NCBI GenBank assembly: GCA_963667445.2
Contig: CAXXGY010000003.1
Coordinates: forward strand, 7,183 to 71,182
Length of the DNA stretch: 64,000 nt
Reading direction: 5' to 3'
Source: Dehalococcoidia bacterium
GTDB taxonomy: Bacteria; Chloroflexota; Dehalococcoidia; Lucifugimonadales; CATOSD01
Of the stretch, positions 1-64,000 are shown in pieces (positions within the stretch are counted from its first letter, which is position 1; the number at the start of each line of letters is the position of its first letter). The position numbers and the translations under genes are program-made. Below the pieces are notes generated by a model that made no database searches, was not told the DNA's origin, and worked only from the letters and a program-made list of their open reading frames with translations.

Positions 1-1
1 A

Positions 2-568
2 AGCTGCGTCGGCCAGCACCTTGCCGGGGAAGGAGAGGGGACGCTCCCACTCCGTCTCGCGCTCCAGCTTGAAGGTCATGGGCGTGCGGTCCATCAGCCC
101 TTCGCGGTCGAATTCGCTCACCATCTCGGCGATGATGTTGTCGAACGGGCCGAGCGCGATTTCGCCTTCGTGCTTGCCTATGACCTTGCCGCGCGGGTCT
201 ATGAACATGAGCGTGGGCCACGCGCGAACGGCGTAGGTCTGCCAGATTACGAAGTCGGAGTCGTTGGCGACCGGGTGCTCTATCTCGTAGCGCAGGATGG
301 CCTTGCGCACGTTCTCGGTGTCCTTCTCGGCGGTGAACTTGGCGGAGTGGACGCCCACCACGACCAGCTCGTTCCGGTACTTCTCTTCCAGTTTCCGCAA
401 CTGCGGAAATACGTGCATACAGTTGACTCAACAGTATGTCCAGAAGTCCAGGATGACTATCTTTCCGCGCAGGTCCTCAAGCGACAGGGGCCGCTCGGTG
501 TTCAGCCAGTCCATCCCCTTCGGGAAGTCGGGGGCGTTCACTGTGCCCGCGTAGCTCTGTGTCCTCAT
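2..568 (-). CDS. Thioredoxin-like redoxin domain protein (NHLRC2-type CC[IV]NC family). The C-terminus lies beyond the window edge. In-frame TGA at 428-430 is proposed to encode selenocysteine
   Basis: ATG at 566-568 with an AGGA-type RBS about 10 nt upstream. The frame reads [138 protein letters not shown]. No further stop occurs down to position 2. The pattern is a classic thioredoxin-fold/redoxin sequence. Confidence 0.65.
392..409 (-). promoter_or_regulatory. SECIS-like stem-loop 3' of the in-frame UGA
   Basis: The coding-strand RNA is UUUCCGCAGUUGCGGAAA, a perfect 6-8 bp stem with GU at the apex. It begins 18 nt downstream of the UGA at 428-430. Confidence 0.5.
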
Positions 569-609
569 GGCAATTCCATCCTTTCGGCACGTCTGTGGCG
601 TCGTTCCGG

Positions 610-1272
610 CTACAGGCCAACCGGCCACTGCTCGCGCGAGTAGGCCATGGACCAAAACATGTGCTCGTAGCGCGAACTGGCCAGGAACGCCTCGCGCATG
701 GCCGCTCTTACGGCGGGGCCGCCCTCGGCGCCGAACCGGTCCACCAGCTCGCGCCAGGCCGCCGTGCTCTCCTCAAGGATACCAGAGGAGTAGGCCTCGA
801 CCCAATGGCCATAGACGGGATGGGGCGACGGCTGGAGCTGCTGGCCTATCTCGTGGTAGCTCCAGGGGCAGGGGAGTATGGCCGCGGCTGCCTCGCCTAC
901 GCCGCCCATGGCGGCGGCGGTGAGCATGTGGTTGACGTAGGCGAGGTTGGTGGGCGACTGGTCCGCGGCCTCGGCCTCCTCCTCGGTCACACCCAGCAGC
1001 TCGAACATGCGGGAGTGCAGGGGACGCTCCACGGGCGTGGTGACGCGCCGCGCGAGCTGGCGGATGGCCTCGGTGTCCGGGGCCTTGGACAGCGCGATAG
1101 AGACCACCCTGCCGAACCCCTCCATGTAGTGGTAGTCCTGGATCACGTAGTACCGGAAGCTCTCGACGGGCAGGGTGCCTCTCTGTATCTCCAGCAGGAA
1201 GGGGTGCTCCATGATGTCGCCCCAGATGGAAGCGGCCTCCTGCCGCAGCTCGGATGAGAAACTGGTGGCCAT
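610..1272 (-). CDS. tenA: Thiaminase II / aminopyrimidine aminohydrolase (TenA family)
   Basis: 220 aa. [49 protein letters not shown] is the canonical TenA N-terminal pattern. Confidence 0.85.
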
Positions 1273-1447
1273 TTCTTACTCCTCAGTCGCCAATTGGCAT
1301 ATTGTGATATTCGCAGGCTCGGCGGCATACCGCCATTAGAATATCCTCTGTGACTTTTGTGGGGAAACCGTCGCATAGCGCGATATGCGGATTGCGGTGT
1401 CGGCGCCCGGTCCACGCGCGAACTTGTGATTTCGGGTCGGGAATCGG

Positions 1448-1524
1448 TGGCGTCCCTGGCAGGATTCGAACCCGCGACCCGCTGCTTAGAAGGCAGCCGC
1501 TCTGTCCAACTGAGCTACAGGGAC
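1448..1524 (-). tRNA. tRNA-Arg (anticodon TCT)
   Basis: The reverse complement GTCCCTGTAGCTCAGTTGGACAGAGCGGCTGCCTTCTAAGCAGCGGGTCGCGGGTTCGAATCCTGCCAGGGACGCCA folds as a cloverleaf. The anticodon loop is CTTCTAA, the T-loop is TTCGAAT, and CCA is encoded. Confidence 0.9.
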
Positions 1525-1642
1525 AACCCGGAACAGCATAAAGTGTAGCACAAAGGCCCCCCGTGAGTTCCGATTCGAGGCGCGCTGCCGATGCGGATGG
1601 GGTAGGGCAGGATCCTCCACTCGCCATCTCGGTGCGAAACGG

Positions 1643-2134
1643 CTACGCCCGCCTCGACGTGCTGACGCGATAGACCGAGAGCCCGCCGGCCCATAGCCGC
1701 CTTACGCGGATGATTTCCACGCCGTCCAGCTCGGCCAGGGTGGTGAAGTGGCGTTGCAGCGCGTTGCCGATGGGCCGGCTCAGAAGGCCGACTCCGACCA
1801 TGGCGGCGATGGCGACCGGCAGCCGGACGATGCGGCGGCCGCGCGCCAGGATCGCCCTGGCGACGAGGCTGCCCAGCAGCGCGGCGGTGGCGATGTTGGT
1901 GCCGCAGTGCGGCGAGATAGCGAGCTCCTCGCGGCCGGCCTTGAGCGCGGCGAGCGCCTGCCGCGAGGCGGCCTGGACCTCTTCGAGTGAGGCCCGGCCG
2001 AAGATGAGGAACCCGCCGGGCGTGGAGTAGCCGCCCAGTGGGGTAGGGGAGCCGGCCCGGAGGAGCGTGGTGACGGTGGCGTGCTCCAGGGCGTGGTTTC
2101 GTCGGACGCTGTCCAGAATGTTCGATGCCAACAC
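1643..2134 (-). CDS. Hypothetical membrane-associated protein with HALEH and SPHCGTN motifs (possible metal site)
   Basis: Long ORF with protein-like composition and two hydrophobic segments. GAGGAGG RBS lies just upstream of GTG 2132-2134 / TTG 2129-2131. The ORF-track ATG at 2200 is probably too far upstream. Confidence 0.55.
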   Translation of the reverse strand: MLASNILDSVRRNHALEHATVTTLLRAGSPTPLGGYSTPGGFLIFGRASLEEVQAASRQALAALKAGREELAISPHCGTNIATAALLGSLVARAILARGRRIVRLPVAIAAMVGVGLLSRPIGNALQRHFTTLAELDGVEIIRVRRLWAGGLSVYRVSTSRRA

Positions 2135-2608
2135 TTCCTCCTCGCGCTCGGTAGGCGACGGCGGTCGTTTTGACGGCGCGCACCGCTTATCATACCCCAC
2201 CGGCGACCGGCCCGCCTAATCGCGGCGTCCGTGGCGCCTGCGGCGCTTGCATCGCCCGCCGTCGGACGTCGTGGGACCATGCGGGCGTCGAGCGGGGTAG
2301 GGGAGAGGTCGCCGGGTCGCGCCCGTCGCTGGGTCACACGCGACCCGGACCATCACTCGAAGCGGCCCCTCCGGGCCTCCATTGGCGGCAGCCTGGAGTA
2401 GGCCGCCGCGGTCATTCTAGGGCTTCATACGCTGTACATTATTAACTTACACGCTAAAACAACGTGTCATTTATAATTGTTAGCTACGGCATCGCGCTGT
2501 CCGGGCCGAGAACCGATGCCTGGGCCACCCGCGGGGCCGGTGACCTCTGGGCTAGCCAGACAAACTCTGACAGTCTTAGAATTGCGTCAGAAATGTTTTG
2601 ACTAGGCA

Positions 2609-2638
2609 TTGACATTCGCTTAATGGTGGGTTTAGCAT
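2609..2638 (+). promoter_or_regulatory. Putative sigma70-type promoter for the small HTH gene
   Basis: TTGACA (2609-2614), then 17-18 nt, then TAGCAT/TTAGCA, inside a locally AT-rich 280-bp stretch of an otherwise GC-rich genome. Confidence 0.3.
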
Positions 2639-2740
2639 TAGTGCACAGTCAAGCGTGAGCGGTGTTTCAGAAGTAGATCACCGGTTGGCAGGAAGAGGGT
2701 CGATACGGCAGGGACTCTGTACAGCGTTAAGGAGGGTGAC

Positions 2741-2968
2741 GTGACGACCAAGAAGACGAAGAAGATGCTGGCAGTCGAGTCGAAGTTCGACCAGCCGCTG
2801 GAGAAGATGCTCCCGGGGATGGTGACGGAGATGGGCCTGACGGCAACCGCCGACCACCTGGGAGTGAGCAAGGCCACGCTCGGCTACTGGCTGCTCAAGC
2901 TCGGCATCAGCGTTCAGAGGATCGCGCTCGCGCCGGGGGACACCATCAAGGTGACGCGCGTGAAGTAG
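2741..2968 (+). CDS. Small helix-turn-helix protein (75 aa)
   Basis: GTG start 6 nt after AAGGAGG. The segment GLTATADHLGVSKATLGYWLLKLG looks like a classic HTH. Confidence 0.6.
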   Translation: MTTKKTKKMLAVESKFDQPLEKMLPGMVTEMGLTATADHLGVSKATLGYWLLKLGISVQRIALAPGDTIKVTRVK

Positions 2969-3024
2969 GGAGGACAGGGCTGTCAAAGGGCTGGCGCGGG
3001 CGGGATTCGCCTGAGAAAGACAAC

Positions 3025-3060
3025 GGCGCCGCACACCGGTCGAGTCCGGTATGCGGCGCC
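3025..3060. terminator. Bidirectional stem-loop between convergent genes
   Basis: GGCGCCGCA-N18-TGCGGCGCC is a 9-bp perfect stem (with an inner CCGG/CCGG pairing). It lies between the 2741-2968 gene (+) and smpB (-). Confidence 0.5.
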
Positions 3061-3088
3061 GATTTGCGTGGCGCGCGGTAACAGCGGA

Positions 3089-3544
3089 CTAGCGGCGGCT
3101 GCCGATGGCCTCCCGCGCCTCCTGCTCGCGGTAGCGGTCGATGATGGCGCGGCGCTTGTCGTGGCGCCGGCGTCCCCTCGCCAGGGCCAGCTCCACCTTG
3201 GCCAGGTGCCGCTTCAGGTAGATGCGCAGCGGCACCAGCGTGAACCCCTTTTCGGACACGTCTCTGCTCAGCCGCCGGATCTGGTCCTTGTGCAGCAGCA
3301 GCTTGCGCGTGCGCATCGGTTCGTGGTTGGCGGAGTTGCCCGCGTCGTAGGGCGAGATGTGGAGGTTGTGCAGCCAGAGCTCGCCGCCTTCCGGCCGGGC
3401 GTAGGCGTCGCCGATGTTGGCGCGGTTGGCGCGCAAGGACTTGATCTCGGTGCCGGTCAGCACGATGCCCGCCTCGACCGTGTCGAGGATGTCGTAGTCG
3501 CGCCGTGCCCTTCTGTTGGTGGTTATCGTCCTGTACTGGCTCAT
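3089..3544 (-). CDS. smpB: SsrA-binding protein SmpB
   Basis: 151 aa. NRRARRDYDILDTVEAGIVLTGTEIKSLR ... LLLHKDQIRRL is the canonical SmpB sequence. Confidence 0.92.
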   Translation of the reverse strand: MSQYRTITTNRRARRDYDILDTVEAGIVLTGTEIKSLRANRANIGDAYARPEGGELWLHNLHISPYDAGNSANHEPMRTRKLLLHKDQIRRLSRDVSEKGFTLVPLRIYLKRHLAKVELALARGRRRHDKRRAIIDRYREQEAREAIGSRR

Positions 3545-3560
3545 GGTCGGCCCCGCTGGG

Positions 3561-4868
3561 CTACTCGCCCCGTTCCTCCAGGATGGATTCCATGACCTCT
3601 CTCGCCTTCTCCAGCTGCGTGGCCTCCGCGGTCTGGCGGTCCCTGGACGTGACCTCGAAGTCCGGCGTGATGCCCTGATTCTCGATCAGGAGACCTTCCG
3701 GCGTGTACCAGCGCGCGAACGTTATTATGAGGCCTCCGCCGTTGCTGAGGCGGCGCAGTATGTTTACGCTGCCCTTGCCATAGGTAGTCGCTCCCACTAT
3801 CTGCGCCCTTCCGTGGTCCTGGAGCGCCCCGGCCAGAATCTCGGTTGCGCTGGCGCTGAATTCGTTCGTGAGGATGACCAGCGGAATCTCCGCGGCTATA
3901 CCGCCAGGCTGCACGTGGAAGTTGGTGCGCTTGCCGCTGGAGTCTATCTCGTAGGTTACCAGCGCGCCATCGGGGAGCCGGTTGGAGTCCAGGAACAGGT
4001 TGACCACGTCGATTACGGAGCTGAGCAGGCCGCCGGGATTGTCCCGCAAGTCGAGTATGACGCCCTTAGCGCCGCTGGACATAACTTGGAGCAGCATGGC
4101 GCCGAGGTCGTCGGACGTGTCCGCGAAGAACTCCGTGACCCTGATGTGGGCTATCCTGTCGCCCGGCTCGCTGCGGAGCAGCACGCTTTCCAGGGGAATG
4201 ATGCCCCTGATTATCTCGATGGCGACGGGGTCGATGGCGCCCAGGTGGCGCACCAGGATGGTGACCTTGGTGCCGCGCTGGCCCCTGATCTTGTTCACCG
4301 CGCCCATCAGGCTCATGCCCTCGACGCTGACCCCGTCGATCTCCAGGATGATGTCGCCGGGCCGGACGCCCGCGGCCTCTGCGGGGCTGCCCGCTATGGG
4401 GGCGACCACGACCAGGTTGCCGTCCAGCCTCATCGACACGCTCGCGCCGATGCCCTCGAACTCGCCTTGAAGGTCCTGGCTCTGAATGTCGAACTCTTCG
4501 GGCGCGACGTAGTGGGTGTGGGGGTCGCCCAGGGTTTCGATAACCCCCCGGATGGCCTCCTCGGTCGCCTCGGCGGGGTCCAGGTTCTCACGGTCGATGT
4601 GCTCTCGCGCGAGTAGTGCCCAGGCTTCCCAGACGGCCAGCAGCTCCTCGGGCACCTCGGAAGGCGCGTTCAATGGCTCGTCAAGCTGTACGACCTCCGG
4701 GGCGGTCGGCTGGTCGCTCCCGGAGGTCGGGGGCGCAGTAGGGGAGAGCGCCGGCTCGGGAGTGGCCGTAGCATCGCCGCCGCACGCCACGAGGATGGCC
4801 AACGCCCAGGCGACGGCGACTGCGGCCGCCCAACGGAGCCCTTGCGGTCTGTGGTTCAAGTCATTCAC
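3561..4868 (-). CDS. ctpA: Carboxy-terminal processing peptidase, family S41, lipoprotein-type signal
   Basis: 435 aa. Signal with LVAC lipobox, PDZ segment (GSPAEAAGVRPGDIILEIDG), and S41 core (DLRDNPGG ... TYGKGSV). Confidence 0.88.
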   Translation of the reverse strand: MNDLNHRPQGLRWAAAVAVAWALAILVACGGDATATPEPALSPTAPPTSGSDQPTAPEVVQLDEPLNAPSEVPEELLAVWEAWALLAREHIDRENLDPAEATEEAIRGVIETLGDPHTHYVAPEEFDIQSQDLQGEFEGIGASVSMRLDGNLVVVAPIAGSPAEAAGVRPGDIILEIDGVSVEGMSLMGAVNKIRGQRGTKVTILVRHLGAIDPVAIEIIRGIIPLESVLLRSEPGDRIAHIRVTEFFADTSDDLGAMLLQVMSSGAKGVILDLRDNPGGLLSSVIDVVNLFLDSNRLPDGALVTYEIDSSGKRTNFHVQPGGIAAEIPLVILTNEFSASATEILAGALQDHGRAQIVGATTYGKGSVNILRRLSNGGGLIITFARWYTPEGLLIENQGITPDFEVTSRDRQTAEATQLEKAREVMESILEERGE

Positions 4869-4962
4869 CTGCGAAAAGGTTGTTCAGTACATCATAGCAC
4901 GGCGGCGGCATACCGGGCATTTGGGCCAGCGCGAGAGCGCCGGCGGCGAGCGTGAGGCCGGC

Positions 4963-5220
4963 TGAAATGTGGGCGTGCGCCGTCGGGCGCGCGCCATAGA
5001 CATATCAACCGTCGGGAGCTTTCCCGACGCTTCAGCGCGTGACTTCGACTTCCTGACGTCCGAACCGGCGACGCCGACCCGATTTCTGCGCCTGCAATAC
5101 GGCATAGACAATTGAAGCGAGTCTGAAATAGCTTTACTTGCGGCCTGGCGTCTGCTACTATTTCTGAAATCTGAAATATGTGAAATATGGCTGAAATACT
5201 GCTCGCAGCGTGCGTGAAAT
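4963..5220 (+). repeat. Array of seven (C)TGAAAT(A) heptamer motifs upstream of and overlapping the start of the TIR-like gene
   Basis: TGAAAT at 4963, 5124, 5165, 5172, 5181, 5192 and 5215. Four copies sit within 33 bp (5165-5197) at 7-11 bp spacing. Confidence 0.6.
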
Positions 5221-6307
5221 GACACAGAGAACGTCCGGCAGAGAGGCCCCAGGCCCCAGGCGCAAACGGCTGCTCATAAGGCGTCCGTACCCGACCCACA
5301 GCCTCCAGGACACACTGGCCGCGGCGGAGGCCATACGCGCGGCGAACGGAGGCCAGCCGCTGGCCCCCGACCGGCTCGCGGCGGCTATGGGCACCACGCG
5401 GGGCAGCAGCGCGTTCCGGATGAAGCTGACGTCGTCCGTGAAGTACGGGCTGACCGAGGGTGGCGTGAACGACGAAGTTATCAGCCTGACGCCGCTGGGC
5501 GAGGCCGCGGTCTCTCCCAGGTCCGATGGGGAACGCCGGGGCGCGCTGCTGGATGCCGCCTGCAACCCGGACGTGTTCAGTGGGTTCTACGAGGGTCTGG
5601 ACGGCCAGCCCCTTCCCAGGGACGACTACTCCCGCAACGTGCTGGAGCGGGAGTGGGGCATCGACCCCTCGATTTCCGCGGAGTGCATAGAGCTAATCAG
5701 GACGAATGGCCAGTTCGTCGGTATCCTGACCGCGGACTCGTCGGGCGCCCTCAGCGTGGATCTGAGCGGGGCCGCGGCGGCGGCAACTGAGCCTCAGGCC
5801 GCTGTCGAAGCGCCGGCGCCCGCCGGCAGGGAAGGGGAGTCCCCGGCCGCGCTCGGAATGACAGGAGTGGAGCCGGAGCGGGAGGCCGAGCCGTCGCCTC
5901 CCGGAAGGGTGTACTTGGGCTACCAGGTAGAAACCGAGGTCGTGGAGTTCGTCAAGGACCTTCTACAGGAGTTCGGCATTCCCTATAGCTCGGTCGACGA
6001 GGAGCCGGACAGCACGCAGCCGGTGTCGCCGAGGGTCTCGGAGGCCATGAAGTCCTGCAACTCCGCCATACTGGTGTTGACGACGAGTCCACCCGGACAG
6101 GGACCGGACCGGATGATGTTCCACGTCGGCGCCGCGTCCGCCCTCTACAGCAAGAAGGTCGTGGTGCTGTGCGAAAACGATACGCAGGCCTACAGCCCGT
6201 TCGCGGGTCTCGAGACCATCGACTACAGCCGGGACCGCCCCGAGGACGTTGGGCTGGCGCTGCTGATGTCGCTGAGGGACGCGGGGATCATAAGGGTGGT
6301 CACGTAG
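5210..6307 (+). CDS. Two-domain protein: N-terminal helical/winged-helix-like domain, low-complexity linker, C-terminal TIR-like (CAP12/DUF1863-like) flavodoxin-fold domain
   Basis: 365 aa (alternative ATG at 5219). The C-terminal 130 aa (RVYLGYQVETEVVEFVKDLLQEFGIPYSSVDEE ... SAILVLTTSP ... MFHVGAASALYSKKVVVLCENDTQAYSPFAGLETIDY ... LRDAGIIRV) follow the strand-helix pattern of bacterial TIR-like nucleotide-binding domains. Confidence 0.5.
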   Translation: MREMTQRTSGREAPGPRRKRLLIRRPYPTHSLQDTLAAAEAIRAANGGQPLAPDRLAAAMGTTRGSSAFRMKLTSSVKYGLTEGGVNDEVISLTPLGEAAVSPRSDGERRGALLDAACNPDVFSGFYEGLDGQPLPRDDYSRNVLEREWGIDPSISAECIELIRTNGQFVGILTADSSGALSVDLSGAAAAATEPQAAVEAPAPAGREGESPAALGMTGVEPEREAEPSPPGRVYLGYQVETEVVEFVKDLLQEFGIPYSSVDEEPDSTQPVSPRVSEAMKSCNSAILVLTTSPPGQGPDRMMFHVGAASALYSKKVVVLCENDTQAYSPFAGLETIDYSRDRPEDVGLALLMSLRDAGIIRVVT

Positions 6308-6321
6308 CCGGTGAGGGCGCG

Positions 6322-7650
6322 CTACTGGCGGCGCAGGGTCGGCAGAAACAGCAGCCCGAACACCGCCAGCATCACGAGGACGGCCCCGTTCGCACCGAGC
6401 GCGAAGGCGATGGAAGTCGAAGAGGCGAGCGCGCCTATCTGCAGGCTTCCAAGCGGCCCCGTGCCTGTCGCCACAACCCACGCACCCGCCGCGCGGCCCC
6501 TCAGCTCGGACGGCACGATGGTCAGCATCATGCTCTGCGAGTACACGTCCAGCAGCGACGCCATGCCGCACACCACGACTATGGCGCCCAGCGCGAGCCA
6601 GAAGTTGCCGATAAACGCCAGCAGCACCACGCCGAGGCCGAACACGAGAATGGTGGCCATGTAGCTCAGACCCCGGCGGCTCTGTACTCCTATGGCGGCC
6701 AACGCCACAACCGCGAGAACTCCTCCCAGCGAACGCGCGGCGCTCATGTAGCCCAGCTCCTGGGCGCCGACGCCCAGCACGTCCCGCGCGAGGCTGGGAT
6801 ACAGTGAGAAGTGGGAGAACCCCGCGAATTCTATGATCATGCTTGTGGTCGCGAGCGTCAGCAGCAGCCGGTTGCGCCGCAGCTCCGTGCCGAGGCGGGC
6901 CACGTTGCCCACCACCTCGCCAAGCACGCCGGCGAGTCCGGCTGCCCTCGTGTGGTTGGGCCTGCCGACGCTGGCATCGGCGTCCTCGGCGCGATGCACG
7001 CCGCGGGTGAATGCGAGTACACCCGCCGTTGCAAGGTAGGTTGAGGCCATTGTGAAGTAGGCGTAGTCCGCGCCAAGGCGCTCCAGCACGATTCCCAGCA
7101 GAAACGAGCCAACGAAGCCGCCGCCCCTGGTTCCGATGTTCAGGAAGGCGAGGCCGTTCAGCAGATTCGGAAGGCCCACGACGTCCGAAACATAGCTCTG
7201 TTGCAGCGTCATCTTCAGCGGCGGCATCGAGCCGCCGACCGCCGCCAGGACGAACAGGTGCCACGGCTCGAGCAGCTCGAAGTGGTACAGTGCGCCCGTG
7301 ACGGCCGCCGTGGCCGCGAGCGGGCCGTTTACCAGGATCAACACCGCCCGGCGGTCCACGATGTCCGCCAGCGCGCCGGCGACCGCGCCGAAGAGGAAGG
7401 CCGGGGCCATTCGTATGCCGAGCACGGCGCCGACCATAAACGGCGAGTCGGTCAGCTCCAGCATGAGCCACCCGACAACGAGGTGCTCGCCCAGGAAACC
7501 GACGCCGTCGGAAACGCCCGCCATCGTGAGCAGCCGCATGTCGCGGTAGACCAGCGCGGGCGCGCGGACTATTCGAAAGCGGGAGAGATTCTGAGGGAGG
7601 GTCATCTGTGGAGGTAGGGTCCAACTATCGGGCACGGCCAAAATGGTCAC
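6322..7650 (-). CDS. MFS transporter
   Basis: 442 aa with about 12 hydrophobic segments and the ALADIVDRR loop motif. It is a paralogue of the 46387-47709 gene. Confidence 0.8.
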   Translation of the reverse strand: MTILAVPDSWTLPPQMTLPQNLSRFRIVRAPALVYRDMRLLTMAGVSDGVGFLGEHLVVGWLMLELTDSPFMVGAVLGIRMAPAFLFGAVAGALADIVDRRAVLILVNGPLAATAAVTGALYHFELLEPWHLFVLAAVGGSMPPLKMTLQQSYVSDVVGLPNLLNGLAFLNIGTRGGGFVGSFLLGIVLERLGADYAYFTMASTYLATAGVLAFTRGVHRAEDADASVGRPNHTRAAGLAGVLGEVVGNVARLGTELRRNRLLLTLATTSMIIEFAGFSHFSLYPSLARDVLGVGAQELGYMSAARSLGGVLAVVALAAIGVQSRRGLSYMATILVFGLGVVLLAFIGNFWLALGAIVVVCGMASLLDVYSQSMMLTIVPSELRGRAAGAWVVATGTGPLGSLQIGALASSTSIAFALGANGAVLVMLAVFGLLFLPTLRRQ

Positions 7651-7656
7651 TACACA

Positions 7657-7703
7657 TTATGTAAAGCGGGCATACGGGCTGGCCGTAGCTGTAGTTTACA
7701 TAA
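7657..7703. promoter_or_regulatory. Inverted repeat TTATGTAAA-N29-TTTACATAA upstream of the MFS gene
   Basis: Perfect 9-bp arms at 7657-7665 and 7695-7703, in an AT-rich patch immediately 5' of the MFS start at 7650. Confidence 0.3.
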
Positions 7704-7802
7704 CAATTATAGTGCGAACATCGCGCCATGGCCCCTCCGCGTCCCTTCGGACTCCCCTACCGCGTCCCTGGGCCGGTCAGGCGCGCGATCCCACGGCAGG
7801 CG

Positions 7803-9005
7803 CTACGGCTGGCCCAGGACAGACGCGGCGGCCGGCGTCTCGGCCCGCGCCAGCACGTCGTCGATTTCGGACAGCAGCCGCGGCGCGCCCTCGCCTGTCA
7901 GCGCCGACGCGAAGACCACGCGGTCGCCCTCGTCCACCAGAGCGCCGAGCAACTCCGACCTGGGGGATTTGCCGGCAAGTTCCGGCAGCCGGTCGAAATC
8001 GACGGGTTCCACGCCCGCGCCGTTCTCGCCGTCCGGCGTATCGTCGTCGGCGCCGAGCAGGTCGATCTTGTTCAGGACCAGAATCTGCGGACGCTCGGAC
8101 AGTCCCATGTCCTCGAGAATTCCCGTCACCACGTGGGCCTGCTCCGCCGCGCTGGGCCGGGTGATGTCCAGCACGTGGATGATGAGCGTCGATTCCTCGA
8201 TCTCCTCGAGCGTGGCCCTGAACGCCGCCACCAGCGAGGTGGGCAGCTTCTGGATGAACCCCACGGTGTCGGACACCAGAACCGTGCGGCCCGAGGGCAG
8301 ACGCACTTTTCGCGTAACGGGGTCGAGCGTGGAGAAGAGCCGGTCCTCGGCCAGCACGCCCGCGCCGGTGAGGTTGTTCAGCAGCGTGCTCTTGCCCGCG
8401 TTGGTGTACCCCACCAGCGACGCTACGGGCATTCGCATCTCGCGGCGGCGGGCGCGGTATCCGCGGCGGTGGCGCCTCACGTCGTCCAGGCTGCGCTTGA
8501 GGCGCTGGATGCGGTCCCGCACCAGCCTGCGGTCGGTCTCTATCTGGGTCTCGCCGGGGCCGCGCGTGCCGATGCCGCCGCCCAGACGCTCCAGGTGCGA
8601 CCACTGGCCGGCGAGACGTGGCAACAGGTACTCGTGCTGCGCAAGCTCCACCTGCAAGCGGCCCTCCCTGGTGCGCGCCCGCTGCGCGAACACGTCCAGT
8701 ATGAGCGCGGTGCGGTCTATGACTTTGCGCTCTCCCTCGCCGCCCAGGGCGTTTTCGAGGTTGCGCTGCTGCGTGGGCGTAAGCTCGTCGTCGCAGATGA
8801 CGGTGCCGATGTCGCGGTACTGCACCAGTTCGCGGAGCTCTTGCAGCTTGCCCTTGCCCACGTAGGTGTTGGCGGGCTTGGCCAGCCGCTGCTTCATTCT
8901 GCCGATGACGTGCGCGCCGGCGCTCACGGCCAGGTCGCCGAGCTCGTCCAGGGATTCCTCCAGCGGCCAGAGCGGCTTCTGGCGGGACTTGGGCCGCACG
9001 CCCAC
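7803..9005 (-). CDS. hflX: GTPase HflX
   Basis: G1 motif GYTNAGKSTLLN, with DTVGF and NKID motifs. The N-terminus is uncertain. The frame is open up to the dapL stop and encodes ERALLVGV upstream of the GTG at 9005, without a canonical start codon. Confidence 0.85.
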   Translation of the reverse strand: MGVRPKSRQKPLWPLEESLDELGDLAVSAGAHVIGRMKQRLAKPANTYVGKGKLQELRELVQYRDIGTVICDDELTPTQQRNLENALGGEGERKVIDRTALILDVFAQRARTREGRLQVELAQHEYLLPRLAGQWSHLERLGGGIGTRGPGETQIETDRRLVRDRIQRLKRSLDDVRRHRRGYRARRREMRMPVASLVGYTNAGKSTLLNNLTGAGVLAEDRLFSTLDPVTRKVRLPSGRTVLVSDTVGFIQKLPTSLVAAFRATLEEIEESTLIIHVLDITRPSAAEQAHVVTGILEDMGLSERPQILVLNKIDLLGADDDTPDGENGAGVEPVDFDRLPELAGKSPRSELLGALVDEGDRVVFASALTGEGAPRLLSEIDDVLARAETPAAASVLGQP

Positions 9006-9083
9006 CAGCAGCGCGCGTTCGCGCCGCCTCCTCGTTTCGACGGTCCTGGCTCGCCCTGAGCCTGTCGAACGGGTCGGTATGGC

Positions 9084-10262
9084 CTAGCTCCCTTCGTGCG
9101 GGGGCAGCTTCCAGTCGGCCAGCCGCTGGAGGCCCCGCTCCATGTCCTCGTCGTCTATGGTCAGCGTCAGCCGGATGTACCCCTCGCCGTAGGCGCCGTA
9201 GCCGTTGCCCGGCGTGACGACGATGTCGCACTGCTCGAGCAGCGACTCGGTTATCTGCGCGGACGTGTAGCCGTGCGGGATGCGCGCCCACACGTATAGG
9301 CCCGCCTTGGGCGGGTCGACGTGCAGCCCGATGCCGCGCAGCGTCTCCATCACGCGGTCCCTGCGCCGCTGGTAGATTGCGTTCCGCTCGTCGATTGCGT
9401 CCAGCGGGTCCTTGAGGGCCTCGATGCCCATGTACTGGATGGCCTGGGGCACGCCCGAATCGAGGTTGGACTTCACGACCATCAGCGCGTCGATCATGTC
9501 GGCGTTGCCGGCGGCGACGCCGAGGCGCCAGCCCGTCATGTTGTAGCTCTTTGACAGCGAGTGAAACTCCATGCCCACTTCCATCGCTCCCGGCGTTTGC
9601 AGGAAGCTGGAGGGCTTGTAGCCGTCGAACGCGACCTCGGTGTAGGAGGCGTCGTGCAGCACGGCTATGTCGTGCCGGGCCGCGAACTCCACCACCTGCT
9701 CGAAGTAGTCGGACTCGGCTATCGCCCCGGTCGGGTTGTTCGGATAGTTGAGCCACATCACCTTGGCCGCCCGGGCCACGTCCTCGGGTATGGCCTCCAG
9801 GTCTGGGAGCCAGCCGTTCTCCTCCAGCAGCGGCATCCAGTGGCACTCGCCGCCCGCGAACCAGGTGCCCACCGAGTACACGGGATAGCCGGGATCGGGT
9901 ACCAGCGCGACGTCCCCCGGGTCCAGGAAGCACAGCGCCGCGTGGCCTATGCCCTCCTTCGCCCCGATGAGGGACAGCACCTCCTTGTCGGAGTCGAGCG
10001 AGATGCCGAAGCGCCGCTGGTACCAGTCGGCGGCCGCCTGCCGGAACTCGGGCAGGCCGTCGGACTCGGGGTAGCGGTGGTTCGGCGCGTCCAGGGCCGT
10101 CTCGCGCAGCCGCTCGACGACATGGGGAGGCGTCGGTATGTCCGGGTCGCCTATGCCGAAGCTGATGACCTCGATACCCTGCTCCTTCTTCGCGGCGATC
10201 CTGCGGCTGATCTCGACGAACAGGTACGGCGGTATCTTGTCTAAACGTCTGGCGAGCTTCAC
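9084..10262 (-). CDS. dapL: Class I/II aminotransferase, LL-diaminopimelate aminotransferase-like
   Basis: 392 aa. LDKIPPYLFVEISRRIAAKKEQGIEVISFGIGDPDIPTP and SLSKSYNMTGWRLG (PLP lysine). It lies directly downstream of dapF. Confidence 0.7.
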   Translation of the reverse strand: MKLARRLDKIPPYLFVEISRRIAAKKEQGIEVISFGIGDPDIPTPPHVVERLRETALDAPNHRYPESDGLPEFRQAAADWYQRRFGISLDSDKEVLSLIGAKEGIGHAALCFLDPGDVALVPDPGYPVYSVGTWFAGGECHWMPLLEENGWLPDLEAIPEDVARAAKVMWLNYPNNPTGAIAESDYFEQVVEFAARHDIAVLHDASYTEVAFDGYKPSSFLQTPGAMEVGMEFHSLSKSYNMTGWRLGVAAGNADMIDALMVVKSNLDSGVPQAIQYMGIEALKDPLDAIDERNAIYQRRRDRVMETLRGIGLHVDPPKAGLYVWARIPHGYTSAQITESLLEQCDIVVTPGNGYGAYGEGYIRLTLTIDDEDMERGLQRLADWKLPPHEGS

Positions 10263-10280
10263 TGGCAGCCTCCGGTGGTG

Positions 10281-10406
10281 GTTCAGTTAGTCGGTTTGTC
10301 AGTCTGTCAGTTGGTTAGTTGGTCGGTTTGTCAGTTGGTTAGTTTCTCCGCGAATCCGCGTGACTGATTGACTGACTCACTGACAAACTGATTAACTGAC
10401 CAACTT
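10281..10406. repeat. Large imperfect inverted repeat built from GTCAGT/GTTAGT units (dapF-dapL intercistronic)
   Basis: The left arm 10281-10345 (GTTCAGTTAGTCGGTTTGTCAGTCTGTCAGTTGGTTAGTTGGTCGGTTTGTCAGTTGGTTAGTTT) contains internal direct repeats. The right arm 10361-10406 is its approximate reverse complement. The centre is CTCCGCGAATCCGCG. Confidence 0.7.
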
Positions 10407-11246
10407 CTAATCGGGCCAGGTGCCCTCGTACACCTTGGCGACGGGGCCGTTGAGTATTACTTCGCCGTGTCCGGGCCAGCGCACGCTCAACTCGCCGCCG
10501 GGCAACGCCACGGTCACATCGTCGCAGGTGAGACCGCGCAGCCGCGCCGCCACGGCGATGGCGCAGGCGCCGGTGCCGCAGGCCTGGGTGAGGCCCGACC
10601 CCCGCTCCCAGACGCGCGCTGTGATGGTCGCCTCGTCGAGCACGTTCGCAATCTCGAAGTTCACCCGGTTGGGGAAGATGGGGTCGTGCTCCACGAGCGG
10701 CCCTATCTCGTGCAGCGGGAAGTCGTCCACCGGCTCGTCTATGAACGCGACGGCGTGCGGGTTGCCCATCGACACGAAGGTGAGGTCGAACGTGCGCCCT
10801 CCCACTGTGAGCGGGTGGCGCAGGACCGGGCCGGGGCCGGGCGCGAGCACCGGCACGTCCGCCGGCTCCAGTATCGGGCTGCCCATGCTCACGCTGGCGC
10901 GGGTCAGCTCGCCGTCGTCCCATCCGGGCGAGACTTCGAGCACCCCGGCGAGCGTCTCGACGGTGATGGGCGACCTGTCGGCGGATACCGCGCCGTTGTC
11001 TATGGCGAAGCGCACGAAGCACCGGATGCCGTTGCCGCACATCTCGCCCTGCGAGCCGTCGGCGTTGAACATAGACATACGCACGTCGGCGTCGTTGGCG
11101 CCCTGTAGCACGATGACGCCGTCGGATCCCACGCCCAGGTGCCGGTCGCTCATGGCGACGGACAGCGCGGGCCAGTCGCGCTCGCCGGCCCTTCCGTCTA
11201 CGAACACGTAGTCGTTGCCGGCGCCGTGCATCTTGGTGAACTTCAT
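10407..11246 (-). CDS. dapF: Diaminopimelate epimerase
   Basis: MKFTKMHGAGNDYVFVDG N-terminus and the two catalytic Cys contexts (MCGNGIRC, ACGTGACA). The start is taken at the internal ATG 11244-11246. Confidence 0.9.
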   Translation of the reverse strand: MKFTKMHGAGNDYVFVDGRAGERDWPALSVAMSDRHLGVGSDGVIVLQGANDADVRMSMFNADGSQGEMCGNGIRCFVRFAIDNGAVSADRSPITVETLAGVLEVSPGWDDGELTRASVSMGSPILEPADVPVLAPGPGPVLRHPLTVGGRTFDLTFVSMGNPHAVAFIDEPVDDFPLHEIGPLVEHDPIFPNRVNFEIANVLDEATITARVWERGSGLTQACGTGACAIAVAARLRGLTCDDVTVALPGGELSVRWPGHGEVILNGPVAKVYEGTWPD

Positions 11247-11363
11247 GCGGTGCCTCTCGGTGGATTGTCGGTGAACCATTCTAACACAGAAATGCCGTGC
11301 CATCGGAGTAACCGAAAGCTAACCAAGACGTAAAGCGTACAAGCGCGAACTTTTAGGCGAAAT

Positions 11364-12308
11364 TCAGGTCGAGCAGAGGCCGTTAAACCACTCCTCGGCG
11401 TATCGGAGCGCGTCGGCTCGCCCCGTCTCTGCGTCGAACCAGCGTATGCGCGCGTCGGCCGGCTTGAACCAGGCGCGCTGTCGCCTGGCGAACCGGCGCG
11501 TGCCGCGCTTCACGGCGTCGGCCGCCTCGCCGAGCGAAAGCCGGCCGCGCAGGTGGTCGGCGATCTCGCGGTAGCCCAGGCTCGACATCGAGGGCAGGTC
11601 CGGCCCGTAGCCCGAATCGATCAGTCCCCTCACCTCGTCGACCCACCCGGCGGCGAGCATGGCGTCCACCCGGTCGTCGATGCGCCGGCGCAGGGCCTCA
11701 GCGTCCATCGCCAGCCCCAGAATGGCGACGCTGTAGGGCGGTGGTGTGCGGCGAGCGGGCCGCGTCGTGACGTCCGGCGCGGCCAGCGCCACTTCGAGCG
11801 CGCGGACGACCCGCCTGGGGTTGCGGGCGTCCACGCGGGCGGCGGCGTCCGGCGCGCGCTGGGCGAGCTCGCGGTGGAGCACCGCGACGCCCTCCGACTC
11901 CAGGCGTTCCGCCAGCTCCGCGCGGAGCAGCGGATCGGGCGCGACCGGGGCCGGATTCCACCCCTCCAGCAGCGCCCAGACGTACTGTCCGGTGCCTCCG
12001 GCGACGATTGGCAGCCCGGAATTCCTGTTTACGTTTTGGATAGCTTTCCTAGACTCGTACAAGAACTGCCCCAGGCTGTACTCGTCGTCGGGGTTCGCTA
12101 CGTCGATAAGGTGGTGGCGGACCGCCGCGAGGTGTTCCGGCGGCGGCTTGGCGGTGCCGATGTCCATGCGGCGGTACACCTGCCGGCTGTCCGTGCTCAC
12201 TATCTCGCCCCCGAGACGCTTGGCCAGGCACATGGCGAGGCCGCTCTTGCCGACGGCGGTCTGGCCGACCACGGCGATGACGGGTGTTTTCTCGTGTGGG
12301 GTGGACAT
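11364..12308 (-). CDS. miaA: tRNA dimethylallyltransferase
   Basis: P-loop GQTAVGKSGLA, then IVSTDSRQVYRRMDIGTAKP. Confidence 0.9.
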   Translation of the reverse strand: MSTPHEKTPVIAVVGQTAVGKSGLAMCLAKRLGGEIVSTDSRQVYRRMDIGTAKPPPEHLAAVRHHLIDVANPDDEYSLGQFLYESRKAIQNVNRNSGLPIVAGGTGQYVWALLEGWNPAPVAPDPLLRAELAERLESEGVAVLHRELAQRAPDAAARVDARNPRRVVRALEVALAAPDVTTRPARRTPPPYSVAILGLAMDAEALRRRIDDRVDAMLAAGWVDEVRGLIDSGYGPDLPSMSSLGYREIADHLRGRLSLGEAADAVKRGTRRFARRQRAWFKPADARIRWFDAETGRADALRYAEEWFNGLCST

Positions 12309-12369
12309 GGTGGCAATCTGGCGTTCGCGGGTGCGGCGTGGCTTAGAGTCTATCCGACGATCCGTCCAT

Positions 12370-12409
12370 CACCCCCATCCTAACCTTCCCCCTGCGAGGG
12401 GGAAGGGAC
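12370..12409 (-). repeat. REP-A element (hairpin + TTAGGATGGGGGTG tail), reverse orientation
   Basis: CACCCCCATCCTAACCTTCCCCCTGCGAGGGGGAAGGGAC. Confidence 0.9.
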
Positions 12410-12425
12410 AGTTTGGTGTGCGGCG

Positions 12426-13181
12426 TCAGGCGTGGCGTGCGGCGAGCCGCGCTATCTCCGCGAATGCCTCGGCGTCCAGGCTCGCGCCGCCGACGAGCGC
12501 GCCGTTGACGTCCGGCTGGCGCGCGTAGTCCTCGGCGTTGCCGGCGTTGACGCTGCCGCCGTACAGCAGCGGAACCTCCCCGGCCGCGTCTGCGCCGTAG
12601 CGCGCCGCCAGGGCCGCGCGAATGGTCGCCATCATGGACTGCGCCGCGTCCGGGGTGGCCGCCCTACCCGTCCCTATCGCCCACACCGGCTCGTATGCGA
12701 CGACCAGCGCCGATGCGTCGTCCACGCCTTCAAGGCCAAGCGCGACCTGCCGCTCGACTACCGCTTCCGCTTCTCCGCCCTCGCGCTGCTCGAGACGCTC
12801 GCCCACGCACAGGATGGGCCGCAGGTCGGCGACCAGCGCGGCGCGCACCTTGCGGTTGACGAACTCGTCCGTCTCGCCGAAAAGCTCGCGCCGCTCGGAG
12901 TGGCCCAGGATGACGTACTCGCACAGGCCCCGCAGCATATCGGGCGACACCTCGCCGGTGAACGCGCCGGAGCTTTCGGGGTGCATGTTCTGCGCGCCCA
13001 GCGCGACGGACGTGCCGCGCAGCGCCTCGCCGACAGCGTCCAGGTGCACGAACGGCGGGCACACCAGCGACGTGACGCCGCTCTCGGCGTCCAGGGCGTC
13101 GCGCATCCGCTCCACGAGCGAGACGGCCTCCTGGCGGGTGGTGTTCATCTTCCAGTTTCCGGCGATGATGGTGGTAGGCAA
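12426..13181 (-). CDS. tpiA: Triosephosphate isomerase
   Basis: IIAGNWKMN, ILGHSERR and AYEPVWAIGTG motifs. Confidence 0.93.
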   Translation of the reverse strand: MPTTIIAGNWKMNTTRQEAVSLVERMRDALDAESGVTSLVCPPFVHLDAVGEALRGTSVALGAQNMHPESSGAFTGEVSPDMLRGLCEYVILGHSERRELFGETDEFVNRKVRAALVADLRPILCVGERLEQREGGEAEAVVERQVALGLEGVDDASALVVAYEPVWAIGTGRAATPDAAQSMMATIRAALAARYGADAAGEVPLLYGGSVNAGNAEDYARQPDVNGALVGGASLDAEAFAEIARLAARHA

Positions 13182-13249
13182 GGTGGGACTCCTAGCGGGC
13201 GTTCGTTTTCGCGTCGCCGTCCAGTATAGGCGATTTTGCCCGAAGGCGG

Positions 13250-14485
13250 TTATGCTGCGTGCTGTAGCCTCCGAGCTTCGTCGCGCAACCCGGAAATTCT
13301 GTTTGCCACCTGCCCTACCCGGCCGAGCACTTCATCAAGCGAACCTTCCAGGTCGAGCGTTGCGACCTCAAGCCGCTTCCCGGAGTTGCGCACCGTGTAG
13401 TTCGCCGCATTCGCCTCGTCGCCCGCCGCGTACACAAGCAGGCCGCCCGGCAGGTCCAGAGCGGTGACGTATGCCAGCAGCTGGTACAGGTCGGCGTTGG
13501 GGACGCCAGCGGGCCTGATGAGCTTGTACTTGGCGTCGCCGACGAATGTACACTTATCGCCCTCCCACCAGGTAAGGTCCGGGTAGAGTCTCACGCGGTT
13601 TCGTTCGGCAAGATAAATCCGGCGGTTGCCCTTGAGTTGGCTATCGGAACAGAACACGTTGGCCGAGACACCTAGCGCATCTCTCAGCGCGACGGTGACG
13701 AAGTCCTGGAACAGGGTGTTCATGTCCATCAGGAAGCCCGTGGCCCGCACCTGGCCGCGCCGCGCCTCGAACGCGCTGTGCTCCAGTATGAGACGGGACA
13801 GCCCCACCACGCCGCGATAGTGGTCGTTCAGCCTGTCGAACGTGACTTTGGGCACGTCCGTCCGACCGTACTCCACGAGCGACACGTTCTCCAGCATCGC
13901 CGCGGTCCAGCTCAGGCCCCGGCGGGCCTGCGACGAGCGCAGGCGCATCTCGCCCAGCCGCGCGACCGCCGCCTTCACGAGCCGGTTCTCACGGATGTCG
14001 TCCGTGAACTCGTCGTAGCGCACTTCCACGGGCATGGCGATGCCGAACCTGCGCCGAATCTGCTCGTCGAACCGGATGCGGCCCCGCACCGCGTACAGCG
14101 CCTCCTCCTCTGTGCGGTAGCCGTGCAACAGTCCCCGCGAGAACGCTCTGCGGGCCGCGGCGGCGAGCGCGAGCGCCAGCGTGTCGGGCAGCGCTTCATC
14201 ACGCCGGAAGTCAAACATCTCCGAGCGTTGCCTGAACACGCCGATGGCGTAGCAGGCCAACGACAGGAGCTGCGGTATGCCTATCTTGGGCCGTATCAGC
14301 ACAGACAGGTCGCCAATCTCGACGGCGCCGACGGTGGAGCCGGGCCTGAGAGTGTACAAGCCGTCCCCGTCCTCGGCGTCCTCGATGGTCAACGAGAGTT
14401 CCGTGCCCCGCAACGCCCTGCGTTCGTCGGCCGAGAACTCGTAGGCTTGGCTCCGCTCGTACTCCCTGAGGTCAACCTCACGCAT
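13250..14485 (-). CDS. mcrC: McrC-like PD-(D/E)xK nuclease subunit of a type IV restriction system
   Basis: 411 aa from ATG 14483-14485, which overlaps the mcrB stop (ATGCGTGA). C-terminal nuclease core LYPDLTWW ... FVGDAKYK ... DLYQLLAY. Confidence 0.8.
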   Translation of the reverse strand: MREVDLREYERSQAYEFSADERRALRGTELSLTIEDAEDGDGLYTLRPGSTVGAVEIGDLSVLIRPKIGIPQLLSLACYAIGVFRQRSEMFDFRRDEALPDTLALALAAAARRAFSRGLLHGYRTEEEALYAVRGRIRFDEQIRRRFGIAMPVEVRYDEFTDDIRENRLVKAAVARLGEMRLRSSQARRGLSWTAAMLENVSLVEYGRTDVPKVTFDRLNDHYRGVVGLSRLILEHSAFEARRGQVRATGFLMDMNTLFQDFVTVALRDALGVSANVFCSDSQLKGNRRIYLAERNRVRLYPDLTWWEGDKCTFVGDAKYKLIRPAGVPNADLYQLLAYVTALDLPGGLLVYAAGDEANAANYTVRNSGKRLEVATLDLEGSLDEVLGRVGQVANRISGLRDEARRLQHAA

Positions 14486-16877
14486 CAGTGGGGTCGTTAT
14501 CTTCGCTGTCCGGGTCTTCGCCGCCTTCCTCGGACTGGGCAGACGAAGAAGATTGCCGCTTGAGCCGCTCCAGGTCGAACTCCTCAGCAACCTGCTCACC
14601 CCCGAACCGCCGTTCCTCCACATACGGTAGGACGCTGTGCTTCCACACGCGCTCAACCATGTCGTCGTCGAGGCCGTCCTTCATAAAGTAGCTCGGCCCG
14701 ATGGCGGCGTGCCGGTCGTCCCGGAGAAGCTCGTTCGCGCTCTCGACCACGTCGGTGACCCACTCCATGCCGGGATGTTTCGCTACCAGCCACCGGCGCA
14801 GCACGCCCCTGACTGGCTCGACGTCCGGGTGGAACTCCACGAAATAGAAGCGCCGGCGTAGCGCCAGGTCTATGAGCGCGATGGAGCGGTCGGCGGTGTT
14901 CATCGTCCCGATGATGTAAAGATTGTCGGGAAGCGAGAAGTCGTCCTCGCCGTCACGCTGGTATTGGAGGGTGATTGCGTGGTTGCGGTACTCCAGCAGG
15001 AAGTAGAGTTCACCGAACACCTTGGCGATGCTGCCACGGTTTATCTCGTCGATGATGATGAAGTGCTTCCGGTCCGGATCATCCTCCGCTCGTTTGGCGG
15101 CGCGCACCAGTGGCCCGTCCTTCAACACGAACCCCGCCTGCCCGTCGTCCGACAGCGTGGGCCGAAAGCCCCGCACGAAGTCCTCGTAGGCATACGACGG
15201 ATGAAACTGCACGAGGGTCACGCGGTCCTCCGACCCGGCGAGAAATTCGGCCAACGCTTGCGCCACGTATGTCTTGCCGGTGCCCGGCGGCCCCTGGAAT
15301 ATGACCTGCTTCTTGTCCTCGAGGAGGTCGGCGATTTCTTCCAGGAAGTTAGCGGGTTCAGTGAGGAAGAGCTGGGCGGCGAGGGTGGCGAGGTCAACAG
15401 GGGGATTCTCCACAATTTCCCCCTCTGGCACAGGCGGTTCCTGTTCGCCGTTTTCGGATTCCATGCCCTGAATTTGCCAGACTATCGACTGGGCATCGAG
15501 GCGGTGGCGAACAGGAATTCCACGAGCTCGAGCTTCTAGCGTGAGCCTGTCAAGGAATCCGAGGGCGTGTTCGTACAGCGCGGCCTCGTCCGCGTCCCTC
15601 GCTCGTGGCGGGTAGCCGGTACGTTTGTAAGCATCGTCGAACAGGGTGATCCTGAAAGGCGGAAACTGCTCGACGTCCAACCCCATGAGCAGTTGAGAGA
15701 TGACGTTCGTGCGGGTTCCGGCGCCACGAGTCACGTCTCTAGGGAACAGGTCGCTGAAAGATTGGATACGCTCGGAGACGGAAGAGTCGTCCCGTGTCCA
15801 CAGCACTTGCAGAGCTCGCCGCGCCTCGTTGGGAGATCTGTCTATCCACCTACAGAAGTTGTCCTGTTGTGTGAAGTGGATGATGTTGCCGGAGACACCA
15901 CTCTTTACCGATTCGGCCCAGTCGTCGGCACCGTCTAGTACGTCCTCTCGCGCCGCCGCGAGCTTTTGGGCGATGTGGTATTTGTAGCCTAGCTCTTGCC
16001 CCCAAAGTTGACCCGTTTCCAGATACTTCGAGGCCAGACGTATGTACTCGTCCCAAGGGTTGGACGTAAACGAGTTCCACCGCGGGGCGGGAATCGACGT
16101 GTCCCACCAGCTTTTCAAATCCTCATCATAGAAGTCGAAGTCTCTTCCCAGACCGTCCTCGAGGCCATGACGGACTTGCTCCAGCTTGCGATCCACGTCG
16201 GACGTCTCTTCAGTAATGAAGTGATCAAAGGCTTTTGTTGCGGCAATGTCCAGTTTATGTCGCCCAGAGACGATTCCCTCAAAGGTGTCGGGATAAACGA
16301 GATGGAGCAGGGCGTGTCGTTGGCTCCTAGGTGTCGTCTGACTGTCTTGGAGCAGAACGCTACGCAGTCCCCTCCTCATCACGAGTCTCTTGAATGCCCA
16401 CGGGTCGCTAAGCAGGCTTACGAGACCGCTGGATTCCAGTTGCTCCTTCCACCGCTCTACGAATTCTATGAGAAACCCAACATGATATGGACGGAACCGG
16501 TTGAACGCTTGAGAGGCGGATATGCCAGGAGAGAGAGCGCCTACGAGGTCGGGAGGAATGCCGATGTCTTCACCTGACCACCCAAGTACCTCCTTCAGTC
16601 GGTCTTCTTTAGCATTACCTCTCAAGGTCGTTCGATGAACGATGAGGAAGTGGACGTACAGCACTTCAGCCATGAGTTGATAGGCCGCGGGTGGGCTGCC
16701 TTCCAACTGCTGGCGCAGCTTGTCGTAGAAGCTACCCTCGCCTACGTCTGGGCGATCCAGAAATCGCTCTCGCAGCTCGCCAAGCAACTCCGATGTCCAG
16801 ATGCGCGCGCCCGGCGTAAACAGCGAGTCATCTTTACGCAGAGCGGCGTCAACCCACTTCTGAGCGGCGGCGTACAC
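14478..16877 (-). CDS. mcrB: McrB-like AAA+ GTPase with a roughly 480-aa unassigned N-terminal domain
   Basis: 799 aa. Walker A FQGPPGTGKT, IIIDEINRG, and the McrB signature IIGTMNTADRS. The N-terminal half has visibly lower GC than its neighbours. Confidence 0.85.
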   Translation of the reverse strand: MYAAAQKWVDAALRKDDSLFTPGARIWTSELLGELRERFLDRPDVGEGSFYDKLRQQLEGSPPAAYQLMAEVLYVHFLIVHRTTLRGNAKEDRLKEVLGWSGEDIGIPPDLVGALSPGISASQAFNRFRPYHVGFLIEFVERWKEQLESSGLVSLLSDPWAFKRLVMRRGLRSVLLQDSQTTPRSQRHALLHLVYPDTFEGIVSGRHKLDIAATKAFDHFITEETSDVDRKLEQVRHGLEDGLGRDFDFYDEDLKSWWDTSIPAPRWNSFTSNPWDEYIRLASKYLETGQLWGQELGYKYHIAQKLAAAREDVLDGADDWAESVKSGVSGNIIHFTQQDNFCRWIDRSPNEARRALQVLWTRDDSSVSERIQSFSDLFPRDVTRGAGTRTNVISQLLMGLDVEQFPPFRITLFDDAYKRTGYPPRARDADEAALYEHALGFLDRLTLEARARGIPVRHRLDAQSIVWQIQGMESENGEQEPPVPEGEIVENPPVDLATLAAQLFLTEPANFLEEIADLLEDKKQVIFQGPPGTGKTYVAQALAEFLAGSEDRVTLVQFHPSYAYEDFVRGFRPTLSDDGQAGFVLKDGPLVRAAKRAEDDPDRKHFIIIDEINRGSIAKVFGELYFLLEYRNHAITLQYQRDGEDDFSLPDNLYIIGTMNTADRSIALIDLALRRRFYFVEFHPDVEPVRGVLRRWLVAKHPGMEWVTDVVESANELLRDDRHAAIGPSYFMKDGLDDDMVERVWKHSVLPYVEERRFGGEQVAEEFDLERLKRQSSSSAQSEEGGEDPDSEDNDPTDA

Positions 16878-16924
16878 GTTCTCAGACCCCGGGCCCGTTC
16901 TTCTGGCTGACAGGGGTTTATCCT

Positions 16925-17152
16925 TTAACTTCCGTTGGCGCGGGCGTTCCGTCGAGCCTCCGCCCGCTGGATGTCGGCCTCGGAGACGCCGGCGTCCCGT
17001 AGCGCCTGAATCATCGCCGCGCGCTCTTCCTCGCGGCCTTCCTCACGGCCTTCCTCGCGGCCTTCGATGCGGCCCTCCGCGCGGCCTTCCCTGCGGCCTT
17101 CCTCGCGGCCCTTGTCTCTTGCCTCTCGTAGTTTTTGCAATGCCATGACCAT
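16925..17152 (-). CDS. Small charged protein with (EGRx)n repeat; truncated tandem paralogue of the 17220-17594 gene
   Basis: 75 aa from ATG 17150-17152 (AAGGAG lies 11 nt upstream). MVMALQKLREARDKGREEGRREGRAEGRIEGREEGREEGREEERAAMIQALRDAGVSEADIQRAEARRNARANGS. The last 32 residues are identical to the neighbouring gene. Confidence 0.45.
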   Translation of the reverse strand: MVMALQKLREARDKGREEGRREGRAEGRIEGREEGREEGREEERAAMIQALRDAGVSEADIQRAEARRNARANGS

Positions 17153-17219
17153 GTTCCACACCACTCCTTGGCGGTGTTGCGTGCGCCATCGTCGAGCGGC
17201 TGCGCTTCGATTGTCTGAT

Positions 17220-17594
17220 TTAACTTCCGTTGGCGCGGGCGTTCCGTCGAGCCTCCGCCCGCTGGATGTCGGCCTCGGAGACACCTGCGTCCCGTAGCGC
17301 CTGAATCATCGCTGCGTGCTCTTCCGCGCGGCCTTCGATGCGGCCTTCCTCGCGGCCCTTGTCTCTTGCCTCTCGTAGCTTTTGCAATGCCATGACCATG
17401 TTCCACACCACTCCTTCCGTTACCAGCGCGAATAGAAACAACGCGCCGCCTACGTCCGCCAGTCCGCTCAAGAAGGTTGCCGGGTCTTCCGTGTTCAGCA
17501 GCGCGTACACGATGCCGACAATGCCGACCACCGCGTAAGCCATGACGACCAGGGGCTGTTTCCAGTCTTCTTCGTCCCGCTGAAAGACAAACAT
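17220..17594 (-). CDS. Small membrane protein (2 predicted TM helices) with a charged EGR-repeat C-terminal tail
   Basis: 124 aa. Hydrophobic segments PLVVMAYAVVGIVGIVYALL and VGGALFLFALVTEGVVWNMVMAL, followed by KLREARDKGREEGRIEGRAEEHAAMIQALRDAGVSEADIQRAEARRNARANGS. Confidence 0.55.
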   Translation of the reverse strand: MFVFQRDEEDWKQPLVVMAYAVVGIVGIVYALLNTEDPATFLSGLADVGGALFLFALVTEGVVWNMVMALQKLREARDKGREEGRIEGRAEEHAAMIQALRDAGVSEADIQRAEARRNARANGS

Positions 17595-17741
17595 TCACAA
17601 CCCCCGGATGAATTCAGCGTACATGAGCCGTCGGGTCCAGGCAATAACTGACCGGTTGCGGCAATGCTACGACTGACAAGTTTAGGATGGGGTGAAGGCC
17701 CCTCGTTCAGACTCGTATCACCGACCCAGAACAGTTATCCC

Positions 17742-18947
17742 CTACGGCCCGTACTTGTTCAGCTTGCCCGCGTGGGCCAGGGCGAGCAGCATCACGTTCT
17801 CCGCTGCGAGCGAGCCGAGCGAGCCGCCGCGGAAGGCGCGCTCGGAGAACGCCGCGACTCCCTCGCCGCGCGTGTACCGCGAGCGTATGAGCAGCGGCAC
17901 TGGGTGCCAGCTATGGCTCGCCATGATCGCGGGAGTTGCGTGATCGCCCGCCACCACCAGCACGTCCGGCCCGGTGGCCAGCACGCGCGGAATCCGGGCG
18001 TCCAACTCCTCCAGCCAGTGCACCTTAGCGTCGAAGTCGCCGTCTTCGCCCGCGGCGTCGGCGGGCTTGTAGTGCAGAAAGATGAAGTCGTGGTCGGCGG
18101 AGACGCCCTCTAGCGTGTCGAGCTCGGCGTCGAAGTCGCCGCCCGTGGGGATTATCTTCATGCCCACGAGCTGCGCCAGGCCGCGGTACATGGGATAAGC
18201 GGCTATGGCCGCCGGTTCGAGCCGGTAGCGCGCCCCGAAGTCCGGCAGGTCGGGCACGCCGGAGAATCCGCGCATCACCACCATGTTGGCGCGCTCGCGT
18301 CCGGCGAGCACGGCGCGCGCCGACGCGGCGAAGCGGTTCACCGCGTCGGCCGTCTTGCGCGCGTCCTCCGCGAGCGGCTGCGACTCCAGCGGCGCCGCAC
18401 CTTCCACCTGCGGGTCGGTGCCGGTGATGGCGTCGCTGAGACCGTCCCCGCGCAGCAGCAGCACGAACCGGTAGTCCTGCACGGGATACACCGACACCTC
18501 GACGCTGGGCACTTCGATGCCGTCCAGCTTCTCCACCAGCGGCGCGCTCTCCGCAGTGGGGATGCGCCCCGCGCGGCGATCGACTATCAGCCCGCGTTCG
18601 TCTACGGTACAAAAATTGCCGCGCGCGGCGACATCGCTCGGAGCCATCTCGATGCCGGAGCCCAGCGCCTCCAGCACCCCACGGCCCATCAGGTACTTCA
18701 CAGGGTCGTAGCCGAACAACGCCATGTGGCCGGGTCCGCTGCCCGGCGTAATCCCCGGCAGCACCGGCGTCGTCAGGCCGCACGCGCTCTCCGCCGCCAG
18801 CGCGTCGAGATTGGGCAGCCGCGCCGTCTCAAGCTCCGACTTGCCCGTTTCGGGATGCGGCGCTCCGCCGAGGCCGTCCACGACCAGCATGATGATGCGG
18901 GACGGCGTCGGTCGGGCTATTTCGTCCAGGAAGGGAAGGTCTATCAA
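17742..18947 (-). CDS. apgM: Cofactor-independent phosphoglycerate mutase, archaeal type
   Basis: 401 aa. LVVDGLGG ... LPNLDALA ... PGSGPGHMALFGYDP ... VVAGDHATP pattern of ApgM-type enzymes. Confidence 0.85.
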   Translation of the reverse strand: MIDLPFLDEIARPTPSRIIMLVVDGLGGAPHPETGKSELETARLPNLDALAAESACGLTTPVLPGITPGSGPGHMALFGYDPVKYLMGRGVLEALGSGIEMAPSDVAARGNFCTVDERGLIVDRRAGRIPTAESAPLVEKLDGIEVPSVEVSVYPVQDYRFVLLLRGDGLSDAITGTDPQVEGAAPLESQPLAEDARKTADAVNRFAASARAVLAGRERANMVVMRGFSGVPDLPDFGARYRLEPAAIAAYPMYRGLAQLVGMKIIPTGGDFDAELDTLEGVSADHDFIFLHYKPADAAGEDGDFDAKVHWLEELDARIPRVLATGPDVLVVAGDHATPAIMASHSWHPVPLLIRSRYTRGEGVAAFSERAFRGGSLGSLAAENVMLLALAHAGKLNKYGP

Positions 18948-18960
18948 GGTAGCTCCAGTT

Positions 18961-19001
18961 GTCCTCCTCTCCCATCAAGGGAGAGGACTGAGGTGAGGGT
19001 G
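18961..19001 (+). repeat. REP-V element (CCTCTCCC/GGGAGAGG hairpin + GAGGTGAGGGTG tail)
   Basis: GTCCTCCTCTCCCATCAAGGGAGAGGACTGAGGTGAGGGTG, between pgk and apgM. Confidence 0.8.
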
Positions 19002-19002
19002 A

Positions 19003-20199
19003 TCAGGCCCGGTCCGGCAGGGCCGCCACGCCCGGCAGCTCCCTACCCTCCAGGAACTCCAGCGACGCGCCGCCGCCGGTGGACACGTGCGTCATGGCGT
19101 CGGCGTACCCCAGCGTCTGCACCGCCTCCGCTGTCGACCCACCACCCACGACCGTTGTGGCGTCGTCCATCTGCGCGAGCGTCTCTGCCAGGCGGACGGT
19201 GCCCTGCGCGAATGCGGGCCACTCGAACACGCCCATCGGCCCGTTCCACAGCACGGTGACGCAATCGGACACCGCGCCCGCGAACTCGGCGGCCGTTTGC
19301 GGGCCTATGTCCATGACGCGCCAGCCGTCCGGTATCGCGCCCACGCCCACAACGCGGGTTGCGGCGTCCTGGGCGAAGTCGTCGGCTATCACCACGTCGG
19401 TGGGCAGCCGCAGCTCGAGGCCGCTCCCGGCCGCCCGCGCGAGAAAGTCGCGGGCGAACGGTACCCACTCGTGCTCGACCAGCGAGTCGCCCACGCGCAG
19501 GCCATACGCCTTGAAGAATGTCGCGGCCATTCCGCCGCCGATGATGAGCTTGTCCACCTTGCCAGCCAGGCTTTCGAGCACCGCTATCTTGTCGGACACC
19601 TTCGCGCCGCCCATGATGGCCGCGAAGGGACGGCGCGGCTCGTCCAGCGCCTGCCCCAGCATGGCAAGCTCCTTCGCCATCAGGAAGCCCGCCGCCGCCG
19701 GCAGCAGCCGCGCCACGCCCTCGGTGGAGGCGTGCGCCCGGTGCGCGGCGCCGAACGCGTCGTTGATGAACACATCGGCCAGCATAGCGAGGCCCGCCGC
19801 GAACTCCACGTCGTTGGCCTCCTCGCCCGCGTGAAAGCGCAGGTTCTCCAGCATCACGACGTCGCCGGGTCGCGTGGCGTCCACAGCGTCCATCACCCCG
19901 GGGCCCACGCAGTCGTCCAACTGGCGCACGGGCGCGCCCAGCAGCTCGGCCAGCCGCGCCGACACCGGCGCCATGCGCAGCTCCTCCACCACGCGACCCC
20001 GCGGCCGGCCCAGGTGCGAGCACACTATCAGCCTGCATCCGCGCTCCAGCAGGTAGCGCAGCGTGGGCAGCGACGCCGCGATGCGGCTGTCGTCCGAGAT
20101 GTCCACGCTGCCCGGCCGGAATGGCACGTTGTAATCGACGCGCACCAGCACGGTGCGCCCGTCGACCGGGATGTCCTCTATCGTCTGCTTAGTGGCCAA
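19003..20199 (-). CDS. pgk: Phosphoglycerate kinase
   Basis: 398 aa. VLVRVDYNVP, NDAFGAAHRAHAS and STGGGASLEFLEG motifs. Confidence 0.93.
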   Translation of the reverse strand: MATKQTIEDIPVDGRTVLVRVDYNVPFRPGSVDISDDSRIAASLPTLRYLLERGCRLIVCSHLGRPRGRVVEELRMAPVSARLAELLGAPVRQLDDCVGPGVMDAVDATRPGDVVMLENLRFHAGEEANDVEFAAGLAMLADVFINDAFGAAHRAHASTEGVARLLPAAAGFLMAKELAMLGQALDEPRRPFAAIMGGAKVSDKIAVLESLAGKVDKLIIGGGMAATFFKAYGLRVGDSLVEHEWVPFARDFLARAAGSGLELRLPTDVVIADDFAQDAATRVVGVGAIPDGWRVMDIGPQTAAEFAGAVSDCVTVLWNGPMGVFEWPAFAQGTVRLAETLAQMDDATTVVGGGSTAEAVQTLGYADAMTHVSTGGGASLEFLEGRELPGVAALPDRA

Positions 20200-20232
20200 G
20201 TCTATCTCCTGTGGTGGTGCCCCTTCTCATAA

Positions 20233-20296
20233 AGCCTGCCCTGAGCCTGCCGAAGGGTCCCTTCCCCCTAGCAGGGGGAAGGTTAGGATGGGGGTG
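20233..20296 (+). repeat. REP-A composite (GCCTGCCCTGAGCCTGCCGAAGG module + hairpin + tail)
   Basis: AGCCTGCCCTGAGCCTGCCGAAGGGTCCCTTCCCCCTAGCAGGGGGAAGGTTAGGATGGGGGTG. Confidence 0.9.
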
Positions 20297-20306
20297 GACA
20301 CCCCTC

Positions 20307-21326
20307 TCAGCCGCTTCCCGTCAGCTCGTCGGACAGCGCCTGTATCGCCGCCCTGCCCTCCTCCGACACGCCGGGCGCGTCTGAGAGCGCCCGCGCGGAA
20401 TCCTCCCGATACCGCGCTATCAACCCCTCGCAGGCGTCCCGTACCGCCATCTCGTCCACGAGCTCGCGCAGGCGTCCCACGTCGTCCGGTTCCAGCACGC
20501 GCCGGAAGTAGAACTCTCCCATGCGCCGTTTCTGGTTCGGGTTGGCGTTGGCGAAGGCGTACACAACCGGCAGCAGCTTCATCTTGTTGGCCACTTCCGG
20601 GTACGGCTCCGACCCTCCGGGCGACACGTCCCAGAACAGCCGGACGTCCTCGCGTAGCTGCCAGGCGACGCCCAGGCTTTCGCCGCACGACGCCAGCGCG
20701 TCCGACACCGCAGCGTCCGCGGACGCCGCGAGCGCGCCCAGCCGCGCGGCGCAGGCGGTGAGCGAACCCGACTTGAGCCGCGCCATCTCCAGGTACTCGT
20801 CCAGCCCCAAGTCTATGCGCTCCTGGGCCTGGAGGTCCAGAAACCGCCCCTCGCAGGTGCGAAGGCTCGCCTCGTCCAGCGCCTGCACGGCGCGGAAGGT
20901 AGCCTCAGCCGAAAGCCCCGCGTCCTGCAAGCCGAACAGCGTCAGCCTGGCGAGCGCGTGCATCCCGTCCCCCGCGTTGATCGCCTGCGCCGGCCCCCAC
21001 TTCCACCACACTGTCTCTCGCACGCCTCTCATCGGCGCGCCGGCCTGCACGTCCGCGTGTATCTCGCAGAAGTTCACCACCAGTTCCACAGCCGCCGCCG
21101 CGGGCAGCGCGCGCCTCGTGTCGCCGCCCGCCGCGCGGCACGCCAGCAGGCACAGCGCCCCCAGCGCGCGAGTTCTCGGACGGGCCGGTACTGGCTCACC
21201 CGGCTCGCCGGTCCATCCCAGGTGGTAGGCCATCATGTCGTACAGCGGCAAGTCGCGGCCCGTGACCGCGTCTTTGAGCGCGTCCTCGACTTGGGCGGAA
21301 AGGTCTTCGATGTTCGTCAACTGCAT
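20307..21326 (-). CDS. Polyprenyl synthetase-like protein with degenerate Asp-rich motifs
   Basis: About 339 aa from ATG 21324-21326. The overall pattern aligns to trans-prenyltransferases (AINAGDGMHALA, KSGSL, GVAWQLREDV). The first motif reads CEIHADVQAG instead of IHDDxxxxD, and the second reads REDV instead of xDDxxD. Confidence 0.6.
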   Translation of the reverse strand: MQLTNIEDLSAQVEDALKDAVTGRDLPLYDMMAYHLGWTGEPGEPVPARPRTRALGALCLLACRAAGGDTRRALPAAAAVELVVNFCEIHADVQAGAPMRGVRETVWWKWGPAQAINAGDGMHALARLTLFGLQDAGLSAEATFRAVQALDEASLRTCEGRFLDLQAQERIDLGLDEYLEMARLKSGSLTACAARLGALAASADAAVSDALASCGESLGVAWQLREDVRLFWDVSPGGSEPYPEVANKMKLLPVVYAFANANPNQKRRMGEFYFRRVLEPDDVGRLRELVDEMAVRDACEGLIARYREDSARALSDAPGVSEEGRAAIQALSDELTGSG

Positions 21327-21345
21327 CCTCGAAAAGCGCCGTGCC

Positions 21346-22005
21346 CTACCCCGCTTTGGCGGCAATCGCGGGGCACACTTCGGATAGCTCGGCTTGCGAG
21401 ACGGCTCCCATGCGGAGGATTCGCGGCTCCGCGCTCGTCAGGTCTACGAGCGTGGATGCGACGCCGCCGTCGCAGCGGCCGTCCAGCACCATGCAGCACT
21501 CGCCCTCGAACTCCCGCCGCACCTCGTCGGCGTCGGTAAGCCCTGGCCGTCCGCTGCGGTTGGCGCTGGTGCCCGTCACCGGACAGCCGAGCAGCCGCGC
21601 CAGCGCGCGCGGGGTGTCGTGGGCCGGCACTCGCAGCGCCACCGTGTCCATCCCGCCCGTCGCCACGTGCGGGATGTCCGGCGCCTTGCGGAGCACCAGC
21701 GTCAGCGCGCCCGGCCAGAAACGCTCGGCCAGCCTGCGCGCCTCGTCCGGCACGTCACGCGCCCAGCGGTCCAGGTCGGCGGCGTCCGCGATGAGCAATG
21801 GCAGCGCCATGCCCGCGGGCCTGCGCTTCAGCCGGAACACGCGCTCGACGGCGCGCTCGTCCAGCGCGTTCGCCGCCAGCCCGTAGATGGTGTCGGTCGG
21901 GATCGCCGCCACGCCGCCGCCGCGCAGGTGCTCTGCGGCCGCCCGTATGTTAGCCGGAAGAGGGTTGGCGGCGGGGTCGATGGTTGGGTGTAGATTAGGC
22001 GTCAA
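21346..22005 (-). CDS. tsaC: L-threonylcarbamoyladenylate synthase (YrdC/Sua5 domain)
   Basis: 219 aa. IPTDTIYGLAANALDERAVERVFRLKRRPAGMALPLLIAD. Confidence 0.85.
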   Translation of the reverse strand: MTPNLHPTIDPAANPLPANIRAAAEHLRGGGVAAIPTDTIYGLAANALDERAVERVFRLKRRPAGMALPLLIADAADLDRWARDVPDEARRLAERFWPGALTLVLRKAPDIPHVATGGMDTVALRVPAHDTPRALARLLGCPVTGTSANRSGRPGLTDADEVRREFEGECCMVLDGRCDGGVASTLVDLTSAEPRILRMGAVSQAELSEVCPAIAAKAG

Positions 22006-22051
22006 GGTTGATAGATTGTAGCATAAATGGTACCTTGATTTGGCCTCAGAA

Positions 22052-22091
22052 GTCCCTTCCCCCTTGATGGGGGAAGGTTAGGATGGGGGTG
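22052..22091 (+). repeat. REP-A element
   Basis: GTCCCTTCCCCCTTGATGGGGGAAGGTTAGGATGGGGGTG, 4 nt before the guaA TTG start. Confidence 0.9.
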
Positions 22092-22095
22092 ATAT

Positions 22096-23655
<1,560 letters not shown>

Positions 23656-23689
23656 TGCCCGCCGCACCGCCAGAGAATCGGGTGCTCCC

Positions 23690-24061
23690 ATGACTCAGGC
23701 AGACTACCTGTACGACGAGTTCGAAATCGACCCCTCGGTGCGCGAGGCGCTGAACGCCCAACTGCTCGCGTGGCCTGACGTTTCGGACGTGCCGCTGTTG
23801 GGCGGCGCAGGCTATGCTGTCTCTGGAAAACCCTTCGCCGCGCTGCTGGAGGGCGTCGTGGCCATGTCCCTGCCCCGCGAACTGACCGGACGGGCGCTCA
23901 GCCTCGCCGGCGTCTCCCCGCTTGCCGCGTCCACCGACGACCCCCAATTCGCCGGCTGGACGCGGTTCGTGTTGCTGCTGCCGGAGGACGTGGACGCCGT
24001 TCTGCCCTGGCTGAAGGCCGCTTACGACCACGTCTCGGCCCAGCCGGAGGGCGACGCATGA
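23690..24061 (+). CDS. Hypothetical protein (123 aa)
   Basis: ORF with protein-like composition. Its stop overlaps the next gene start (ATGA at 24058-24061). Confidence 0.5.
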   Translation: MTQADYLYDEFEIDPSVREALNAQLLAWPDVSDVPLLGGAGYAVSGKPFAALLEGVVAMSLPRELTGRALSLAGVSPLAASTDDPQFAGWTRFVLLLPEDVDAVLPWLKAAYDHVSAQPEGDA

Positions 24062-24477
24062 GCGAACGCACTTACCAGCACGCCGGAACGTCGCGCGAAG
24101 AGTTCGTCGCCGCCATGGCGCGAATCGCGGAGAGCGTGTACGACTTCCACTCCCGGTTCGGCCTCCCGATGGTCGGCGCCGGACTCTCCCCCGAACAGGG
24201 CCTGGAGACGCTCAGGGCGCGCCTGCCATACTTGGTGGAGGAGATCGGCGAGCACTCCAAGGCGCTGAACAACGACGACCTGGACGACGCGCTGCCGGAG
24301 CTCGCAGACGTGGCCTTCGTCGCCGCGGGCAGCGTGCTTACCATGGGCGCGCCGGCCCTCGCCGCCTGCCACGACGTGGCGGCCAAGAACGACGCCAAGA
24401 CGCACGACACGCACTACCTGGAGGAGACGTCCGGCAAGGTGCTGCGCAGGCCCCGGCCCGACGCGGAGTCGCCATGA
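24058..24477 (+). CDS. MazG-like all-alpha nucleoside triphosphate pyrophosphohydrolase
   Basis: 139 aa. LVEEIGEHSKA ... ELADVAFV, the EExxE / ExxD pattern of MazG-type NTP-PPases. ATGA overlaps occur at both ends (24058 and 24474). Confidence 0.6.
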   Translation: MSERTYQHAGTSREEFVAAMARIAESVYDFHSRFGLPMVGAGLSPEQGLETLRARLPYLVEEIGEHSKALNNDDLDDALPELADVAFVAAGSVLTMGAPALAACHDVAAKNDAKTHDTHYLEETSGKVLRRPRPDAESP

Positions 24478-25745
24478 AAACGCTGCTGGTTGGAAACGGC
24501 GCGCGCGAGCACGCCATCGCCTGGAAGCTGGCCCAAAGCCCGCTCGTGAGCGAACTGCTCGTCGCCCCCGGCAACGCCGGAACCGCCGCCCTCGGCAGGA
24601 ACGTACCGGTCGGCGCAGAAGACGTGGACGGCCTGCTCGCCCTCGCCCGGGAAGAGTGCGTCGAGTTCACCGTCGTAGGCCCGGAGGCGCCGCTCGCCGC
24701 CGGAATCGTGGACCGCTTCCAGGAGGCGGGCGCGCTCATGTTCGGGCCGACCGCCGCCGCTGCCCGAATCGAGAGCAGCAAGTCATTCGCCAAGGACCTC
24801 ATGCTGCGAAACGCCATCCCCACCGCGCGCGCCGAGGCGTTCACCGACTACGGCGAGGCGCTCGAGTACCTCGCCGCTGCCCCCGCGCCAATCGTCGTCA
24901 AGGCCGACGGGCTTGCCGCCGGCAAGGGCGTCGTCGTGGCGAACACGCGGGACGAGGCGCGCGACGCGCTGCGCAGGCAGATGGTGGAGCGGGAGTTCGG
25001 CGACGCCGGACGGCGCGTGCTGATCGAGGAGTACCTCGAAGGGGGCGAGATTAGCGTCTTCGCGTTCGTGGACGGCGATCACGTCTCCGACCTGGCGTCG
25101 GCGTGCGACTACAAGCGCGCCCTCGAAGGCGACGAAGGGCCCAACACCGGCGGCATGGGCGCGTACAGCCCTCCCGCCGCGTGGAACGACGAGTTGGCGC
25201 GCGAGGTGCGCGAGCGCATCATGCTTCCCGCCGCCAAAGCGCTGGCGACGCTCGGCTCGCCCTTCCGGGGCATACTGTACGGCGGCCTGATGCTCACCTC
25301 CGACGGCCCCAAGGTCGTGGAGTTCAATTGCAGGCTTGGCGATCCGGAGGCACAGGTGGTGCTTCCGAGATTGAAAACCGACCTTGCCGCAATTATGATT
25401 GATACGGTCACCGGAAAGCTCGAGGGCCTTTCGCTGGAGTGGGACGAGCGGCCCTGCGTGGGCGTGGTGCTCGCCTCGGGCGGCTACCCCGGAGCCTACC
25501 TGACCGGGCGCGAGATTCGCGGGCTGGACGACCTGGGCGAAGATGCCCTGGTGTTCCACGCCGGTACCCGGCTCGGCGACGGCGACACCGTCGCCACCGA
25601 CGGGGGCCGCGTGCTCACCGTGTGCGCGCTCGGCGATGACCTGGCCGAAGCGCGGGGGCGGGCTTACCGCTCGGCACAAGTGATAAACTTCGATGGCGCG
25701 CAGTTCCGCGGCGACATAGCGGCCGAGGGGCCGCTGCTTAGATAG
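24474..25745 (+). CDS. purD: Phosphoribosylamine-glycine ligase
   Basis: MKTLLVGNGAREHAIAWKL and the ATP-grasp core. Confidence 0.93.
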   Translation: MKTLLVGNGAREHAIAWKLAQSPLVSELLVAPGNAGTAALGRNVPVGAEDVDGLLALAREECVEFTVVGPEAPLAAGIVDRFQEAGALMFGPTAAAARIESSKSFAKDLMLRNAIPTARAEAFTDYGEALEYLAAAPAPIVVKADGLAAGKGVVVANTRDEARDALRRQMVEREFGDAGRRVLIEEYLEGGEISVFAFVDGDHVSDLASACDYKRALEGDEGPNTGGMGAYSPPAAWNDELAREVRERIMLPAAKALATLGSPFRGILYGGLMLTSDGPKVVEFNCRLGDPEAQVVLPRLKTDLAAIMIDTVTGKLEGLSLEWDERPCVGVVLASGGYPGAYLTGREIRGLDDLGEDALVFHAGTRLGDGDTVATDGGRVLTVCALGDDLAEARGRAYRSAQVINFDGAQFRGDIAAEGPLLR

Positions 25746-25812
25746 CTAACCAAAACGTAAAGCCCCCGAGAACGGCGGGGGCCACGTCGATAGACAGAAA
25801 GGGGTACAGCCA

Positions 25813-26268
25813 ATGCCACTGGTGGGAGTGTTGATGGGCAGCGCGTCGGATGAGCCGATCATGCGCGAAACTACTGCCGTACTCGAGCAGTTGGGCGTGA
25901 GCCACGAGGTCGAGGTCATGTCCGCGCACCGCACGCCGGATAAGGTGCGCAGCTATGGGCTGTCGGCGCGTGAGCGCGGCGTGGAGGTCATCATCGCGGG
26001 CGCGGGCGGCTCCGCGGGGCTACCCGGCGTGCTCGCGTCCTGGACCACCGTGCCCATCATAGGCGTGCCTATCGCGTCCAGCGAGCTGAAGGGTGTGGAC
26101 GCGCTCTACGCCATCGCCCAGATGCCGCCCGGCGTTCCCGTGGCGGCGGTCGCGGTCGGAAGCTGGGGCGCGCGCAACGCCGCGTTTCTCGCCGCGCAGA
26201 TCGTCGGCATCAAGCACGAGGACATTCGCAAGGCCTACGACGACTACCGCGAGGGCCTCAGGAGATAG
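25813..26268 (+). CDS. purE: N5-carboxyaminoimidazole ribonucleotide mutase
   Basis: 151 aa. VGVLMGSASD ... VMSAHRTPD ... IIAGAGGSAGLPGV. Confidence 0.88.
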   Translation: MPLVGVLMGSASDEPIMRETTAVLEQLGVSHEVEVMSAHRTPDKVRSYGLSARERGVEVIIAGAGGSAGLPGVLASWTTVPIIGVPIASSELKGVDALYAIAQMPPGVPVAAVAVGSWGARNAAFLAAQIVGIKHEDIRKAYDDYREGLRR

Positions 26269-26277
26269 TCTTCCTCT

Positions 26278-26317
26278 GTTCCTTCCCCCTTGATGGGGGA
26301 AGGCTGGGATGGGGGTG
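26278..26317 (+). repeat. REP-A element (variant tail CTGGGATGGGGGTG)
   Basis: GTTCCTTCCCCCTTGATGGGGGAAGGCTGGGATGGGGGTG. Confidence 0.85.
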
Positions 26318-26336
26318 ACAGGGGACGACCACATAA

Positions 26337-26399
26337 GTCCCTTCCCCCTCGCAGGGGAAGAGCCTGCCCTGAGCTTGCCGAATGGGTTAGGATGGGGGT
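26337..26399 (+). repeat. REP-A composite (hairpin + GCCTGCCCTGAGCTTGCCGAA module + tail)
   Basis: GTCCCTTCCCCCTCGCAGGGGAAGAGCCTGCCCTGAGCTTGCCGAATGGGTTAGGATGGGGGT. It ends 2 nt before the purB ATG. Confidence 0.9.
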
Positions 26400-26401
26400 A
26401 G

Positions 26402-35483: not shown

Positions 35484-36721
35484 TGCGCCACCGCCGCTTC
35501 GCCCGCGCCCGTCAGCGCCTCGACCACGCTCTCCAGGTTGTACGCGAACCCCATGGCAGGCACGTCCTCGCCGCCCAGCGCCCTCACCAGCCCGTCGTAG
35601 CGGCCGCCGCCGCCCAGGGACGGGCCGCCCTCCGGTCCCGCGTATATCTCGAAGATAGCGCCGGTGTAGTAGGCGATCCCTCTGGCAAGGCCGACGTCCA
35701 GCGACACGGCGTCCTCCGGCACGCCGCGCTCGCCAAGCGCGTCCAGCAGCCGCGCCAGTTCGCCATACGCACCGCACCGCACCGCCGCGCCGCCCGCGGT
35801 CTCACCGAGCGCCGCAAGCGCGGTTCCCGGCGGGCCTTCGACTCGCGCCAGTTCGTCCACCATATCGAGCGCCGCCTCGAACACCGCCGGATCGTGGGCG
35901 CGGCGCATCTTGCGAAGCAGCCGCGACGCTATCTGCTCCGGCGTCCGTTGCCCCATCCTGGACGCGCCCGGCTCCGCGACCACGCGGCGGACTACCTCTT
36001 GGGCGGCTTGCAGGTCCATCGAGCCGGTTCCCCCGCCGATGCCGTCCTCGGCCCGGTCCCTCAGTAGGCCGGCGTCCTCGGCGCGTCGCTTCAGCCCTTC
36101 GACGTCGGTCTCGCCCTCCTTCAGCGGGCGCAGGTTTCCCACAATGAACAGCCTGGCCGCCTCAGACAGGTCGTGCTCCGCAAGCAGTGCGTTGACGGCG
36201 CCCAGGTGTCCGATTCGCAGCGTGCACCGCGCCAGGCCCGCGCGGGCAAGTCCGCTCCAGGCCAGGTGGATGATCTCGGCGTCCGCTTCCACGCCTCCCG
36301 CTCCCACCAGCTCCGCGCCAAGCTGAGTGAACTGCCGCAGCGAGCCTTCGCCGCCGTCCGTTTCGTACCGGAACACGGGGCCTCCGTACTGCCACCGTAC
36401 CGGCGTCTCCAGACTGTCCGCCACCTCGACGTAGTGGCGAATCACCGAGGACGTGAACTCCGGACGCAGGCTTACGGCGTTGCCTCCGGGGTCCTGAAAC
36501 GTGTACAGGCTGTTGACCAGGTCGCCGCCCGATTTTCGGACGAACAATTCCGTCTGCTCCAGCAGCGGCGTGTGAATAGACTGGTAGCCCCGCTGCTCGA
36601 AATAGGTCTCGGTGGACGACGCCAGCGCGCTCATGCTATCGCGCTGCTCGGCGGACACGTCGCGCATTCCGGGCAGCCTGCCTATCGTTCGTCTGGTCAA
36701 AAATAGCTCCTGCTTCGGCAA
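35480..36721 (-). CDS. hisZ: ATP phosphoribosyltransferase regulatory subunit (HisRS paralogue lacking the anticodon-binding domain)
   Basis: 413 aa. GMRD, FRYE...LRQFTQLGAE and GGGGRYDGL motifs. The protein ends about 25 residues after GFAYNLES, so there is no anticodon-binding domain. Confidence 0.8.
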   Translation of the reverse strand: MPKQELFLTRRTIGRLPGMRDVSAEQRDSMSALASSTETYFEQRGYQSIHTPLLEQTELFVRKSGGDLVNSLYTFQDPGGNAVSLRPEFTSSVIRHYVEVADSLETPVRWQYGGPVFRYETDGGEGSLRQFTQLGAELVGAGGVEADAEIIHLAWSGLARAGLARCTLRIGHLGAVNALLAEHDLSEAARLFIVGNLRPLKEGETDVEGLKRRAEDAGLLRDRAEDGIGGGTGSMDLQAAQEVVRRVVAEPGASRMGQRTPEQIASRLLRKMRRAHDPAVFEAALDMVDELARVEGPPGTALAALGETAGGAAVRCGAYGELARLLDALGERGVPEDAVSLDVGLARGIAYYTGAIFEIYAGPEGGPSLGGGGRYDGLVRALGGEDVPAMGFAYNLESVVEALTGAGEAAVAQ

Positions 36722-36778
36722 GGTCGCAGAAAGTATAACGCGAAGGCTTGTGCCAATGAAAGTGCGGCGCGGTTTGAC

Positions 36779-37654
36779 TTGGCGGCGGCCCGCAATTTAG
36801 CATTGGCGGTGGCTTTCGGGCCTCCCCGAATAGCCCAGTCCCCCAGGCGAGGTAGTAGCAGCTTGGCGCAACCACCCCCACACGGCGCGGCGCACACGGA
36901 GGGGCATGTTGCCGTCGTGGTGCCCACGTACAACGAGGCCGAAAACCTCCCCGAGCTGTTCGCCCGGCTGTCCTCGCTCGGCGTCCCCGGACTGCGCCTC
37001 ATCATCGTGGACGACGGCTCGCCGGACGGCACGGCGGACCTCGCTTCCAACCTCGAAAGCGAGTTCGCCGGCAGCGTCGAGGTGGTGCGGCGCAGCAGCA
37101 AGCAGGGCCTCGGCACCGCCTACGTCGATGGTTTCCGCCGCGCGCTGGCGTCGGACGCCGACCGGGTGGTGCAGATGGACGCCGACCTCTCCCACTCCCC
37201 CGAGTACCTCCCGGCCATGCTGAACGCCCTCGGCGACGCCGACGTCGTGGTCGGCTCCCGCTACGCGAAGGGCGGCGGCGTGGACGACTCGTGGGGCCTG
37301 TCCCGACGGCTGCTCAGCTCGCTGGGCAACCTCGGCATAAGGCTGGTGGGCGGGCTGTCGGTGCGCGACGCGACTTCCGGCTTCAAGGCGTTTCGCGCCT
37401 CCGCGCTCTCCCGGCTGGACATGAGCGAGTTCCGCTGCGCCGGCTTCGGTTTCCAGGCGGAGGTGGCCCACTCGTGCCAGCGGCTGGGACTCCGTGTCGT
37501 CGAGCAGCCCATCCTGTTCGTTGACCGGACGAAGGGCCGCTCCAAGATGAGCGCGTTCATCGTACTGGAGGCCATCTGGCGGCTGCTGCCCTACCGCTTC
37601 AGGCGGTCGCAGTCCCACCGGCGCTTGACCCGCGCGTCCGCCGATGACGACTGA
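36779..37654 (+). CDS. GT2 glycosyltransferase, polyprenol-phosphate mannose/glucose synthase-like
   Basis: VVVPTYNEAENL ... IIVDDGSPDGT ... VQMDADLSH. The start codon is uncertain (TTG at 36779). Confidence 0.8.
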   Translation: MAAARNLALAVAFGPPRIAQSPRRGSSSLAQPPPHGAAHTEGHVAVVVPTYNEAENLPELFARLSSLGVPGLRLIIVDDGSPDGTADLASNLESEFAGSVEVVRRSSKQGLGTAYVDGFRRALASDADRVVQMDADLSHSPEYLPAMLNALGDADVVVGSRYAKGGGVDDSWGLSRRLLSSLGNLGIRLVGGLSVRDATSGFKAFRASALSRLDMSEFRCAGFGFQAEVAHSCQRLGLRVVEQPILFVDRTKGRSKMSAFIVLEAIWRLLPYRFRRSQSHRRLTRASADDD

Positions 37655-38546
37655 CCCACCCGGCCCCGGCCGGGTGTCGCTGGTCGTCGACAGCGCGGCC
37701 ACGCTGCCCTCGGACGCGCTCGCCAGCCCGCAGCTCCACGTCGCGCCCATGAGCCTCACGCTCGCCGGTCGCACCTACCAGGACGGCGTGGACATTTCGC
37801 CGTCCGAGTTCTACCGGATGCTCAGGGCCGCACCCTCCCCGCCGACCACGTCCGCGCCATCACCCGCCACGTTTCTCGACGCCTACCGCCGCGCGGCGCG
37901 CGAATCGTCCTCTATCCTCTGCCTGACGGTCGCTTCCAGGGTCAGCGCATCCTTCGACTCGGCCACCGTGGCGGCGGGCCAGGCGGCGGACGTCCTGCCG
38001 GGCGTCGAGGTTCGCGTGCTGGACTCCGAGAGCGCGGCCGGCGGCCAGGGACTCGTCGCGCTGGAGGCGCTGCGGCTCGCGTGCGCGGACGCCACGCTCG
38101 ACGACGTGGCGTCCGCCGCGTGGCGGGCCATTGAGCGGGTTCGCCTGCTCGCCTTCCCCGACACGCTCTACTACCTGTGGAAGAGTGGGCGCGTGCCCGG
38201 CATCGCGCACCTGGGATCCGCGCTACTCGGCGTAAAGCCCGTGTTCGAGCTGTACCGCGGCGCCGTGAGCACGCTGGCCCGACCTCGCACGCGCAGGCGC
38301 GCAATGCGCAGGCTGGTGGAGTTGATGCGTGAGCACGTCGGCGAAGCCCCGATTAGCGCCTGCGTCATGCACGCCGACGCCGAGGACGCGGCCCTGGATC
38401 TGCGCGCCGCAGTGGAGGCCGCGTTCGAGTGCGAGCACACCTTCGTGGCCCAGTTCACCCCCGTGATGGGAGCGCACATCGGCCCGGGCCTATTGGGAGT
38501 CGCCTTCCTGACCTTCCCTTCCTCCTCGCAGGGGGAAAGTTCCTGA
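37644..38546 (+). CDS. DegV family fatty-acid-binding protein
   Basis: 300 aa. VVDSAATLP ... TSAPSP ... HIGPGLLGVAF. The last 13 codons and the stop are supplied by a degenerate REP hairpin. Confidence 0.8.
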   Translation: MTTDPPGPGRVSLVVDSAATLPSDALASPQLHVAPMSLTLAGRTYQDGVDISPSEFYRMLRAAPSPPTTSAPSPATFLDAYRRAARESSSILCLTVASRVSASFDSATVAAGQAADVLPGVEVRVLDSESAAGGQGLVALEALRLACADATLDDVASAAWRAIERVRLLAFPDTLYYLWKSGRVPGIAHLGSALLGVKPVFELYRGAVSTLARPRTRRRAMRRLVELMREHVGEAPISACVMHADAEDAALDLRAAVEAAFECEHTFVAQFTPVMGAHIGPGLLGVAFLTFPSSSQGESS

Positions 38547-38550
38547 CAGC

Positions 38551-38588
38551 CCCCTCTCCCAAGACTGGGAGAGGGTTAGGGTGAGGGT
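38551..38588 (+). repeat. REP-V element
   Basis: CCCCTCTCCCAAGACTGGGAGAGGGTTAGGGTGAGGGT. Confidence 0.8.
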
Positions 38589-38639
38589 TGATAGCGCACA
38601 ACTCATCAAGCCTGAACAGTTACAGAAAAGGCTGTCGCC

Positions 38640-40103
38640 CTACGCCCACGCCGCCAGCCCGTCGTTGCGCACCAGGTTCATGCGCGGCAGCAGTATGCCG
38701 GTCGCCTTGCCGCCGCCGTCCCCGAATTGTAGCGCCAGCCCCGGCGGCTCCGGCGCGCCGGTATCCAGCCGGAAGAACCCGGGGTCGTTCGCGTCCGGCT
38801 GGTACAGCCGCACCCCCTCGCGCCATGCGCCACGCCGGGAGCGCAGCTCCAGTCCCCCGTCCCTCTCGGTTATCTGGATGCGCCCCACGCCCCGGATGAT
38901 CCGGTAGCTGGTCAGGAAACCCGCGGGCGGCTCGTACACGCCCACCGCCGCGGCAGCCGCTTCCGCCGATATAGGCGCACCGCTGGTGTCCGGGTCCGGC
39001 GCGTTCAGCACCGACTGGATTACCTTCGAGAAGATGGCGTCAGACCGGTCGAAGCTGATGTTCAGATGCGTCAGCACGGCCAGATTCTCGGACGGGAACA
39101 CGTCGATGTGCGTGTTCCACCCGCCGGAGATTCCGCCCCCGTGGCCGAAACTGCGCCTGCCGAACCGCTCCACGCGCATGAGCGTGAGACCCAGACTCAG
39201 CAGCCGCTCGTCCGGGCACCACTGCGGCGACGTCATCTCGTCGAACGTTTCGGGGCGAACGATACCCTTGCTCTTCGCCAGCAGCGCCGAGGCGTACCGC
39301 GCCATGTCCGGAATCGTGGACTGTACCGCGCCCGCCGCCCGCGTCGCCACGTACACGTAGTCGCCGCGTATGTTGTGCCCGTCCACGCTGGCCTTGTCCG
39401 GCGCGTCCACCCCCAGGATCGACATCGCGTCCAGGTCGTCGTGGTCCGGCGCGTGGTGATACCCCGTCGTCAGGTCCGCGCGCTGCTGGTCCCAGCAGTC
39501 GCTGTTCGACATTCCAAGCGGCCCGAACACCCGCCGCTCCAGCACCTCCTCGATGCGCCGCCCCTCCGTCCTGGCGATGATCTCGCCCAGCAGGCAGAAG
39601 GCGTGGTTCGCGTAGGCCCACTTCGTATCCACCGGAACCTCGATGTCGATGCCGTCCGGGTACATCCGGTTCACCGGCGTCGGCGTCGCGCTGTCCGACC
39701 ACAGCTTGCCCAGGGCGTTGCGGTAGTCCCCCATCGTCGGCGCTTCGCCGATGCCGTTCGTGTGCGTCATCAGGTGGCGCACCCGCAGCGTCTCACCCGG
39801 CCCATTGAACCGGATGTCGGGCAGCCGGTCCACCACCCGCTCGTCCAGGCTCAGCCTGCCCTCGTCCACCAGCGCCATGGCGCACAGCCCCACCATCGTC
39901 TTCGTGATAGAGCCGATGCGCTGCCGCAGCTCCGGCGCCTGCCGCCTGCCGGACTCGATGTCCGCGTACCCGAAGCCCTGCGAATAGACCAGCGCGTCCC
40001 CGCACACGACGCCTATCGACATGCCCGGCACGTGGTACTCGTCCACCAGCGCCGCCGCCGTCGCCCGAACGCGGTCGATGTCCGCCGAAGTAAATGTCGC
40101 CAT
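38640..40103 (-). CDS. Serine hydrolase, beta-lactamase/transpeptidase-like family
   Basis: 487 aa. SITK nucleophile motif (IGSITKTMVG) about 70 residues from the N-terminus, and YANHAF. Confidence 0.8.
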   Translation of the reverse strand: MATFTSADIDRVRATAAALVDEYHVPGMSIGVVCGDALVYSQGFGYADIESGRRQAPELRQRIGSITKTMVGLCAMALVDEGRLSLDERVVDRLPDIRFNGPGETLRVRHLMTHTNGIGEAPTMGDYRNALGKLWSDSATPTPVNRMYPDGIDIEVPVDTKWAYANHAFCLLGEIIARTEGRRIEEVLERRVFGPLGMSNSDCWDQQRADLTTGYHHAPDHDDLDAMSILGVDAPDKASVDGHNIRGDYVYVATRAAGAVQSTIPDMARYASALLAKSKGIVRPETFDEMTSPQWCPDERLLSLGLTLMRVERFGRRSFGHGGGISGGWNTHIDVFPSENLAVLTHLNISFDRSDAIFSKVIQSVLNAPDPDTSGAPISAEAAAAAVGVYEPPAGFLTSYRIIRGVGRIQITERDGGLELRSRRGAWREGVRLYQPDANDPGFFRLDTGAPEPPGLALQFGDGGGKATGILLPRMNLVRNDGLAAWA

Positions 40104-40141
40104 AGCCAGATGCTCCCGATGCCCTCAGGCGCTACCGAATT

Positions 40142-40205
40142 GTCCCTTCCCCCTCGCAGGGGGAAGGTTAGAATCTGCCCCGTACTCGATACGGGGATGG
40201 GGGTG
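40142..40205 (+). repeat. REP-A composite (hairpin + CTGCCCCGTACTCGATACGGGG module + tail)
   Basis: GTCCCTTCCCCCTCGCAGGGGGAAGGTTAGAATCTGCCCCGTACTCGATACGGGGATGGGGGTG. Confidence 0.9.
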
Positions 40206-40238
40206 CGTCCCTTTGCGTTTTGGTTAGCTGCCCCGCAG

Positions 40239-40661
40239 CTACGCTGGCTCGAACATCGGCAGCGAAATCTCGCCCTCCCCCTGGTCCTCCCAGCGCAGCT
40301 TCACTCGCATCCCGCACTGCACGTCGTTCACCGGGTCTTCGACCCCCACGATGTTCGTCATGATGCGGAACCCCTCGTCCAGGTCCACGTAGGCCACCGC
40401 GTAGGCGCCCAGGTCCTTGAACGCGGGGTGCCGGCTCTGCATCACCACGCTGTACGTGTACACCGTGCCCTCGCCCTTGGACACCCTCCATTCGTTGTTG
40501 TCCGAGCCGCACTCCGTGCAGTGCCGGCGCGGGAAGAAGATTACCGTCGGGCAGTCGTTGCAGAACTGGTAGGTCAACTCATGGCTCTTGGTCGCCTCCC
40601 AGAACGGCTCCGTGTCCGGCTCCGGAAAGCGGGGCTGCGGCCTCAAAGGTGTGCTGGTCAT
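40239..40661 (-). CDS. Zn-ribbon/OB-fold protein (DUF35 family), thiolase partner
   Basis: 140 aa. CNDCPTVIFFPRRHCTECGS rubredoxin-like knuckle followed by an OB-fold-like segment. Confidence 0.8.
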   Translation of the reverse strand: MTSTPLRPQPRFPEPDTEPFWEATKSHELTYQFCNDCPTVIFFPRRHCTECGSDNNEWRVSKGEGTVYTYSVVMQSRHPAFKDLGAYAVAYVDLDEGFRIMTNIVGVEDPVNDVQCGMRVKLRWEDQGEGEISLPMFEPA

Positions 40662-40686
40662 TATCGTCGCTCCTCGTACTCAGATT

Positions 40687-40726
40687 GTCCCTTCTCCCTC
40701 GCAGGGGGAAGGTTAGGATGGGGGTG
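40687..40726 (+). repeat. REP-A element
   Basis: GTCCCTTCTCCCTCGCAGGGGGAAGGTTAGGATGGGGGTG. Confidence 0.9.
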
Positions 40727-40734
40727 CGCCCCCT

Positions 40735-41928
40735 CTAGTCCGCCGCCAGTATCGTCACGCCCGTCGCGTGCCGCGAACCCAACTGCCCCCCGTTGCCCAC
40801 CGCCACCGCCAGCTTGGGGTCGTCCACCTGCGAAGTGGACTCGCCGCGTAGCTGCCGCGTCGCCTCCAGCAGCAGGAAGATGCCCCGCTCGCCCGGATGG
40901 TTCGAGGACAGCCCGCCGCCGTCCGTGTTCATCGCCGGCTTGCCCGGCGCGTCGAACGCCAGGTGCAGGTCCTCCACGTATGCGCCACCCTCCCCCTTCG
41001 TGCAGAAGCCCAGGTCCTCGATCATGCACATCACCGTGATCGAGAACGAGTCGTAGGCCATCAGCACGTCGATCTCGGCCGGCGTAACCCCCGCCTCGCC
41101 GAACGCCACCGGCGCCGCCTGCGCGCCCGCGCTCACGGTGATGTCGCCACCGTTCTCGGTGTACTTGGTCGCCTCGCCCGTGCCGATTATCCACACCGGC
41201 TTCTTGCGCGTGTCCCGCACCACGTCAGGGGACGCTATCACCACCGCGCCGCCGCCGTCGGACACCATGCAGCACTCCAGCAGGTGCAGCGGATGGGCTA
41301 TCATCCGCGAGTCGAGCACGTCCTGCACCGTTATCTCGCGCACGCCCACGAACTCAAGGTCTGTCATGGCCTTCACCGCCTCCGGGTTGCGCATCGCGTG
41401 CTTGCGCGTCGTCACCGAGATGGCCGCGAACTGCTCGTCCGTCGTGCCGTACTGGTACATGTGCCGCTGCTTGACCATGGCGTAGTTGCTGATGAGCGTC
41501 AGCCCCCACGGGTCTTCCATGTTGTTGAGCGGGTTCGCCGGCCCCTGCCCCGTCGCGCCCGCGGTGCCGATGGCGCGGCGGTCTGCGTGCGCGGTGGAGC
41601 CGTAGGTGAGCAGCGCCACCTTGCACTTGCCCGCGGCGATCATCTCCCGCGCGTGGTTGGCCTGGAACTCGTAGGACGAGCCGCCCACCGCGGTGTTGTC
41701 GATGACGTTGGGCTTCAGTCCCAGGTACTCGGAGATTCCGAGGCCGCCGATACCCTGGTGGCTGCCGTTGTCGTAGATGGCGTCCACGTCCTTCCAAGAC
41801 AGGCCCGCGTCCTCCAGCGCCTTCGCGGCGGACGACGCCTTTATCTGGAGCGCGCTGGTCCCCCCGCCCGTAACCCTGAGGGGGTACTCGTGAATGCCGA
41901 CGATGGCTGCGTCTCTGCTTCCGGCCAT
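40735..41928 (-). CDS. Thiolase-like (SCP-x/lipid-transfer type) protein
   Basis: 397 aa. Thiolase-fold pattern with a C-terminal GNGGQLG. It pairs with the DUF35 gene as usual. Confidence 0.8.
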   Translation of the reverse strand: MAGSRDAAIVGIHEYPLRVTGGGTSALQIKASSAAKALEDAGLSWKDVDAIYDNGSHQGIGGLGISEYLGLKPNVIDNTAVGGSSYEFQANHAREMIAAGKCKVALLTYGSTAHADRRAIGTAGATGQGPANPLNNMEDPWGLTLISNYAMVKQRHMYQYGTTDEQFAAISVTTRKHAMRNPEAVKAMTDLEFVGVREITVQDVLDSRMIAHPLHLLECCMVSDGGGAVVIASPDVVRDTRKKPVWIIGTGEATKYTENGGDITVSAGAQAAPVAFGEAGVTPAEIDVLMAYDSFSITVMCMIEDLGFCTKGEGGAYVEDLHLAFDAPGKPAMNTDGGGLSSNHPGERGIFLLLEATRQLRGESTSQVDDPKLAVAVGNGGQLGSRHATGVTILAAD

Positions 41929-42016
41929 AAGCTGCTCCTTTCGAGCTCAAATGGGAAATCTCAAATGCGCCGAAAACGTAGCACACGCCAGCACCCTAGT
42001 CAACGCGCTACCTAAA

Positions 42017-42056
42017 GTCCCTTCCCCCTTGATAGGGGAAGGTTAGGATGGGGGTG
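42017..42056 (+). repeat. REP-A element
   Basis: GTCCCTTCCCCCTTGATAGGGGAAGGTTAGGATGGGGGTG. Confidence 0.9.
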
Positions 42057-42083
42057 CCGTTTCAGGCACGAGCCTTCCTAATT

Positions 42084-42147
42084 GTCCCTTCCCCCTCGCA
42101 GGGGGAAGAGCCTGCCCTGAGCTTGCCGAAGGGATAGGATGGGGGTG
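42084..42147 (+). repeat. REP-A composite
   Basis: GTCCCTTCCCCCTCGCAGGGGGAAGAGCCTGCCCTGAGCTTGCCGAAGGGATAGGATGGGGGTG. Confidence 0.9.
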
Positions 42148-42176
42148 CCGCCATAGCCATGTCGCCGCCACCCATG

Positions 42177-44003
42177 TCAAACCGATTTCAGGTTTTCAAA
42201 CCAACCTTCCACGAAGTCCGGCATTGTCCCTAGCTCTTCCAGTTGCTCGAGCGCTTCCGCAACATGGCCGTGAGGTATTTCGTCAAAGATTTGCGGAGTG
42301 GGGACAAGGGCCTTGTTCAAGTCGTTCGGTTCGAACTTGTTCAAAGCGTCGCCGTATCTTCTCATCGACAGTGATGTGATCTCCCGCCCTGTTGCAGAAT
42401 GGAGATACAAGAAGAGGTGGTCAATGTACTTCTCTCCCCAGATATTGGGCTGAAACCCGTGAAAGCAAGTCAGGTTCAAGACATTCGCCTTGTTTCGCAC
42501 TACCTTGTAGCCCCCTCTTGAAAACACTCCCAAGAGTATCGGCGACGGACTTCGTTTCTCCATCTTGTACCAGGGTTTGCGATTTCTGGTAATGAAGCCC
42601 CTGTTGAAGCCCTTCAGTTCTCCATATCGGATGTACTCACCGGCGTTGTCCGATACTTGCCCCTCTACGTTCAAAAGCAGTACAGGCTCGTCGTGCTTCA
42701 CGAGTTCGTCGTAGTCTCTGGCAGTGAACACAGGCGCGTTGACCTGTGCGCTCTTGGTGATGCTGTGGACGACCTCCGATGCCGTTATCCCCAAGTCCCT
42801 CACTCTGGACGGCTTTAGCGCAAAGAACTTGTTCGCCCCGGTCGCTATGCCCCTGCTGAATCGCCCATAGTGCGACAATGGGACGGTTCTGGCTTTGTCG
42901 ACGGCTATTGGGCTGTCGTCGAAGTAAAGCAGCCAGTTGTCTTCTGGAATAAGTTGAACTTGAGGAACTTCGGCAGTCGGTTCACTGCCCAAAATCGCCC
43001 CTAACGATTCGATAGATTGAGCCTTGAAAAATCGAACGCGCGAAAATCTTCGCGCTGAGTCGTATAGAACAATGCCAACAGAAGTCGTTGCGTCAGGGAA
43101 AATATCTCGCTCACAGTCGAGGCTGATAATCGCTGCCAGATGATCGTCGGCAATCAAGTTCTGTTTAACCACTTTCCCATAGCCGGTGTTCAGGAATTCG
43201 AGCGGCATGATGTACGCCAACCTGCCGCGCGGTTGCAACTCGCACAAAGACTTGAGCAAGAAAGCGGAAGCAGTGTTCGTGTAGCCCGGCAATCGCACGT
43301 TAAGATTCGCTTCAAACTCTTGGAATACTTCCTTTCTGTTCAGAAACTTCTGAAACCTCATATACGGAGGATTGCAGACGATGTTCCCGTACTTGCGCCC
43401 CCAGGAAAGCAAGTAGTCTTCCTGACGGACTGAAATCGCGGATACGTCGGGGGATGCTCCACGTTTCCAGTAGTCCAAAATCTTGGAATCTACCTCGCTC
43501 CCCGTGAAGGCATCTCGCGCTTCCACCGGCGCGGCATCCAGGAACGCCCCCAGTCCAAAGCCGGGGTCATGTATGCCGTCAACGCCTGACCGCAGGACCC
43601 AACCAACCATGAAGTTCGCCACCTGTGGGGGTGTGAAGAACTGCCCCATAGCCTTGCGATGGGCATCCCCCGCCGAATCCAGGTAAGCCGTTACATTAGG
43701 CTCCATCCACAATCTCCTGATAGAAGACATCTGCGTCAAGATAACCCTTGCCGCGAAGCTCAATTCCCTGAAAGTATCGACGGATGCCCCCTCTATCATC
43801 CTGTAAAGCTCGGGACGTTTATCCATTAGGACGTTTGAGTAGGGCGCTCGCAGAATGAGTTGCTGAAGTCTCAAGCACTCGCTTTCTGCGTTACGAGTTC
43901 TTGTATCCATGAACTCGGCGTATTTCAACGATCGGAAGCTGCTTGACCGAACTTCTATGGCCGCAACAGCATTGCTCACTAGCCCACGCCCGGCGCGGCG
44001 CAC
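42177..44003 (-). CDS. N6-adenine DNA methyltransferase (gamma-class, Eco57I/TaqI-like) with C-terminal target-recognition domain; no cognate nuclease adjacent
   Basis: GQFFTPPQVANFMV, DPGFGLGAFL (motif I) and NIVCNPPYMRF (motif IV). GC is clearly lower than in the flanks. The probable start is ATG 43908-43910 (MDTRTRN). Confidence 0.8.
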   Translation of the reverse strand: MRRAGRGLVSNAVAAIEVRSSSFRSLKYAEFMDTRTRNAESECLRLQQLILRAPYSNVLMDKRPELYRMIEGASVDTFRELSFAARVILTQMSSIRRLWMEPNVTAYLDSAGDAHRKAMGQFFTPPQVANFMVGWVLRSGVDGIHDPGFGLGAFLDAAPVEARDAFTGSEVDSKILDYWKRGASPDVSAISVRQEDYLLSWGRKYGNIVCNPPYMRFQKFLNRKEVFQEFEANLNVRLPGYTNTASAFLLKSLCELQPRGRLAYIMPLEFLNTGYGKVVKQNLIADDHLAAIISLDCERDIFPDATTSVGIVLYDSARRFSRVRFFKAQSIESLGAILGSEPTAEVPQVQLIPEDNWLLYFDDSPIAVDKARTVPLSHYGRFSRGIATGANKFFALKPSRVRDLGITASEVVHSITKSAQVNAPVFTARDYDELVKHDEPVLLLNVEGQVSDNAGEYIRYGELKGFNRGFITRNRKPWYKMEKRSPSPILLGVFSRGGYKVVRNKANVLNLTCFHGFQPNIWGEKYIDHLFLYLHSATGREITSLSMRRYGDALNKFEPNDLNKALVPTPQIFDEIPHGHVAEALEQLEELGTMPDFVEGWFENLKSV

Positions 44004-44231
44004 GCACGTCGGTTGAGAGATAGTTTAGCACAACGCGGAACAGGTGTGCTAGATGGCGATTCCTCCGCCCCACACCCACCCAACCCATACCTACCACTGC
44101 CACTCCCCATCCCTACACCGCGCGCGCCAAAACCCACACCCATTCCGCCCCACCCCCAACGCCCGCGCAGCAGCGCGCGCCAGCCCTATCCCACGCTCGC
44201 TTATCCATTGCCATTAGCACTACTCTGGCGT

Positions 44232-44531
44232 ATGGTGCAGGCACTAGCTGCACTGGGCCATAGGGGGGCGATTATCTTGTTCGAATCCACAGTAGCCGCC
44301 AACGGCCAAACCACGCTGCCCAAGGCTGTCAGGGACTCGCTGGCAATAAAGGCGGGAGATAGGGTTCGCTACGTCATCGTGGACGAGGGCGTGCTGATAA
44401 TGCCGGTACGGCCCACCAGCCGTCTGTTCCGTAGCCTGAAGTACGACGGACCTACCGTGAGCTTGGAAGAGATGGACAGGGCTCCCGCAGAAGGGACAAT
44501 TGAAAGATGGAAGCACTCGACGCAAACGTAG
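44232..44531 (+). CDS. vapB: AbrB/SpoVT-fold antitoxin (VapB-like)
   Basis: LFESTVAANGQTTLPKAVRDSLAIKAGDRVRYVIVDEGVLIMP is a swapped-hairpin AbrB pattern. It overlaps the PIN gene by 25 nt. The start is uncertain (ATG 44232 or TTG near 44278). Confidence 0.7.
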   Translation: MVQALAALGHRGAIILFESTVAANGQTTLPKAVRDSLAIKAGDRVRYVIVDEGVLIMPVRPTSRLFRSLKYDGPTVSLEEMDRAPAEGTIERWKHSTQT

Positions 44532-44935
44532 TCCTGCGGTATATCGTCGGCGACAACTCTGAACGAGAGACTGCGGCCCGCGCCTTGCTGGATAGATTTA
44601 CGCCTGACGATCCGGGCTTCATCTGCCGGGAGGTTGTTATCGAGGTGGCCTGGGTGCTGGAGACGAGTTACCGCTTAACGCGAGCGCGAGTCGCTGAGGC
44701 ATTGATGGACTTGACGGCTTCGGACAGCCTCGTGGTGGAGAATTCGAATGACGTGGCCGCTGCCGCGTACCGCTACCGCCAAGGAGGCATCGGCCTGTCC
44801 GACCTCATGATACTTTCGGCAGCTAAGCGGGAGGGAGCGATACCACTCCAAACTTTCGACCCCCGGCTTGCCCGGATGGATGGAGCGATCCTGGTTTCGT
44901 CCCAGCCCCAACCACCGAGCAGTAGCACGCGATAA
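44507..44935 (+). CDS. vapC: PIN-domain ribonuclease toxin
   Basis: 142 aa. LDANVVLRY (first acidic residue), EVAWVLE, LSDLMILSAA, QTFD. Confidence 0.8.
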   Translation: MEALDANVVLRYIVGDNSERETAARALLDRFTPDDPGFICREVVIEVAWVLETSYRLTRARVAEALMDLTASDSLVVENSNDVAAAAYRYRQGGIGLSDLMILSAAKREGAIPLQTFDPRLARMDGAILVSSQPQPPSSSTR

Positions 44936-44987
44936 CCCTGCGGCGGCTCACGGCCCCGCATTGACGGCCCCCGCCCTTTCGCCTACC

Positions 44988-45614
44988 ATGCTCTATATGC
45001 GCATCGGACTTCTCGCCGACACCCACCTGCCCGGGCGAATCCGCACCCTCGACGAGCTTGGGCCGGAACCCGCCCGCTTCTTCTCCACCGTCGACCTCAT
45101 TCTGCACGCGGGCGACCTCACCTCCCCCATCGTGCTGGACTGGCTCGAGCAGTTCGCCCCCGTGCTCTGCGCCACCGGCAACAACGACCCTATCCCCGAC
45201 CCGCGCATCCAGGACGTTCAGACCCTGGAGGTGCACGGCTGGCGCATCGGCATGGTGCACAGCCTCGACCGGCAGTTCCGCCCGATGGCCGAGCTACAGC
45301 GCCACTTCCCCGCGCCGGTGGACGTGATGATCGCGGGCCACACCCACATGGAGGCGCTGGAGTACCGCGAAGGAGTGGTGCTTATCAACACCGGCAGCAT
45401 TACCTTCCCCCGTCACAAGGAGCTGCGCCTCGGCGGAGTGGGCCTGCTGGAACTCGCCCCCGACCACCTCAAGGCCCGCGTCTGGCCCCTCGGCGAAACA
45501 CCCGGCAGCCCCAACCCCTGCCGCGACCTCTCCCTGGAGCTGCGCAACGGCAATCTGGTCAGCAGCCGCGACGGCGCGGTATCGTATCCCGCGGCGGCCG
45601 ACGGCCTGGACTAG
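44988..45614 (+). CDS. YfcE-like metallophosphoesterase
   Basis: MRIGLLADTHLP, HAGD, GNND and AGHTH motifs. The start is ATG 44988 or 44997. Confidence 0.8.
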   Translation: MLYMRIGLLADTHLPGRIRTLDELGPEPARFFSTVDLILHAGDLTSPIVLDWLEQFAPVLCATGNNDPIPDPRIQDVQTLEVHGWRIGMVHSLDRQFRPMAELQRHFPAPVDVMIAGHTHMEALEYREGVVLINTGSITFPRHKELRLGGVGLLELAPDHLKARVWPLGETPGSPNPCRDLSLELRNGNLVSSRDGAVSYPAAADGLD

Positions 45615-45619
45615 GGCGT

Positions 45620-46192
45620 GTGACCCGGGCAATACCCCGCCCGCTCATGTGGCTGGTGGGATTCATAGCGCTGCTGTGGGTCCTCGCCTTCATCGACATC
45701 ATACCCGGCATGGACTTGGCCCGGTTCGGAGTCGTGCCCCGCGACCGCGACGGCCTGCTCGGCATCCCGTTTCATGCGTTCATTCACACGGGATTCGCGC
45801 ACCTGCTCTCGAACACGGTCCCGCTGCTGATACTGGGCGGCCTGACGGCCATGCGGGGAACGCGATTCCTGGTCTTCTGCACGGTCTTTATCGTCCTCTT
45901 CTCAGGCGTCGGCGTCTGGCTGCTGGGCAGGTCCGCGACGCATATAGGCGCGAGCGGGCTGGTGTTCGGCTACTTCGGCTGCCTCGTCGCTCTGGGCTTC
46001 TTCGAACGCGGCTGCGTGTCCTTCATCGTCGCGGTAGCGGTAGCGGCCGTGTACGGATTTGGCATCATGTCCGGCCTGCTTCCACTGAACGCATACGTCT
46101 CGTGGGAGGGGCACCTGTTCGGCCTCATCGGCGGAATTCTCTTCGCGTGGTTTATCAATCCAGGCGGCCGTGAGAAACCCGATGGGCGGTGA
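45620..46192 (+). CDS. Rhomboid family intramembrane serine protease
   Basis: 190 aa with 6 hydrophobic segments. HLLSN, GASGLVFGYFG (catalytic Ser) and a downstream His in EGHLFG. Confidence 0.8.
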   Translation: MTRAIPRPLMWLVGFIALLWVLAFIDIIPGMDLARFGVVPRDRDGLLGIPFHAFIHTGFAHLLSNTVPLLILGGLTAMRGTRFLVFCTVFIVLFSGVGVWLLGRSATHIGASGLVFGYFGCLVALGFFERGCVSFIVAVAVAAVYGFGIMSGLLPLNAYVSWEGHLFGLIGGILFAWFINPGGREKPDGR

Positions 46193-46386
46193 TTCGGCGC
46201 CACCTGATCACTTCCGTCGCCGTGCGCCGAACTCGCCGTGTCGAGTGATCCGTCATACCAAATTGGTCCAGGCCGGTACGGCCGACCACGATCCGGCCAA
46301 GTTGCGCCCCGCACGCGGTCGGACTTATACTGGCGCGGGATTTTCCCTGGTGCGGCCCCCGCGCTCAGACTGCCGCAAAGGCGTTC

Positions 46387-47709
46387 ATGTTTAGAATCTC
46401 TACGTTCTCCTCCTTCCAATACAGGGACTTCCGCTTCCTGTGGGGGAGCATGGTCTTCTCAAGCTCCGGCCAGTGGATGGAGCAGGTCGCTCTTAGCTGG
46501 CTCGTCTGGGAGCTCACCGGAGACCCGCTCATGCTGGGCCTCATCAACGGCGCGCGGGCCATACCCTTCCTGCTCAGCCCCCTGGGAGGAGTCGCGGCGG
46601 ACCGCATCGACCGAAAGCTGCTGATGCTGCTGACCCAGGTCGCGGTCATGCTGCTGTCCGCCGCGATGGCGCTGCTGCTCTTCCTGGACGTCATCCAGCT
46701 CTGGATGGTGTTCGCCTTCACGATGGTCTCCGGCCTCACCTGGGCCTTCAACCAGCCGGTGCGCCAGGCCATCGTGCCCAACCTGGTGCCGCGCCACGAG
46801 ATAACCAACGCCGTCGCGCTCACATCCAGCGCCTTCAACCTGACCCGCCTGGTGGGGCCGATAGCCGCCGGATTCATCATCGCCGGCGTGGGAGCGGAGG
46901 GCGCGTTCGCGGGCAAGGCCCTCGCCTACGTCGGCGTCATCGGCATGATCGTCTTCATGCGGGTGCCGCCCATACAGCGCCGCGCCCGCCGCGAGAGCAT
47001 CCTCCGCAGCATGATGGGCGGCTTCGAGTACGTCAAGGGCAACCCCACCGTGCTCGCGCTGCTGGTGCTGGCGCTCATCCCCATGCTGGTGTCCATGCCC
47101 TACATGATGGCCTTCATGCCCGTGTTCGCCGACGAGGTGTACGGCATAGGGCCGGAGGGCATGGGGATGCTCTACACCTTCGCCGGCATCGGCTCGCTGG
47201 CGGGGACGTTCACGGTGGCCTCGCTGGGACGCAGCAAGCGCAAGGGCCTGCTGCTGCTGCTCAGCGGCGTGGCCATGGGCATAACGCTGATGCTGTTCGG
47301 CTGGTCGCGCCAGCTATGGCTCACCCTGCTGATACTGGTGGCTGCCGGATTCCCGCAGATGTTCACCATGTCGATGACCCAGACGCTGCTCCAGATGAGC
47401 GTACCGGACGAGTACCGGGGCCGCGTGATGAGCATCTACATGCTGGACCGCGCGCTGGCCCCGCTGGGCGCGGGTTTCGCGGGGGCGCTGGGACGCCTTT
47501 ACACTGCCCCCGGCGCGGTGATGATAGGCGGCGCGATGACCGTCGCGCTCAGCCTGCTCGCGCTGGCCTTCCTGCCGCGCATCCGCAACTGGCGCGACGA
47601 GGACGCGGTCGCCTACGCCGCGCCCGGCGTCGGCTCGCGCCGCCGCCCGGCAGAGCCTGCCGACGCGGAACGCCCCGCGCCCGCTACAAGAGAGTCCCCT
47701 CTCCCTTGA
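46387..47709 (+). CDS. MFS transporter (paralogue of 6322-7650)
   Basis: 440 aa. GGVAADRIDRK loop and 12 hydrophobic segments. The last residues ESPLP and the TGA stop lie inside a REP-V hairpin. Confidence 0.8.
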   Translation: MFRISTFSSFQYRDFRFLWGSMVFSSSGQWMEQVALSWLVWELTGDPLMLGLINGARAIPFLLSPLGGVAADRIDRKLLMLLTQVAVMLLSAAMALLLFLDVIQLWMVFAFTMVSGLTWAFNQPVRQAIVPNLVPRHEITNAVALTSSAFNLTRLVGPIAAGFIIAGVGAEGAFAGKALAYVGVIGMIVFMRVPPIQRRARRESILRSMMGGFEYVKGNPTVLALLVLALIPMLVSMPYMMAFMPVFADEVYGIGPEGMGMLYTFAGIGSLAGTFTVASLGRSKRKGLLLLLSGVAMGITLMLFGWSRQLWLTLLILVAAGFPQMFTMSMTQTLLQMSVPDEYRGRVMSIYMLDRALAPLGAGFAGALGRLYTAPGAVMIGGAMTVALSLLALAFLPRIRNWRDEDAVAYAAPGVGSRRRPAEPADAERPAPATRESPLP

Positions 47710-47719
47710 GGGAGAGGGT
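47694..47719 (+). repeat. REP-V hairpin
   Basis: GTCCCCTCTCCCTTGAGGGAGAGGGT. Confidence 0.8.
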
Positions 47720-47765
47720 AGAAAGTCTCTTCCCCCTCGGCATTGTAGGGGCGGGTTTCCACAAA

Positions 47766-47829
47766 ATCCCTTCCCCCTTGATGGGGGAAGGTTAGAGCCT
47801 GCCCCGTACTCGATACGGGGATGGGGGTG
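47766..47829 (+). repeat. REP-A composite
   Basis: ATCCCTTCCCCCTTGATGGGGGAAGGTTAGAGCCTGCCCCGTACTCGATACGGGGATGGGGGTG. Confidence 0.9.
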
Positions 47830-47844
47830 AAAGAGGCCCGCCCC

Positions 47845-48660
47845 CTACGCCGTAACCAGCGGATACTTGGACACGTCCACGCCCGCCTCGGTCAGCATGT
47901 CCAGGTCGTACAGGATCCGCCCGGTGCACTCCCTCGGTTCCTGGACGCAGATGAGCACCGCAGCGTCGCCCATGCTGATGCCGTCCTCCATCGCGCCGAT
48001 GTAGTTGCGCGTGTCGCCCCGGAACCACCGCTGCCCCTCCGACGCGATGCTCTTGTTCGGCGACAGCGCGTTCACCGCGATGCCGTCGTCCCACAACTCC
48101 TGGGCCAGCCCCTGCGTGAACCGCTCCAAGTGCGCCTTGCCGGAGCCGTAGGCGATTCCCCCGCCGCCGCCGGACTCGTAGGGGCCGGGGCCCGGGAAGA
48201 TGGCGCCCACCGACGATATGTTGATGATGTGTCCGCCGCCCTGCTGCCGCATATGCGGAATCGCGTACTTGCAGCCCAGGAACGGCCCCTTGATGTTCAC
48301 GCGGTACAGCAGGTCCCAGTGTCGCACCTGCATATCCTCCACCTTGCCGGGAATGAGGATGGCCGCGTTGTTCACCAGGATGTCCACCCGTCCCAGCCGC
48401 TCCACGGTGCCGTCCAGCAGCGCCTTGACCTGCTCGTCGTCGCTCACGTCGCAGGTGATGCCGATGGCGCTGCCGCCCTCGTCCTGTATGCGCGTGACCG
48501 TGGTGTTGACGCTGCCGGAGATGCGGAAGTCGCCCTCGTTCTCGGTGCGCGCCGACACCACCACCTGCGCGCCCTCCCTGGCGAGCACCAGGGCGATGTC
48601 CCGCCCGATGCCGCGGCTCGCGCCGGTTACCACCGCAACCTTGCCGTCCAGTTGGCCCAT
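47845..48660 (-). CDS. Short-chain dehydrogenase/reductase
   Basis: 271 aa from ATG 48658-48660. [14 protein letters not shown] and the YGSGK active-site context. Confidence 0.85.
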   Translation of the reverse strand: MGQLDGKVAVVTGASRGIGRDIALVLAREGAQVVVSARTENEGDFRISGSVNTTVTRIQDEGGSAIGITCDVSDDEQVKALLDGTVERLGRVDILVNNAAILIPGKVEDMQVRHWDLLYRVNIKGPFLGCKYAIPHMRQQGGGHIINISSVGAIFPGPGPYESGGGGGIAYGSGKAHLERFTQGLAQELWDDGIAVNALSPNKSIASEGQRWFRGDTRNYIGAMEDGISMGDAAVLICVQEPRECTGRILYDLDMLTEAGVDVSKYPLVTA

Positions 48661-48789
48661 AATTCGCTCCTTTGGGTGAGTATGAGTATGGCCAAGAGTA
48701 TGTGGCCACTTCGCACGTTGCGTCAAGTGCGGGGCGCTCGCCGGCGCGTAGGGGGAAGGGACTTTGAAAAGGCCCTGGAGCGAGGAAAT

Positions 48790-49050
48790 CGCTAAAAGTG
48801 CCCCAAACTGCACCGTTTTGCTCATTTCGTAGCTGGGAGAGGTGACACTTGGGGCGGTTGGGTGTCCCAGTCTGTGCGATTTTATGGGGCAGTTTGGTGA
48901 AAATGGCGCAGACTGGGGCGGCGGCGGGCGGGACCGGACGGGGCCCCGCATCAGGTGCGAGGCAGGCGGTCCGTGGTGGGCTGTAGGTTGTGTAGGTGCG
49001 TTATGAAGAGACGGTAGCACGGATGTGCGGGCGAGGTCAATAGCCATGGC
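48790..49050. repeat. Copy 1 of a dispersed repeat of about 230-260 bp (copy 2 at 62130-62392)
   Basis: Shared anchors TAGCTGGGAG (48830 / 62190) and GTGCGTYATG...TAGCACGGATGTGCG...TCAA (48997-49040 / 62334-62377), with similar spacing (185 vs 162 bp). Confidence 0.5.
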
Positions 49051-49064
49051 GAAGGAAGGGCGTT

Positions 49065-49153
49065 CACCCCCATCCCCGTATCGGGTACGGGGCAGGCTCT
49101 AACCCGTTCGGCAAGCTCAGGGCAGGCTCTTCCCCCTGCGAGGGGGAAGGGAC
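49065..49153 (-). repeat. REP-A composite with all modules, reverse orientation
   Basis: CACCCCCATCCCCGTATCGGGTACGGGGCAGGCTCTAACCCGTTCGGCAAGCTCAGGGCAGGCTCTTCCCCCTGCGAGGGGGAAGGGAC. Confidence 0.9.
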
Positions 49154-49279
49154 TTTGAAGCGGTGGGACGAAACAGGTATGGATTAGGCCACCTACAGGG
49201 CAGTTGCGGGGGGCCGCATGGCAGTGGTGGTGACTCGATGGCGCGGTTTTGGGGCGGAATTTCGGGGGTCGGGATATTC

Positions 49280-49414
49280 GTGTGGTATCATTGCGCCGAC
49301 GAACCTTGCCCAGGATGGCGGGCGTGGACATTCGGTGGGGACCTTCGCTATCTTCATAGGGCCGGGTGTCGTGCTGGCGTAGGCTCGCTTGCGGGGGCAA
49401 CGCGGAATGAGTAG
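49280..49414 (+). CDS. Small Cys/His-rich ORF (44 aa), paralogue of 50306-50476
   Basis: (V)WYHCADEPCPGWRAWTFGGDLRYLHRAGCRAGVGSLAGATRNE. 21 of the first 27 codons are conserved with the second copy, and 7 differences are purely synonymous. It ends 18 nt before the next gene. Confidence 0.45.
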   Translation: MWYHCADEPCPGWRAWTFGGDLRYLHRAGCRAGVGSLAGATRNE

Positions 49415-49432
49415 CGGAGAGGCTTTTCTCTG

Positions 49433-49807
49433 ATGCAGACCGAACGAAAAAAGCTCCACAGGCACGACGAATCGGAGCGCGACTCGCTTCCCAGGCCCGA
49501 AAACCCGATGGGGGTTGACGAGGCGGTTGAGATGTTCGTGGAGAAGGTTAGCCGCATCGAGTACGTGGACGAGATCCGGTGCCTTAAACGCGGCCATCTC
49601 CATGAAGTCTGGACCATATTCGCTGCGCCGCGGGGGCAGTATGAGCTAGAACTCCCGATAATCAGGATTGAAAACGAGTTGCTTGAGAGATTGGACGAAC
49701 CGCTGCTGGACTTCAGAGCCGTTAACACAAACGAGGTGAGTTACATCGACCCGTCGGCCATAGCACAAGGCAGCGCGCTGCTTTGGAAGAAGCAAGATGC
49801 CGAGTGA
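49433..49807 (+). CDS. Hypothetical protein, putative antitoxin partner of the HEPN-like gene
   Basis: 124 aa. Its 3' end overlaps the next ORF by 11 nt. I recognise no catalytic nucleotidyltransferase motif. Confidence 0.5.
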   Translation: MQTERKKLHRHDESERDSLPRPENPMGVDEAVEMFVEKVSRIEYVDEIRCLKRGHLHEVWTIFAAPRGQYELELPIIRIENELLERLDEPLLDFRAVNTNEVSYIDPSAIAQGSALLWKKQDAE

Positions 49808-50177
49808 AGCGCAACACCTTGCCAAAGCTCTACACAACGAACGTTTCTGTCTCGCAGTTGTTGACGGACTGGAGCCGTCGTTCGGGCAATTCTATGATTG
49901 GGCCATCACCGGAATGTTCTACTCAGCGTTGCACTACATCGACGCGTACTTAGACCGTAGTCTGGCAACACATCCGGAGACTCATGCCGACCGAAGGAGA
50001 ATAATCGCGCGGATTCGCCAGTTGCGTCCGATACGAGAGCAGTACACCCTTCTGAGCCGTCGTAGTCAGTCGGCGCGGTACGGACCGGTGAGCTTTGCCG
50101 GTTCCGACGTCCAAAACCTGCGTGACAACTACTTCATCCCGCTAAGGAATCGCCTGCGCGCCCTGCTGGCCGTCTAA
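49797..50177 (+). CDS. HEPN-like four-helix protein (putative toxin)
   Basis: 126 aa, all-helical pattern. RSLATH fits the Rx4H HEPN motif, and a second conserved R...ARY segment is present. Confidence 0.45.
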   Translation: MPSEAQHLAKALHNERFCLAVVDGLEPSFGQFYDWAITGMFYSALHYIDAYLDRSLATHPETHADRRRIIARIRQLRPIREQYTLLSRRSQSARYGPVSFAGSDVQNLRDNYFIPLRNRLRALLAV

Positions 50178-50305
50178 CGGCCATTCCTGCCGAGCTGCCC
50201 ACCCCACCCGCACACCATCCCCCTCCCGCGCCTTGCCCTCGTCTCGCCATGCCGTTACCGTAAAGCGGTCTGCGTATTTCTCCGGCTCACCCGTATGTCA
50301 CACCC

Positions 50306-50476
50306 ATGTGGTACCATTGCGCCGATAAACCTTGTCCCGGAGGGCAGATGTGGACATTCGGCAGAGACCTTCGCTACTTTCATCGGGTCGTGCCCGGGCT
50401 GGCGCTGGCGCAGGTCGGCGCCCGAACGACGCGACGCCCGCCACTGACAAGGACGCGTCCGAGCGTGAAGAAATGA
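50306..50476 (+). CDS. Small Cys/His-rich ORF (56 aa), paralogue of 49280-49414
   Basis: MWYHCADKPCPGGQMWTFGRDLRYFHRVVPGLALAQVGARTTRRPPLTRTRPSVKK. Its TGA stop overlaps the ATG of the next gene (ATGA). Confidence 0.45.
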   Translation: MWYHCADKPCPGGQMWTFGRDLRYFHRVVPGLALAQVGARTTRRPPLTRTRPSVKK

Positions 50477-50673
50477 TGTCCGAACTCCTGGCTGCCTTAT
50501 CCTCGCCTGAGACGCGCAACGAAGCGTGGATTGCGATGGCTCGCCTGCCAATCGAGGACAGACGTCGAATTATGCGCCACGCTGTCATAGAGGTGGACGA
50601 AGAAGAGACGGCGTTGTGGGACACGCTGCCTTGGCCCGACGAGGATACCTACGTGCGAGGGGAATCGTCATGA
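50473..50673 (+). CDS. Putative antitoxin of the MazF-like toxin
   Basis: 66 aa, acidic C-terminus. The stop overlaps the MazF-like start (ATGA at 50670-50673). Confidence 0.55.
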   Translation: MMSELLAALSSPETRNEAWIAMARLPIEDRRRIMRHAVIEVDEEETALWDTLPWPDEDTYVRGESS

Positions 50674-51038
50674 GCGTGGAAATGCCCACGCGCGGCGAAT
50701 TGTGGATAGTGCGTCTGCCGCGCGGCATAGGCGTAGAGGCGCAGCGCGACCGACCGTGCGTCGTAATCAGTTCGACCGACTACGACTCTCATCCAATTCG
50801 AGTCATCATGCCGCTATCCACTTGGAGACCTGAATTCGAAGGACGGGCTAACAAACTACATATTGGAGCAGGCGCACAGAGCGGTCTTCACAACGACTCT
50901 GCGGCAGACTTTCTTCAGATACGCAGCGTTTCCACCGGGCGCTTTCTGGAGCGCATTGGCGCGATAGACTCCCGCCTCGTAGATGGCATTGTTTCTGGCG
51001 TCGCTCTAGCCATAGGCTACGTGCCCGCACAGTATTGA
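50670..51038 (+). CDS. mazF: MazF/PemK family endoribonuclease toxin
   Basis: 122 aa. RGELWIVRLPRGIGVEAQRDRPCVVISSTDY ... VIMPLST follows the MazF/PemK N-terminal consensus. Confidence 0.75.
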   Translation: MSVEMPTRGELWIVRLPRGIGVEAQRDRPCVVISSTDYDSHPIRVIMPLSTWRPEFEGRANKLHIGAGAQSGLHNDSAADFLQIRSVSTGRFLERIGAIDSRLVDGIVSGVALAIGYVPAQY

Positions 51039-51071
51039 GCGGGACTATTCAGCCCCCACGCCCCCTCCCCT

Positions 51072-51212
51072 GCCCTCGTTCTCGGTGCGCGCCGACACCA
51101 CCACCTGCGCGCCCTCCCTGGCGAACACCAGGGCGATGTCCCGCCCGATGCCCCGGCTTGCGCCCGTAACCACCGCAACCTTGCCGTCCAGTTGGCCTAT
51201 AATTCGCTCCTT
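51072..51212 (-). pseudogene. Displaced 5' fragment (RBS + first 43 codons) of the SDR gene; right-hand direct repeat of the islet
   Basis: 135/141 identical to 48532-48672. The start codon is mutated from ATG to ATA, and the frame is not continued past codon 43. Confidence 0.85.
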
Positions 51213-51254
51213 GTCAACCACCTTCAACCATGAGGACCCCCACACTCCTGCGAC

Positions 51255-52016
51255 TCACCAGGGTAGATCGTCGTCGTCATCCCGACCAGCCTGAAACGTG
51301 AGGACACGCCTGTACTTCCTATAGCAATCTAAGCACACAGGCTTCGCCATCGTCGCCTTGTGCTCCTTGCCGCAAGTGTGACAGTGTTTTTCCTCGTAGT
51401 CTTTGTTCTCGTACCGCTTCCAACTTCGGAAGCAACGATTGCAGTAGGGTTGAAGTGGGTTGGCTGGCAGTTCGTTTCTGCAACGAACGCAGAAGGCAGC
51501 GGATGGCTTCTCAACTTTGGCTTGAGACCTGACATTCCGCCTGGGCACCGGGCTCTCGCGGTCACCTGCGGGCGCCGCAACCCTTGCCACCGTCACTCGT
51601 ATCTGTTCGCTATTGTCCACAAGCCTCTTTGCTTCTTCGAAGATCTTCCGGTAAAGGTCTTCGTCCTTGGATACGAGTACGCCCATCTCATCGTTGTTTT
51701 TCTCTGAGAACTCGTATAGGTTCATCGACGTCAGAAGCGCCTGCGCTTCGTTCAAATAGCACTTGGCGTGAAGATTCTGGCGAAAACTGGTCTTGATCTT
51801 GGGCAACTCTTCAAGCCATTTCATTTCTTCCGGCTGAAGTTCGCTCTTGCCGTAGATTACCCTGATGTCAACGGACGCCTTCTTATCCTCCAGCAGTTCC
51901 TTTAGACGACTGTTGACTTTGAGATACGGGCTAATGAGCCAGAGACGTTCCTCGGCATTCTTGATTATCTCTTCAAGATGATGTGAGATGCCTGTCGTGG
52001 TGTAGAAATCTGCCAT
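51255..52016 (-). CDS. Phospholipase D-family (single HKD) nuclease-like protein with a C-terminal double CxxC zinc-ribbon tail
   Basis: 253 aa. NLHAKCYLNE is the HxK(x)4N/D motif, followed by TSMNLYEFS. The tail is CVRCRN...CNRCF...CHTCG...CLDCY. GC is much lower than in the backbone. Confidence 0.7.
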   Translation of the reverse strand: MADFYTTTGISHHLEEIIKNAEERLWLISPYLKVNSRLKELLEDKKASVDIRVIYGKSELQPEEMKWLEELPKIKTSFRQNLHAKCYLNEAQALLTSMNLYEFSEKNNDEMGVLVSKDEDLYRKIFEEAKRLVDNSEQIRVTVARVAAPAGDRESPVPRRNVRSQAKVEKPSAAFCVRCRNELPANPLQPYCNRCFRSWKRYENKDYEEKHCHTCGKEHKATMAKPVCLDCYRKYRRVLTFQAGRDDDDDLPW

Positions 52017-53007
52017 ATGTTTTCCCTTTCATTCGCGGAAGTAACCTACCGATTGCGCGAAAGTATAGCATAGCCCCGGTCCGGATTAGAAAGGCCTGCT
52101 GTGTATGGTGGCGAGAAACACCCGGAAGTCAGCGCCTTCCACCCTCGAACACAGTGGCGGGCTTCCGGCAATCACCGGAAAACGAGTGTTTCTGGTCGAT
52201 AAGGGATCCAGCCCGTATCACCTTAGTCGGCGCCCCACAAGGAACGGGCGTCTCCTGTGAACGCCTTGGGCAAGATGATCGACACAGGTGACCACAGAGG
52301 ATTGTCCTCAAATTCGTGTAGCCGACCAAGCAAATGAGGAACCCCTATCGAACCTGTATCAGATTGTATTGTTAGGAGCGATCCTTTTTCCGTCTTTCCC
52401 GCGAAAGCGAGAGAAACCCAACGCGACACCACCTAACACGGCAGTTGGCCCCTGCCATCGCCCGTTCGCGACTCCGCTCGGTAGTCTCTCGCCCGTCCCG
52501 CAAAAGGACAGTTGACCGAGACGCAAAGCCGTCCCCGACCCGTACCGCGCACACCGCTGGCCTGCGCGGAGTTTCCGGTCGAGGTTCCGCATCAACCTGC
52601 CGACCGCGTTCCGGCCCAAACAAGCGGCAGCAGGCCGGGAAGTGCTGCGCGGCCTGTCTTTCGTGGCCGCCGCGCAAGACAGCCCCGGCTCTGCGCTCCA
52701 CATAGCCCCCGCTTCCTCCGTTAACAACCGAATACACCAACCGACGACCAAGCCCGCCAAAGCCGCAACCCGAAACAACTCGTCCCGTCTCGGTCTGAAT
52801 ACGGCTCGAATCAGTCCCGCCGCCACCGGAACTGTCACACGCAACATGCCCCAACCGCCCGCATCCAACTAGCGGACGGGCGAGAGAGTGACAAAACAAA
52901 CGGAATGAGACAGTTTTCGGGCACTTTCGTCCCGCACGCACGTAGAGGCAATCCCTTGTGGTTGCACCAGTTGGTCATCATGCGCTTCGTACTCTCGATC
53001 CACGAAC

Positions 53008-53112
53008 CCGTGTCAGTTTGCTAGGTGACTTTCCTCCAAGTCCTCCGCCCCGCTGGATTCCCGATTGCTCGGGAATGACGATTCCGGAGTGCGCCTAGCA
53101 AATTGACACAGG
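53008..53112. mobile_element. MITE-like element with 18-19 bp terminal inverted repeats
   Basis: CCGTGTCAGTTTGCTAGG (53008-53025) and CCTAGCAAATTGACACAGG (53094-53112) flank an ATTCCCG/CGGGAAT hairpin. The IR resembles CCTGTGTCAGTTTACTAACC at the left boundary of the IS at 62.39 kb. Confidence 0.5.
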
Positions 53113-53225
53113 CTCTCGTCCCAGTACCCGTTTGACAACGCGCGCCCGCGAAAATAGACTCGGTTCGCCGTGCCCCCTTTGGAGGGCGCCCGCAACGTCG
53201 CCCTGCCATTGGAGGCTGTTTCGGC

Positions 53226-54434
53226 TTGGAAGCTCTCTCGAACGTGCGAGTCCTCGACTTCACCCACTACGTCGCCGGCCCCTACTGCACAAAGCTGATG
53301 GCCGACTACGGCGCGGACGTGCTGAAGGTCGAGCGCCCCAGGACGGGCGACCCGGCGCGGCGGCTTGGGCCGTTTCCCGACGACGAGTCGCACCCGGAAC
53401 GCAGCGGCCTCTTCCTGCACCTCAACACCAACAAGCGCAGCGTCACGCTGGACCTGAAGACCGGGGCCGGCGCTGAAATCGCCCGCAGGCTGGCCGCGAC
53501 TGCCGACGTGGTGGTCGAAAACTTCCGCCCCGGCGTGATGGCGCGGCTCGGACTGGGCTACGATTCGCTGGTGGAGTCCAATCCCCGCCTGGTGATGGTG
53601 TCCATTTCGAACTTCGGGCAGGACGGGCCGTACCGCGACTGGCGAGGCTCGGACGCCATCTTCTACGCGATGGGCGGCGAGATGTACTCGACCGGCCTCG
53701 AAGAGCGCGAGCCGCTGAAGATGGCCGACGACGTGGTGCTGTACCAGGCGGGCGCGGTCGGCGCGGTGGCGGCCATGGGCGCGCTGTTCGCCGCGCGCCG
53801 CACCGGCGAGCCTCAGCACGTCGACGTCTCCATCTTCGAGACGCAGGCCGGATCGATAGACCGGCGGATGAGCACCCTCATCGCCTACCAGTACACCGGC
53901 GGCACAAGCGGCAGGCGTCCGATGGAGAGCACCGGCGGCTACCCGCAGGGCGTGTTTCCATGCAAGGACGGCTACGTGGAGATAACCGGCGGCGGCATAT
54001 ACTTCCCCCGCTCGGTCAAGATGCTCGGCGAACCCGACTTCCTCGCGGAGGAGCGCTGGCACGCGCCGGGCGCGCAACAGGACCCCGACCTGAAGGCCGA
54101 GTTCGAGGAGTTCTTTTATCCCTGGGTGCTGTCGCGCACCAAGCGGGAGGTCTGGGCCGAGGCGCAGGCTGCCCGCGTGCTGAGCGCGCCTATCAACGCC
54201 ATGGAGGACCTGCACGCCGATCCGGTGTTCGCGGAGCGCGGCGTCTTCGCCGAGGCCGACCACCCGTCCGCGGGCCGTCTGCGCTATCCCGGCCGGCCCT
54301 TCGTCATGGAGCGGACGCCTTGGTCGGTGCGCCGCCCCGCCCCGCTGCTGGGCCAGCATACCCTGGAGATGCTCGAGGAGCTTGGTTACACAGCCGCGGA
54401 CGCCGCGGGGCTGAGAGACGACGGCGTTGTCTGA
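53226..54434 (+). CDS. Family III CoA-transferase (CaiB/BaiF type), copy 1
   Basis: TTG start. VRVLDFTHYVAGPYCTKLMADYGADVLKVE and ENFRPG. Confidence 0.88.
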   Translation: MEALSNVRVLDFTHYVAGPYCTKLMADYGADVLKVERPRTGDPARRLGPFPDDESHPERSGLFLHLNTNKRSVTLDLKTGAGAEIARRLAATADVVVENFRPGVMARLGLGYDSLVESNPRLVMVSISNFGQDGPYRDWRGSDAIFYAMGGEMYSTGLEEREPLKMADDVVLYQAGAVGAVAAMGALFAARRTGEPQHVDVSIFETQAGSIDRRMSTLIAYQYTGGTSGRRPMESTGGYPQGVFPCKDGYVEITGGGIYFPRSVKMLGEPDFLAEERWHAPGAQQDPDLKAEFEEFFYPWVLSRTKREVWAEAQAARVLSAPINAMEDLHADPVFAERGVFAEADHPSAGRLRYPGRPFVMERTPWSVRRPAPLLGQHTLEMLEELGYTAADAAGLRDDGVV

Positions 54435-55758
54435 GAATGCTGGCGCGGGACCGCGCAGAGGGCCTTTGCCGCTGGAGGGCGTCCGCGTGCTGGACCTGAC
54501 CATCGTGTGGGCGGGGCCGTACTGCACGTCGTTCCTGGCGGACATGGGGGCTGAGGTCATCCGCATCGAGTCCACGCAGACGTTCCCGCCCGCGCCCACA
54601 CGCGGCGCTCGGGCGCGGCCAAGCCAGCAGGAGCTGGACCACAGCCCCTACTACCTTGCCGGCCTGCCCGGCGGCGTGCCCGGAGATCGGCCGTGGAACC
54701 GCACTCCCCTCTTCAACGCCCACGCCCGCAACAAGCTGAGCATGACCGTCGACCTGCTGCGGCCCGAGGGCCAGGAGGTTCTGGACAGGCTGGTCGAGGT
54801 GAGCGACGTGTTCGTGGAGAACAACCCTACCCGCACGATGGAGCGGCTGTCCATCTCCTACGATCGCTTCCGGGCGATCAACCCGCGTATCATCATGATG
54901 AGAATGCCCGCCTACGGCAACACCGGCCCCTACCGCGACTACCGCGGCTTCGGGCTGCACATGGACAGCGTGGTCGGCCACACCGCGCTGAGGGGCTACG
55001 CGGACATGGATGCCTCTACGGTGACGCCGGTGCTGGTGTGCGACGCGGCGGGCGGCACCCACGGCGCCTTCGCGGTGCTGGCCGCCCTGAACCACCGCGA
55101 GCATACCGGCGAGGGCCAGCTAATCGAGTTGCCGCAGGCCGAGGCGTTCATTCCCATGCTGGGTTCCCACTTCATGGACTACTCCATGAACGGCCGCAAC
55201 GGGGGCACGCGCGGCAACAGGCATCCCCACGCAATCCAGGGCTGCTACCCGTGCAAGGGCGACGATCGCTGGGTCGTCATCACGCTGTACGACGAAGCCG
55301 ACTGGCGATGTCTACGCGCTGCTATGGGCGAGCCCGCGTGGACGCGCGACTCGGCGTTCGCCGACCACGAGTCGCGGCTGCGCAACCAGGACACGCTCGA
55401 CGCCCGCATCGCGGAGTGGACTTCCGGGCTTGGTCACACCGAAGTCATGCGGATGTTGCAGTCCGCCGGAGTCGCCGCGGGCGCGGTGCTGGACCAGGCG
55501 GACGCCTACGCCGATCCCCAGCTACGCGAGCGCGGCTTCTTCCAGGAGGCGCACCAGGAGGATACTGGCACGCACCTGTACCCCGGCGCGCCCTACAGGC
55601 TGTCGGGCGAGTCGCCCCGGTTCCGGCGGGGGCCGGTGCGGCTGGGCGAGGACAACGAGTACGTGTACAAGCGCCTGCTTGGGTTCTCGGACGAAGAGTA
55701 CGCCCGCTTCGAGGCGGACGGGCACGTCGGCATGGACTACGACGAGCGCATAGAGTGA
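54427..55758 (+). CDS. Family III CoA-transferase, copy 2
   Basis: VRVLDLTIVWAGPYCTSFLADMGAEVIRIE. It overlaps the previous gene by 8 nt. Confidence 0.88.
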   Translation: MSENAGAGPRRGPLPLEGVRVLDLTIVWAGPYCTSFLADMGAEVIRIESTQTFPPAPTRGARARPSQQELDHSPYYLAGLPGGVPGDRPWNRTPLFNAHARNKLSMTVDLLRPEGQEVLDRLVEVSDVFVENNPTRTMERLSISYDRFRAINPRIIMMRMPAYGNTGPYRDYRGFGLHMDSVVGHTALRGYADMDASTVTPVLVCDAAGGTHGAFAVLAALNHREHTGEGQLIELPQAEAFIPMLGSHFMDYSMNGRNGGTRGNRHPHAIQGCYPCKGDDRWVVITLYDEADWRCLRAAMGEPAWTRDSAFADHESRLRNQDTLDARIAEWTSGLGHTEVMRMLQSAGVAAGAVLDQADAYADPQLRERGFFQEAHQEDTGTHLYPGAPYRLSGESPRFRRGPVRLGEDNEYVYKRLLGFSDEEYARFEADGHVGMDYDERIE

Positions 55759-55765
55759 GGACAGC

Positions 55766-56998
55766 GTGAGCTCAGCCCACACACCGAGCGAAGGCGGCCT
55801 GCCCTCGCTGCTCATATCCATAGAGGACGGCGTAATCGACCTGGGTTGGGGTCATCCGTCGGAGGCGCTGCACCCCCTCGCGGACGTGCGGCGCGCCGCC
55901 GAGTTCGTGCTGGGCGGCGAGTCCGTCGCGGCGCTCCAGTACGGCGCCGTGCAAGGCTACGGGCCGCTGCTCGAGTCTCTGGCCGCCTTCCTGTCGAGCC
56001 AGCCCGCCTACGGCATGACGGTGCGGCCGGAGAACCTGTTCCTGACGAGCGGGGCCTCCCAGGGGCTGGACATGGCCAGCACGCTGTTCACCCAGACGGG
56101 AGACACGATCTACGTCGAGGAGCCGACCTACCACCTGGCGCACGGCATCTTTCGCGACCACCGCCTGAACGTTGTCGGCGTCGCCACCGATGCTCACGGC
56201 ATGAGGATGGACGCGCTGGAGGAGCAGCTAACCAAAACGGAAAGTGTGAAACCGGCGGCTTTGTACGTCATCCCCACGTATCAGAATCCCACGGGCCGCG
56301 TGCTGCCCGAGGACCGGCGGCGCAGGCTCGTGGAACTGGCGGACGAGCACGGATTCTTCGTGTTCGCCGACGAGGTGTACCAACTGCTGCACGCCGCGTC
56401 CCCGCCGCCTCCGCCCCTCGCCGCCTTTGACGACACGCCGCATGGCCGAGTGGTGTCGTTCGGGTCGTTCTCCAAGATACTGTCGCCGGGACTGCGCGCG
56501 GGCTGGGTGCAGGCGCGGCCGGCGCTGGCGGCGCGGTTCACCGACTCCGGATTCGCCTTCAGCGGCGGCGGGATAAGCCACTTCGCGTCCAACATCGCCC
56601 ACGCCACCATCGCGCTCGGCCTGCTGGCTGAGAACATAGCGCGGCTTCGCGCGACCTACGCCGAGCGCATCCGCGCGGTGGACGCCGCGCTGCGCGAGTT
56701 GCTCGCGGGGCGGTGCGACTACGCCACGCCGGCGGGCGGCTACTTCTTCTGGCTGGACCTGGGCGAGGGCGTGGACACGGAGGCACTGCTGCCCTACGCG
56801 CAGCGGGCGGGCGTGTCGTACCTTCCGGGCAGGCTGTTCTCGGTGGACGGCGCGCCCTCGAGCTGCCTCCGCATCAGCTTCGCGCTCTACGACTCCGACG
56901 GCCTGCGAGAAGGCGTTCGCCGGCTGGCCGAGGCGCTCGACGCCTACATCGCGGAGCGCAACGCCGGCTCTGACAGCGAGGGGCGCCATAGCCGGTAA
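55766..56998 (+). CDS. PLP-dependent aminotransferase, class I/II (2-aminoadipate/MocR-like fold)
   Basis: 410 aa. YGAVQGYGPL ... PTYQNPTG ... SFSKILSPGLRAGW (PLP Lys). Confidence 0.8.
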   Translation: MSSAHTPSEGGLPSLLISIEDGVIDLGWGHPSEALHPLADVRRAAEFVLGGESVAALQYGAVQGYGPLLESLAAFLSSQPAYGMTVRPENLFLTSGASQGLDMASTLFTQTGDTIYVEEPTYHLAHGIFRDHRLNVVGVATDAHGMRMDALEEQLTKTESVKPAALYVIPTYQNPTGRVLPEDRRRRLVELADEHGFFVFADEVYQLLHAASPPPPPLAAFDDTPHGRVVSFGSFSKILSPGLRAGWVQARPALAARFTDSGFAFSGGGISHFASNIAHATIALGLLAENIARLRATYAERIRAVDAALRELLAGRCDYATPAGGYFFWLDLGEGVDTEALLPYAQRAGVSYLPGRLFSVDGAPSSCLRISFALYDSDGLREGVRRLAEALDAYIAERNAGSDSEGRHSR

Positions 56999-57071
56999 AG
57001 ACGCCAGTCTTCCCTGCCCCGGCGACGCGGACGGCCTGGTCCTGCGGCCCGGCTCGGCGCTGTTCCGCGAC

Positions 57072-57881
57072 GTGGAGCGCCTCGCGCTCAACGCACGGAT
57101 CGCGGTATTGTGCGGCATCCCCGGAACGGGCAAGAGCCTGATGCTGGGGCAGCTTGCGCGGCTCGCGCACGCGGCGGGCCGGCCGGTCCACCTGCTGCAA
57201 TGGGACGTGGCGCGGCTGGCGTTCGAGACGCCCGATGTCCTCTCCCGATTCCCGGAGGTGGACGGCGTGACACATGCGGTCATCCGGCACGCCGCCAGTG
57301 TGTGGGCGCGGCGGGCCGCTACGGAGTGGCGTAGGAGACATATCAACGACGATTGCCTGCTTGCCGTCGAGGCGCCGCTGGTAGGGGGCCGGTTCGCCGA
57401 GTTGACAATGCCCCGCGGAGGCGGGCCAAAGGATGAGATGAGCGCGCCGGACATACGGTTCGCGGTGGTCGTGCCATCGGTTGGGGTGCGGCGCGAAATC
57501 GAGCGCGCTCGCGGGCGCACGTCAGCGTCGCCGGGCCACGAGCGCGAAGCCGCCGACGCCGCGCCGCGGGTCGTGAGCGGGCTGTGGGCCGAGGTGCTGC
57601 GTGCCGCGAGGGAGCTGGGCGTCGCCACTTCCGGCGAAGGCTACGACCCGCGCATCTACCGCCGCGTGTACGCGCGCGCCCTCCGGCTTCGCAATGCCGA
57701 CGTCCTGCGGCTCGACGAGGTGCTGCCCACTGGCGGCCGGTCGGCCCACGACATCGGATTCTGGGTCAAGCGGCTGCGGCCAGGCCGGCAGGACGCCGAG
57801 GACCTGGTGAGCCAGGTGGCCCAGGTATACGAGAACCCGGCCGACCTGGACGAGCACATGGATCGCTGGTTCCTGCGGTGA
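57072..57881 (+). CDS. P-loop NTPase-like hypothetical protein
   Basis: 269 aa, GTG start. Walker A CGIPGTGKS and a possible Walker B LLAVEAP. I cannot assign a family. Confidence 0.5.
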   Translation: MERLALNARIAVLCGIPGTGKSLMLGQLARLAHAAGRPVHLLQWDVARLAFETPDVLSRFPEVDGVTHAVIRHAASVWARRAATEWRRRHINDDCLLAVEAPLVGGRFAELTMPRGGGPKDEMSAPDIRFAVVVPSVGVRREIERARGRTSASPGHEREAADAAPRVVSGLWAEVLRAARELGVATSGEGYDPRIYRRVYARALRLRNADVLRLDEVLPTGGRSAHDIGFWVKRLRPGRQDAEDLVSQVAQVYENPADLDEHMDRWFLR

Positions 57882-57896
57882 GTGGGCGTGCGAGTT

Positions 57897-57959
57897 CACC
57901 CCCATCCTAACCCGTTCGGCAAGCTCAGGGCAGGCTCTTCCCCCTGCGAGGGGGAAGAG
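57897..57959 (-). repeat. REP-A composite, reverse orientation
   Basis: CACCCCCATCCTAACCCGTTCGGCAAGCTCAGGGCAGGCTCTTCCCCCTGCGAGGGGGAAGAG. Confidence 0.9.
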
Positions 57960-57975
57960 CCTGCAAGGCGTTCCG

Positions 57976-58488
57976 CTAGGGCAAGACCTTGTACGCCACG
58001 CACTCGACCAGCTCGATGGTGATGGACTTCTGGGCGAGGCCAGTGGTGCCGATGACGGCTCGGCAGGGCGGGTTGGGGATGAAATCACGGTAGATGTGGT
58101 TGAACAGCGGCCAGTTGTCCATGTCCGTGAGGAACACGACCAGCGTGACGACGCGGTGGAAGTCGGTCCCCGCGGCGTGCAGCGAGGTCTGGATGTGACG
58201 GAAGGCGGCGCGGTACTGCTCCTCGTCGGTGTCGCCCACCACCACGCCGTCGAACCCCGACGACGTGGTGCCTCGGCAGAGGACGCGCACCGCGCGGAGC
58301 TTGAGCATCCGGGTCAGGTCCTCCTCGAAGTAGTCGCAGTACAGGCCGGTGCGGTAGGATACCTCGTCCGTGGCCTCGCTGCGCCCGTCGGCGATTACCA
58401 GGTCCAGCAGCGCGTCGCGCTCCTCGAACGGCAGCGCCTGCGCCTGCTCGATGGTCATCCCGTCCAGGTCCTTCAACGTCAATGCCAT
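57976..58488 (-). CDS. RidA/YjgF-like protein with an N-terminal extension
   Basis: 170 aa from ATG 58486-58488. The C-terminal half HRVVTLVVFLTDMDNWPLFNHIYRDFIPNPPCRAVIGTTGLAQKSITIELVECVA is the RidA pattern. Confidence 0.7.
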   Translation of the reverse strand: MALTLKDLDGMTIEQAQALPFEERDALLDLVIADGRSEATDEVSYRTGLYCDYFEEDLTRMLKLRAVRVLCRGTTSSGFDGVVVGDTDEEQYRAAFRHIQTSLHAAGTDFHRVVTLVVFLTDMDNWPLFNHIYRDFIPNPPCRAVIGTTGLAQKSITIELVECVAYKVLP

Positions 58489-58496
58489 GTAACGCC

Positions 58497-58535
58497 CCCT
58501 CACCCTAACCCTCTCCCACAATGGGGAGAGGGGAC
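58497..58535 (-). repeat. REP-V element, reverse orientation
   Basis: CCCTCACCCTAACCCTCTCCCACAATGGGGAGAGGGGAC. Confidence 0.8.
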
Positions 58536-58558
58536 TTTGGAAAGGTCCTCGACCTACC

Positions 58559-59761
58559 CTACCCTGCCCCCAGGTTGATTACCCCGTCGCGCTCCAGGTC
58601 GGCGATGTCCGACTCGCTGAGGCCGATCGCCGAGCGCAGGACCTCGGCGGTGTGCTCGCCTAGCAGCGGCGGATGGCTCGCGGGCGCGGCGGGACTTTGG
58701 CTCGCGTGGCGCAGCGGATTGGCGATGAGCGACAGGTTTCCCAGCGTCGGGTGGGCCACGTCCCAGAGCACGCCCCGGGCGTCGGACTGCGGGTCGCGCA
58801 TCACCTCCGGCACGTCGTAGATGGGCGACGCGGGCACGGTGGCGCATTCGAGCGTCCGCAGCAGCTCCTCGCGGCGCCAGCCGGCGAATTCGGCGCTGAG
58901 CGCAGCCACAACCTCGTCGCGGTGGGCCACGCGGCCCGCGTTGGTCTTGAGCCGGTCGTCCTGTGCCAGTTCGGGCAGGCCGACGGCCTGAGCCATCCTC
59001 ACGAACTGGGCGTCGTTGCCAACCGCCAGCATGAAGTAGCCGTCCGACGCCTCGAACGCCTGGTACGGCACAATCTGGGCGTGCGCGGTGCCCAATCTCG
59101 GCGGGGTGACGCCGTCGGCGAGGTAGCTCTGGGCCAGGTTGACCATGGCCATGATACCCACGTCGAACAGCGACAGGTCCAGGTGCTTGCCTCGCCCGGT
59201 GCGGGCGCGCTCGTGCAGCGCGCTGAGGACGCCGATGGCGGTGGTCAGGCCGGTCATCAGGTCAACCACCGCGACGCCGACGCGCATCGGCGGGCCGTCG
59301 GGGGCGCCGGTCACGCTCATCAGGCCGGTCATGCCCTGGAGAACGGCGTCGTAGCCGGGCTCGGAGGCGCGGGGGCCGGTCTGGCCGAAGCCGGTGACGG
59401 AGGCGTAGACGAGGCCGGGGTTCGACTTGGAGAGGCTGGCGTAGTCCAGGCCGTAGCGGGCGAGGTCACCGACCTTGAAGTTCTCGACCAGCACGTCCGC
59501 CTTGCGGGCGAGTCCGCGCACTAGCTCCTGTCCACGCTCATCCTTCAGGTTGACCGCGACGCTCTTCTTGCCCCGGTTGGTGGACAGGTAGTAGGCGCTC
59601 TCGCCCTCCACGAACGGCGGGCCCCAGCGCCGGGTGTCGTCACCCCAGGGGGACTCGACCTTCCACACGGTGGCTCCCAGGTCCGAGAGCATCTGCGTGC
59701 AGAAGGGGCCCGCGAGTATGCGGGAGAGGTCGAGAACCGTTATGTCGTCAAGCGCGCCCAT
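58559..59761 (-). CDS. Family III CoA-transferase, copy 3
   Basis: 400 aa from ATG 59759-59761. ITVLDLSRILAGPFCTQMLSDLGATVWKVE and ENFKVG. Confidence 0.88.
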   Translation of the reverse strand: MGALDDITVLDLSRILAGPFCTQMLSDLGATVWKVESPWGDDTRRWGPPFVEGESAYYLSTNRGKKSVAVNLKDERGQELVRGLARKADVLVENFKVGDLARYGLDYASLSKSNPGLVYASVTGFGQTGPRASEPGYDAVLQGMTGLMSVTGAPDGPPMRVGVAVVDLMTGLTTAIGVLSALHERARTGRGKHLDLSLFDVGIMAMVNLAQSYLADGVTPPRLGTAHAQIVPYQAFEASDGYFMLAVGNDAQFVRMAQAVGLPELAQDDRLKTNAGRVAHRDEVVAALSAEFAGWRREELLRTLECATVPASPIYDVPEVMRDPQSDARGVLWDVAHPTLGNLSLIANPLRHASQSPAAPASHPPLLGEHTAEVLRSAIGLSESDIADLERDGVINLGAG

Positions 59762-59794
59762 TGCTACGACCTCGAGGGGATTGGTCTGGTTGGT

Positions 59795-59870
59795 TGGCGC
59801 GCCTGAAGGGATTCGAACCCCCAACCCTCGGTTCCGAAGACCGATGCTCTGTCCGTTGAGCTACAGGCGC
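59795..59870 (-). tRNA. tRNA-Arg (anticodon TCG)
   Basis: The reverse complement GCGCCTGTAGCTCAACGGACAGAGCATCGGTCTTCGGAACCGAGGGTTGGGGGTTCGAATCCCTTCAGGCGCGCCA forms a cloverleaf. The anticodon loop is CTTCGGA. Confidence 0.88.
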
Positions 59871-59886
59871 GCGCCGCTTGTGTGGT

Positions 59887-61053
59887 TCACTTGGCGAGCT
59901 TGGCGGTGGCCGATTCGCCGACGATGCGCAGGTAGTTGCGCGAGCCGGTCGCTCGCAGCCCGCCATCTCCGGCGATTTCGAGGTCGCCGGACTCGTGCAG
60001 CAGCTCCAGGTGGGCCACGGCTTCCGTCATCGCCAGGTGGTACACCGGGCTTTCCGGCGTCTGCCTCGGGAACAGGGCGCGCGTTACTTCGGTGAGCGTG
60101 CCGCCCTTCCCGTCGATGACGTCCAGCGCAAGCTCCAGGCGCTCGGCGTGGTGCTCGATTATCTCGCCTATGCGCCCGACGTCGGCGAAGTTGAAGCGTC
60201 CCTTGTTGAAGAGCCGGTGGGCCGGTAGCACCTGGACCTCGCGGCCAAGCTCCTCCACGACGCGCAGGGACCGGATGTAGGTCTCCAGGCCGTACAGCGC
60301 GTCGGCGTCGGTGTACTCCGGCGCGAGCGCCTGCGCGACCTCTTCGGAGAAGCGCACCCTGCACGTGGGGTGGGGCGTTATCTCCGGCAGCACGTGGTCG
60401 CCGGTGAAGACGACGTTGTCCAACGCGACGCAAAGCTCGTCGGGAGAGTGGCCGGGCGTGTGCATCATCCGCATGTCGCCAACCCGCTCTCCGTCGAGAA
60501 CGCGCCGGTGCACGTGGGCGGCCCTCTTGGATTCGCGGTAGCCGGGTTCGGTGCGCCATGAGAAATCTGAGCCGCGCGAGCGACCGTTGCGGGACGTGAG
60601 AGCGTCCATCTGGGCGGCCAGCGGCGTCTTCATGCCGCGCTGTATCCGCCCGTCGTCGAATGGCAGCGTGCGGGCATAGACCTCGTGCGCCCACAGCTCG
60701 GCGTCGTTCTCGCGCACGAACCGGAAGGCCGCGCCGTCGTGGTCGGAGTGGCCGTGGGTGATGATGACGCGATCGACGTCGCGGGGCGAATAGCCCGCCG
60801 CCTCGATGCCGTCCGCAAGCTCCGAGAGGGTGCCGTGCGCGCCCGCGTCCACGAGGTTCACGCCCTCGCACTCGAACAGGTACGCCCACGTCGGGCCGAG
60901 GCGGTCCTCGATGTCCGGCTGGGGCACGCCGATGGCGAATATCCGGCGGCCCGCCGAAGTCGTGAGTCCGACCACCATGCGGTTACCCCTGGCGTCGCCG
61001 TCGCGCACGACCAGGACATCCTCGTAAGCGTGGGGCATTCGGGCATCCTCCAT
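59887..61053 (-). CDS. MBL-fold metallohydrolase with a C-terminal helical domain
   Basis: ITHGHSDHDG (HxHxDH) and a downstream HTPGHSPDE. The start is ATG 61051-61053 or 61036-61038. Confidence 0.8.
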   Translation of the reverse strand: MEDARMPHAYEDVLVVRDGDARGNRMVVGLTTSAGRRIFAIGVPQPDIEDRLGPTWAYLFECEGVNLVDAGAHGTLSELADGIEAAGYSPRDVDRVIITHGHSDHDGAAFRFVRENDAELWAHEVYARTLPFDDGRIQRGMKTPLAAQMDALTSRNGRSRGSDFSWRTEPGYRESKRAAHVHRRVLDGERVGDMRMMHTPGHSPDELCVALDNVVFTGDHVLPEITPHPTCRVRFSEEVAQALAPEYTDADALYGLETYIRSLRVVEELGREVQVLPAHRLFNKGRFNFADVGRIGEIIEHHAERLELALDVIDGKGGTLTEVTRALFPRQTPESPVYHLAMTEAVAHLELLHESGDLEIAGDGGLRATGSRNYLRIVGESATAKLAK

Positions 61054-61094
61054 TACCGGGATACAGGGCTGAGAAGGCGGCGCCTCAGATGGGA

Positions 61095-61172
61095 TGGGGT
61101 GAGCGAAGGGATTTGAACCCTCGATCTCCAGGGCCACAACCTGGCGCCTTAACCTGCTTGGCCACGCTCACC
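61095..61172 (-). tRNA. tRNA-His (anticodon GTG) with encoded G-1
   Basis: The reverse complement is GGTGAGCGTGGCCAAGCAGGTTAAGGCGCCAGGTTGTGGCCCTGGAGATCGAGGGTTCAAATCCCTTCGCTCACCCCA. The anticodon loop is TTGTGGC, and the extra 5' G pairs with C73. Confidence 0.88.
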
Positions 61173-61305
61173 ATCTGCGCAAGAACGATTCTAGCACCGC
61201 GCCAGTCCGACGGTCAATATCGGCCTCGTCCGCGGGAGTGCACGCTTGCGATGATGTCGTGTCGCGTGTCTGAGTTGGTGTCGGTCATAGGCTGCCCGCC
61301 TGGGC

Positions 61306-61710
61306 TTACCTCAGCAGCGCCACGAAACCCGCTTGCACGAAGTCCCTGTCGTGGGCGAGCGCCTCGATGATGCCACGCTGCTCCATTATGAGGAAGCTGG
61401 CGCAGTCGGTGAGACTCCACGTCTGGTCGGGGCGAGCGGCGTAGCGCTCCACTGCCATCCTGAACTGTGCGTCAGTCTGCGAGATGACTTCCACATATGG
61501 GTTGGTCTCAAGCTCGTGGACCCGTTGCGCCGCGAATGTCCGCCAGAAGTCACCGATCCCAGCCATGCCGTTTAGCGCCTCAGTCAACACCATCTGTGTC
61601 GTTACGACGTGAGTCTCCTCAAAGGAATTGGCAAGTGCCATCGCCTTCATGTGAAGTGCGTCTCTTGGGTTCCACAACGCAATCCAGTAGCCCGCGTCAG
61701 CGAATGCCAC
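61306..61710 (-). CDS. vapC: PIN-domain toxin
   Basis: 134 aa. FADAGYWIAL, TEALNG, LTDCASFLIM and AHDRDF. Confidence 0.78.
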   Translation of the reverse strand: MAFADAGYWIALWNPRDALHMKAMALANSFEETHVVTTQMVLTEALNGMAGIGDFWRTFAAQRVHELETNPYVEVISQTDAQFRMAVERYAARPDQTWSLTDCASFLIMEQRGIIEALAHDRDFVQAGFVALLR

Positions 61711-61715
61711 TCCAG

Positions 61716-62000
61716 TCAGTCCTCTTCCTTAGGGTGGCCGTAGAGGTAGTGTTTCTTGTTCTTCGCGAGGTCGGTGGGAAGACCCTCCCATGCTTCTGGC
61801 GGCATTGTCTTGTGGATCTCTGCGACCCTTTCCGCTATACCCGCCAACCCTCGCTTCGGCCGGGGAGTTTTTTGCGACTGCGACGCTTCCGCAGAGGCGG
61901 CCTCCACCGACACCGTCACTTCCTGGCCCTCTTCCAGGTCGAGCGGCTCCAGCGGCACGAGCGCGCCGTTGGTGTACTTGGCCTTGATGTTGTTTACCAT
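61716..62000 (-). CDS. AF2212/DUF104-like antitoxin
   Basis: 94 aa. N-terminus IKAKYTNGALVPLEPLDLEEGQEVTVSV is the typical DUF104 beta-hairpin motif. The gene lies 5 nt upstream of the PIN gene. Confidence 0.7.
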   Translation of the reverse strand: MVNNIKAKYTNGALVPLEPLDLEEGQEVTVSVEAASAEASQSQKTPRPKRGLAGIAERVAEIHKTMPPEAWEGLPTDLAKNKKHYLYGHPKEED

Positions 62001-62129
62001 GTCCTACCCCTTCGATAGAGCTTCGGGTTCGTCCGAATTATACTCCATGCACACGTCGTGGGTGGCGAGAGTCCACCGGCTTATCCGGCTTCTGCCGGCC
62101 AAACCCAAGCGTTCGACTATCCGGTAGGG

Positions 62130-62392
62130 CAGCGCAGAGGAAAATATCTGTTTCATTCCGTGTTTTCTGTGCTTTTCTGCTTCGGCTCCTAGCTGGGAGT
62201 GTCGGCTATATGCGCCAGTGTGAAACCGCGGAGAAACGGGTTGAAACGCCGAAAGAACAGTGTGTCGCAAGCTCGATGCCGGCTGCCGGAGGGCGCAAGC
62301 CGGGCGGGCATGGTGGCGGGCAAGCGGTGTGAGTGCGTCATGGCAGAAGAATAGCACGGATGTGCGTAGAAATCAAGTGGCCGCACACGGGG
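62130..62392. repeat. Copy 2 of the dispersed repeat of about 230-260 bp
   Basis: See 48790-49050. The minus-frame translations also align (LPSLHNAPTQPTAHHGPPASHLMRGP vs LFFCHDALTPLARHHARPACALRQP). Confidence 0.5.
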
Positions 62393-62407
62393 GAGCCTGT
62401 GTCAGTT

Positions 62408-64000: not shown

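Follow-up and report, generated by a model that had tools for sequence, protein, structure and literature searches.

A gene at the left edge of the window, by which we mean the whole stretch of 64,000 nucleotides of Dehalococcoidia DNA that was analyzed, raises the question of whether a TGA codon inside a thioredoxin (Trx)-like reading frame is a stop, a defect, or a site for the insertion of selenocysteine (Sec). A first-pass annotation had described a minus-strand frame that is interrupted by TGA at 428–430 and then stays open for 142 codons to the window edge, and this can be read directly from the sequence. A further 46 open codons lie 5′ of the TGA, and the 3′ part of the gene is cut off by the left edge of the window. 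The same annotation proposed that the gene encodes a selenoprotein. We conclude, with a probability of roughly 0.9, that this proposal is right and that the in-frame UGA is a real Sec codon. The features that bear on this conclusion are listed in Table 1.

Table 1. Positions of the candidate selenoprotein gene, its functional parts, and its upstream neighbor in the window.
Feature	Position	Strand	Basis or remark
Candidate selenoprotein gene, 5′ part, 189 codons	1..568	-	Trx-like (Thioredoxin_8 / TlpA-DipZ-like) domain and linker to NHL propeller
Start codon ATG (MRTQSY...)	566..568	-	Same N-terminus in orthologs L001–L009
In-frame TGA, residue 47, probably read as Sec; first (attacking) CxxC position	428..430	-	TGA column kept in relatives
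Redox motif C46-U47-V48-N49-C50 (U47 predicted)	419..433	-	Corresponds to CC[IV]NC of NHLRC2 (C89–C93) and SOQ1, by 7djj alignment
Spacer of 18 nt between UGA and hairpin, codons V-N-C-M-H-V	410..427	-	Synonymous divergence reduced
SECIS-like hairpin, stem UUUCCGC/GCGGAAA (7 bp), loop AGUU	392..409	-	RNAfold and comparison
TenA/THI-4 family gene, upstream neighbor	610..1272	-	Pfam TENA_THI-4, E 8.5e-45

The amino acid sequences on the two sides of the TGA belong to a single fold. A Pfam search with the 189 residues encoded in the window returned Thioredoxin_8 (PF13905) with an E value of 2e-18, as well as AhpC-TSA and Redoxin. Among solved structures, matches were obtained to the lumenal region of Arabidopsis SOQ1 (7djj; E 4e-53), to human NHLRC2 (6gc1; E 9e-46), and to M. 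tuberculosis DipZ (2hyx; E 1.5e-24). The matches to 7djj and 6gc1 extend over all 189 residues, which bears out the earlier description of an NHLRC2-type Trx-fold sequence that runs across the TGA. SOQ1 and human NHLRC2 both read CCINC opposite the C-U-V-N-C of the gene examined here. From the SOQ1 alignment it therefore follows that UGA stands for the second Cys of CC[IV]NC, the one that opens the CxxC site, in agreement with the initial claim that it replaces the attacking Cys. The motif has the same position and the same neighbors as CC[IV]NC, and the two are equivalent only if the UGA encodes Sec, a functional analogue of Cys.

Orthologs with 87 to 94% identity (L001–L009) run on into an NHL β-propeller (Pfam PF01436; E 1e-27), the domain that is six-bladed in proteins of the NHLRC2/SOQ1 type, and it is from these that a propeller is deduced for the window's own gene, in which this region lies past the window edge. 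The orthologs, which are 484 to 503 amino acids in length, end right after the propeller and lack a C-terminal β-stranded domain with a Cys pair. Many propeller residues are more than 97% conserved. No signal peptide, membrane anchor, or HAD domain was found in the bacterial protein. To judge from these alignments, the protein is a bacterial ortholog of NHLRC2 and SOQ1 in which a Trx-like domain is joined to an NHL propeller.

The upstream TenA/THI-4 gene stops with TAG on the same strand, 41 nt ahead of the ATG of the candidate selenoprotein gene. These two genes may be cotranscribed, and we treat the TenA/THI-4 gene as context that lies outside the element. The neighborhood comprises TenA, DUF6391, tRNA-Arg, SmpB, and S41 peptidase genes, with an MFS transporter gene downstream, and orthologous loci keep synteny with tRNA-Arg(TCT). 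No redox partner was found among the neighboring genes. This agrees with a previous report that bacterial homologs consisting of Trx and NHL domains occur without conserved operon partners (PMC6107167).

With each species represented by a single genome, a scan for relatives of this gene gave 52 loci. TGA is present at the column in question in 18 species-level loci, 17 from Dehalococcoidia/Chloroflexota and one from Thermoanaerobaculia (Acidobacteriota). The 34 more distant loci, from Planctomycetota, Myxococcota, Acidobacteriota, Gammaproteobacteria, archaea, and others, carry TGC or TGT there. Thus, Cys homologs have Cys exactly at the UGA column, as the first-pass annotation had anticipated, and this holds for SOQ1 and NHLRC2 as well as for the 34 genome loci. 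The 18 TGA loci are at 48 to 96% protein identity. Apart from this one interruption each gene is complete, and the real stop codon is itself TGA in four of them.

A scan of metagenomes with a DNA pattern that requires TGA (W-T-Y-C-TGA-[IV]-N-C) yielded at least 120 contigs from soil, groundwater, freshwater, and marine samples. The frame is open on both sides of the TGA in 80 of the 80 metagenome contigs examined, one of which (L140) was recognized in a later alignment as an unrelated chance match to the pattern. For 91 complete genes, the TGA is the sole interruption of a frame of about 490 to 500 codons, 440 to 464 of which follow the TGA. These genes range in GC content from 44 to 73% and in identity to the L003 ortholog from 39 to 96%. 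The only conserved Cys/Sec columns in the 91 Sec forms are C46, U47, and C50, where the conservation of the flanking Cys residues among metagenome sequences arises partly by construction because the search pattern itself required those residues. Both sides of the TGA are under purifying selection, with dN/dS values between the window and eight orthologs of 0.04 to 0.11 before the TGA and 0.07 to 0.16 after it.

These data bear on the two explanations that fare worst. A pseudogene or an assembly error, in which a nonsense mutation or a miscalled base has altered a gene that normally carries TGC or TGT, might be suspected given that most distant homologs have Cys codons one base from TGA and that public annotations split the locus into two fragments, but it retains virtually no probability when orthologs keep the TGA without further frame disruption (none in the 91 complete genes), when dN/dS stays at 0.04 to 0.16 overall and at 0.07 to 0.16 beyond the TGA, and when the TGA recurs across independent assemblies from many samples, with 18 species-level genomes and no fewer than 120 metagenome contigs carrying it. 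Just as negligible is the possibility that this lineage reads UGA as Trp, Gly, or Cys, which would make it an ordinary sense codon and a SECIS needless: some uncultivated bacteria have indeed reassigned UGA, but TGA ends about 13 of the 39 likely genes in the window and 32 of the 91 complete Sec-form genes, carriers span GC contents of 44 to 73% and at least two phyla, and a screen of the window and the orthologous loci gave no other convincing case of a TGA that lies in frame and is flanked by coding-like sequence. Taken together, the conserved TGA, the intact frames, the low dN/dS, and the use of TGA as a stop elsewhere exclude that the gene is a pseudogene, that the TGA is a sequencing error, or that UGA has been reassigned.

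Public protein sets hold the locus as two fragments, namely a 46-amino acid N-terminal piece that begins at the ATG and a 446-amino acid C-terminal piece that begins with MHVFPQL at the ATG at 418–416. This is not the miscall that had been predicted, which was a truncated fragment of 75 amino acids from a TTG ORF. The longer piece carries the public names “YncE-like beta-propeller,” “alkyl hydroperoxide reductase,” or “thioredoxin-like, partial.” More than 100 contigs are affected by this split annotation, and every such record loses the active site.

If these calls are taken at face value, the locus would comprise two separate genes, one for a 46-amino acid peptide and the other for an independent 446-amino acid protein initiated at the ATG at 418–416. 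Many forms indeed have an ATG three codons past the TGA, and gene callers yield exactly these two products. However, the split cuts the Trx fold through its active site, and neither part constitutes a domain. In addition, the Met is not conserved, with other forms reading INCLH, INCHH, INCAH, or INCQH, and the first Met after the TGA in the L026 form leaves just 186 amino acids. The 46 N-terminal codons are also under strong purifying selection and keep the reading phase of the codons that follow. We therefore consider it very improbable that the locus encodes two independent products.

A SECIS-like hairpin (UUUCCGCAGUUGCGGAAA, at 409–392) begins 18 nt 3′ of the UGA, within codons F54-P-Q-L-R-K59. 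RNAfold gives the hairpin alone a ΔG of about −8.7 kcal/mol. The distance from the UGA to the start of the loop is 25 nt, and the second loop base is G. The first-pass annotation had reported a perfect hairpin, and its location at 392–409 and its distance of 18 nt from the UGA are correct, but the 8-bp stem with a 2-nt GU loop that it drew is sterically impossible and must be replaced by 7 bp closed by AGUU. When a single sequence of 66 nt (370–435) is folded, the result is no better than that for shuffled sequences (z = 0.05). Likewise, searches of Rfam at gathering and at permissive thresholds gave no match at this site to SECIS or to any other family.

A comparison of sequences, in contrast, clearly sets these features apart from chance. 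Relative to L001–L009, the 13 codons that follow the UGA have a synonymous difference of 0.12, versus 0.30 to 0.53 elsewhere in the gene. Among Sec forms with the peptide xPQLRx (85 distinct sequences), codon choice is nearly frozen: Pro is CCG in 84, Gln is CAG in all 85, Leu is TTG in all 85, and Arg is CGG in 81. Cys forms at the same position mostly use CTG for Leu and never carry Gln. All seven stem positions are paired in 70 of the 117 distinct Sec forms and six are paired in 15 more, whereas Cys forms, in which this hairpin is missing, pair one to four stem positions, with a single case of six.

Covariation provides additional evidence for the stem. The outer pair is UA in 43 sequences, CG in 39, and UG in 13, and it alternates between U-A, encoded by Phe TTT and Lys AAA, and C-G, encoded by Leu CTT and Lys AAG (Fisher p = 1e-6). 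This switch means that a synonymous change 17 nt away compensates for an amino acid change. Among 118 distinct sequences, 81.8% of cells are paired, compared to 75.3 ± 0.6% in shuffled controls, and 72 cells are changed on both sides, compared to 20.5 expected; none of the 500 shuffles reaches either value. Every control in which the register was slid scores below the true register in the covariation count.

Sec forms with other peptides at this location (LPELEA, FPDLAR, LPVLAG, VGELRR, and others) form different hairpins in the same place. When a hairpin is defined as an uninterrupted stem of at least 5 bp whose loop lies 13 to 37 nt after the codon, one is present in 97 of the 117 distinct Sec forms versus 11 of the 34 Cys forms. 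G is among the first two loop bases in 94 of these 97 Sec-form hairpins and in 9 of the 11 Cys-form hairpins. The loop position is +25 in 77 Sec forms and is scattered in Cys forms. About 20 of the 117 Sec forms are without an uninterrupted hairpin and fold only with bulges. This pattern is that of an RNA element that overlaps the coding sequence and has bacterial SECIS geometry. The bSECIS model credited to Zhang and Gladyshev (2005) reportedly places the apical loop about 16 to 37 nt from the UGA, with G among the first two loop bases. The proposal that the hairpin has the position and apex expected of a bacterial SECIS is accordingly well supported by the loop at +25, the G within the first two loop bases, the covariation, and the frozen synonymous sites.

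We also searched for the genes that Sec insertion requires. Neither the 64-kb window nor the orthologous loci of 12.5 kb contain selA, selB, selD, or tRNA-Sec, and ARAGORN detected no tRNA-Sec in the window or the loci examined. When E. coli SelA, SelB, and SelD were used as tblastn queries against the window and all loci, the only hit was a selD gene on the marine contig L113; an apparent SelB match at the edge of the same contig is EF-Tu. The selD gene, 3.3 kb from the Sec-form gene, itself carries a TGA in frame at its catalytic position (SHCAG-TGA-AAKF). Therefore, the organism from which L113 derives must decode Sec. Furthermore, the authors of BSepDB place Dehalococcoidia metagenome-assembled genomes among the ten bacteria richest in selenoprotein genes, with 46 to 49 each, and one such genome bears a UUID-style isolate name in the same style as several carriers of the gene described here (PMC13326102).

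The explanation that best withstands these observations, apart from Sec insertion, is programmed readthrough, in which the hairpin would help a near-cognate tRNA for Trp, Cys, or Arg to decode the UGA and no Sec would be inserted. Conserved hairpins located soon after a leaky UGA can stimulate readthrough elsewhere, and the Sec machinery of the window's genome was seen in neither the window nor the orthologous loci. However, the UGA falls exactly at the catalytic Cys column of CxxC, which is the signature of Sec/Cys pairs, and 94 of 117 forms obey the bacterial SECIS rule in hairpin distance and loop G. Moreover, one carrier contig (L113) encodes a Sec-type SelD near the gene, and the class Dehalococcoidia is rich in selenoproteins (PMC13326102). 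On balance, we regard readthrough without Sec as quite unlikely.

Given that Sec is the preferred reading of the UGA, we infer a working scheme that includes SelB binding, actual Sec insertion, redox chemistry, and a substrate. Standard bacterial Sec insertion would yield a cytoplasmic selenoprotein of about 496 amino acids. With the UGA at 430–428 in the ribosomal A site, the hairpin at 409–392 would be located at the mRNA entrance, where it would be bound by SelB-GTP-Sec-tRNA(Sec), and Sec would be delivered in place of termination. The structure of NHLRC2 has CCINC at the N-terminus of helix α1, in a cleft facing the propeller (PMC6107167), and Sec47 would likewise be expected at the N-terminus of helix α1, oriented toward the cleft between this domain and the propeller. 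Other UxxC selenoproteins suggest, by analogy, that Sec47 would attack an oxidized substrate held by the propeller, which would supply substrate binding. Cys50 would then resolve the adduct as a selenenylsulfide, to be recycled by a cellular reductant. Methionine sulfoxide may serve as a substrate lead by analogy with SOQ1, for which the activity has been assigned to a C-terminal domain that is absent here (10.1101/2024.11.01.621559).

It is well established that Sec/Cys pairs mark cysteines with a catalytic redox role. The pair described here appears to single out the catalytic, redox-active residue of the NHLRC2/SOQ1 family. Human NHLRC2 is essential and is mutated in FINCA disease, and it is without known biochemical activity (PMC6107167). 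The human protein exhibits no insulin-reductase activity, and its Trx-like domain has been suggested not to perform thiol-disulfide exchange (PMC6107167). SOQ1 exhibits no insulin-reductase activity either (10.1101/2024.11.01.621559). On the basis of these negative insulin assays, general disulfide-reductase chemistry is not established for the family. A preprint on SOQ1 assigns methionine sulfoxide reductase activity to the C-terminal domain, and the Trx-like domain has recently been proposed to pass electrons to that domain (10.1101/2024.11.01.621559).

The placement of a predicted Sec, a costly residue, at exactly this position, in proteins without the C-terminal domain, argues that the CC[IV]NC site may itself be catalytic. 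We tentatively propose, as a possibility to which we assign somewhat less than an even chance, that the Sec forms are a widespread, uncatalogued selenoprotein family (soil, groundwater, marine; Chloroflexota, Acidobacteriota) and that C90 of human NHLRC2 is a catalytic redox nucleophile. If this is true, the disease protein NHLRC2 would act as a reductase specific for its substrate and would need no domains other than Trx and NHL. The bacterial proteins would offer a small, tractable model of the Trx and NHL domains for substrate finding. The value of the locus beyond the correction of an annotation is that it bears on the biochemistry of NHLRC2 and SOQ1.

Compared to NHLRC2 (6gc1) and the lumenal region of SOQ1 (7djj), the bacterial protein has the same active-site string, FWTYC-x-[IV]NCMHV, apart from the predicted Sec, which replaces the second Cys of CC[IV]NC (C90 in the human protein). 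The corresponding motif of SOQ1 has been mutated to SSINS in the structure 7djk. The bacterial protein also differs from NHLRC2 and SOQ1 in that it ends after the propeller, at about 496 amino acids, without the C-terminal β domain, as is true of most bacterial homologs (PMC6107167). A Trx-like domain of the same subfamily forms the C-terminal domain of DipZ (2hyx; E 1.5e-24), whose active site reads SCINC (PMC6107167). Unlike the protein described here, DipZ transports electrons in the membrane in the manner of DsbD, has Cys in its active site, and lacks an NHL propeller.

In SECIS elements of the E. coli fdhF type, the hairpin is part of the coding region and follows the UGA closely on its 3′ side. 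The hairpin described here is similar in that it is intragenic, lies just 3′ of the UGA, and has G (here GU) at the start of its loop. In contrast to the fdhF type, this putative SelB ligand has a short, perfect 7-bp stem with a tetraloop, begins at a distance of 18 nt from the UGA, and lacks a bulged U.

Selenoproteins with a Trx fold and a UxxC motif are a well-known kind, and the NHLRC2-like family is not named in the selenoprotein catalogues examined. None of the 119 prokaryotic selenoprotein families tabulated in a 2026 review is described with an NHL propeller, a likeness to NHLRC2, or C-U-[IV]-N-C (PMC13188914). The “thiol-disulfide isomerase-like” selenoprotein from the Sargasso data reads DWuTWC, and the “Prx-like 3” protein from the GOS data reads SYUGLC in the one displayed sequence considered; both are unlike C-U-V-N-C. 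Within the portions of the GOS and Sargasso supplementary sequence sets that were covered, CUINC, CUVNC, and NCMH do not occur. Against the ResA-like WAxxUGC model of NCBIfam (NF041054), scores of 25.6 and 22.3 bits were obtained, compared to a cutoff of 300, and NCBIfam has no specific model that matches the Sec-form family. A search for literature linking NHL or NHLRC2 with selenocysteine gave nothing relevant. The gene may be filed in BSepDB under a generic Prx-like or redoxin label.

The catalogued Trx-fold UxxC selenoproteins include the Prx-like thiol:disulfide oxidoreductase, the thiol-disulfide isomerase-like protein, Redoxin/Prx-like 3, and UGC-containing TlpA (PMC13188914, Table 1). 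The family described here has in common with them a Trx fold, a Sec (predicted in this case) at the attacking position, Cys homologs that are far commoner than the Sec forms, and a SECIS, or here a SECIS-like hairpin, directly after the UGA.

The Trx-NHL gene, the minus-strand candidate selenoprotein gene of the NHLRC2/SOQ1 type, has a tRNA gene and three protein-coding genes among its upstream neighbours on the same strand, and most Dehalococcoidia orthologous loci retain the synteny with tRNA-Arg. Two distant carriers of the gene, the Dehalococcoidia/Chloroflexota orthologous locus L003 and the related marine metagenome contig L113, share an MFS transporter gene directly downstream.

Features at the loci compared (positions within the window or the named locus)
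Feature	Location	Strand	Remarks
tRNA-Arg(TCT)	window 1448-1524	-	upstream of Trx-NHL gene
DUF6391 protein gene	window 1643-2200	-	upstream of Trx-NHL gene
SmpB gene	window 3089-3544	-	upstream of Trx-NHL gene
S41 (Ctp-type) peptidase gene with PDZ domain	window 3561-4868	-	upstream of Trx-NHL gene
MFS transporter gene	L003:7498-8778	-	directly downstream of Trx-NHL gene, convergent
MFS transporter gene	L113:8574-9839	-	directly downstream of Trx-NHL gene, same strand
selD	L113:5622-6659	-	in-frame TGA at catalytic position, SHCAG-TGA-AAKF
Three in-frame TGAs	L017:1511, 2330, 2741	+	near-identical context GHEQPPVVPVCP*[MV]L[EQ]ALLSRGGI

On L113, the Sec-type Trx-NHL gene, with TGA at the first CxxC position, lies 3.3 kb from selD. 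Adjoining selD are an Oxidored_molyb-like gene and a nitrile hydratase (NHase) gene, and the order selD / Oxidored_molyb / NHase is found again in L176-L185. When the protein collection was searched with the L113 SelD, each of the best 120 relatives (P0140-P0259) was 306-328 aa long, and query coverage reached only 88-94%. These entries appear to be Sec-type SelD proteins whose calls are truncated at the N-terminus, and it looks as if Sec-type SelD is systematically miscalled among them.

One match to the metagenome DNA pattern, which demands TGA within W-T-Y-C-TGA-[IV]-N-C, was rejected as a Trx-NHL homologue. In this chance match (contig L140) the frame is shut a few codons past the TGA, and the later counts leave it out.

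At another of the compared loci, L017, TGAs divide long open stretches of a single frame. These stretches may be tandem paralogues, with a TGA ending each, or something else.

Within the window, GC content falls to about 0.60 at 40001-44000 and 48001-52000, compared to 0.65-0.69 elsewhere, and these segments may be acquired DNA.

Several Cys-type homologues (P0001, P0052, P0077 and P0079) begin with what look like signal peptides or lipoprotein leaders. In most Sec-type genes only 45-60 open codons precede the UGA, too few to hold a leader of either type. A cytoplasmic location is possible for the Sec forms, and export for many of the Cys forms.

Follow-up and report, generated by a model that had tools for sequence, protein, structure and literature searches.

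Background

The antitoxins of type II toxin–antitoxin (TA) modules combine an N-terminal DNA-binding part with a C-terminal neutralising part (PMC3879964). The described systems closest to the locus considered here are type II modules in which a ribbon-helix-helix (RHH) antitoxin is paired with a toxin of the MazF (PemK) family, such as MoxXT and YdcDE and the modules with FitA-like RHH antitoxins. Other TA systems, among them omega-epsilon-zeta, paaR2-paaA2-parE2 and TAC with its SecB-like chaperone, have three components; the third gene is conserved together with the pair and its product has a recognisable fold, that of an RHH or HTH regulator or of a chaperone. Short ORFs ahead of an operon are also known as leader peptides and conserved upstream ORFs (uORFs), as in attenuator leaders and the type I mok-hok system. 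The criterion for calling a functional uORF is its conservation across orthologous operons (uORF4u, PMC10219788).

The window, here meaning the whole analysed stretch of 64,000 nucleotides from a sponge-associated Dehalococcoidia bacterium, contains two neighbouring TA operons that share a short segment with a Cys/His-rich ORF. The second operon has in common with the RHH-antitoxin/MazF modules the toxin family, the C-terminal half of the antitoxin and the ATGA overlap between the two genes. It differs from them in that an unrelated segment of 110 nt stands where RHH would be encoded, the gene is frameshifted, and an ORF of 66 aa without a DNA-binding domain is left. A sequence-only reading of this DNA had proposed that the short ORFs encode a third TA component or, alternatively, that the segment is a portable promoter/leader cassette. 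The reading that we tentatively favour, as a possible rather than a probable one when taken as a whole, is that a 5' leader/promoter segment was copied and happens to contain an ORF.

A discrete segment with the same ends in two contexts

A repeat search of the window yielded a direct repeat with an 84-nt core at 49281–49364 and 50307–50390 (81% identity), which bears out the earlier claim that homologous DNA of about 110 bp heads both TA modules. The core is present twice in the window; two half-specific degenerate probes match both places and nowhere else, with 0 chance matches expected. On the basis of the repeat search and alignment, copy 1 extends over 49274–49383 of the plus strand (about 110 nt; its counterparts in other alleles are 5 nt longer). 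Copy 2 occupies 50300–50415, also on the plus strand, in place of the RHH-coding part of an antitoxin gene, as delimited by antitoxin homology to the intact genes of loci L007 and L016 on both sides. Immediately 5' of copy 1 lies the end of a multi-copy repeat (49232–49273), recognised by its word depth, which reaches 334 compared to about 18 in the flanks, and by the divergence of its other copies past 49266–49273. The right edge of copy 1 adjoins the native leader of a 124-aa gene, and that leader is also found in locus L005 and in L004, a syntenic strain locus. The edges of the two copies coincide and their flanks are unrelated; the segment is a discrete unit with identical ends in two unrelated contexts. 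An integron attC site or the end of a mobile element was considered and rejected, as there is no inverted repeat in or near the segment and its depth in metagenome runs is that of single-copy DNA, unlike that of the adjoining multi-copy repeat.

The surrounding island varies among strains. In L004 the gene order is different, the segment is truncated and frameshifts are numerous. A 141-nt duplication brackets the block in the window. Mosaic alleles also occur: in allele B some bases of copy 1 are those of copy 2, and in allele E1 the reverse is seen, with bases of copy 1 in copy 2, which suggests exchange between the two copies. Look-ups of P0001, the 42-aa database gene call in the window, and of the window's SDR protein for further strain contexts returned no record.

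Under the favoured reading, gene conversion or illegitimate recombination would have copied the segment of about 110 bp between neighbouring TA operons of this strain-variable island. At the first operon it would have ended up with the genomic repeat on one side and, on the other, the native leader that precedes the 124-aa/HEPN-like pair. If this reading holds, 5' segments as short as this one can pass between unrelated TA operons within the defence/TA island of a bacterium that lives with sponges. The variability of the island, with the gene order, truncation and frameshifts of L004 and the bracketing duplication, is also what would be expected if the segment were left over from rearrangement at a recombination hot spot, serving neither as promoter or leader nor as coding sequence, and if both operons were expressed from elsewhere, for example by read-through. 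Such neutral debris is a quite unlikely explanation in our view, for the copies are still 81% identical with sharp edges and the flanks share nothing.

The two toxin–antitoxin modules

The first module had been described as a protein of unknown type paired with a HEPN-like one, and this description holds. The putative antitoxin is a 124-aa protein (49433–49807, plus strand) that belongs to no family and is paired with a HEPN-like gene in L004 and L005 as well. The HEPN-like putative toxin (49797–50177, plus strand) matches the Pfam HEPN family with E 0.018, below threshold, and its gene overlaps the 124-aa gene by 11 nt. The counterpart of the HEPN-like gene in L005 contains an in-frame TAG. 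A search of the PDB returned nothing for either protein.

The toxin of the second module had been called MazF-like, and it is an intact member of the PemK/MazF family (50670–51038, plus strand; Pfam PF02452, E 2e-16). The antitoxin gene lies directly 5' of the toxin gene and overlaps it by ATGA at 50670–50673, and its toxin-binding C-terminal region is homologous to those of family members. Intact antitoxin relatives in L007 and L016 are 118–121 aa long with an N-terminal RHH domain; the antitoxin of L014 matches FitA-like_RHH with 37 bits, and those of L007 and L016 have sub-threshold RHH matches at residues 4–39. With L007 and L016 the window antitoxin shares the C-terminal half and the start context. 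The latter, GTCACACCCATG at 50297–50308 of the plus strand, corresponds to GTGACACCCATG in L007 and GCCACATCCATG in L016, and its ATG at 50306 is the start of micro-ORF 2. It is the sole match with at most one mismatch across the 64-kb window, compared to 0.31 expected for the whole window.

To the right of copy 2, antitoxin homology runs from about 50416 through the stop. The surviving linker and C-terminal (toxin-neutralising) part of this FitA/MazE-like antitoxin spans 50416–50673 on the plus strand and includes a 66-aa ORF from ATG 50473. In BLASTP comparison the surviving part is 59% identical to the 121-aa antitoxin of L007 (E 1e-40), and the nucleotide homology to the intact antitoxin gene amounts to 81% over 50500–50689. 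The distance from start to stop is 368 nt in the window and 366 nt in L007, with the N-terminal stretch 7 nt shorter and hence frameshifted; the junction breaks the frame by 1 nt and thereby splits the antitoxin gene. Given the shared start context and the C-terminal homology, micro-ORF 2 sits where the RHH-coding part belongs, out of frame with the remainder. All that remains of the antitoxin is the 66-aa ORF, which lacks the RHH domain and opens at an ATGA overlap. The 113-aa antitoxin reading of the window has no family match and no N-terminal RHH domain, a Pfam-type family search gave none for the 66-aa protein, and a PDB search found nothing for the L007 antitoxin. The sequence-only reading had placed the second copy upstream of the antitoxin: its micro-ORF does overlap the ATG of the 66-aa ORF, but the flanking homology on both sides puts the copy within the antitoxin gene itself. 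The location of copy 2 inside a broken antitoxin gene suggests local reshuffling of TA modules and no new third component.

Two ways of deriving the segment from the antitoxin were tried and rejected. An alignment of the core as a diverged RHH-coding sequence is not significant (P = 0.33), and neither are local alignments of the segment tail VVPGLALAQ as a remnant of RHH helix 2 (VVRDYLAEFAQ; P = 0.06 to 0.68).

If the segment was copied into the second operon, the presumed direction of copying, it would have overwritten the beginning of a FitA/MazE-type antitoxin gene, everything between the ATG and the end of the RHH domain. The old antitoxin start codon would now open a 56-codon ORF without a function of its own, and the neutralising C-terminal part may persist as the 66-aa ORF, whose ATG overlaps the stop of micro-ORF 2 (ATGA). 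If true, this would be an antitoxin decapitated by a copied 110-bp segment, with its neutralising half re-started at a stop/start overlap, and it would mean that a TA module on a chromosome can be deprived of the DNA-binding domain by which it regulates itself and yet restrain the toxin.

The position of copy 2 also brings in a different explanation, in which the segment encodes, or once encoded, another kind of N-terminal domain for antitoxins of the MazE/FitA family. Recombination in the conserved start region and in the linker would have exchanged the RHH domain for it, and the peptide would now be functionless. Copy 2 would have been frameshifted later, and copy 1 would be an orphaned head, left from a paralogous antitoxin gene after its remainder was displaced by the 124-aa/HEPN pair. 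Copy 2 is at the exact position of the domain, starts from the gene's own ATG and has 35–36 codons where about 40 are replaced, and antitoxins are modular, with exchangeable N-terminal DNA-binding domains (PMC3879964). The frameshift, however, falls exactly at the right edge of the segment, as for a frame-blind copy of DNA, and the right edges of copies 1 and 2 coincide although under this explanation that of copy 1 would stem from an independent truncation. There is also no in-frame fusion and no homologue in the databases searched. We regard such a coding relic as rather unlikely. As an observation in its own right, a replacement that extends from the antitoxin ATG to the domain boundary fits a domain swap more naturally than the leader reading.

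Coding signal and strain alleles of the micro-ORFs

Micro-ORF 1 (44 aa, plus strand) runs from GTG 49280 to TAG 49414, 18 nt 5' of ATG 49433, and micro-ORF 2 (56 aa, plus strand) from ATG 50306 to TGA 50476, the TGA overlapping ATG 50473. Of their first 27 residues 21 are identical. The ORF lengths, shared residues, 18-nt gap and ATGA overlap are all as previously described. In codons 2–27 the two copies have 15 base differences, which make 7 synonymous and 6 replacement codons in the plus frame and 4 synonymous and 9 replacement codons in the exact antisense frame. The sequence-only reading had taken this as an argument for a translated plus-strand ORF under purifying selection. The counts stand, but their strength was overstated: when these 15 changes are placed at random, 7 or more synonymous codons result with P = 0.012 for the plus frame alone, compared to P = 0.10 for the best of six frames and P = 0.04 when the frames are required to be stop-free. 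In codons 2–12, third positions account for 6 of the 7 variable sites (P about 0.02 with any phase allowed); codons 13–27 are devoid of codon periodicity (6:6:4), and all variable sites are distributed over the codon positions as 7:6:10 (P = 0.57). The coding signal is weak and confined to codons 2–12. As side observations, the synonymous bias (P = 0.012) and the periodicity in codons 2–12 would be expected from past or present translation under selection; the frame is open in every allele seen, and the deletion in L004 is in frame.

The strain alleles carry T17I, G19V, L22R/F and R23H, replacements at residues that are invariant between the copies. Compared with copy 2 and with alleles B and C, copy 1 of the window carries a frameshift of 5 nt beyond codon 28. 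In L004 an in-frame deletion of 54 nt removes 18 codons, from Cys10 to His26. The ORF stops at the same codon 36 with TAG in the reconstructed alleles B and C, after 35 aa, and with TGA in L004. The synonymous excess between the copies, followed by recent alleles that look neutral, disruptive indels included, is in line with the coding relic.

The micro-ORFs, the alternative plus frames and the antisense ORFs have no match in Pfam, NCBIfam or PADLOC, and AlphaFold2 gives no confident fold for the peptide (pLDDT 55, pTM 0.24). The PDB search showed a weak resemblance to the CCCH zinc finger of Regnase-1/ZC3H12A (PDB 2n5k; E 0.03–0.05, a marginal score), aligned over 24 residues as KPCP-G---T-G---R-FH. 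This resemblance speaks for the coding relic, and the low pLDDT and the loss of two of the three Cys positions speak against it. A genuine CCCH finger (C-x5-C-x5-C-x3-H) was rejected: only Cys10 and His26 are kept, Trp16 and Leu22 occupy the positions of the second and third Cys ligands, and Pfam zf-CCCH does not match the peptide. We consider it highly doubtful that the 35-aa sequence, rich in Trp, Tyr, His and Cys, forms a degenerate CCCH-like knuckle, a translated module peculiar to this lineage that unrelated TA operons of a sponge symbiont would use either as an independent regulator or as an N-terminal domain that can be detached. If it did, antitoxins would be associated with a new nucleic-acid-binding module, one that travels as a cassette of its own.

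Searches for relatives of the segment and the peptide

Among the loci fetched, the segment occurs outside the window solely in L004, in truncated form. It is absent upstream of the homologues of the 124-aa/HEPN pair in L005 and L006, and upstream of the MazF homologues in L007–L014 and L016, where the head of the L016 antitoxin reads RHH; L015 had too little upstream DNA and was left out. At the protein level, a profile search of 5.8e9 proteins returned the window's own P0001 alone, and an exhaustive HMMER search of 1.84e9 representatives returned P0001 and a junk repeat protein (P0002). Two DNA scans of genome contigs gave no confirmed match to the segment. Among metagenome contigs there were 3 chance matches, all without the second half of the segment, and two scans of viral contigs gave 0 and 1 chance match. 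No match was found in plasmids, and none of the sequencing runs beyond X1–X5 carried the segment. Beyond P0001, the segment did not turn up in any of these protein, genome, metagenome, viral and plasmid collections.

These results bear directly on the possibility that a peptide of 35–56 aa is translated and influences both TA operons, whether by regulating them, by serving as a Zn-binding adaptor or in the manner of a regulatory nascent peptide. Such a role is compatible with the open frame, the GTG of copy 1 and the ATG of copy 2 at the same position, the synonymous bias, the third-position periodicity in codons 2–12, the common stop at codon 36, the overlap of copy 2 with the antitoxin start, and a conservation that RNA structure does not explain. 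Against it, the peptide is missing at all homologous TA loci fetched and has no homologue in the collections searched; the alleles replace conserved residues, shift the frame of the tail or delete Cys10 to His26, and there are three differing tails (35, 44 and 56 aa). No Shine-Dalgarno sequence precedes ATG 50306, unlike the neighbouring genes, and the start codon of copy 2 is inherited from the antitoxin gene. Upstream of the copy 1 GTG, GGGA and GGGGG are the only ribosome-binding candidates. We judge a functional micro-protein or leader peptide very unlikely, and the proposal of a third TA component is not upheld, as the segment is missing at the homologous modules, the alleles disrupt the frame and residues, and the copy 2 ATG is the start of a disrupted RHH antitoxin.

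Like the three-component TA systems, the window has a small extra ORF heading a TA operon; in contrast to theirs, this ORF is absent from homologous loci, has no family and in copy 2 stands in for a decapitated antitoxin head. Leader peptides and uORFs are similar in that a short ORF lies upstream and the stop/start overlap of copy 2 would permit coupled re-initiation. The segment differs from them in that it is not conserved across orthologous operons, shows no attenuator-like RNA structure, and lies at a variable distance from the gene that follows (18 nt or 48 nt away, or overlapping it). A structured RNA or riboswitch was rejected, as Rfam at gathering and relaxed thresholds matches nothing here and only tRNAs elsewhere in the window, and the single-strand fold z-scores of −0.01 to +1.8 on both strands indicate no more stability than in shuffled sequences.

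A promoter-like site within the segment

Copy 1 includes a sigma-70-like site, TGGACA-18-TATCTT (49325–49354, plus strand), that has 9 of 12 consensus matches and passes the promoter scan. The equivalent site of copy 2, TGGACA-18-TACTTT (50351–50380, plus strand), has 8 of 12 matches, is below the scan cut-off and was read from the sequence. The scan of 2.7 kb gave 2 sites compared to 0.8 expected, the copy 1 site being the sole one on the plus strand, where a call is a match to a sigma-70 consensus that may not be the host's. The seven differences read in allele E2 after 49334 spare the −10 hexamer (six are in the spacer and one is 3' of the hexamer), allele B has TGGATA as its −35, and the −10 of copy 2 (TACTTT) is weaker. 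The idea of a portable promoter/leader cassette is borne out in part, in that a self-contained stretch of DNA with common ends recurs in unrelated contexts and has a sigma-70-like site inside; activity of this promoter is putative. A search of RNA and ribosome-profiling runs turned up none that contains the locus.

The absence of a terminator-like site between the genes in the 2.7-kb scan is consistent with neutral debris and read-through, as is the fact that all functional signals are at P about 0.01–0.05. Yet with MazF intact the antitoxin has to go on being expressed, and some function must therefore reside 5' of the 66-aa ORF. Returning to the leader reading, the segment, if active at all, would act as a 5' leader that supplies a sigma-70-like promoter (TGGACA-18-TAnnTT) to both operons, and in the MazEF-like module this promoter would replace the lost autoregulated expression. 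The Cys/His-rich peptide would be a by-product and not a third TA component.

The finding opens no long-standing question, and it carries a caution for the hunting of small ORFs: gene debris can give rise to a synonymous bias between two copies at P about 0.01 as well as to a tidy ATGA overlap. A minor feature specific to copy 2 is GGAGGG-CAG-ATG (50339–50350, plus strand), a Shine-Dalgarno-like run followed by an internal ATG (Met15), at which the gene call P0001 starts.

Results and discussion

The stretch contains a single 84-nt direct repeat (49281–49364 and 50307–50390, 81% identity), the core of a segment of about 110 nt that occurs as copy 1 (49274–49383) and copy 2 (50300–50415). Degenerate probes for each half of the core matched these two sites only in the 64-kb window (chance expectation 0), and the repeat search found no inverted repeats in or around the segment. 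The region is as the sequence-only reading described it: on the plus strand, micro-ORF 1 (GTG 49280 to TAG 49414, 44 aa) and micro-ORF 2 (ATG 50306 to TGA 50476, 56 aa) have 21 of their first 27 residues in common, the former ending 18 nt before the ATG at 49433 and the TGA of the latter overlapping the ATG at 50473. Downstream of copy 1 are a 124-aa protein assigned to no family in a family search and a 126-aa protein with a HEPN match below threshold (E = 0.018); downstream of copy 2 are a 66-aa protein, also without a family in that search, and a clear PemK/MazF toxin (E = 2e-16).

No model in Pfam, NCBIfam or PADLOC matches the micro-ORFs, and the remaining plus frames and ORFs on the antisense strand likewise have no match there; Rfam yields no family for the segment at gathering or relaxed thresholds. 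For both copies and on both strands, predicted folds were no more stable than those of shuffled sequence (z from −0.01 to +1.8). AlphaFold2 gave no confident fold for a 37-aa peptide (pLDDT 55). The closest PDB match to the peptide DKPCPGGQMWTFGRDLRYFHRVVP (50324–50395) is the CCCH finger of Regnase-1/ZC3H12A (2n5k, E 0.03–0.05), which has three Cys ligands, whereas the window peptide has Trp and Leu at two of them.

The relatives of the window MazF (42–76% identity) include two loci, L007 on a 3.6-Mb circular ENA contig and L016, where the toxin follows an antitoxin of 121 and 118 aa, respectively. The N-termini of these antitoxins, M(P/T)NITITIDDE...LSAVVRDYLAEFAQ, give sub-threshold hits to ribbon-helix-helix (RHH) models (FitA-like_RHH, RHH_1), and the related antitoxin of L014 scores above the FitA-like_RHH threshold; the same search assigned the window antitoxin reading to no family. 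The window antitoxin frame is 59% identical to the L007 protein (E = 1e-40) in an alignment that extends upstream past the ATG at 50473 to about 50416, with 81% nucleotide homology over 50500–50689. The 12 bases ending in the ATG of micro-ORF 2, GTCACACCCATG (50297–50308), correspond to the sequence at the antitoxin start in L007 (GTGACACCCATG) and L016 (GCCACATCCATG), the sole match in the window at one mismatch or fewer (0.31 expected over the whole window). Counted from this ATG to the antitoxin stop, the window has 368 nt and L007 has 366 nt. Relative to L007, the window gene is 7 nt short in its N-terminal stretch and has 9 extra nt in its linker, which puts the head and tail of the gene in different frames. 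The 107–112 nt between start and linker have no detectable relation to RHH-coding DNA and are exactly the stretch common to copy 1. The start-context match, the C-terminal homology, the frame shift and the lack of RHH relation together show that micro-ORF 2 forms the beginning of an antitoxin gene that has been split, with unrelated DNA occupying the place of the RHH domain. The 66-aa ORF, called the antitoxin in the sequence-only reading, is the C-terminal half of this gene. Its initial Met-Met (50473–50478) corresponds to Ser-Ile (AGC ATC) in L016 and to a 3-codon gap in L007, and these new start codons may postdate the split.

The antitoxins that partner MazF-family toxins bind DNA through an N-terminal domain, which serves autoregulation, and neutralise the toxin through a C-terminal one (PMC3879964); pairing of RHH antitoxins with MazF and exchange of partners have also been documented (PMC3879964). 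The window module belongs with the RHH-MazF modules by its toxin and by the C-terminal half of its antitoxin but lacks the RHH domain, and is a decapitated variant of that kind. The micro-ORFs qualify neither as parts of three-component toxin–antitoxin (TA) systems nor as conserved uORFs.

Copy 1 adjoins on its right the leader GGAATGAG...GGAGAGGCT...ATG, which also precedes the 124-aa gene at L005 and at the syntenic strain locus L004. On its left it adjoins a multi-copy repeat (49048–49273) that ends at 49266–49273 and has word depths of hundreds to thousands in metagenome runs. This repeat, present inverted at 47762–47831, contains the hairpin CTTCCCCCTGCGAGGGGGAAGG and reaches a word depth of about 15,900 against about 9–18 for single-copy sequence; its inverted copies flank a dehydrogenase gene, and the L007 antitoxin is also preceded by a similar hairpin. 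At L005 (4365–4760) the HEPN-like partner carries an in-frame TAG (LH*IDAYL) and has no gene call; the 124-aa gene beside it is intact. This agrees with a toxin role for the HEPN-like protein and an antitoxin role for the 124-aa protein.

A two-peptide profile found among 5.8e9 proteins only P0001, the 42-aa call from Met15 of copy 2, and an exhaustive peptide search of 1.84e9 representatives found nothing real. Back-translated and degenerate DNA patterns had no match in 185,579 species genomes; the DNA patterns gave three matches in JGI metagenomes, all by chance, none or chance ones in viral contigs and none in plasmids. The locus is present in five sequencing runs only, four of one organism and one labelled sponge metagenome, where the segment is single-copy; it appears in no RNA run. 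At L005 and L006 the 124-aa/HEPN-like pair occurs free of the segment, which is likewise missing from every MazF locus compared. At L004 the segment is truncated and accompanied by two tandem 124-aa/HEPN pairs bearing frameshifts, and the MazEF module is missing. Taken with the edges of copy 1, this makes the segment a discrete unit with identical ends, placed in two unrelated contexts in a single lineage.

Between the copies, 15 of 78 core positions differ, giving 7 synonymous and 6 replacement codons. When the same 12 transitions and 3 transversions were placed at random over the core, at least 7 synonymous codons arose with P = 0.012 in the micro-ORF frame; taking whichever of the six frames scores best raises P to 0.10, or to 0.04 with stops disallowed. 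Since the core is free of stops in four of its six frames, openness of the frame carries no weight. Further alleles came from sequencing runs and one syntenic ENA contig: allele B (run X2, copy 1 context) has T17I, A35P and several copy-2 bases, allele C (run X5) L22R, and allele E2 (run X5) G19V, L22F and R23H. Past codon 28, alleles B and C share the tail GTG CCN GGG CTG GCG CTG GCG with copy 2, and both end at TAG after 35 aa; the tail of window copy 1 is 5 nt shorter and hence out of frame. L004 lacks codons 10–27 (54 nt, in frame) and has TGA at the place of that stop. Counted by codon position across all alleles, the variable sites number 7:6:10 (P = 0.57); in codons 2–12 the counts are 1:0:6 (P ~0.02 for any phase) and in codons 13–27 they are 6:6:4. 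These counts point to a modest coding-like signal, limited to the first dozen codons and not visible in recent variation.

We tentatively prefer the reading that the segment is copied 5' DNA whose ORF is incidental and that it supplies a leader or promoter function. The main arguments against it are the synonymous bias between copies and the replacement beginning at the gene ATG and stopping at a domain boundary. That the segment is what remains of a different N-terminal antitoxin domain is possible but rather unlikely, neutral debris seems improbable, and a functional micro-protein is the least probable reading; both coding explanations are opposed by the frameshift exactly at the segment edge, the identical edges of the two copies, the disruptive alleles and the lack of any homologue or in-frame fusion in the collections searched.

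A consensus scan of 2.7 kb found two sigma-70-like sites (0.8 expected). The only one on the plus strand, TGGACA-18-TATCTT (49325–49354), lies within the core of copy 1, and its copy 2 counterpart is TGGACA-18-TACTTT. Allele B has TGGATA at −35; of the seven E2 differences read past 49334, six fall in the spacer and one immediately 3' of the −10 hexamer, which is intact. Transcripts from the site would start about 70 and 85 nt ahead of the first functional ORFs. Unlike copy 1, copy 2 carries GGAGGG-CAG-ATG (Met15); this ATG has a Shine-Dalgarno-like ribosome-binding site and begins an ORF ending on the antitoxin ATGA, so that ribosomes could be passed on to the 66-aa ORF. Since MazF is intact, production of the neutralising half must continue; each of the two routes would suffice, as alternatives for a given transcript.

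The 2.5-kb TA block is bracketed by a 141-nt direct repeat (48532–48672 and 51072–51212, 96% identity), a duplicated 5' end of a short-chain dehydrogenase gene (47845–48660, minus strand), whose second copy is a 47-codon fragment adjoining a PLD-like gene. GC content falls to 0.48–0.62 over 49400–52400 from 0.65–0.71 on either side, which fits an acquired island. The PLD-like nuclease (51255–52016, minus strand, 253 aa) has C-terminal zinc-ribbon-like Cys clusters, and its weak matches to DISARM DrmC and DpdK suggest that it may be a defence-island gene. At L004 (3238–6632) the two tandem pairs are diverged, with 1-nt frameshifts in each, and the methyltransferase-HNH gene is fragmented; intact MFS and dehydrogenase genes lie next to them. 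This state reflects either island decay or assembly indel errors. In two different genomes, L005 (2796–4375) and L007 (868–2860), an Ldh_2-family gene has a TA module immediately after it (124-aa/HEPN and RHH-MazF, respectively), and this site may be a second TA insertion hot spot.
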